The notes under the pieces: model-generated
The model's input: only the letters and a program-made list of their open reading frames with translations
The model's database searches: none
Told to the model about the DNA's origin: nothing
Shown here: piece by piece, positions 1 to 32,000 of the stretch
Position numbering within the stretch: the first letter of the stretch is position 1
Layout of the letters: the number at the start of each line of letters is the position of its first letter
Made by a program: the position numbers and the translations under genes
Source: Nostoc punctiforme PCC 73102
GTDB lineage: Bacteria > Cyanobacteriota > Cyanobacteriia > Cyanobacteriales > Nostocaceae
Assembly (NCBI RefSeq): GCF_000020025.1
Contig: NC_010628.1
Location: forward strand, 4,920,001-4,952,000
Length of the DNA stretch: 32,000 bases
Direction: 5' to 3'

Positions 1-1241
1 TTAGGGTCAAAGCGGTTAGATTGTTGCTGTTTGCATTCATCTAAAGCTTGAGTAAATATCTGTTCCCGGCTTTGATTTGACGATTTTAGCTGATTAACTC
101 GCCACTGAAAGTCTGCCAATAATGCCAAAATTCTTGATTCTAGAGGAATTTCATCTCCAGCTAAACCTGCTGGTTCCCCAGTGCCATTCCACCACTCGCT
201 TTGGTGAGTAATAATTTGGGCAACTGCTCGTAGTCGTGGCATGGTTCGCAATACTTGCGCCCCTGGAACTAAAGGACAGGTTAAGGGACAACTGGGGGCA
301 TCTTCTTGGTAGCGTGTGGATATACTGTCAGTGAGAACGCTTTCGGCTTTCTGTAATGGATCTATGCGATGCAACAAAGCCGCCAAGCGCAATCTTTTAA
401 TTTGCCATGCGGGAAGATCCAAAAGCTGGCCGATCGCTTCAGCAAGTACCACCACTTCCGCAGCTGCCATTGGATTGTTCACATCTGCCATATCCATCAG
501 TTGCGCCATTCGCAAAAAAGCTTGGATTTCGTTAGAAACCAAGTTGCGATCTAGCGTTTGTTTCTGAGGTGCTGTGGGGATGGATAAATTATCTTGCCCA
601 GTCTGGAGGTAATCTACAACACGAGAGACAACTGCACCTAAATTTTGGGATCTGTCCATTGACGGTACAATTTGTTCTTTATCAGCCGTGAGTTTTTGAG
701 CCAGTTCTGGGTTGTATTTTTTGATGTGAGCGATCGCTATTTCTGCTGTGTCTTGCACTAACTCTGGTTCAAATGTCCACAAACCATAGAATTTGCGCTC
801 TAAGTCTGATGTCGGCACTCCAGCGCTGCCATAATCAGCCTCTGATAGTTCTTGACAAATTACCATTGCTGTGTATTTAGGCGATAAAATAATTAAGTGC
901 CACTCCTGCGCCACTGGGTCGCCTGGATCTAATCCCACTAAGTCTACATTGGGTAGCTGGCTGGTAGGATGTTCAGCAAAGCCAGATTCAGAGGCAGCCA
1001 TGATGGCAATATGACGGCTGTACTGGGCGATGTCTGCATATCGTTCAGCTTCTTGTAGATACCATTTCCCCTGTTGAAAGGCTGTGATGACTAGGGGTGT
1101 ACCGTCATCGGCTAAGATATGGTCTTCTAGAGCGTGGCACAGAGCAACTAGGGTATTTTTGTAGTAAACACCGAATCGAATTGGCCTGGTGGTATGGCGA
1201 TGGGCTGTTTCTAGCTTTTGTAGTATTGAACCTTCTAACAT
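1..1241 (-). CDS. DICT-domain protein with a degenerate HD-GYP-like C-terminal domain (3' end runs off the window start)
   Basis: The minus-strand frame is open from ATG at 1241..1239 to position 1. It is absent from the ORF track because it has no stop inside the window. I translated it by hand as MLEGSILQKLETAHRHTTRPIRFGVYYKNTLVALCHALEDHIL..PLVITAFQQGKWYLQEAERYADIA, which is a DICT-like pattern from memory. The C-terminal part has HD-GYP layout, but HR replaces HD (codons 371..366) and HQSEWWNGTGEPAGL replaces HHE..GYP. Confidence 0.6.
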   Translation of the reverse strand, partial: MLEGSILQKLETAHRHTTRPIRFGVYYKNTLVALCHALEDHILADDGTPLVITAFQQGKWYLQEAERYADIAQYSRHIAIMAASESGFAEHPTSQLPNVDLVGLDPGDPVAQEWHLIILSPKYTAMVICQELSEADYGSAGVPTSDLERKFYGLWTFEPELVQDTAEIAIAHIKKYNPELAQKLTADKEQIVPSMDRSQNLGAVVSRVVDYLQTGQDNLSIPTAPQKQTLDRNLVSNEIQAFLRMAQLMDMADVNNPMAAAEVVVLAEAIGQLLDLPAWQIKRLRLAALLHRIDPLQKAESVLTDSISTRYQEDAPSCPLTCPLVPGAQVLRTMPRLRAVAQIITHQSEWWNGTGEPAGLAGDEIPLESRILALLADFQWRVNQLKSSNQSREQIFTQALDECKQQQSNRFDP

Positions 1242-1310
1242 GGGATTTGGTAAAAATAACCGCAGAGGCGCAGAGGACACAGAGGAAGAGAGGGGGAGAA
1301 ATTCAGTTTT

Positions 1311-2885
1311 TTAGGATATACCTGCTAACTGTTTTTCTTTCGTTTCCATTGGTGCGGAAAGTGCTGCTTCTAAATCGGCACAACCCAGTTTTTCCTCCAA
1401 GATGTTCATGACTTCGCGTCCGAAGTCGTTGGGGTTTTGTTGCCAAGCTTGCAAGCAGACTTCACCGAAGAATGAACCAAGGGGTTCGGGATTCCAGAGG
1501 AGTTTTTTGGCTGTCCACGGCATCAAACTCATTGGATCATACCCTGGTTTGAGGATGCCTTCTTTGAAAGCGTATTCTTCTAAATGGGTATGAGGTTGCA
1601 ACCCAATAAAAAAGATAGCAGGTTCGACTTTATCAGCACCAAAAATTCGTTCTAGTTCACGGTGGTAAGCGATGGTTTGGCGGATGGTTTCGGGACGTTC
1701 GTCAATAACGTTAAAGGAGTAGTTGACGGAAACTAAGTCATTGAAACCAGCTGCTTTTAAGTCACGGCAGTTTTGCAAAACGGTTCGCAGGTTGTACCCC
1801 ATCCGCATTTTCCGCACGAGTTCTTGAGAACCACTGGTAATGCCGATTTCAAAGTAATTCATCCCGGTTTTCGCCATCAAGTCGCACAACTCTGGTGTCA
1901 AATTGTCGGCTCTGATATATGCTGCCCAGTGGATATCTGTCATACCAGAATCGACGATTTTTTGCAATAGTTCAATGGCATCGTCGATAAATTTTCGTGC
2001 GGGGATAAATTGGGCATCGGTAAACCAAAAGTTGCGAATGCCGCGATCGTATAATTGGCGCATCTCAGCAACTACTTCATCTGCTGGGTTGATGCGTACT
2101 TGTTTGCCTTCGACAACCGTATAGACGCAATAACAACAGTTGTGGGGACAACCACGCTTAGTTTGTACACCTATATAAAAGTCTTCTTCTTGCAGGTAAA
2201 AGTTAAATTCCGGCCAGATGGTTTCGATATAGTCGTAGTTACAAGCTGTTTTTTCTAGTGGGGTAGGTTGTTCGTGAATCAGGCGTTTTCGTGGTTGCGT
2301 TTCTCCCGCAACGTAACAGCGTTCATCTCGAAAATCTTTGCCACTTAAAAGTTTTTCCAGCAGAGTTTCGCCTTCACCCACAGAAATAATTGTCCCTTGG
2401 GGTAAGCTTTTACCCAACTGTTCGTAAAATACGCTAACTGCACCACCACCTACAACGACACGGGCATTAGAATTATATTTTTGGGCACGCTTTAAACCGC
2501 GTTTGATTAAGCCCTGGTTTCGCCATAACTCTACATAGTAAGCGATGAAAATTCGTAAACCGCCCAATCCGCCACGTAGTTTTAATAGAGGATTCTTAGC
2601 GTAGTAAAATTCAAAGGCGTTTTGCAGTGGGTTGCCACCACGTCCGCCAACTGGGGCATAAATTTGAATATCGCGCCAAGAAAATACTAGCAGTGTCGGT
2701 TTAAATTCATCGATACAGCGATCCAAAGCAGAATTGTAGTCTAAAGGTGGCACCGTTCCTAAATCGAAGATGCGCTGTTCAATATTAGGAAACTGCTTAT
2801 GGACATGATCGCTCAAGTAGACAACCCCAATAGGAAAGATGGGGTTACAAGGAAGGCGAACGTAAAGAATTCGATTTTCCATCAT
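1311..2885 (-). CDS. Radical SAM protein with an N-terminal B12-binding-like domain (cyanobacterial family, possibly the one named PSII high-light acclimation radical SAM protein)
   Basis: The ORF track gives 1311..2936 (541 aa). The radical SAM cluster motif CPHNCCYCVY (CxxxCxxC) is present. The conserved-looking N-terminus MMENRILYVRLPCNPIFPIG suggests the true start is ATG 2885 or 2882, not 2936. The family name comes from memory only. Confidence 0.8.
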   Translation of the reverse strand: MMENRILYVRLPCNPIFPIGVVYLSDHVHKQFPNIEQRIFDLGTVPPLDYNSALDRCIDEFKPTLLVFSWRDIQIYAPVGGRGGNPLQNAFEFYYAKNPLLKLRGGLGGLRIFIAYYVELWRNQGLIKRGLKRAQKYNSNARVVVGGGAVSVFYEQLGKSLPQGTIISVGEGETLLEKLLSGKDFRDERCYVAGETQPRKRLIHEQPTPLEKTACNYDYIETIWPEFNFYLQEEDFYIGVQTKRGCPHNCCYCVYTVVEGKQVRINPADEVVAEMRQLYDRGIRNFWFTDAQFIPARKFIDDAIELLQKIVDSGMTDIHWAAYIRADNLTPELCDLMAKTGMNYFEIGITSGSQELVRKMRMGYNLRTVLQNCRDLKAAGFNDLVSVNYSFNVIDERPETIRQTIAYHRELERIFGADKVEPAIFFIGLQPHTHLEEYAFKEGILKPGYDPMSLMPWTAKKLLWNPEPLGSFFGEVCLQAWQQNPNDFGREVMNILEEKLGCADLEAALSAPMETKEKQLAGIS

Positions 2886-3477
2886 TTGTGTTTTGACTTC
2901 CATCTTGCCAATCTTTGGAGAAAGCGAGAAAAACATCCAGTTTTAAAGTACGTGCTTGTTTTATTCGGTTTTAATTATCACAATGCCCTTGACATTTCAT
3001 TGAATTGCTGGTAATGAGAAAACTAATATTAGCAATTGCAGGAAACGCTAAAATTGCTATGCATAAAACATACATAGAATTTATAGATAGGCTTTATGAA
3101 GATATTTTTCATATAGCTTTACCATAACATTGAGTTTATTCATTAAGCGATGATCCCAGCCTATTAATCCTGGGATAGATAAAACGGCAAAACTCCCTTA
3201 CTCGCTAGGCGAAAAGCAAGGGGATCGTCGTCTTATCTGCCCTAAGAGAATTAAAGCTTTGATACCAGGATAAAAATCTTAAAAACTTTTGTGTATAGTG
3301 TATAATTCCGAAAAAGCTACAAATAATTACAAAATTTTTATAACTACAAATATATCTTTAGGAAGAAATAATCTCCAAAGACACAGTTGGTATTCACAGT
3401 TACAGCAACTGGGGATCAGTGGGTGCTAGGCTTGGCTGGTGTAATGTAAAATTGTGGCGTAAAGCTCCTCAGCAGTT

Positions 3478-3858
3478 ATGGCTCAAATATTAGATCCTCT
3501 ACCACCAGAGCAATCGGGAAAAATTCTCTGCTGCTACATTAATGCCACGAGCAAAATACAGGTGGCTCGCATCTGCAATATTCCCAACTGGTACTTTGAA
3601 AGGGTTGTTTTCCCTGGACAACGTTTAGTTTTTGAAGCTCCGCGAAAAGGTCAATTGGAGATTCATACAGGGATGATAGCAAGTGCAATTTTATCCGATA
3701 AGATTCCGTGCGATCGCCTGATGCTCGAAGAAACCAGTACTCATGAGTTTGATACAGACTCATTATCTGGAAAAGACCCTCTTAATACCAAATCATTGGT
3801 GCAGCAAATTAATACAAACACTGGAGATAGTATAAAACCCTTACAAGTCGCTCTTTAG
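3478..3858 (+). CDS. DUF1830-like small cyanobacterial protein
   Basis: This is a 126-aa ORF. The segment CCYINATSKIQVARICNIPNWYFERVVFPGQRLVFEA matches my memory of DUF1830. A terminator hairpin follows the gene. Confidence 0.65.
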   Translation: MAQILDPLPPEQSGKILCCYINATSKIQVARICNIPNWYFERVVFPGQRLVFEAPRKGQLEIHTGMIASAILSDKIPCDRLMLEETSTHEFDTDSLSGKDPLNTKSLVQQINTNTGDSIKPLQVAL

Positions 3859-3895
3859 GAGCTGTTAATTAAAAAAAACAATTTGACTCAATTTT

Positions 3896-3924
3896 AGGGT
3901 TGCTGAATTCGGCAGCCCTTTTTA
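3896..3924 (+). terminator. Rho-independent terminator after the DUF1830-like gene
   Basis: The stem pairs AGGGTTGCTG (3896-3905) with CGGCAGCCCT (3910-3919) and includes two G-U pairs. The loop is AATT, and a T-run follows at 3920-3923. Confidence 0.6.
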
Positions 3925-4040
3925 TATTGGGCATGGGACATGGAAACAAGGAGAGTTGGGGACAAGGGAAAAGACTTGTTGCAATTTCTCTCTTTATCTC
4001 CTGATCTCCCCACTGCCCACTCTCATCTACAATCATTCTT

Positions 4041-4499
4041 ATGAATCTGCCTTCATTTCTTTGGTTGTGGAAAATAGCCGCATGGTCGATGGGTTTGTCC
4101 CTGCTGGCATATCTGATGTTAGCAATCACCGGCGTTTGGATGTTTCGGGCGAGAACTTCGCAACAATTTCCTTTTACGCCATTTATGGGCGGAAATAGGG
4201 AGGTGCGATCGCTCCACTACTTAATGGGCATCAGCATGGTAAGTTTAGTGCTACTATTGCTAGCGATCGGCATTGTTGGCACTTTAGGACACTTTGGTTC
4301 TTTAGGTCACTCGTCACACCTGGCATCTGGATTGATAGTGGTAGCATTAGTTTTACTGTCTGCTTTCAGTGCCACGCAAATTAGTGCTAGACGGTCTTGG
4401 GCTAGACCTTTACACATCGGCGTAAATATTATTCTATTTGTAGGATTTGCCTGGGTGTCCCTTACTGGTTGGATTGTAGTGCAAAAGTATTTACCCTAA
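4041..4499 (+). CDS. Small integral membrane protein (DUF4079-like, about 4 TM helices)
   Basis: This is a 152-aa ORF with four long hydrophobic stretches. The family assignment is from memory and is uncertain. Confidence 0.6.
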   Translation: MNLPSFLWLWKIAAWSMGLSLLAYLMLAITGVWMFRARTSQQFPFTPFMGGNREVRSLHYLMGISMVSLVLLLLAIGIVGTLGHFGSLGHSSHLASGLIVVALVLLSAFSATQISARRSWARPLHIGVNIILFVGFAWVSLTGWIVVQKYLP

Positions 4500-4590
4500 A
4501 GAATTACGAATTACTAATTGTTATTATGTTCAGCAGTCCAGCTAAGACATAGACCTACCCTACAATGAAGAAAAGCATTGTAATTGAGCC

Positions 4591-5157
4591 GTGACAGCAA
4601 ATTCAGCCAATATCTCAGCTTCTGTCTTTCGTTTGTCTCCTTTGATTCGGATAACGTTGCTGAGTCTATACGTAGCACTCACAGTCCCATTACCTTTTTT
4701 ATCGCAGGTAACAGCCGCACCCGTACCTCCAATATTATTGTGGATAGGGATTAGCATCGGCTTAGTTGCCTTGTATGCAGTATTGACTGAACAAGTAATG
4801 GTAGATGACCAGGGAATTCAGGTTACTTACCCCGCCTGGGTTCCTCGCTTTTTCCGTAAAGGCTGGTTTTTACCTTGGTCAGAGGTGAAAGAGTTAAAAC
4901 CTCGCAGCACTGGTCAAGGAGGCTTAGTTTATTACTTCCTCAGCCAGGATGGGAAAGCTTATTTACTACCGATGCGTGTATCTGGATTTGCCCGTTTCGT
5001 GCAAATTGTCCAAGCAAAGACAGGCATTGATACTACAGATGTTCGCCCTTTAGCACAGCCGTGGATGTACCTGATTTTACTAGTATTGACACTGCTGCTA
5101 CTATTGGTCGATGGCTGGGCGATCGCTACAGCTTTAACTACTGCACAACTAACTTAA
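4591..5157 (+). CDS. Hypothetical membrane protein (N- and C-terminal TM helices flanking a soluble domain)
   Basis: This is a 188-aa ORF with a GTG start. Hydrophobic segments lie at both ends around a soluble core (VMVDDQGIQVTYPAWVPRFFRKGWFLPWSEVKEL). No known family was recognised. Confidence 0.55.
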   Translation: MTANSANISASVFRLSPLIRITLLSLYVALTVPLPFLSQVTAAPVPPILLWIGISIGLVALYAVLTEQVMVDDQGIQVTYPAWVPRFFRKGWFLPWSEVKELKPRSTGQGGLVYYFLSQDGKAYLLPMRVSGFARFVQIVQAKTGIDTTDVRPLAQPWMYLILLVLTLLLLLVDGWAIATALTTAQLT

Positions 5158-5198
5158 AATTGGGCATTGGTTATTTCTCCCCTATCTCCCCACTCCCC

Positions 5199-5966
5199 TT
5201 GAATAAGGTAATACTCAGGCTAGAGCAAGTTAATCTGTTTACAAAGCTGAAAACCCAACTTCCCGGCAATCAGCAAGGGTATCCCATATTGCGAGATATT
5301 GACTTGGAAGTATTTCAGGGCGAACGCATTGCCATTGTAGGGTCAGTAGGCGCTGGTAAAACTTCGTTATTACGCCTCATCAACCGCCTAATTGAACCCA
5401 CTAGTGGCAAAATCTATCTAGAAAATCAAGAATATCGCCAAATTCCTGTCATCCAGCTACGTCAGATGCTTGTACTTGTATTGCAAGAGTCAAAGCTGTT
5501 AGGGATGACAGTTCAACAAGCCTTGGCTTATCCTTTAGTTTTGCGTGGTTTGCCCAAACAGACAATTCAGCAACAAGTCAGTTATTGGACAGAACAACTG
5601 CACATTCCCAATGAATGGTTAGGGCGAACTGAGGTACAACTTTCTGCTGGACAACGACAACTAGTAGCGATCGCTCGTGCCTTACTCATCCAGCCTAAAA
5701 TATTATTATTAGACGAACCAACCTCTGCCCTTGATGCTGGTACAGCTTCTCATCTAATGCAAGTCTTAAACCAGTTGAGTCAAACTCATCAAACCACGAT
5801 TCTGATGGTAAATCACCAACTGGAACTTGACCAAATGTTTTGTACTCGATTATTACACCTAGAACAAGGTCGTTTATCCACAAATCAAACAGTCTCTGAG
5901 ATAGACTGGCTTGAATTACGAGAAAGTTTAATTCAAGCAGAAGCTCAGGACGATTTTGGATTTTAG
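5199..5966 (+). CDS. ABC transporter ATP-binding protein
   Basis: Walker A GSVGAGKTS, ABC signature LSAGQRQ and Walker B ILLLDEPTSALD are all present. The ORF track starts at 5061 and overlaps the upstream gene. The in-frame TTG at 5199 (LNKVILRLEQV) gives a typical ATPase of about 255 aa, so the start is uncertain. Confidence 0.85.
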   Translation: MNKVILRLEQVNLFTKLKTQLPGNQQGYPILRDIDLEVFQGERIAIVGSVGAGKTSLLRLINRLIEPTSGKIYLENQEYRQIPVIQLRQMLVLVLQESKLLGMTVQQALAYPLVLRGLPKQTIQQQVSYWTEQLHIPNEWLGRTEVQLSAGQRQLVAIARALLIQPKILLLDEPTSALDAGTASHLMQVLNQLSQTHQTTILMVNHQLELDQMFCTRLLHLEQGRLSTNQTVSEIDWLELRESLIQAEAQDDFGF

Positions 5967-5986
5967 ATTTTGGATTTTAGATTTTG
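5952..5986. repeat. Heptamer tandem repeat GATTTTR x5 (STRR-type)
   Basis: The sequence reads directly as gattttg gatttta gattttg gatttta gattttg. It overlaps the stop of the ABC ATPase gene. Confidence 0.9.
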
Positions 5987-6030
5987 AATTGGTTAGGAGA
6001 CAGGAGTTAAGAGTCGTTATCTTACTTTCT

Positions 6031-6058
6031 CAATTCCCAATTCCCAATGCCCAATTCC
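6031..6058. repeat. Heptamer tandem repeat CAATKCC x4 (reverse complement of the array at 19101-19194)
   Basis: The sequence reads directly as caattcc caattcc caatgcc caattcc. It lies between two convergent genes. Confidence 0.9.
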
Positions 6059-6061
6059 CCA

Positions 6062-6835
6062 TCACACTTGACTACTAGTAAGTGTTGAACGTTGATTATT
6101 AAATCTTTCTCTAGCTAACTTTGTTGTTTGTGATTGTGAAATATTGGTATTCAAAATTTCCATGTTAAAACGGTATCCTACATTGCGGATAGTTTGAATC
6201 AAGTTTGGTTGGCGAGGATCAAGTTCAACCTTTTTCCGCAGTGATAAAACGTGAGTATCAATGGTACGAGGGTTATCGATAGCGTCGGGCCAAGCACGAC
6301 GCAGCAATTCCGACCTACTCAGAGGTACTCCTCCAGCTTGTGCCAAAACGTACAACAAACTGAATTCTTGGGGCGTTAAATCGATAAACTCACCCTGGAA
6401 GCGGACACGGCGCTGGACTAAATCTATTTGCAAAGTGCCATAATCCAAATAAGCTGGTGCAGTAGGTGTGCGTTTCCGGCGAATCAGTGCCTCTACCCGT
6501 GCCAAAAACTCTTGCATCCCAAAAGGTTTACTCAGGTAATCATCTGCACCCGCCTTTAAACCTGCGACGATATCACCTTCACTATTACGAGCAGATAGCA
6601 TTAAAATTAGAGGCTGCTGCTGACGATGCAACCAACGACAAAACTCAATGCCATCACCATCAGGCAGGTCTGCATCCAATACTACCAGTGTTGGTTGATG
6701 GCTTAAAAATACTTCCCTTGCTTGATAAATACTGGCAGCTTGATGCACACGGTATTCCAGCTGTTGCAAGTGCCAACCCAACAACGACCTCAGATGGGGA
6801 TTCCCCTCAATGATTTCTATACAAACCGAACCCAC
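6062..6835 (-). CDS. OmpR-family response regulator (receiver plus winged-helix DNA-binding domain) with an atypical acidic pocket
   Basis: This is a 257-aa ORF with a GTG start. Receiver motifs are LVVLDADLPDGDG, LSAR and SKPF. The C-terminal segment LTPQEFSLLYVLA...RTIDTHVLSLRKK..IQTIRNVGYRF is typical of OmpR/PhoB effector domains. Confidence 0.9.
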   Translation of the reverse strand: MGSVCIEIIEGNPHLRSLLGWHLQQLEYRVHQAASIYQAREVFLSHQPTLVVLDADLPDGDGIEFCRWLHRQQQPLILMLSARNSEGDIVAGLKAGADDYLSKPFGMQEFLARVEALIRRKRTPTAPAYLDYGTLQIDLVQRRVRFQGEFIDLTPQEFSLLYVLAQAGGVPLSRSELLRRAWPDAIDNPRTIDTHVLSLRKKVELDPRQPNLIQTIRNVGYRFNMEILNTNISQSQTTKLARERFNNQRSTLTSSQV

Positions 6836-7413
6836 GGCGGCAAGACCCCTTAGCGTCTGATGACTTTCAAAGTAACAAGCCCATCTCTAAGGTTTTGTAG
6901 CCTTTGTTACTTCAACTGCTATTAGCTTTACATTTCCTCATAAAAAGCGTGGCAATATCTTTAATTTATGCCTTGCCGATAGGGGATTAGAAATATTATT
7001 AAATTTTTATTAAATTTCTCAGCAGTGTTGTTAGACGTATCAAAAATTCTTGTAGCTTAACATTCTGCTCTTAATAGGTGTAATGTAGAAATATCTATAA
7101 CCAATCAGCCAAACGTTAATACAACAGCTTTTCAACCTGATGGTAAAAGTAGATTTAACCGCAAAATTACTGACCTCATCCAGGAATATAATACCAATAT
7201 AATTGGGCCATTGAATATGAAAATCAGATAAATAACTCAGCAGATAACTAGAATCGATGTTTTCTGGAATAGGATTAAAGTAGCTTGTAGCTGCTAGGGG
7301 TAGTACCCAAAGTAGATGTGTTGACTTTGAATTAATGCCAAAGTGAAATTACACTTCACATTTGAGCGTGAATCATTTACAATTCTCATTCCAAAGAGAT
7401 TAATACAGCAGTT

Positions 7414-7662
7414 ATGCTCCAAGACACACAAACCATCCGCTATTACCAAAGACTCACCGACGCCTTCGTCGAGTTATGGAATCGCGGTTATCGCACGGAT
7501 GATATGCGGATGTATTTGGATGGATATCTAGCCGCACTGCGACATAGCAACGTTATTGAACCTTATCTGATTCATCGTCTAGAAGAGGAAGCCAGCCGCT
7601 ACTTGTACGATGGGTCAAACTTTGCAGTGCCGCAACCACAGCCACAACCAGATTACTACTAA
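7414..7662 (+). CDS. Conserved small cyanobacterial hypothetical protein
   Basis: This is an 82-aa ORF (MLQDTQTIRYYQRLTDAFVELWNRGYRTDDMRMYLDGYLAALRH...). I recall similar proteins being widespread in cyanobacteria. The function is unknown. Confidence 0.55.
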   Translation: MLQDTQTIRYYQRLTDAFVELWNRGYRTDDMRMYLDGYLAALRHSNVIEPYLIHRLEEEASRYLYDGSNFAVPQPQPQPDYY

Positions 7663-7848
7663 GTACCATTTACTTGGTCATTGATAGTAACCGTTAATTA
7701 CCGCAGATGATTATAGCATATTATCTGTATTGGTCAACGGGTTGCCGTGGTGTGAGATTTTGGAGATATTGTATTGATTAAACGCATCCCCTCAGCCTTA
7801 TATTGGTCTTGCCAATACGACTGAGGGGATTGTTGACTAAAACCTATT

Positions 7849-7893
7849 AAAAAGCCTTGAAAGGGGAGATAAATAGTGTCTCTCCTTTCAAGG
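7849..7893 (-). terminator. Rho-independent terminator downstream of the bolA-grx pair
   Basis: On the minus strand, CCTTGAAAGGAGAGA pairs with TCTCCCCTTTCAAGG with one mismatch. CTTTTT follows the stem, seen as aaaaag at 7849-7854 on the plus strand. Confidence 0.6.
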
Positions 7894-7968
7894 ACATTAA
7901 AAACGGCACATTGCCTTGATAAAGAAGCGCAAATTGAGCGCATTCCTTCTAGTTTGGTTAGAGAAACA

Positions 7969-8292
7969 TTAGGAAGCTAGTGCTACTTCTACCTTTTGCT
8001 GCAATTCACCTTTTTGATAAAGTTCAATCAAGATATCAGAACCGCCAACAAATTCACCATTGATATACACTTGGGGAATTGTTGGCCAGTTAGAGTATTC
8101 TTTAATTCCTTGACGGATTTCAGAGTCTGATAGAACGTCAACCGTCTCGAAGGGAACTCCCAAGGTATTGAGAATCTGCACAACGTTGTTGGAGAAACCA
8201 CATTGGGGCATTAATTTGTTTCCCTTCATGAAAACTAGAATTTTGTTCTGTTGTAGCAAGTTATCAATTTTCTCTTTCAGTTCTGGTGTCAT
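7969..8292 (-). CDS. grxD: Monothiol (Grx4-family, CGFS) glutaredoxin
   Basis: This is a 107-aa ORF with the CGFS active site (PQCGFS) and the WPTIPQVYINGEFVGG motif. Confidence 0.92.
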   Translation of the reverse strand: MTPELKEKIDNLLQQNKILVFMKGNKLMPQCGFSNNVVQILNTLGVPFETVDVLSDSEIRQGIKEYSNWPTIPQVYINGEFVGGSDILIELYQKGELQQKVEVALAS

Positions 8293-8377
8293 GGTACTTG
8301 TGTTTCCTATGTTGCATTCAACGATGATGAGTGAGGAGTTAAAAATTTTATAACTCCTAACTCCTATACTCCTAACT

Positions 8378-8635
8378 TTAGGAACTTGCTGTTGCTTGCC
8401 AAGCTTCGGGAGTGTATGTTTTTACCGCCAAGGCATGAATCGCTTCAGTTGACATAGCTTGACCCAACGCACCATAAACTAACTGGTGCTGTTGCACTAG
8501 TCCTTTACCTGCAAAGTGCGATGAAACTACTGTCACTTGATAGTGGTCGCCGCCACCAGTCAAGTCTTGCACCTGAACCTGTGCGTCTGGCAGTTCCGCC
8601 TTGATCATTGTCTCAACCTGCTGCGGACTAATCAT
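8378..8635 (-). CDS. BolA-family protein
   Basis: This is an 85-aa ORF with [31 protein letters not shown] and [11 protein letters not shown], which is the BolA pattern. It sits directly upstream of the CGFS glutaredoxin. Confidence 0.88.
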
Positions 8636-8862
8636 CGCAATTCCTGAAAAAACTTACTTTTCTATTATTAACAGATATGGAGTAAATGCCTGTGCCAACT
8701 TCAGGTTTTGGCAAGGCTGTAGATAAACCCGCTTCTGAGGTGTATTTTTGAGAACGCTCAGGTTTTGGCTACGGCGGATAGCTCTATCTTAGCACTGGGG
8801 CGTTCCCAAGCGACTGGTTAAGGAGATAAGGGAGATGGAAAAACAGGCAACAAAAATTTAAT

Positions 8863-9471
8863 TTATTTTTTTGGGGATGAGGAAGATGAAGTACCACCTT
8901 CTCTGGGATAGGGAGAATCAACAAAACCCAACTCAAACAACTGTTTATAGGCTTTCTTGCCTAAATCTCGTGTCGGGTTTTGACTCTTAATTATTTGAAC
9001 CAACAACGGCACAGCTAATTCTGGCTGATTTTGTGCGCGATGTACCAATGCTAGCTGAAAGGTGGCTTCATCCCGCTTTTGGGCTGTTAATAGAGCTTTT
9101 TGACGCTGAGAATCAGAAACTCTGTTGTCAATTCCCGAAAAGCTAGAATTTAACTCTTGATAAAAATTAGATAGCTGATTATAAACCTGACGTGCCTCTT
9201 GTAGCTTCTTAGCAGCTAAAGTGTAGTTTTGAGCAGAAACAGCTTGTTCTGCATCTTTTACTAAGCGATCGCCACCTTCAATGCTCAAAAGGCTGTTACT
9301 TTGGGTTATGGGGCGCAGATTATTGGGATCGTTGGGGTCAATGGGTTGTGGTTGGCTGGTAGTGCCTGGTGACTGTGATACCTGAGCATTCACAGGTGAT
9401 AGCAGGCTGAGGACTGCTATGACTGATAAAAGGGTACGGTGCATCAAGGTAACAGCGGCAGCAGTGTTCAT
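8863..9471 (-). CDS. Secreted hypothetical protein (signal peptide, helical/TPR-like body, Ser-rich tail)
   Basis: The ORF track gives 8863..9507. The signal-peptide-like segment MHRTLLSVIAVLSLLSPVNAQ suggests a start at ATG 9471 or 9444. No known family was recognised. Confidence 0.55.
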   Translation of the reverse strand: MNTAAAVTLMHRTLLSVIAVLSLLSPVNAQVSQSPGTTSQPQPIDPNDPNNLRPITQSNSLLSIEGGDRLVKDAEQAVSAQNYTLAAKKLQEARQVYNQLSNFYQELNSSFSGIDNRVSDSQRQKALLTAQKRDEATFQLALVHRAQNQPELAVPLLVQIIKSQNPTRDLGKKAYKQLFELGFVDSPYPREGGTSSSSSPKK

Positions 9472-10044
9472 GGGATCAATTAGTGCGACAACTATATAAA
9501 AAGTCATGGAAACTTCGGGTATCTTAACTCTGTTTTGGTTTTGGACAAAGCAAAGTTACATCCTAAGTATCTCTGATTTAGGACTGAAAATCGCTTTAAT
9601 AGAGTTCCCATTGCTCTTGTATAGTAACTAACTTAAATCCTCGTGATGAGCGATACTACGGTGGACTGAATTAACACGTTAATTATTCTGATTTTCCAAT
9701 TATCGGTTTACTCGCAACCACCTTGTAACTATCTAACTGAAGTAGCAAAAATGTTTCTTCTGGAGCAATTCAGTAGTTTGCAGACAATTATTAGCTATTT
9801 ACTCAAAAAATGCCAATTTGGCTAAATATCCTGTCAATAGGGAGTAATCTATATGGAGTAATCTATATATGTATACATCCTCAAAGCTTGCAAAATAGCA
9901 CTAAATCTTTAGTGACTTAATTCAGGATGGATATAGCTAGTTAGCAATTACTGTCAAACATTGAAAACTTGCAGTTTCTTAATCATGCACAGTAAGTGGT
10001 CAGTAGTTAAAAGCCAGTCTTAGGACTTTTGCCCTTTGACAAGA

Positions 10045-10803
10045 TCAAGAATTAGTAATTTCTGCAAATGCGTGATTAGTAATTTTTGTTTCTTGATGAC
10101 TTAATTGTTGCAGTGCCTTTCCTAAATCAGTTGTGATGCTTTTAGCATCGTGTTTTATACAACCACTCATGTAATCCGCTACTCTGATTGGGGAGCCAAT
10201 GTCAATACTGACATCTGTACCCCAATTTGGATACGGTTGGCTGTAATTAATGCCTATAGGTATAATTTTAACTCCCAGCCCAGAATGACTAGATTCAGCA
10301 CTCAAAGCAAGACGAGCAATTCCCGGCTTCAACTGGTGAACTTGCGCATCACGAAAAATATTACCTTCTGGAAAGATGACCAGGGTTTTTTTCTGCTGAA
10401 GTAGCTCAACTCCATGTCGCAGTGTGCGGATTGATGGATGCTTAGAATTTACAGGAAACCCCCCCAAACGTTTGACAAACCAGCCTTGTAAACCTTGGCA
10501 TTCGTCAATAGTCACCATAAACCGCAGGTCTTGTTCTCTGCGACAATCAGCAGTCGCGTAGGGTACGAGTAATGCATCCCAACGCGCCCGATGAGTAGGC
10601 GCGAGGATAATAGGCCCAGTTGTAGGGATATTTTTTTGTCCGGTTATTCTAATTTGCCCAAAGAATAATGGTAATAGGCAGTGACGGCCTAATAAATATG
10701 CCAGAGGACTCAACCAAGGAGAAACCCTTGAGGTAGTACCAGCTACCTGATGATTTGCTGGTGGGCGCTGGCAGGGATCGGATGAAGAGTAAAATTCCAT
10801 CAT
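10045..10803 (-). CDS. 1-acyl-sn-glycerol-3-phosphate acyltransferase family (PlsC-like)
   Basis: This is a 252-aa ORF. It has the HX4D acyltransferase motif (HRARWD) and the FPEGNIF block. Confidence 0.85.
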   Translation of the reverse strand: MMEFYSSSDPCQRPPANHQVAGTTSRVSPWLSPLAYLLGRHCLLPLFFGQIRITGQKNIPTTGPIILAPTHRARWDALLVPYATADCRREQDLRFMVTIDECQGLQGWFVKRLGGFPVNSKHPSIRTLRHGVELLQQKKTLVIFPEGNIFRDAQVHQLKPGIARLALSAESSHSGLGVKIIPIGINYSQPYPNWGTDVSIDIGSPIRVADYMSGCIKHDAKSITTDLGKALQQLSHQETKITNHAFAEITNS

Positions 10804-10916
10804 GAAGGATGCAGCTGATTGACTGGTAAAAATTTAACGAAAAGCCTGATTAATTACACCGTAGATTCTCTTGCGTGAGTTGTGTCGTACTAGATGGACA
10901 GTTTTACCTCTGTCCG

Positions 10917-11402
10917 TTAGTTTACTCTACGCCGTCTAGTTGCAAACCAAGCCTGTAATTGCTCACGACAAGCTGACTCTAGAATGCCTCCAATGACTTG
11001 GAGACCGTGATTAGAAGCAGCACTATCGGGTATGTTAATAACTGTACGAATTGCGCCAGTTTTTGTATCGTCTACTCCATATACAAGTTGTCCGACACGC
11101 GCTTGCAAAATAGCACCTGCACACATCGGACACGGTTCAAGAGTTACGTAGAGGGTACATTCATTAAGATGCCAATTTTGTAAAGTTGTTGCAGCTGTCT
11201 TGAGAGCAAGAATTTCCGCATGAGCAGTAGGGTCTTTGTCGCGTTCTTTTCTGTTTTCTCCTTGTGCCAGCAATTTGCCTGTTGAATCAATGATAACAGC
11301 ACCTACAGGGACTTCACCTGCATCACCTGCTACTTTTGCTAATTCTAGGGCACAACTCATCCATTCTTGATGTATAAGATATTCTGTGTACTTAGTTAGC
11401 AT
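10917..11402 (-). CDS. tadA: tRNA adenosine(34) deaminase
   Basis: This is a 161-aa ORF with the cytidine/deoxycytidylate deaminase zinc motifs HAE and PCPMCAGA. Its size is typical of TadA. Confidence 0.9.
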   Translation of the reverse strand: MLTKYTEYLIHQEWMSCALELAKVAGDAGEVPVGAVIIDSTGKLLAQGENRKERDKDPTAHAEILALKTAATTLQNWHLNECTLYVTLEPCPMCAGAILQARVGQLVYGVDDTKTGAIRTVINIPDSAASNHGLQVIGGILESACREQLQAWFATRRRRVN

Positions 11403-11498
11403 CTTCTTATCAATATAAAAATTTTAAAAATATGCTTGCTTTTAGACAGGCTATACACCATCCTACAAAAAAGAAAAAGCATATAACCCGCAGACTAT

Positions 11499-11600
11499 AG
11501 GAACTTCCAAAAAATAAATTATCCAAAATTATTTGCACATTTTTGGGGCGTACAGCTAGCTGTGCGCCCCAGAGGTGGGATGTTTTTTTACTGGAAATCT
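11499..11600. repeat. MITE-like dispersed repeat, copy 1 (un-nested form of the element at 29348-29536)
   Basis: It shares CAAAAAATAAATTATCCNAAATTATTTG, a GC hairpin (GGGGCGTACAGCTAGCTGTGCGCCCC) and TTTTTTTACTGGAA with the copy at 29348-29536. Confidence 0.75.
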
Positions 11601-11647
11601 GAGGCTAAACAATTTAGCAGTCTAAGCGTTGGAGATTAATTTGATTT

Positions 11648-11962
11648 CTAAATAGCGGCTTGGGCTAAAAGGGGATCGAGTTGGCTTTGTGTGTCTAGCT
11701 GATAGAGGTCATCGCAGCCACCAATGTGCTGGTTATTAATAAAAATTTGCGGTACGGTACGTCGACCATTAGCGCGTTCTGCCATTTTAGCTCTGGCTCC
11801 TTCATCACCGTCGATTTTATATTCGGTAAAATTTACACCTTTCCACCACAGCAGTATTTTGGCACGAATGCAGTAAGGACAAGTTTGCCACGTGTAAAGC
11901 TCGACGTTGGCTTTGACTCGCTCTGGATGGCGATTTAATAGGGGATTAAGAAAGTCCAGCAT
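11648..11962 (-). CDS. grxC: Dithiol glutaredoxin (Grx3-type, CPYC)
   Basis: This is a 104-aa ORF with the CPYC active site, TVPQIFI and GGCDD motifs. Confidence 0.9.
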   Translation of the reverse strand: MLDFLNPLLNRHPERVKANVELYTWQTCPYCIRAKILLWWKGVNFTEYKIDGDEGARAKMAERANGRRTVPQIFINNQHIGGCDDLYQLDTQSQLDPLLAQAAI

Positions 11963-12009
11963 ATTTTCTTAAGCAAGATTTTAACTATGTCTCTAGCCTA
12001 GATCATTGC

Positions 12010-12582
12010 TTACCGCATCGGCGCTGGAACCCACTTTTGAAAACCCTCTAAATGATTCCAGTAAGCCAAATATCCAGTCAATGCCCAAATTAGAGCGGCT
12101 ACTATTAGCACTGCTACGCCAATTAGCCGCCAGGTTCGGTTGGTTTTCCAATAGAGGGTTGGCGCTGCAAAAATACCACCTAATCCAGTTAAAATAAAGC
12201 CGATTCCCGATAAAATCGGTTGCTTTGTCATATTCAAGTTGATGATGCGGATACCCACTACGATCGCAACTAGGCCGGCAAAGAAGCCGTAAATTGCTAT
12301 TGTCAATAAATCCCAACCTTGAGCAAGAGAAACCGCAGCTGCAACAAACAAGATTCCAAATAAGACACTTGTCTCACCGAAAGCAATGTTAAAGCTACCA
12401 ATAACGAGCCAAGTGAAACTCATGTGTAAACCAGTTGTGAGTGCGATCGCACCCGTAATTCCAAAACCGGGAATCCACTGTCTCTGATTAGAACTATCTA
12501 TACCACGATACACATAGTCAGCCAGTAGAAATAGCCCAGCTACCATATTGATCAACATGAGTGTAATGTAGTCGATAAACAC
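12010..12582 (-). CDS. Polytopic membrane protein (DUF981-like)
   Basis: This is a 190-aa ORF with a GTG start and about six hydrophobic helices. The family assignment is from memory. The overlapping ORFs 11993..12316 (-) and 12006..12197 (+) were rejected. Confidence 0.6.
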   Translation of the reverse strand: MFIDYITLMLINMVAGLFLLADYVYRGIDSSNQRQWIPGFGITGAIALTTGLHMSFTWLVIGSFNIAFGETSVLFGILFVAAAVSLAQGWDLLTIAIYGFFAGLVAIVVGIRIINLNMTKQPILSGIGFILTGLGGIFAAPTLYWKTNRTWRLIGVAVLIVAALIWALTGYLAYWNHLEGFQKWVPAPMR

Positions 12583-12939
12583 TATTGACCTCTCAATTTG
12601 ACAAGCTATTTACTCTGCGCTTCGTTTTTAAATCAATTTTTAGTGAATTTACTAACTTTTTTCTTTATTATTTTATACCTGAATATAAACACTGAAGAAC
12701 AGCAATATTCTAAATATTTACTGCTAAACATTTGTGCAGTTTTTAACTTAGTTACTTTTAAACAGGTTTTATACTGGAGTTGGATGAGTGAAAAATAAGG
12801 ATGTGCTAGATGGTACTTTTCTAACCAGTTAGCAGTAAAACTTAACTTTCTTCCACGTGTATCCGCCCTTTGGTAGACTTGAAGACTGAAATAGCCAGAT
12901 AAAGCGGCGGAAATTCAAGCAGTTGAGAGGGCAGACTCT

Positions 12940-13977
12940 GTGGAAAATACACTTGGGTTAGAGATTATTGAAGTAGTAGAGCAAGCCGCGATCGCATCCG
13001 CAAAGTGGATGGGTAAAGGCGAAAAAAACATCGCTGACCAAGTAGCTGTGGAAGCTATGCGGGAGCGGATGAATAAAATCTATATGCGCGGTCGCATTGT
13101 GATTGGAGAAGGCGAACGTGACGATGCGCCTATGTTATACATCGGGGAAGAAGTTGGTATTTGTACTCAACCAAATGCCGAAGCTCTCTGTAACCCTGAT
13201 GAATTAATTGAAATTGATATCGCCGTTGACCCCTGTGAAGGTACGAACTTGGTAGCTTATGGGCAACCTGGTTCGATGGCTGTCTTGGCAATTTCTGAAA
13301 AGGGTGGATTATTTGCTGCTCCTGACTTTTACATGAAGAAGTTAGCAGCACCTCCCGCAGCTAAGGGCAAGGTAGACATCAACAAGTCAGCAACAGAAAA
13401 CCTCAAGATTCTCTCTGAGTGTCTAGAGCGCTCTATTGAAGAACTCGTAATCGTGGTCATGAAGCGCGAACGCCACAACGATTTAATTAAAGAAATCCGT
13501 GAGGCTGGAGCGAGAGTCGCCCTAATTTCAGATGGTGACGTAGGTGCAGCTATAAGCTGCGGTTTTGCTGGAACTAATATCCACGCGTTGATGGGTATTG
13601 GTGCGGCTCCTGAAGGCGTAATCTCGGCAGCAGCAATGCGTGCTTTGGGTGGACACTTCCAAGGTCAACTGATTTACGATCCAGCAATAGTAAAAACGGG
13701 TCTGATTGGAGAAAGCAGAGAAGCCAACATCGATCGCTTAAAGTCTATGAATATCAATGACCCTGATAAGGTCTATGATGCTCATGAATTGGCATCTGGT
13801 GAAACTGTTCTGTTCGCTGCTAGCGGCATTACGAGTGGTAATCTGATGAATGGTGTACGTTTCTTCAACGGCGGAGCTAGAACTCAAAGCTTGGTAATTT
13901 CCAACCAGTCGAAAACTGCTCGATTTGTTGACACAATTCACATGTTTGGTGAACCCAAGACTCTCCAACTGAACTAA
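12940..13977 (+). CDS. glpX: Class II fructose-1,6-/sedoheptulose-1,7-bisphosphatase (GlpX type)
   Basis: This is a 345-aa ORF with a GTG start. The N-terminus [23 protein letters not shown] and the DPCEGT motif are typical of cyanobacterial F/SBPase. Confidence 0.92.
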
Positions 13978-14078
13978 TTTTTAGGGAATGGGGAATGGTA
14001 AAAGTAGGGACGAAGCATTTGGAAGGAAATCTTTCTCTAAAACGCAAAGTATAGTCATCCAAATGCTTTACCCTTACA

Positions 14079-14113
14079 GTAGTTAGTAGTTAGTAGTTAG
14101 TGATTAATAGTTG
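14079..14113. repeat. Heptamer tandem repeat AGTAGTT-type x5 (STRR-type)
   Basis: The sequence reads directly as agtagtt agtagtt agtagtt agtgatt aatagtt. Confidence 0.85.
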
Positions 14114-14218
14114 TTTGTTGCTGGGAATAACTACCAACCAATAAACAAAAATTCCCCATTCCCTATTCTCACTCAATGCCCTATTCTCAACTACCAACTA
14201 GTAACTACGATTTAGCAA

Positions 14219-15505
14219 ATGAATATAGCAGTGGTGGGGTTAAGCCATAAAACAGCCCCTGTAGAAGTCCGGGAAAAACTGAGCATTCCAGAACCACAAA
14301 TTGAAAGTGCGATCGCTCAACTGGCCAGCTATCCTCATATTGATGAAGTTGCAATTCTTAGCACTTGTAATCGCCTGGAAATCTACATTGTTACCAGTGA
14401 AGCAGACCAAGGTATCCGAGAGATAACTCAGTTTCTTGCAGAATATAGTAAGTTACCCGTGCTTTCTCTGCGACAGCACCTATTTATGCTGCTACATGAT
14501 GATGCAGTGATGCACGTCATGCGGGTAGCAGGTGGTTTAGATAGTCTGGTACTCGGAGAAGGTCAAATTCTGGCTCAGGTGAAGACTACTCACAAACTGG
14601 GGCAGCAATATAACGGTATAAAAACCATTTTGAATCGATTATTTAAACAAGCGCTGACAGCTGGTAAGCGGGTTCGCACTGAAACTAGTATTGGTACTGG
14701 TGCTGTCTCTATCAGTTCGGCAGCTGTAGAGTTAGCGCAGATAAAAGTGGCAAATTTAGCAGCTTGCCGAGTGGTAATTTTAGGCGCTGGTAAAATGTCG
14801 CGGCTGCTGGTGCAACACCTAATTTCTAAAGGTGCTGTAGAAATTAGTATTGTAAACCGCTCTCGCGATCGCGCCCAAGAATTAGCAAAGCTGTTCCCTC
14901 AACAACCGATCAAAATTCATCCACTCTCGGAAATGATGAGCGTAATTGCCGATAGCGATCTAGTATTTACAAGTACTTCAGCAACAGAGCCAATACTTGA
15001 CCGGGTCAAATTAGAAATGGTTTTAGAAGTTCAGCGCTCTTTAATGTTATTTGATATTTCTGTGCCGCGTAATGTTCATGCGGATGTAAATGAATTGGAA
15101 AACGTGCAAGCGTTTAATGTGGATGATTTGAAGGCAGTAGTAGCGCAAAACTACGAAAGCCGTCGCAAGATTGCACAGGAAGCTGAGAAACTTTTAGAAG
15201 AAGAAGTGGAAGCCTTTGATATTTGGTGGCGCAGTTTAGAAACTGTTACCACTATTAGCTGTCTGCGAAATAAAGTCGAAACCATCCGCGAACAAGAGTT
15301 AGAAAAAGCTTTGTCGAGATTGGGTTCGGAATTTGCAGAAAAACATCAAGAGGTGATTGAAGCATTAACACGGGGAATTGTCAATAAAATTTTACATGAC
15401 CCGATGGTACAGTTGCGATCGCAGCAGGATGTGGAAGCTAGAAGGCGCTGTATGCAAACTCTGCAAATGCTTTTCAACCTCGATGCCGAGGAACAGTTTA
15501 GTTAA
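14219..15505 (+). CDS. hemA: Glutamyl-tRNA reductase
   Basis: This is a 428-aa ORF. It has [36 protein letters not shown] and the NAD(P) motif GAGKM. Confidence 0.93.
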
Positions 15506-15513
15506 ATTAAGCA

Positions 15514-15547
15514 AGAACCCCGACTTGTGGTGAGAAGTTGGGGTTCT
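15514..15547 (+). terminator. Hairpin after hemA (no T-run)
   Basis: AGAACCCCGACTT (15514-15526) pairs with AAGTTGGGGTTCT (15535-15547) with one G-U pair. It starts 9 nt after the hemA stop. No U-tract follows, so terminator function is an inference. Confidence 0.45.
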
Positions 15548-15573
15548 AAGCGAATCGATTTGAAATTAGATAT

Positions 15574-15605
15574 ACTTCTAATTAGATAGATGTCTAATTA
15601 GAAGT
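15574..15605. promoter_or_regulatory. Perfect 12-8-12 inverted repeat ACTTCTAATTAG-N8-CTAATTAGAAGT, candidate operator of the downstream ArsR-family gene
   Basis: The repeat was read directly and ends 5 nt before the ATG at 15611. ArsR/SmtB repressors typically autoregulate through inverted repeats that overlap their own promoter or 5' region. Confidence 0.5.
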
Positions 15606-15610
15606 TAGTT

Positions 15611-16195
15611 ATGGAATCAGAGCAATTTAACATCTTACTCCGCTTTTTCAAGGCATTAGCGGATGATAGCCGTTTGAAAATTGTAGGTATCCTGGCGAAT
15701 CAGGAGTGCAGCGTCGAAGAATTGGCGGTGCTACTGCAACTCAAAGAACCGACAGTATCTCATCATTTAGCGAAATTGAAAGAGCTAAATTTGGTGACAA
15801 TGCGTCCTGAAGGCAATAGCCGTCTATATCAATTGGATAGCGAGGCTTTACAAAGCATTAGCAAGGAAATTTTTACACCTGAGAAGATAGCATCCTTGAT
15901 AGAGGATGTGGATACTGAAGCTTGGGAAAGCAAAGTGTTGAAAAACTATTTCGAGGGCGATGTCTCCGACAAGCACTCCGTGCAACGCCTCAAAGAAATT
16001 CCTGCTAGTCGGAAAAAGCGTTTAGTTATTCTTAAGTGGTTAGCAAACCAGTTTGATGTAGGAGTCAACTACCCTGAACGCCTAGTAAATGATATTCTCA
16101 AACGCTACCATATTGACTGCGCTACCCTGCGACGAGAGTTAATTGCTTGCCAGTTAATGCAGCGAGAAAATGGGATTTATTGGCGTACAACATAG
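15611..16195 (+). CDS. ArsR/SmtB-family transcriptional regulator with a C-terminal DUF2087-like domain
   Basis: This is a 194-aa ORF. The HTH segment LADDSRLKIVGILANQECSVEELAVLLQLKEPTVSHHLAKLKELNLV is present. The C-terminal segment NYPERLVNDILKRYHIDCATLRRELIACQLMQRENGIYWR resembles DUF2087. Confidence 0.85.
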   Translation: MESEQFNILLRFFKALADDSRLKIVGILANQECSVEELAVLLQLKEPTVSHHLAKLKELNLVTMRPEGNSRLYQLDSEALQSISKEIFTPEKIASLIEDVDTEAWESKVLKNYFEGDVSDKHSVQRLKEIPASRKKRLVILKWLANQFDVGVNYPERLVNDILKRYHIDCATLRRELIACQLMQRENGIYWRTT

Positions 16196-16238
16196 ATGTG
16201 AAAGATGAGCAAACCGCACAATCATAGGTTGTATTTTT

Positions 16239-16829
16239 ATGCAATTAGAAACACAAAAATTATATTACACACCTGAAGAGTATTTAGAAATTGAAGAAAA
16301 GGCAGAATATAAAAGCGAATACCGTGATGGAGAAATTGTCCCGATGACGGGTGGTACTACAAATCATAATAAAATCGCTTTGAATTTAGCTGCATCCTTA
16401 AAAATTGCTTTAAGGCGTAAAAATTATGATGTCTATATTGGTGATGTGCGTTTGTGGATACCCCGTTATCGGCAGCATACATATCCCGATGTAATGGTAA
16501 TTGAGGGACAACCTATTTATACAGGAACCAGCACAACAACGGTTATGAACCCGGTGTTAATTGCTGAAGTTTTATCTAAATCGACTAAAAATTATGACCA
16601 AGGCGATAAATTTCTTTATTATCGCTCTATTCCAGAATTCAAGGAATATATTTTAATTGACCAATCTCAGTATCACGTAATGCATTATGTAAAAACTGCG
16701 GAAAGTCAATGGTCATTCACTGAACTTGAACATGAATCTGCAATTTTATCACTGCAAACTGTTGATTTTAAAATTGAATTGCGCGACCTTTATGAGCAAG
16801 TCAATTTTGCAGAAAATAACGAAGATTGA
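16239..16829 (+). CDS. Uma2-family (DUF820) putative endonuclease
   Basis: This is a 196-aa ORF. YTPEEYLEIEEKAEYKSEYRDGEIVPMTGGTTNHNKI, YPDVMV and KFLYYRSIPEFKEYILIDQ form the typical Uma2 pattern, a family that is abundant in cyanobacteria. Confidence 0.8.
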   Translation: MQLETQKLYYTPEEYLEIEEKAEYKSEYRDGEIVPMTGGTTNHNKIALNLAASLKIALRRKNYDVYIGDVRLWIPRYRQHTYPDVMVIEGQPIYTGTSTTTVMNPVLIAEVLSKSTKNYDQGDKFLYYRSIPEFKEYILIDQSQYHVMHYVKTAESQWSFTELEHESAILSLQTVDFKIELRDLYEQVNFAENNED

Positions 16830-16884
16830 AGAAAAATTCAAAAGTCATAATCAATGAGTAAGAGACTCAGGGAAATTCCTAAGC

Positions 16885-16985
16885 AATAAATATATTACAT
16901 AAATAGAAGGCCAATTACACTCTCTTATCCCAAATAAGCTTCTAAAAGTTTTGGATTAGTTTGAATTTCTGCGGTTGTACTCATT
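16885..16985 (-). pseudogene. Duplicated relic of the natA 3' end plus its downstream flank
   Basis: About 100 bp here are similar to 17141-17240. On the minus strand the relic reads MSTTAEIQTNPKLLEAYLG*, compared with the natA C-terminus ..TPAEIQTNPKVLEAYLGK*. Confidence 0.7.
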
Positions 16986-17178
16986 CACTAAATTTGTCTT
17001 TCTTCCTCGGTAAAGATAGGAGGCCACAATTCAGTAACGGGCAAATAATATTTACTTCAATCTAAACACCATTAATAGTGTTCCTTTTGACTTTGGATAA
17101 ATAAAAGTACACGAATACTGTGATTTGTCCAAAGTCAAATCAATAAATACATTGCATAAACAGAAAGCTAATCACACT

Positions 17179-17961
17179 CTATTTTCCCAAATAAGCTTCT
17201 AGAACCTTGGGATTAGTTTGAATCTCCGCTGGTGTACCGTCAGCCAAATTCTGCCCTTCGGCAAGCACCCAAACACGATCGCATAAGGACATAATCACAT
17301 CCATATTGTGTTCGATAATCAAAAAGGTCATTCCGTCTTGGCGATTCCAAGTGATAATACGATCGCAAATATCATCAATCAGTTTCGGATTCACCCCAGC
17401 AGCTGGTTCATCCAACAAAATTAACTTGGGATTAGTCATTAACGCCCGTCCCATTTCCAGCAGCTTGCGTTGTCCACCAGACAAGCAACCAGCATAATCG
17501 TGTGCTTTTTTTGCCAAACCCACTGATTCTAATAGGAACATTGCTCGCTCTTGGAGTTGCTTTTCTTCCTTAGCTACAAGGTGCGGTTGCAACTGTACCT
17601 GCCAAAAATTTTCACCCGTTTGTTTTTGCGCCGCCAGCAGCATATTTTCTAACACCGACAACCGAGAGAGAGTCCGCGCAACCTGAAAAGTGCGGATTAC
17701 TCCCTGCTGGGCGATTTGGTATGGTTGTAAGTTGTGAATCGGTTCGCCGTCAAAAATTACTCGTCCCTTATCTGGACGAATGAAGTTTGAGAGTAAGTTA
17801 AATAAAGTGGTTTTACCAGCACCATTGGGGCCAATCAAGCCCGTGATGCTGCCTTTAGCAACTTCGATTTTCGCCTCATTAACTGCTTTGACACCACCAA
17901 AGCTTTTAGAAAGTCCAGTGGCTACCAAAAGGGGAAGTGGCGATGAATAGTTATTTACCAA
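17179..17961 (-). CDS. natA: Branched-chain/neutral amino-acid ABC transporter ATP-binding protein (LivG-like; likely NatA of the N-I system)
   Basis: This is a 260-aa ORF with Walker A GPNGAGKTT, signature LSGGQRK and Walker B LILLDEPAAG. It overlaps the upstream permease gene by 11 nt. The symbol rests on my recollection of natC-natA synteny with pgi in Anabaena PCC 7120. Confidence 0.85.
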   Translation of the reverse strand: MVNNYSSPLPLLVATGLSKSFGGVKAVNEAKIEVAKGSITGLIGPNGAGKTTLFNLLSNFIRPDKGRVIFDGEPIHNLQPYQIAQQGVIRTFQVARTLSRLSVLENMLLAAQKQTGENFWQVQLQPHLVAKEEKQLQERAMFLLESVGLAKKAHDYAGCLSGGQRKLLEMGRALMTNPKLILLDEPAAGVNPKLIDDICDRIITWNRQDGMTFLIIEHNMDVIMSLCDRVWVLAEGQNLADGTPAEIQTNPKVLEAYLGK

Positions 17962-19084
17962 GGGTGAGTTCCTCCTTTTTCCCTAAGATACCTTGAGGTC
18001 GCCAAATCATCAGTATCATCAAAATAAGCCCGATTACCATAATGCGAAATGCACCCAAACGGGCTTCATCAAGGTGGACGATTCTAGGTAAAACTTCTCG
18101 TGTTAGCGCATCGTAAGCAAAGAAAATTACCGCACCTAAGATTGTGCCAACATTATTACCAGAACCACCTAAAATCACCATGATCCAAGTGTCAAAGGTG
18201 ATCTGCGGTTGAAAATTATCAGGGTAAATGGCGCTGAGTTGCCAAGCAAAGAAAGCACCAGCGATACCCGCGATCGCACCCCCTAAGATTAATGATTGTA
18301 ATTTATACCAAAAAACATTTTTTCCCAGCGCCTTGGGAATTTCTTCATCTTCACGGATAGCTTTGAGAATTCTACCCCAAGGCGATCGCACCAAAATTTC
18401 TAAGCGCCAGTATACAAGCGCTAAAACCAACAGCAACACCAGCATCAAACCCGCTTTTGGGTTGTAATTATACAGTCCAATTACTCCAGAAATATAAATT
18501 GCTGTTGCCAAAACTGCTAATACAATTCCCACAGCCAAGCGCGACACAAATTCTTGCTTGCTAGTTGTCCTTTTGCCTAAATCAGTAGTCCGAGATATTT
18601 GGGTAGTACGAATCCATTGCCATAACGTAAAAAAAGTTACAGCAGCTAGTAGGGTTAACAACCCAATCATTAGTAATCTGACGAACAAATTCGGCTCTGT
18701 GGATAGGGGTATGGAATAACTTTGCACACCAAACGCCCCAGAAACCCAGGTATCACCCACAGGTAAATCCTGATTATTTACCACCAAACGAATTAATTCA
18801 CCCGTACCAATGGTGACAATTCCTAAATAATCTTCCCGTAAGCGTAGAGTTGCAAAACCAATTATCAAACCCAACAAGGCGGCGACAATTGCTCCGGCCA
18901 CTGCTGATATTAATAGGGGCACGCCCTTTAAACTTAACAATACTGTTGTATACGCTCCAAGGGTCATGAAAGCAATATGACCAAAGTTAATTAACCCTGT
19001 AAAGCCCCACTGTAAATTAAGTCCCAGTCCGAATAAAGCAAAAAGTGCTGTAGAAATTGCTAAGAAAATAAGATAGTCAACCAT
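17951..19084 (-). CDS. natC: Branched-chain/neutral amino-acid ABC transporter permease (LivM-like; likely NatC)
   Basis: This is a 377-aa polytopic ORF with a LivM-like start ([25 protein letters not shown]). It is translationally coupled to the ATPase gene. Confidence 0.85.
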
Positions 19085-19100
19085 ATTAAATAGTTATTTT

Positions 19101-19256
19101 GGCATTGGGAATTGGGAATTGGGCATTGGGAATTGGGCATTGGGAATCCTTTCGGCTTCGCTCAGGGCAATTGGGAATTGGGAATTGGGCATGGTTATTT
19201 TCCTTGTTCCCCTTGTTCCCCTTGTCTCCCTTGCCCCCTGCTCCCTGCTCCTGCCT
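19101..19256. repeat. Compound STRR-type tandem repeats: GGVATTG heptamers, interrupted by a 19-nt insert, then CCCTTGT/CCCTGCT-type units
   Basis: The heptamers ggcattg ggaattg ... run from 19101 to 19147. The insert cctttcggcttcgctcagg lies at 19148-19166. Heptamers resume at 19167-19194, and pyrimidine-rich units follow at 19201-19256. Confidence 0.9.
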
Positions 19257-19377
19257 CTTCACTGGGCGAATAAATTTTAGCCTAGCTTGAGCATAGTGCT
19301 ACATTGCCGTTAACCTTTGCTAATTTTGTGGGAATACTATTTACTGTTGGTGTTGAGTTGTAGGTAAAAATTAGCCT

Positions 19378-19575
19378 ATGAATTTGCTGCGACTGAGAAT
19401 GCATCACTTAATCGAGCAGTTAGGTGATGAGGATTTGCAAGATATTTGGAATGTTCTCGAAGCTTTACATTGTGACTTTTATATGCTCAAAGCGATACAA
19501 CAAGTTAAGCGATCGCAGCAACCGTGGGATATCTTAACCCATGAAGAAGCGGTACGACTGTTGATGTTTTTCTGA
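19378..19575 (+). CDS. Putative antitoxin of a type II TA pair
   Basis: This is a 65-aa acidic helical ORF immediately upstream of a RelE/ParE-like ORF on the same strand. No known family was recognised. Confidence 0.45.
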   Translation: MNLLRLRMHHLIEQLGDEDLQDIWNVLEALHCDFYMLKAIQQVKRSQQPWDILTHEEAVRLLMFF

Positions 19576-19637
19576 TTCAGCAGCGCTTTCTTTTCTTGTG
19601 CCAGTGGCCCCTCAAGTTTTGGTTAAGGTAACGCCTA

Positions 19638-19895
19638 GTGAGTCTAGAAATGCGCTATGCAAGGTCTTTTTTGCTAGACCTGAAAAATTTAGAACCTGCT
19701 GCTTACGAGCGGGTGCATGATTTTGTCTTTGTTGAGTTAGCCCAAAAGTGGCAACTGAGCGATCTAAAAGAACTACGACAGCTTGATGGTGAAGGCATTT
19801 TTCACCGTTTCACCCTGGATAATTACCTGATTGGTATAGAAATTAGGGGTGAAATTGTGAAATTTCTGCGTGTCATTCCTATGCCAGATGTTTAA
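19638..19895 (+). CDS. RelE/ParE-like type II toxin
   Basis: This is an 85-aa ORF with a GTG start at 19638; ATG 19650 (MRYARSF) is more likely. Its layout F..DLK.L......R....V...........LK.L......FHRF.L.NYLIGIEIRGE.V.FLRV resembles the RelE/ParE fold pattern. Confidence 0.55.
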   Translation: MSLEMRYARSFLLDLKNLEPAAYERVHDFVFVELAQKWQLSDLKELRQLDGEGIFHRFTLDNYLIGIEIRGEIVKFLRVIPMPDV

Positions 19896-20006
19896 AGTGA
19901 AGAGTTCAGGGAACACTTAAAACTGTAAACTGTATAAGGCTAGGCAGGGATCGCTACAACCTTACATTAAACTGGTTTTGAAAAACACTTTATTTGAGAT
20001 TTCCCT

Positions 20007-21593
20007 ATGGATGCTAGGGCACTTTGGCAACGATACCAAAACTGGTTATATTTCCACGAGGGATTGGGACTGTACTTAGACATAAGTCGAATGCGGTTCG
20101 ATGATGCCTTCGTGGAATCGTTGCAGCCGAAGTTTGACAAGGCGTTTGCGGATATGGCTGAACTGGAGAAGGGCGCGATCGCAAATCCCGACGAGAACCG
20201 CATGGTTGGACACTACTGGCTGCGAAATCCTGATTTAGCACCAACTCCAGAACTTACACAAGAAATAGTCCAAACCCTAGAACAAATCGAAGCCTTTGCG
20301 GAAAAAGTCCAAACAGGTGCTATTCATCCTCCCAGAGCAAGCCGCTTCACGGATATTATCTCCATTGGCATTGGTGGTTCCGCCCTCGGCCCCCAATTCG
20401 TCGCAGAAGCTCTCGCTCCTGATTTCCCACCTCTGAAAATTCACTTTATCGATAACAACGATCCGGCAGGTATAGATCGCGTTCTGAATCATCTGCGAAA
20501 TAGCCTCGCCAGCACTTTGGTTTTGGTAATCTCCAAATCTGGAGGAACACCGGAACCTCGTAACGGCATGATTGAAGTTAAAAAAGCCTACGCCGGACAC
20601 AATTTGGAATTTGCTCAATATGCGGTAGCAATTACCAGCGTTGACAGCAACCTCGATAAACTGGCCAAAGACGAAGGTTGGCTGGCGAGATTTCCCATGT
20701 ATGACTGGGTAGGAGGACGCACCTCCGAAATGTCTGCTGTGGGGCTAGTACCAGCCGCATTGCAGGGCATTGATGTTCGTGCCATGCTAGATGGCGCAAA
20801 AGAAATGGATGACGCTACCCGCGTCCCAGATGTGAAAAATAACCCAGCAGCCTTGCTTGCTTTGTCTTGGTACTTTGCTGGCAATGGAAAGGGTGAAAAA
20901 GATATGGTTGTCTTACCTTACAAAGACAGCTTATTTTTATTCAGTCGCTATTTGCAACAGCTGGTGATGGAATCCTTGGGCAAGGAAAAAGACTTAGACG
21001 GTAATGTTGTCCATCAAGGCATCGCCGTTTACGGCAACAAAGGCTCAACAGATCAACACGCTTACGTTCAGCAGTTGCGTGAGGGTGTAGCGAATTTCTT
21101 TGCTACCTTCGTTGAAGTGTTGGAGGATCGTCAGGGCCCATCGACTGAAATAGATCCGGGAGTTACATCAGGCGATTATCTTTCCGGTTTTCTCCAAGGA
21201 ACCCGACAAGCGCTTTATGAAAATCACCGCGATTCGATTACAGTTACCATTCCCCAAGTTAACCCCCGAACTGTAGGGGCATTAATAGCTTTGTATGAAC
21301 GTGCTGTTGGTTTATACGCTAGCTTGGTTAACGTCAACGCCTACCATCAGCCAGGGGTAGAAGCTGGCAAAAAAGCAGCCGCCTCCATTCTCGATTTGCA
21401 AACACGAGTGGTAGCAGTCCTGCAAAAAGAAAAAACTCCCATTTCTCTTGACGAACTCGCAAAGAAAGCAGGCGCATCAGACCAAATTGAGGCAATTTAC
21501 AAAATTTTGCGTCATATCCATGCCAATCAGCGAGGTGTGGTTTTGCAAGGCGATCTTCACAAACCCGGCAGTTTAACCGTTTCTGCTAGCTGA
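20007..21593 (+). CDS. pgi: Glucose-6-phosphate isomerase
   Basis: This is a 528-aa ORF. It has [34 protein letters not shown] and [19 protein letters not shown], the typical cyanobacterial PGI pattern. Confidence 0.95.
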
Positions 21594-21654
21594 TAGCTCT
21601 AGTATAAACATCACATTTTTTCCCTAATTGTTGTATCAGCAACAATTTTTGATT

Positions 21655-21702
21655 GTGAAGCATCCTAGATAAAAGTTTTATCTTTCGTCTAGGATGCTTC
21701 AC
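21655..21702. terminator. Perfect 15-bp stem hairpin downstream of pgi
   Basis: GTGAAGCATCCTAGA (21655-21669) pairs with TCTAGGATGCTTCAC (21688-21702) around an 18-nt loop. A weaker AATTGTTG/CAACAATT+TTTTT hairpin precedes it at 21626-21650. Terminator function is an inference. Confidence 0.5.
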
Positions 21703-21862
21703 TGTATAATTTGTAATTCGTAATTTGTAATTAAGTTTTATAACTTTAATTTAATTTTTTGAATTTTGACGCAGCTATATCGAGAGGCTCAGATGCCCGG
21801 TTTTTTATAAAAGTAGGGCATCTTTTTGTTCGTAACTCCTGCATGGATTGCTATATACATCA

Positions 21863-22525
21863 TTACGAATTAATACTTACCAAAAGGCGTTGATTAAAAT
21901 AGCCCTTGGGTAGAAAGCAGCGATCGAGTAAAAAAGGATTATTGGTATCTCCAAATAATAAATTACCCTGCTTCTCTCGATGACAGAATGGTGGCACAAT
22001 TCCCCAATCTTCTGCTAGCCAAATCCAGTATCCTATGTCAATTCTGCCATAGTTTGAACCTGTGAGAATCTCCCCAACGCTGTTGTTGATAGATACTATT
22101 TCTGGCGATGATTTGATTTCAATTAACAGCCAAGCTAACTCTTCTACAGAAAAGCTATAGCCATTATCAGCAGCTATGTTGACGAACTGCTGCGGATCTT
22201 TAGAGATGAGCAATTCTTCTTTGAGAGATGGCGTTTTTTGTGCAAAATCAAAAAGATCCCAAATCTGTCTTCTTGTAACTAGAAACCACGCAAGTTCTTC
22301 TGCCGTCAAATTGCAACCATTTTCTGTTGCTAACTTGAGAAATGGCTCAAGGCTATTGGTTTCTGCTAATTGACTTTTCAATTGGAAAGTTTGCTCTACT
22401 AACAACAAAAAATCAATAACCTTTTGCCATGTAACTTTGTCATAACTTTTATTAAATTTTATTTTCTCTTGCCAATAAATGTATTTATCTTCTTTAAGAA
22501 AGAAATTCCAAATTTGATAATACAT
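21863..22525 (-). CDS. Protein with two tandem Nif11-like domains and an unknown C-terminal domain
   Basis: This is a 220-aa ORF. Two internal repeats resemble the Nif11 N-terminal domain: SQLAETNSLEPFLKLATENGCNLTAEELAWFL and EELLISKDPQQFVNIAADNGYSFSVEELAWLL. Confidence 0.6.
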   Translation of the reverse strand: MYYQIWNFFLKEDKYIYWQEKIKFNKSYDKVTWQKVIDFLLLVEQTFQLKSQLAETNSLEPFLKLATENGCNLTAEELAWFLVTRRQIWDLFDFAQKTPSLKEELLISKDPQQFVNIAADNGYSFSVEELAWLLIEIKSSPEIVSINNSVGEILTGSNYGRIDIGYWIWLAEDWGIVPPFCHREKQGNLLFGDTNNPFLLDRCFLPKGYFNQRLLVSINS

Positions 22526-22903
22526 GGGTCATCTCACTTAAGTCTTAAACTTGGCACAGGTTGGTTATTAATGAACCCAGTGTAGTAAGTATAATCTGTT
22601 TCTTCGACAGTACTAAATCTGTTATATTATGTAAATGAAGTTACACAGCAGCTAAGTATAAAGTTTTTGTAAATTTTACTACTATAAATAGAACATACTG
22701 AGGAAAAGATGGAGAGAACGATCGCTGTGGTGGGTTGTGCGATCGCTCGTTATTACTTCTCATAAAATAAAATTAAGTCAATAGATAGTATTAATTATTC
22801 ATAAATGAATTAACCGCAAAACAGCTTGCACTTCAGTACTTGTAAACGAACCGCAGAGGCGCAGAGAGCGCAGAGGGAAGAAAAGAGATATATTTTACTA
22901 TCT

Positions 22904-23244
22904 TTAGTTAATAGATAAATCACGGAGGAAGTAAAAGCGATCGCTATTCCAATCACTGCCTTTTATTCGCCCTAAATAGCCTGTTAAAGGTGAGGAAAGC
23001 TCAATCAGAATTTCATGCATTTCTGCTGTTTTTATTGGCTGTGGCGGATGTGAGCCGAAATACGCACCATGTAGAGCTTCAACACCAGCAGATTTTATAC
23101 CTGAGTTTTCTAAATAGTTTTTGACAAGCTGGATAACGTGCGATCGCAACCTTATTGATTGTTCAACTTTATCGATATAAGTATTAATTTTATCTTCAGC
23201 TAAACCAAAAGGAGCTTGTTGTAAACACTCTTTTAGTTCTAATA
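22904..23244 (-). pseudogene. C-terminal fragment (about 112 codons) of the IS-disrupted nuclease gene
   Basis: The minus-strand frame is open from the IS boundary (23244) to the stop at 22904. It is in frame with 24251..25418 once the IS and one copy of the flanking repeat are removed. The ORF track shows only 22904..23149 from an internal TTG. Confidence 0.8.
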
Positions 23245-24244
23245 GAGTTGTCGGGAAATAAAAGATAAGTGAGGCAATGCTGGTCTTGTAATTGGGATTC
23301 TCTTAAGCAGCCATCAAGTAGAAGTTCCATAATCCTGCTGCGGTCAGCATCAAATGGTCATCAAAGTTTTCAATCCGATTACGATAAATGACACTGGCGG
23401 CGTTGTAGCGCTTCACACCAGCAAAGGCATTTTCGCAAACTACACGGGATTGACTCAATTGACGATTCTCCGTTTTTTGAAGGTCACTTAACTTGCCCCC
23501 TTTGGGCTTTTTGTGAGGAAGATGGAGATTGTCATACTGCTTCTGTAATCCCTGAAAGCCCGAGTCTACTTCAATCGGAATTTCATCAGGCACACTACCT
23601 GCAATGTCATCTTCGTCATGAAAACGTTTGTCATGCAGTTTGCCTTCTCGTGCTTTGCTTAAGATCAAGACCCGTTTGGTTTCATCAACTGCCGCCAAGT
23701 GTTTACGCGTATGACGTTTCTTTTTACCGGAGTAATTCTGTTGTTGTTGTTCTCTTTCTTGAGGTCGCGCAATTGGGCGTTCTGTCCCATCAATCATCAC
23801 TCGTTGCACTCCTGGAAAGCGTGACAAAAATGCTTCAATGCTTTCGAGATGGCGTTCCGGCAGCGCCATCTTCTGTCCCAAAGCCGCTTCTAATATTGGC
23901 TGCAATCGATGCATCCACTCATGTGCCTGGGAGCGATGCATATCAAAGAGCAGTCCCGCCACATCAAAGGTCGGATAACATTTGAAATAGAAAAGGATGA
24001 AAAACAATTTGTCTTGGGCTGTAAGTAAGCGGGCTTTGCGTCCTCCACCCAGGCCACGTTGACGAGGCTTGGCCTGTTGAGTATCTAGGTACATCGTGGT
24101 AAACGTGGGCAAAAGGGCATCAAATGCTTTCCGGTTCAACCCAGTTAATGCCCTCAACAGTCGGTCTTGCTTCAGCGCACCTTCAATATTCAGCATCATT
24201 CTTCCCTACCACTGCTGTCTATTCTCTCTTATTTCCCGACAAGT
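23245..24244 (-). mobile_element. Insertion sequence of about 1.0 kb, IS5/Harbinger-like (DDE_Tnp_4-type transposase)
   Basis: The terminal inverted repeats are GAGTTGTCGGGAAATAAAAGA (23245-) and the reverse complement of TCTCTTATTTCCCGACAAGT(C) (-24244/5). The core TTGTCGGGAAATAA is identical in both. The direct repeat (C)TAATA flanks the element at 23239-23244 and 24245-24250. A single transposase ORF lies inside. Confidence 0.88.
23303..24199 (-). CDS. IS5-superfamily DDE transposase (HTH_Tnp_4 + DDE_Tnp_4 type)
   Basis: This is a 298-aa ORF. It has LTAQDKLFFILFYFKCYPTFDVAGLLFDM (HTH), MIDGTERPI, YSGKKKRHTRKH, a second acidic block VDSGFQGL and the C-terminal CENAFAGVKRY (E). Confidence 0.88.
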   Translation of the reverse strand: MMLNIEGALKQDRLLRALTGLNRKAFDALLPTFTTMYLDTQQAKPRQRGLGGGRKARLLTAQDKLFFILFYFKCYPTFDVAGLLFDMHRSQAHEWMHRLQPILEAALGQKMALPERHLESIEAFLSRFPGVQRVMIDGTERPIARPQEREQQQQNYSGKKKRHTRKHLAAVDETKRVLILSKAREGKLHDKRFHDEDDIAGSVPDEIPIEVDSGFQGLQKQYDNLHLPHKKPKGGKLSDLQKTENRQLSQSRVVCENAFAGVKRYNAASVIYRNRIENFDDHLMLTAAGLWNFYLMAA

Positions 24245-25418
24245 CTAATAAGTTGATAGAATTTTTGTAGTGTGCTTGCAGTTCAACTAGTTTTTGTAGT
24301 GTTTCAGGGCTAACAATATTCATTTGATTTTCGGTAGCTGTTCTTAAGGCGTAAAAATTTAGTTCTCCGGCGGCTACAATTAATTTAATAGAATTGTCAT
24401 ACTGAAATTTACCAAGATGGTTCATACCTATTTTTAGTAACTGTGCTGGTGTACCATCAGTAACTTTCTCAGTTTTAGTTGCTTTGCACTCTCCTACTAT
24501 TGGATAAGGTTGTTCAGCGTAAAAATCCATACCTCCTGCGCCACCAGTTGCATCTGGATTCAAACCTGAACCTGTAAAGCCTAATTTTAGTAATCCTCTA
24601 CGAACCAATTTTTCAAATGTATGTCCATCGCTAGAGTTACCAACTTTAGCAATGTTTTGAATCCAAGGTAAGTCTGAATCTAATGGATTTGTTAGTTTAT
24701 CGCTACTCCAACCTAAAAATACTTTGATATCGTCGTCTAATTGTTTCGCTGCTGGTTGGCTAATGCTTAGGGATGCGATCGCACTCTGCAATTCTTCTAA
24801 TTCAGGATGTAGCGGGGGTTGTAGCTTTTCTAACTGGTGTTTGCGTTGGGCGAAGGTGCGATCCTTTAATACTGGCTTGTCTTCAGAAACATTGAGAGGT
24901 TGTGATAATGCAACAAACTGACTATTTGACTTTATCGGTACTTCAATTGATTTAGGCAACTCATATACTCGCAAATATGCCAAAAATATATTTTGCTTTT
25001 GCCTTAGTATTTCTTTTAAAGCTTCTGTTGTCCAAATAGTTAGCTGTGATAAAGCAGCGAAAGATTCTGTATTATTAATAATTTGGCATAGTTCGCACTT
25101 AGCCCAAGTTTTAATTAAAACTGTTTCATAAGCTAATATGGGAAGTTTTAACTGTTCCTCATCTATAAGTAAGTTCATTTGCTGAGGTTGTATTAAAACA
25201 CCCTGTATATTTAGTTGTGCGAATGCACTTTGAGCAATAGGTAAGAAACTTGAGCGATAGTACTGCTCAACTGGTAGTAAATTAATTGATGCATCTGATG
25301 GACAAAGAGCGAATTCTCGCCCCGGAGTAATAAATTTATTAGGCATTGCTGCAATTATTCTCCCTTGCAAAAATGCCTCAATTTCTGGTGCTGCTAGACG
25401 TAAAGCTGTATTAATCAT
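24219..25418 (-). pseudogene. N-terminal 391 codons of a roughly 502-aa protein with an Mrr-like PD-(D/E)xK nuclease core, truncated by the IS (last 8 codons and the stop are IS-derived)
   Basis: The ORF track gives 399 aa. The nuclease core at 24474-24629 reads DGHTFEKLVRRGLLKLGFTGSGLNPDATGGAGGMDFYAEQPYPIVGECKATK (D298...E310-x-K312). The C-terminal ..DLSGNKRE* is encoded by the IS inverted repeat. The N-terminal ~165 aa resemble DUF1802 from memory. Confidence 0.8.
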
Positions 25419-25423
25419 TATTC

Positions 25424-27283
25424 CTAAAATAAAGCACCTGAACTAACACTTCCTCCATCTGCAACCTCTGTTAAAGTGATATTAGTACTTTCAATTTCTT
25501 CATCAATTGCATCTTCAGGAACTTGCCCTGATGGGTCGCTGAGAATTTCACGAACAAGATAATTATCAATTGCTATCTGCTTTTGGTGAATAAAATCAAT
25601 AATTTGTTCTTCGCTTAACTCATCATCTTCACGACCTTTCATCACAAAATGTAATGCTAATAGTGGTTTTATATCTTCAGGTTTTAATAAAACCCATTCA
25701 CCACCTAATTCCTTTGATAAAAGCGTCTTTAAATGTTCTTGTGCTTTAGTAGCACCTTTATTAATTTGTTTAGAGCGAACTAAACAGCCACGAGTTACAT
25801 CAAAGTCTTTATAACGAATTAAGCGTTTCAATGTAGCTTGGACGAATAAGCCACCAGATTCTTGCAGAACAGCTACAGCAATTTTGACATTTTTACCATT
25901 TTCTGTACCAACAATTTTAAAATCAAGATAGCCTCTATCAACAGCTTTTACCTCAACATCGACAACTTTTTCTATTTTTACATTCTCTATAGTTTCACCA
26001 ATGACTGCATTAAATCCTAATCGGAGTGCTTGAGCAAGAGTTGCTTTATCCTCCATGTAATCTAGTATGGTAGTTTCTAAAGCAGATATTTGTTGATTAT
26101 AAGCAGGCTCTACAGGGTGTCTATCTATGACTATTCCAGGAAATTTAAAATTGTCAGCACACCATTTTAAAATTTTTCTAACTATTGGTCTTTCTTTACC
26201 TAATGCTCTTAACTTCTGTTCATCAAATGGGTAAAGTGCATGAGGAGGTGTTAAAGTATGTTCTTGATAAAACTCTTCAAGCCATCGAGAAACTAAATCA
26301 ATAACATCATCAGAATTGAGATACTTTAGTTCAATAACTTGCTCTCCAATTCTATCTACAACTGAATCAGCATTTCCTAATCTTTTAACTTCGTTAATCC
26401 AGTGATCAGGAAAGATAGAAGTTAGTAAAACGCCACGCTTAATTTTATCGCATAAGTCTTTAGCAAAAATGGCAGTTACTTGTCGTCCAGTATATCCTAT
26501 TTCATTACAGTGGTCAGTTTCCATTTCATCAAAACAAACTACTATTGGTTTGTAATCACCAATTAAGTTGATAATTTGCCGGGCTGTAGTGAAGGATTCA
26601 GCCTCTTTATCATCTGCACTCACATTGGCTAAACCCATTGCATCCGCTTTGACTTGTGGTAGACTGTTGCCGGCAAGCCATCTAATAGCAAAAATTTCAT
26701 AAGCTGGATCAGGAGATAGTGTCCATAAAATCGCTGTGATAATATCAGGATTTTCTAGATCAGGCTTGATACCAAGTACCTTATCTCGTAAAACTTCAAC
26801 CACCTTGGGATTTTTGACTAATGCTCCAGGAAACTGATTTATTAGCTGTTGGGCTGTATAGTTTTTGTTGAAAGCTTCATTAATTAAAGCTGTTGCTAAG
26901 TACTGCCATTGACTAACACCTTGACTCCCTATTTGTTTAAGGCTAGTGGCTAGAGTAGTTAAGAATTCTGCTTTAATACGGTTTAGGTTATTACACTGAC
27001 TCATATAGACAAATAAAGCGCTACCATCAAATTGTAAGCGATGGCGAATTCTGCTGATCAGATGGCTTTTACCTAAACCTCTTTCTGCTGTAATTGTAAT
27101 ACCAATTACTTTCCTTTGTCCGCTGTTAACTTTTTCAATTGCGTTATAAACAGCATCAGAAACATGAGAATTTAAAGATGGTACATCAGGAAAACCTTGT
27201 CCCCAAACATTCTGATCTCTAACTACTAAGCGTGCCTCAAATGGGTTGTGTTTGCTGATAATATTAATTAAATCGTTAGACAT
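25424..27283 (-). CDS. Uncharacterised P-loop NTPase (619 aa), middle gene of the candidate defence operon
   Basis: Walker A AERGLGKS lies at 27065-27088 (residues 66-73). The candidate Walker B IVVCFDE lies at 26525-26545 (residues 247-253). The stop is 5 nt before the ATG of the nuclease gene. The C-terminal ~350 aa have no recognised family. Confidence 0.8.
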   Translation of the reverse strand: MSNDLINIISKHNPFEARLVVRDQNVWGQGFPDVPSLNSHVSDAVYNAIEKVNSGQRKVIGITITAERGLGKSHLISRIRHRLQFDGSALFVYMSQCNNLNRIKAEFLTTLATSLKQIGSQGVSQWQYLATALINEAFNKNYTAQQLINQFPGALVKNPKVVEVLRDKVLGIKPDLENPDIITAILWTLSPDPAYEIFAIRWLAGNSLPQVKADAMGLANVSADDKEAESFTTARQIINLIGDYKPIVVCFDEMETDHCNEIGYTGRQVTAIFAKDLCDKIKRGVLLTSIFPDHWINEVKRLGNADSVVDRIGEQVIELKYLNSDDVIDLVSRWLEEFYQEHTLTPPHALYPFDEQKLRALGKERPIVRKILKWCADNFKFPGIVIDRHPVEPAYNQQISALETTILDYMEDKATLAQALRLGFNAVIGETIENVKIEKVVDVEVKAVDRGYLDFKIVGTENGKNVKIAVAVLQESGGLFVQATLKRLIRYKDFDVTRGCLVRSKQINKGATKAQEHLKTLLSKELGGEWVLLKPEDIKPLLALHFVMKGREDDELSEEQIIDFIHQKQIAIDNYLVREILSDPSGQVPEDAIDEEIESTNITLTEVADGGSVSSGALF

Positions 27284-27347
27284 AGATTTGAAGTAGTTGT
27301 GTATGAGGGTTAACAGAGAATTAGCAAAAATTACAAAAATTGGTAAA

Positions 27348-28001
27348 TTAGTTTAAAAGTTTGGCATAGCAACGTAGCCCACTGACTTCAGTAGTTACCG
27401 AATCTTCCAGTTTGCTTGGGTCATTGTCTGGTAAACTTCCACCTTGGAGTTGTAAAATATCTTTCTCCTGCATTTCCAGCAACCACTCACTGAAATCTTC
27501 GCGGCTCACCCGATCGCCTATTTCTCTCCTGATGCGATAAATTGGCACCAGATCATCTAAGTTATAGTTTTGGTTTAACTTGTCGTAGACTTCTAAAGCC
27601 ACTGATTTAAACTCTCCGTAAGATCCGATCGCACTCTTCCCATTAACTGGTACATCTGCACCAATTACCGCAACATCAATCTGACTAATCCACTTCACCA
27701 GCGCATTCGCCGCCCAAGTTCCCACAATCGTCCCTTCAAACTTAAACTTGCCACTTCTCAAACCCTCACCCAATACCTCTAAACCCTTGGGAGATGTCAG
27801 AGAATATCCTTTTTTGGAGATTGCGATCGCACCCTGATTCTGCAATTCTTCAAATGACCCCTGATAATCTGCTACCTTCTGGCTTTTGGATACAATTCGC
27901 TTAGTGAGTTGACCCTTTTTAACTTCCTGCTGCGTTCCTCCCAAATCCCACAAAGCCAAAAGGAGACGAGTGTTAGTTTGGGCTGTATTTTTGGATGTCA
28001 T
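27348..28001 (-). CDS. Small protein with winged-helix-like modules, first gene of the candidate defence operon
   Basis: The ORF track gives 27348..28022 from a TTG start. ATG at 28001 (MTSKNTAQTNTRLLLALWDLGG..) is more plausible and gives 217 aa. Helix-rich N-terminal (QLTKRIVSKSQ..ELQNQGAIAISKKG) and C-terminal (LVPIYRIRREIG..FSEWLLEMQEKDILQLQGG) segments look wHTH-like, which is an inference. Confidence 0.65.
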   Translation of the reverse strand: MTSKNTAQTNTRLLLALWDLGGTQQEVKKGQLTKRIVSKSQKVADYQGSFEELQNQGAIAISKKGYSLTSPKGLEVLGEGLRSGKFKFEGTIVGTWAANALVKWISQIDVAVIGADVPVNGKSAIGSYGEFKSVALEVYDKLNQNYNLDDLVPIYRIRREIGDRVSREDFSEWLLEMQEKDILQLQGGSLPDNDPSKLEDSVTTEVSGLRCYAKLLN

Positions 28002-28340
28002 ATTTAATCTATTTTTTGACAAAGATCATCATAGTAGCTGTATCTTTGTAATTTATTTATCCAGAAAAAATAACCGAGAAATTGCTGAATATTTCGGCGT
28101 TTCAGCTAAATTGATTAATCAAAAATCAACAATATATTTCTTTGGGATGAATGCAGTTTCTCTCAAAGGCAGGATGAAAGACTCAAGAAAACCGATCATC
28201 ATAAAAGTGAAACGCTGTAGCTGGTGCAGTTACAAATTAAGTGAAATATGTTTTTTCAATCCCAGGTGAAATAACAGGATTTCCAACTTGGTTTTTGCAA
28301 CAGCAAGGCTTTTAGCAAATACAGGTGATGAAGAAATCCA

Positions 28341-28823
28341 ATGAACACAATATATAAAGAACGTAAAATAGTTTCGCGTCTATTTGCGGTGCTACTTTCG
28401 GCATTGCTAATGGTACCCGTGCTGAGTAGCTGCGGAGGCGGTTCCCAAAAAGCTTCAGTACCACCACCTGTTGATGATACCGTTGGTAGAACAGTCAGCG
28501 ATCGCCAAACCGAAGCTAAGAAGGGATTGGGTACAGGACAAAAAGTGGCACTTTTGGCTGGAGCTGCTGCACTTTACTACATGTACAACCAGCATAAGAA
28601 TGCTCCACAAGAAGGAGCGCAAGGTAAGTACTATCTTTCCAAGAACGGGCGCGTATACTACCGCGATGCTGAACATCGCGCTCACTGGGTAACGCCACCA
28701 CCAGAAGGAATCCGAGTACCCGAATCTGAAGCACAAAAGTATCGGGAATTCCAGGGCTATAACCGGAGTGCCACAGGTCGCGATCTAACTGGTATAACTT
28801 CATCCGCAGCACCAGCACTCTAG
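28341..28823 (+). CDS. Hypothetical lipoprotein
   Basis: This is a 160-aa ORF. A signal peptide with lipobox LSSCGG is present (SALLMVPVLSSCGGG). No known family was recognised. Confidence 0.65.
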   Translation: MNTIYKERKIVSRLFAVLLSALLMVPVLSSCGGGSQKASVPPPVDDTVGRTVSDRQTEAKKGLGTGQKVALLAGAAALYYMYNQHKNAPQEGAQGKYYLSKNGRVYYRDAEHRAHWVTPPPEGIRVPESEAQKYREFQGYNRSATGRDLTGITSSAAPAL

Positions 28824-28916
28824 ATCGGCGAAGCGTGTGTAAATATAAAGCGGGTTTCCCGAAGGATAACGCCATCGCGCACATCGGAAACACGAACTTA
28901 AATCAGGAGACAGATT

Positions 28917-29240
28917 ATGGTAAATGAATTTTTCCGAAAGGCGAAAGATTTACTCTTGGGATCGAACAGCGATCAAGACGCTGAATTCCGCGATCGCGAT
29001 GTACGTCCAGCCAGCGAAGACCCCTACGGCGATCCCGCAGACCCAGCATCTTACGGTAACGTTATTCCAGCCAGTCAAGACCCCTACGGTGACCCCGCAG
29101 ATATCTCGTCCTACGGCAACGTTCGCCCAGCTAGTGAAGACCCTTACGGCGACCCCGCAGATACAGGGGAGTTTGGTGATGTCCGCCCAGCTAGCGAAGA
29201 CCCCTACGGCGACCCCGCAGATGAGGATTACCGTCGTTAA
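28917..29240 (+). CDS. Acidic repeat protein with 4 x 20-aa units (V-R-P-A-S-E-D-P-Y-G-D-P-A-D...)
   Basis: This is a 107-aa ORF with GGAG 8-11 nt upstream of the ATG. The four 60-nt units start at 29001, 29061, 29121 and 29181. They differ mainly at synonymous third positions, which supports this frame over the overlapping ORFs 28924 (+) and 28950 (-). Confidence 0.65.
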   Translation: MVNEFFRKAKDLLLGSNSDQDAEFRDRDVRPASEDPYGDPADPASYGNVIPASQDPYGDPADISSYGNVRPASEDPYGDPADTGEFGDVRPASEDPYGDPADEDYRR

Positions 29241-29308
29241 CGCCAACGGCACAAATATTCTGGTGAGTTTGACGAACCTCTCCCTGCCTTGAACTAAAGT
29301 TCAAGTCT

Positions 29309-29339
29309 GTCCCTCTCCGACTCGGAGAGGGACGTTTTT
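29309..29339 (+). terminator. Rho-independent terminator after the repeat-protein gene
   Basis: GTCCCTCTCCG (29309-29319) pairs with CGGAGAGGGAC (29323-29333). A T-run follows at 29335-29339. Confidence 0.75.
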
Positions 29340-29347
29340 ATGTAGTA

Positions 29348-29536
29348 AGGGAGTTGCAAAAAATAAATTATCCCAAATTATTTGTAGATTTGTAAGGGCG
29401 CAAAGTCTTGCGCCCCTACACACCCTGCGGAACCCTTACGCGCAGCTTGCTTCCCCGTTCGCGTAGCGTCTCGTAGGGAAGGGGTACGCGGAGCTTCCCG
29501 CAGGGATAGGATAGGATATTTTTTTAACTGGAAGTC
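29348..29536. repeat. MITE-like dispersed repeat, copy 2, carrying a nested GC-rich insert of about 80 bp (29425-29504)
   Basis: It is collinear with 11499-11600 at both ends (CAAAAAATAAATTATCCCAAATTATTTG + GGGCGCAAAGTCTTGCGCCC hairpin ... TTTTTTTAACTGGAAG). The extra internal segment is ctgcggaaccctta...cttcccgcagg. Confidence 0.75.
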
Positions 29537-29637
29537 CCTCAAGCCAGGGAGTAGGTTTCTTTATTGAGTTCATTAGTTCGACACTATATGACAAGACAGT
29601 TCAGATAAGGTTTTTTGACGAAAATTATAGATCGCAA

Positions 29638-29702
29638 AGACGCGATAAATCGCCGTCTTTACAATAATCAGTCCTTTGTAGAGACGGCGATTTATCGCGT
29701 CT
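29638..29702. repeat. Two inverted copies of a ~21-bp palindromic dispersed element (AGACGCGATAAATCGCCGTCT / AGACGGCGATTTATCGCGTCT)
   Basis: The copies at 29638-29658 and 29682-29702 are exact reverse complements of each other. A third relative lies at 31136-31155. Confidence 0.85.
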
Positions 29703-29755
29703 CTTCCCTTAACCGAACCGTATTGCACTATATAAGCCATCGAACTCATGTTGAA

Positions 29756-30739
29756 TTACGAATTATTTTTGTTAGCCAAAATTTCCTGCGATCGCTCAAT
29801 ATTTTGACGCACAGATTGAGCCGAAGTATGCAAGCCCTCTCTTTCTTCATCGCTGAGTATCAATTCCAATACACTCTCAATTCCACCGCATCCCAACCGA
29901 CAAGGAACACCAATCACAACATCTTCTAAACCGTATTCACCTTGCAGATAGGCCGCCACAGGCAACAACCGCGATTGATTTAATAAAATCGACTCTACCA
30001 TCACGCTAGTAGCTGATGCCGGAGCAAAAAAAGCACCACCCGTCTGCATCAATTCCACAATTTCTGCGCCACCATTGCGGGTTCTTTCTATCAAGCGTTC
30101 AATTGTGGCTGCATCCAGCAATTCCGTGATGGGAATGCCGTTGACGGTAGCATAACGAGATAAAGGCACCATTAAATCGCCGTGGCTACCCAATACCATC
30201 GCTTTGACATCGGCAGGCAAAACGCCCAATTCTAGGGCAATGAAGGCTTCAAAACGGGCAGAATCTAACACGCCAGCCATACCCATAATGCGATCGCGTG
30301 GTAAACCTGTAGCTTGCCAAGCTAAATAAGTCATCACATCCAACGGATTGGTGACGACAATAAAAATAGCATTGGGAGAATGAGCGATCGCATTTTTTGC
30401 CGCTTCCACCACAATCTTGGCATTAGTTTTCAGCAAATCATCCCGACTCATCCCTGGTTTGCGGGGAAGTCCTGCGGTAATCACCACAATTTGAGAACCA
30501 GATGTATCAGCATAATTATTTGTGCCGATAATCTGGCGATTATGTATTTCAATTCCCCTGGCTTCCATCAAATCCAGCGCCAAACCTTGAGGCATTCCCG
30601 CAATAATATCTAGTAAAACTACATCTGCCAGATTTTTCTCTGCAACACGTTGAGCTAAAGTACTACCAACCCTACCCGCACCTACGATAGTGACACGGGG
30701 TAAATTACAAGCAATTGGGGAGTTAGGGGAAGAAGACAT
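29756..30739 (-). CDS. mdh: Malate dehydrogenase (LDH-like MDH family)
   Basis: This is a 327-aa ORF with the Rossmann motif IVGAGRVGSTLA, GLPRKPGMSRDDL and the catalytic GSHGD block. Confidence 0.92.
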   Translation of the reverse strand: MSSSPNSPIACNLPRVTIVGAGRVGSTLAQRVAEKNLADVVLLDIIAGMPQGLALDLMEARGIEIHNRQIIGTNNYADTSGSQIVVITAGLPRKPGMSRDDLLKTNAKIVVEAAKNAIAHSPNAIFIVVTNPLDVMTYLAWQATGLPRDRIMGMAGVLDSARFEAFIALELGVLPADVKAMVLGSHGDLMVPLSRYATVNGIPITELLDAATIERLIERTRNGGAEIVELMQTGGAFFAPASATSVMVESILLNQSRLLPVAAYLQGEYGLEDVVIGVPCRLGCGGIESVLELILSDEEREGLHTSAQSVRQNIERSQEILANKNNS

Positions 30740-30825
30740 AATTATTCAAGTGCGATTTTATCAACAAGAATCCAGAGTCAGAATAAATGCTAAATTCTGA
30801 ATTCTGACTCCTGAATTCTTCCTTA

Positions 30826-31041
30826 TTATTTAAACTCTTCCAGTTGATCCACACGTAACCAAACGTTTGGTGTTGGCACTTTCCCGAACTTAATCAGGGC
30901 GTAATCACCTTTAATATCTACAATTTCGCCCTTGCTATCAAACAAATAAGGAGGAAAGCGAGTATCACTGGCTTTTGCTTCCAGACTGTTTTCCAGTTTT
31001 TCGCGGATAGCGCGAACCATATCTCCCTTTTTAACTGCCAT
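30826..31041 (-). CDS. ndhO: NAD(P)H-quinone oxidoreductase (NDH-1) subunit O
   Basis: The ORF track gives 30826..31080. [70 protein letters not shown] fits my memory of NdhO, and the start is likely ATG 31041. A mix-up with NdhS is possible but unlikely. Confidence 0.65.
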
Positions 31042-31135
31042 GAATTCCCCTCTCAAATTTCTAGATTGTTTTATCTGCATTTTAGGAGACTTCCGAATTA
31101 GAAGTAAAAATTCCTCCTATACGACGCAATTGTAC

Positions 31136-31155
31136 AGACGCGATTAATCGCGTCT
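31136..31155. repeat. Perfect 20-bp palindrome AGACGCGATTAATCGCGTCT (same family as 29638-29702)
   Basis: The palindrome was read directly. It overlaps the last codons and the stop of mutM (..ERRD*). Confidence 0.85.
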
Positions 31156-32000
31156 CTCCCGATTCTCCACTCCCCGTAGCGTTTGACACTCAGAGCAAAA
31201 ATGACTAGATCGCCCAGCCAGCCTAATCCGTTGAATTGGCATACCACAAACTCGACAGGGTTCTCCAGCGCGATTATAAACCCACGCAACACCACCATAG
31301 TTGCCGTTAGTACCTTTAACATTTAGGAAATTACTAAATGTCGTACCACCAGCTTCAATGCTGGTTTCTAAAACTTGAATTATGGCTGTTCGCAAAAGCT
31401 CAATTTGTTTTAGCTGCAAATCTATACACAAAGTTTCAGGTAAAATTCCACTCTTAAACAGGGCTTCATCGGCATAAATGTTACCTAATCCAGCCACCAC
31501 CGATTGATCCAGTAACGCAGTCTTAATCGGACGGCGACGGTTTTTGAGTTTGCTTGCTAGATATTCAACACTGAATTCCGGCGAAAATGGATCTGCTGCC
31601 AGTTTTGCCAAACCAGTGATAATACTTTCTACAGCAACACCAGGCGGAACCCACCAAATTTTACCGAAGGTGCGCTGATCGACAAAACGTAATTCCTGCT
31701 GATCCCCAAAGAATAATCTAACCCGCGTGTGCTTATGTAATGGTTCATCTCGATGCAGCCATAGTAATTGACCGGTCATTCGCAGATGAACCCCTAGCCA
31801 ACTGGTTGAGCAAGGGGAAGAGAGTTCGGCCAGGAGATATTTACCGCGACGATGCCAAGTAGCGATCGCATTCTTTTCAATTCCATCAACAAACTCACCA
31901 ACAGAAAACGGGTAGGCGATGGTGCGATTGAGCAACACATCTCCACCCGTAATTTCTTGGTTAAGGGTCAATTGATTTAGACCCTTTCGGACTGTTTCAA
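31144..32000 (-). CDS. mutM: Formamidopyrimidine-DNA glycosylase (5' end runs off the window end)
   Basis: The ORF track starts at an internal TTG (31971). The frame stays open to position 32000 and reads ..ETVRKGLNQLTLNQEITGG, so only about 8 N-terminal codons (MPELPEVE) are missing. The zinc finger CRVCGMPIQRIRLAGRSSHFCSECQ is present. Confidence 0.9.
   Translation of the reverse strand, partial: ETVRKGLNQLTLNQEITGGDVLLNRTIAYPFSVGEFVDGIEKNAIATWHRRGKYLLAELSSPCSTSWLGVHLRMTGQLLWLHRDEPLHKHTRVRLFFGDQQELRFVDQRTFGKIWWVPPGVAVESIITGLAKLAADPFSPEFSVEYLASKLKNRRRPIKTALLDQSVVAGLGNIYADEALFKSGILPETLCIDLQLKQIELLRTAIIQVLETSIEAGGTTFSNFLNVKGTNGNYGGVAWVYNRAGEPCRVCGMPIQRIRLAGRSSHFCSECQTLRGVENRERRD

Follow-up and report, generated by a model that had tools for sequence, protein, structure and literature searches.

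A three-gene operon occupies the minus strand of the stretch of Nostoc punctiforme DNA analysed here (the window, 32,000 nucleotides). Gene 1 (27348–28022) starts at a TTG codon and encodes 224 aa, and gene callers start it at an ATG seven codons downstream to give 217 aa. Gene 2 (25424–27283) encodes a 619-aa protein modelled as an Orc/Cdc6-like AAA+ ATPase, and gene 3 is present as a truncated 399-aa ORF (24219–25418) and a separate C-terminal remnant ORF (22904–23149). The three co-directional genes are separated by gaps of 64 nt (genes 1 and 2) and 5 nt (genes 2 and 3), and the ORF coordinates agree in this with the first-pass annotation of the window.

Gene 3 is interrupted within its C-terminal winged helix by a 1001-bp IS5-family element on the minus strand (23245–24245; Pfam DDE_Tnp_4, HTH_Tnp_4, and DDE_Tnp_1). 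The transposase ORF of the element spans 23303–24199, its ends carry 29-nt imperfect inverted repeats, and it is flanked by a 5-bp target duplication, TATTA, at 24246–24250 and 23240–23244. The predicted 399-aa product stops 8 residues into IS-derived sequence; this truncated product is seen in 72 assembly blocks, in contigs ending at the IS, and the disruption recurs in many independent sequencing runs of N. punctiforme. As judged from its sequence, the system of N. punctiforme probably no longer works as a nuclease. The removal in silico of the IS and one copy of TATTA restores a 502-aa frame, in which the 5' portion on the minus strand (residues 1–391; 24246–25418, as delimited by the ORF and the IS junction) is joined in frame to a winged-helix-like 3' portion on the same strand (residues 392–502 and the stop codon; 22904–23239). 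The repaired protein aligns end to end with orthologues of 457–513 aa, and full-length "DUF1802 family" proteins are matched over 100% of the length.

About 120 additional loci share this gene order, all of them cyanobacterial where a name is given. Genes 1, 2, and 3 follow one another as intact ORFs in 69 of 81 genome loci, the other 12 mostly having an ORF that is cut at the end of the fetched sequence or missed by the ORF rule; a few of these 12 (L032, L053, L080, and L081) are rearranged or truncated. The order is also kept in about 40 metagenome loci, with ATPase identity down to 28–30%, and in the most distant clade, so that the conserved three-gene linkage raised in the first-pass annotation is established. 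In 50 of the 69 orthologous loci, genes 2 and 3 either overlap or are separated by no more than 15 nt; the overlap amounts to 1 or 4 nt in 31 of the 69. With 492 representatives at E<=1e-3, the family is small, and the genome loci that match best belong mostly to filamentous orders such as Nostocales and Oscillatoriales.

In Nostocales, the operon resides at a single chromosomal position, with pgi on one side and a 160-aa protein gene, mdh, ndhO, and mutM on the other. Both flanks, as originally read, are confirmed by the syntenic loci of Calothrix NIES-2098 and of many Nostoc. Outside Nostocales, the neighbours are mostly housekeeping genes. One ATPase copy stands on its own, immediately after scpB. 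Searches for plasmid, phage, and viral-contig copies found none, and no defence-island enrichment was detected around the loci; an enrichment next to known defence genes, considered at the outset, gave way to a housekeeping context with no mobile surroundings. Chromosomal, syntenic, and vertical maintenance in Nostocales with no mobile copies is unusual for a defence system.

The AF2 model of the gene 2 product (pLDDT 85.9, pTM 0.82) identifies it, by predicted fold, as an Orc/Cdc6-like AAA+ ATPase: its top matches among solved structures are Orc/Cdc6 proteins of archaea (1w5t and 2qby) and Cdc6 of Drosophila (probability 1.00, E 2e-4 to 7e-4), followed by RADAR RdrA (E 9e-4) and, more weakly, by Apaf-1 and Avs3. 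Both Walker motifs are intact. The Walker A motif (AERGLGKS, residues 66–73; 27065–27088, minus strand) includes Gly71 and Lys72, both invariant in 30 diverse homologues, and Lys72 is invariant in 49; the Walker B motif (IVVCFDE, residues 247–253; 26525–26545, minus strand) includes Phe251 and Asp252, invariant in 49 homologues, and Glu253, invariant in the closer 70. Pfam AAA_16 scores under its cut-off for gene 2 and over it in homologues, and a distant homologue shows weak NACHT, NB-ARC, and nSTAND matches, of which NB-ARC is barely at the cut-off and the rest are below. A Pfam KAP_NTPase match of 23.8 bits (cut-off 20) covers just 85 of the 293 profile positions, and assignment to the true KAP NTPases was rejected. 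An McrB-type NTPase was likewise rejected, as neither an NxxD or MNxxDR motif nor an AAA_5 match is present, in accordance with the initial observation that gene 2 has no McrB motif.

Two further regions of gene 2 are delineated by the secondary structure of the model. An alpha/beta domain (residues ~430–532; 25688–25996, minus strand), also marked out by conservation, has the topology beta-beta-beta-alpha-beta-alpha-beta, lacks a conserved D...(D/E)xK signature, and contains a conserved TRGCLVRS strand. This domain may be an inactive restriction-endonuclease-like insert, given its topology and the description, in PMC10853773, of an Orc/Cdc6 subgroup with a similarly placed REase-like insert before the C-terminal helical domain. 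The three-helix C-terminal region that follows (residues ~535–590; 25514–25681, minus strand) is possibly a winged helix of the Orc/Cdc6 type.

Repaired gene 3 comprises three domains, for which the structural model was built on the 91%-identical orthologue P0122 (pLDDT 82.5). The N-terminal DUF1802 domain (residues 1–195; 24834–25418, minus strand; PF08819, E 4.8e-29) is present in 29 of 29 orthologues and adopts an ASCH/PUA-like fold in the model. Its top Foldseek matches are the TRIP4 ASCH domain with dsDNA (8yfj, E 7e-3, probability 0.98), ZmASCH, TTHA0113, and af2351, and the matches to ASCH have probabilities of 0.94–0.99 with E-values of 7e-3 to 0.1, none of which reaches 1e-3. ASCH has been predicted to read modified bases (PMC4738411), and the modelled domain is ASCH-like and likely a modified-base reader. 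The central domain (residues 250–390; 24249–24671, minus strand) is a Mrr-like PD-(D/E)xK nuclease core with the arrangement GGAGGxD298 ... E310-C-K312, and the segment 24474–24629 (residues 264–315) contains FEKLVRRGLLKLGF, Asp298, Glu310, and Lys312. These three residues are invariant in orthologue sets of 29 and 68 sequences, and the motifs of genes 2 and 3, the positions of which had been read correctly on the translations, are more than chance occurrences because their residues are invariant across homologues. Pfam Mrr_cat matches gene 3 below its cut-off (E 0.0032) and weakly in 23 of the 29 orthologues; Foldseek matches include MspJI, AspBHI, HindIII, and AF1548, and gene 3 is also paired (probability 1.00, E 7e-4) with models of viral proteins labelled "Restriction endonuclease / type IV Mrr". 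By sequence, the domain is a catalytically intact Mrr-like nuclease, and gene 3 is the predicted effector. The C-terminal domain ends in an invariant ELSSPLTGYLGR...DRFYFLRDL motif and matches the winged-helix domains of Cdt1 and ORC (3a4c and 7ctf; probability 0.97–0.99, E 0.2–0.7). Four fusion proteins (P0247, P0252, P0257, and P0301) unite the ATPase directly with the nuclease and winged-helix half of gene 3 and lack DUF1802.

In the gene 1 product, a variable linker separates an N-terminal region of moderate conservation (~aa 18–115) from a C-terminal domain of high conservation (~aa 132–224). This product matched no Pfam, NCBIfam, PADLOC, or PHROG family significantly, its profile found no match in the PDB, and no sequence match to DndG, SspB, or FokI-type domains was obtained in Pfam or the PDB. 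Weak winged-helix matches (E 0.004–0.07) to SelB-wing_2 in 6 of 30 members and to DUF6293_C in 3 of 30 suggest a putative multi-winged-helix DNA-binding protein. Essentially every locus has gene 1 upstream of gene 2, and even the clade farthest removed retains it (hhalign probability 100%); gene 1 is an obligatory small partner of the ATPase and the nuclease. The originally proposed combination is borne out: the ATPase is of the P-loop kind, the nuclease is a Mrr-like PD-(D/E)xK enzyme, and the small protein is probably a winged-helix one. The NTPase and nuclease types had been recognized, but not the Orc/Cdc6 type of gene 2 or the DUF1802/ASCH-like domain and C-terminal winged helix of gene 3.

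PADLOC, NCBIfam, and PHROGs assign the operon to no named system, as the first-pass annotation had held. Its further claim of an undescribed system was too strong, because Krishnan et al. (NAR 2024; PMC10853773) give the architecture of an Orc/Cdc6 ATPase, an ASCH-REase, and a multi-wHTH protein in a single sentence; the architecture is already described, though unnamed. There, the neighbourhoods, with a DndG-like multi-wHTH protein, are predicted to be anti-invader. All three component types are matched here (Orc/Cdc6 AAA+, REase-ASCH, and a possible winged-helix small protein), when compared by domain type. That paper terms these neighbourhoods "mobile", whereas the present operon has a chromosomal location that is syntenic in Nostocales, and no plasmid or phage copy was found. 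Neither a nuclease C-terminal winged helix nor cassette mosaicism, both of which are found here, is mentioned in that paper.

Several characterized systems share parts of this organization. As in McrBC, an AAA+ NTPase works alongside a PD-(D/E)xK nuclease on a different polypeptide, and a domain for reading DNA modification, here a predicted one, is present; both systems lack a cognate methyltransferase; however, the ATPase is Orc/Cdc6-like and not of the McrB/MoxR clade, the reader-like domain resides on the nuclease subunit instead of the NTPase, and there is a third, obligatory subunit. Fusions of PUA-superfamily sensors to nucleases are modification-dependent restriction enzymes (PMC7641849 and PMC6765204), and PD-(D/E)XK-wH enzymes and wH/Mrr-NTPase fusions have been described as m6A-dependent type IV systems (PMC11037411). 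Gene 3 resembles the single-chain modification-dependent enzymes (MspJI/AspBHI, PUA–nuclease fusions, DpnI-like PD-(D/E)XK-wH enzymes, and Mrr) in that its PD-(D/E)xK nuclease is accompanied by a PUA-superfamily-like domain and by a winged helix, but these enzymes act without an ATPase, and the ASCH-like sensor of gene 3 is a predicted reader only. BrxC/PglY of BREX and RdrA of RADAR are defence ATPases of a related Orc/Cdc6/STAND kind, and Pfam BrxC_BrxD gives weak matches to gene 2 (E 0.094) and P0310 (E 7e-4); in contrast to BREX and RADAR, none of the loci contains PglX, PglZ, BrxA/B, or the RdrB deaminase, and the PADLOC models are unmatched.

We consider it somewhat probable that the three genes specify a restriction-type anti-invader system, NTP-dependent and made up of three subunits, that is confined to cyanobacteria and inactivated in N. 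punctiforme, its defence role being a prediction. The ATPase would assemble on DNA in the manner of Orc/Cdc6 proteins. Coupled to the nuclease by way of the ASCH-like domain, it would bind or hydrolyse ATP to license or position this enzyme. Some feature of foreign DNA, most probably the presence or absence of a base modification, would be sensed by the winged-helix-like gene 1 product and by two domains of gene 3, the ASCH-like one and the winged helix, whereupon the nuclease would cut. Strains would swap the three target-facing parts as cassettes, the chromosomal site staying the same, and specificity would be retuned in this way.

The allelic variation of the operon bears on this proposal. 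Among 28 loci whose PGI is 92–98% identical, identity ranges from 50 to 94% in the ATPase and from 37 to 96% in the nuclease core, with sharp breakpoints at the junction of genes 1 and 2 and at the end of DUF1802. The Nostocales alleles are strongly mosaic, their cassettes assort independently, and the sequence pattern is like that of conflict-driven evolution. Variation in DUF1802 (rho 0.78) and in the gene 1 C-terminal domain (rho 0.83) follows that of the ATPase but not that of the nuclease (rho -0.12). Because it co-varies with the ATPase and is missing from the fusions, the ASCH-like domain may be a docking adaptor to the ATPase instead of a DNA reader. It would have this role in a sensor–effector abortive-infection system, a less likely reading that still carries some weight, in which the Orc/Cdc6/STAND-like ATPase would sense a phage protein or a damaged-DNA state, oligomerize, and activate gene 3 to degrade DNA indiscriminately. 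The RdrA neighbour, the weaker Apaf-1 and Avs3 similarities, and the STAND-type Pfam matches of the distant homologue point the same way, but the top fold matches are Orc/Cdc6 and not STAND, Pfam finds no repeat-type sensor domains (TPR, WD40, or LRR), the co-variation could reflect mere contiguity on the DNA, and the ASCH-like domain, winged helix, and gene 1 are better suited to direct DNA discrimination.

The extreme divergence and cassette shuffling beside a well-conserved PGI are unlike housekeeping genes, and the small, mostly filamentous distribution and the IS disruption also make it improbable that the operon is a vertically inherited DNA-transaction module, in which an Orc/Cdc6-like loader and a nuclease would serve replication, repair, or polyploid-chromosome handling; its fixed place among core genes in Nostocales, housekeeping neighbours elsewhere, strictly chromosomal occurrence in one phylum, and the solo ATPase copy after scpB are the points in favour of such a role. 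The retention of discrete allele classes at one locus in closely related Nostoc species, with modules assorting independently, would also suit a polymorphic kin or incompatibility locus of multicellular cyanobacteria, whose haplotypes would single out other strains' DNA or cells rather than phages in particular. Phage-driven diversifying selection explains the pattern equally well, components for toxin delivery, secretion, or the cell surface are lacking, and none of the three proteins has a TM segment, which leaves self/non-self recognition very doubtful.

The nuclease-then-winged-helix order of gene 3, which we take to resemble that of TnsA, was counted in favour of a domesticated Tn7- or Mu-like transposition remnant with an AAA+ regulator, a TnsA-like REase/winged-helix nuclease, and a target selector. 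Orc/Cdc6-family ATPases do serve Tn7 and Mu transposases, as noted in PMC10853773, but this origin is the least credible of all, as Pfam finds no TnsA, TnsB, or TnsC, TnsA is absent among the top 50 fold matches of gene 3, the only transposase is that of the unrelated IS, a transposition-related partner is largely absent across loci, and the chromosomal site is fixed and without element ends.

Sequence comparisons indicate that the operon is long-resident in cyanobacteria and specific to the phylum. Such residence had been proposed from HIP1 octamers, and they do occur in genes 1 (one) and 3 (three), with none in gene 2; against 26 in the whole window, their count in the three genes is about the background density.

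Three co-directional genes occupy positions 22904–28022 on the minus strand, as the first-pass annotation had described: gene 1 (27348–28022, 224 aa), gene 2 (25424–27283, 619 aa), and gene 3, which is split into a 399-aa open reading frame (ORF; 24219–25418) and an in-frame remnant (22904–23149). The intergenic gaps of 64 and 5 nt and the motif coordinates in that annotation are likewise correct. Between both gene 3 pieces lies a 1001-bp insertion sequence (IS) of the IS5 family (DDE_Tnp_4; 23245–24245), which encodes a 298-aa transposase with DDE_Tnp_4/HTH_Tnp_4 matches in Pfam, and which carries 29-nt imperfect inverted repeats at its termini and a 5-bp TATTA target duplication. Removal of the IS and one TATTA in silico restores a 502-aa gene 3 product that aligns over its full length with “DUF1802 family” proteins of 457–513 aa. 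The cut-off 399-aa product is found in 72 assembly blocks whose contigs stop exactly at the IS; because short-read contigs of many independent runs break at this very point, the insertion is genuine and N. punctiforme carries the IS in multiple copies. The gene 3 copy of this laboratory strain is probably dead, leaving the system non-functional in this genome, which may bear on the permissiveness of the strain to foreign DNA. The numbers of predicted promoters and terminators do not exceed those in shuffled sequence, and no regulatory claim is therefore made.

Gene 2, whose product is 100% identical to a Nostoc punctiforme protein, encodes an AAA+ ATPase whose closest structural relatives are archaeal and eukaryotic Orc/Cdc6 proteins. 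Foldseek searches with the AlphaFold2 model (pLDDT 85.9, pTM 0.82) recovered 1w5t, 7jgr_G, and 2qby with E-values of 2e-4 to 7e-4 and a probability of 1.00; RADAR RdrA was also among the fold matches, and Avs3 and Apaf-1 ranked low. The AAA+ core and lid superpose on those of the Orc/Cdc6 clade, and the Walker A and Walker B motifs are intact, with K72 and D252 invariant among gene 2 homologues. The sequence profile by itself reached Cdc6 at an E-value of 0.085, and a profile search of the PDB with gene 2 returned no significant match. In the model, the core and lid are followed by a beta-beta-beta-alpha-beta-alpha-beta domain that has no conserved catalytic triad (residues ~430–532), and three helices (residues 535–581) come after this insert. 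The reported lack of an McrB GTPase holds, as gene 2 has no AAA_5 match and no N[KT]xD or MNxxDR motif and its fold is closest to Orc/Cdc6. Pfam assigns gene 2 to KAP_NTPase with 23.8 bits (cut-off 20), but the match covers only profile positions 2–87 of 293 (~85 positions), and partial matches to AAA_16 and, faintly, to BrxC_BrxD were also obtained. Membership of the KAP family was ruled out by this partial-length match and by the lack of a transmembrane segment in gene 2 (maximum 19-residue hydropathy, 1.07). An Avs-like STAND identity was also ruled out, as Pfam detects no NACHT, NB-ARC, nSTAND, or repeat domain in gene 2; in the distant homologue P0312, NB-ARC lies marginally over its cut-off (23.8 vs 23.5 bits), and NACHT and nSTAND match weakly, under theirs. 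Another homologue known as a representative protein with no locus, P0268, ends in a SeqA_C-like region (residues 729–796; E 2.8e-5, 24.6 bits vs a Pfam cut-off of 25.5). SeqA_C binds hemimethylated GATC, and this C-terminus is thus a hint that the gene 2 ATPase family can carry readers of DNA methylation.

Gene 3 combines three regions in the order DUF1802, nuclease, and winged helix. Residues 1–195 of the repaired protein match Pfam DUF1802 (PF08819) with 101.8 bits (E 4.8e-29; gathering threshold 25 bits), and all 29 orthologues carry the domain (best E 3e-36), with W105, C108, C111, R150, and Y152 invariant within it. The fold search relied on an AlphaFold2 model of a 91%-identical intact orthologue (pLDDT 82.5), whose N-terminal barrel resembles ASCH domains, namely the TRIP4 ASCH–dsDNA complex 8yfj (E 7e-3, probability 0.98), ZmASCH, and TTHA0113. 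As these E-values are weak, DUF1802 is a probable, not a proven, ASCH-like domain. Residues 263–377 match Mrr_cat with 18 bits (E 0.0032), under the gathering threshold of 21 bits, and similar sub-threshold matches occur in 23 of the 29 orthologues (best E 1.8e-4). The motif GGAGGxD298...E310-C-K312 is invariant, with D298, E310, and K312 kept in all 29 orthologues and in a set of 68 sequences. The nuclease neighbours MspJI, AspBHI, HindIII, and AF1548, together with viral “type IV Mrr” models at probability 1.00, place the region in the restriction endonuclease fold, and gene 3 thereby has both the fold and the catalytic D...(D/E)xK triad that characterize Mrr-like PD-(D/E)xK nucleases. The C-terminus resembles the winged helices of Cdt1 and ORC. 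Within DUF1802, a low-confidence insert (LIQPQQMNLL...EEQLKLPIL; residues ~72–97, window ~25128–25205; pLDDT below 50) is kept in some allele classes and missing or shortened in others, and g3N matches begin at residues 71–102 in loci L065, L066, L069, L074, and L079–L081. A Tn7/TnsA-like origin of the triad was rejected on the grounds that there is no TnsA/B/C signal.

Gene 1, the small partner, matches no family significantly in Pfam, NCBIfam, PADLOC, or PHROGs, and nothing significant in the PDB, which was searched both with the single sequence and with a profile. Thirty orthologues give scattered weak matches to winged-helix families (SelB-wing_2, DUF6293_C, HTH_45, and HTH_Crp_2), none of them significant in Pfam, and the C-terminal ~95 residues are very highly conserved. 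No relationship of gene 1 to gene 2, gene 3, or ScpB was found, and single-sequence PDB searches with the operon proteins found nothing.

The placement of the triad outside named defence systems is upheld by PADLOC-DB v2, which covers Gabija, Septu, PARIS, Hachiman, Menshen, BREX, DISARM, Lamassu, and others: genes 2 and 3 have no match, and the sole match of gene 1 is PDC-M64B (E 0.02). Nothing usable came from scanning the three proteins against NCBIfam and PHROGs. Menshen is set apart by its description, which comprises a ParB-DUF262 protein (NsnA) and an inPIN protein (NsnC) and does not include the triad; nor is the triad described among the multicellular NTPase conflict systems of eLife 2020, and no relevant use of “DUF1802” was found in the searchable literature, where the term turned up in a single paper on an unrelated subject. 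McrBC has the NTPase-plus-nuclease logic in common with the triad but differs in its ATPase clade. To call the system undescribed nevertheless goes too far. A subgroup of Orc/Cdc6 ATPases with an inactive REase inserted ahead of the C-terminal wHTH has been reported, and an anti-selfish-element role has been predicted for its neighbourhoods (PMC10853773, NAR 2024). Compared by description, all three triad components appear to agree with this class, as does the topology of the gene 2 insert, and the architecture is thus already on record, though unnamed there. The triad is probably a new, cyanobacterial member of this computationally predicted class. It differs from the published description in that its nuclease has an extra winged helix, in that it is not mobile whereas the published neighbourhoods are, and in that gene 1 has no sequence similarity to DndG-type proteins, the published partner being a DndG/SspB/FokI-type triple wHTH protein.

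Conserved co-occurrence of the three genes in other genomes, which the proposal of a dedicated system presupposes, was borne out by the survey. A scan of one genome per species, seeded with a 10-sequence gene 2 alignment, yielded at least 515 loci with gene 2 relatives, the best 80 of which are all cyanobacterial (Nostocales, Microcoleus, Tychonema, Moorena, Leptolyngbya, Thermosynechococcaceae, Gloeocapsa, and others). In these 80 loci and that of Calothrix NIES-2098 (n = 81), the one-strand order of genes 1, 2, and 3 is kept wherever the contig permits; three intact ORFs are present in 69 loci, 31 of which have a 1- or 4-nt overlap of genes 2 and 3, and gene 3 is a single ORF of 344–512 aa (median 488) in 75. 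A further 68 loci came from metagenomes, with the full triad in ~40 and ATPase identity down to 28–30%. The most divergent clade, which is Pseudanabaena-like, retains all three genes (hhalign probability 100% for genes 1 and 3) and has an extra ~212-aa module with no Pfam family, located between the ATPase and nuclease genes (L083, 7926–8564) or fused to gene 2 as the C-terminal 200–220 aa of 828–857-aa ATPases (L082 and L085). With 492 representatives at 50% clustering (E<=1e-3), the family is small overall, and its named members in four protein searches are all cyanobacterial. In four representatives, the ATPase is fused to the half of gene 3 that holds the nuclease and winged helix, and DUF1802 is missing; the metagenome scan, which was seeded with these four, returned ordinary split triads and no fusion contigs. 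Among rare variants are solo ATPases: one lies directly upstream of a full triad as a paralogue (L121, 6001–7836), one at L123 (5983–7836), both of these adjoining Mur-ligase-like genes, and one directly after scpB (L127, 5968–7749). At L130 (2805–7848), another such variant, the place of gene 3 after genes 1 and 2 is taken by an unrelated 573-aa protein that has no Pfam family.

The genomic setting of the triad is not that of a defence island. In Nostocales, the operon always resides at one site, between pgi and a group made up of a 160-aa protein, mdh, ndhO, and mutM, and it is located elsewhere in the remaining orders. Outside Nostocales, 110 neighbours surveyed with Pfam and PADLOC are mainly housekeeping genes, with scattered defence-type matches (Uma2, one type IIG RM, and TnpB/Cas12f-like), so the expected enrichment beside known defence genes is not seen. 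Relatives of gene 2 were absent from 72,556 plasmids and 50,697 phage records (tblastn) and from a viral contig collection. With housekeeping neighbours and no plasmid, phage, or viral relatives, the classic defence-island argument is inapplicable.

The fixed Nostocales site is occupied by strikingly mosaic alleles. Among 28 loci whose PGI is 92–98% identical to that of the window, identity to the window sequence ranges over 50–94% in the N-terminal part of the ATPase (in discrete classes near 93, 83, 63, 57, and 51%), 47–87% in DUF1802, 37–96% in the nuclease core (three types near 95, 64, and 39%), 44–93% in the C-terminal winged helix, and 77–96% in the N-terminal part of gene 1. Nucleotide profiles reveal sharp breakpoints at the junction of genes 1 and 2 and at the end of DUF1802, and a nuclease core that is either 94–98% or 52–59% identical whatever the ATPase class. 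Identity in the ATPase correlates with that in the gene 1 C-terminal domain (Spearman rho 0.83) and in DUF1802 (0.78), parts that are contiguous on the DNA so that linkage alone could yield the correlation, and does not follow that in the nuclease core (-0.12) or PGI (-0.07). From the breakpoints and this pattern, the operon comprises three or more cassettes that assort independently: the gene 1 C-terminal domain with the ATPase and DUF1802, the nuclease core, and the winged helix. The mosaic amounts to a natural experiment in which the ATPase, the ASCH-like domain, and the gene 1 C-terminal domain co-evolve, while the nuclease core and winged helix are swapped freely. Conflict systems typically show such shuffling of modules under diversifying or balancing selection, which would be unexpected for housekeeping genes.

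The candidate defence or DNA-targeting role proposed at first pass therefore stands in part: the domains make it plausible, but its architecture is on record, it has no defence-island context, and the copy in this genome is probably non-functional. On balance, we lean towards a DNA-targeting anti-invader system. The Orc/Cdc6-like ATPase would bind DNA, and its ATP-dependent assembly would license the Mrr-like nuclease, to which the ASCH-like domain may tether it; foreign DNA would be discriminated, most plausibly through base modification, by that domain together with the winged-helix domains and the gene 1 protein. The assignment of the ASCH-like domain as the modification reader is less secure. 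The co-variation of DUF1802 with the ATPase and its dispensability in the fusions fit an adaptor role. ASCH domains are predicted to read modified DNA bases (PMC4738411, PMC11037411), and modification-dependent enzymes that join a PUA domain to a nuclease or a PD-(D/E)XK domain to a winged helix are mechanistic analogues (PMC6765204, PMC7641849, PMC11037411). If the anti-invader prediction holds, the family, of at least about 580 loci and seemingly all cyanobacterial, would represent an experimentally untouched NTP-dependent restriction-type system in hosts whose phage defence is poorly studied; DUF1802 would gain a first function and ASCH-type domains a concrete DNA-sensing role.

A more ambitious reading, which is tentative and in its entirety doubtful, is that the triad forms an immune locus that extends across cyanobacteria, is vertically anchored, and works by a new type of mechanism, in which the Orc/Cdc6-like ATPase loads on DNA and licenses an ASCH-guided nuclease recognizing hypermodification of cyanophage DNA, and in which specificity is renewed as strains shuffle three cassettes (the ATPase with ASCH, the nuclease core, and the winged helix) at a single fixed site in the chromosome. 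If so, the triad would be a chromosomal “immigration control region” of filamentous cyanobacteria, and DUF1802 would receive its first functional assignment. An abortive-infection system, which an adaptor role of DUF1802 would fit, is unlikely. A housekeeping role is still less probable: the polymorphism of the locus speaks against it, as does the viability of a strain whose copy is inactivated by an IS. For the preferred anti-invader reading, the domain logic would not surprise a specialist; the modular polymorphism at a fixed locus is unusually clear.

Several further genes recur around the triad. A 220-aa protein with two Nif11 domains is encoded just downstream of gene 3 on the same minus strand (21863–22525), and homologues lie downstream of the triad in 20 of 88 loci, comprising 18 from Nostoc and two from Trichormus variabilis (L086 and L087), in whose fetched flanks no homologue of pgi or the 160-aa protein was found. 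The L086 triad, from T. variabilis ATCC 29413, is intact, with products of 221, 657, and 487 aa. As it is missing from most loci, the Nif11 protein is likely to be a neighbour particular to certain lineages rather than a fourth component. The 160-aa protein (28341–28823, plus strand) is encoded divergently from gene 1, has a lipoprotein-like N-terminus (LLMVPVLSSCGGG), and is kept upstream of gene 1 in 37 loci, with no Pfam family among the orthologous loci. A tandem repeat of 60 nt (29007–29222), present in 3.6 copies with 78% matches, gives rise to RPASEDPYGDPAD-type repeats within a 107-aa ORF (28917–29240) that is conserved in 13 loci and is overlapped by long ORFs in another plus-strand frame (28924–29292) and on the opposite strand (28950–29252). 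Downstream of the triad in L002–L081, small gene pairs of ~105 aa (29 loci) and ~120 aa (28 loci) recur, as do Uma2-family (DUF820) nuclease genes in its vicinity, Uma2 being the top Pfam family among the non-Nostocales neighbours (4 of 110).
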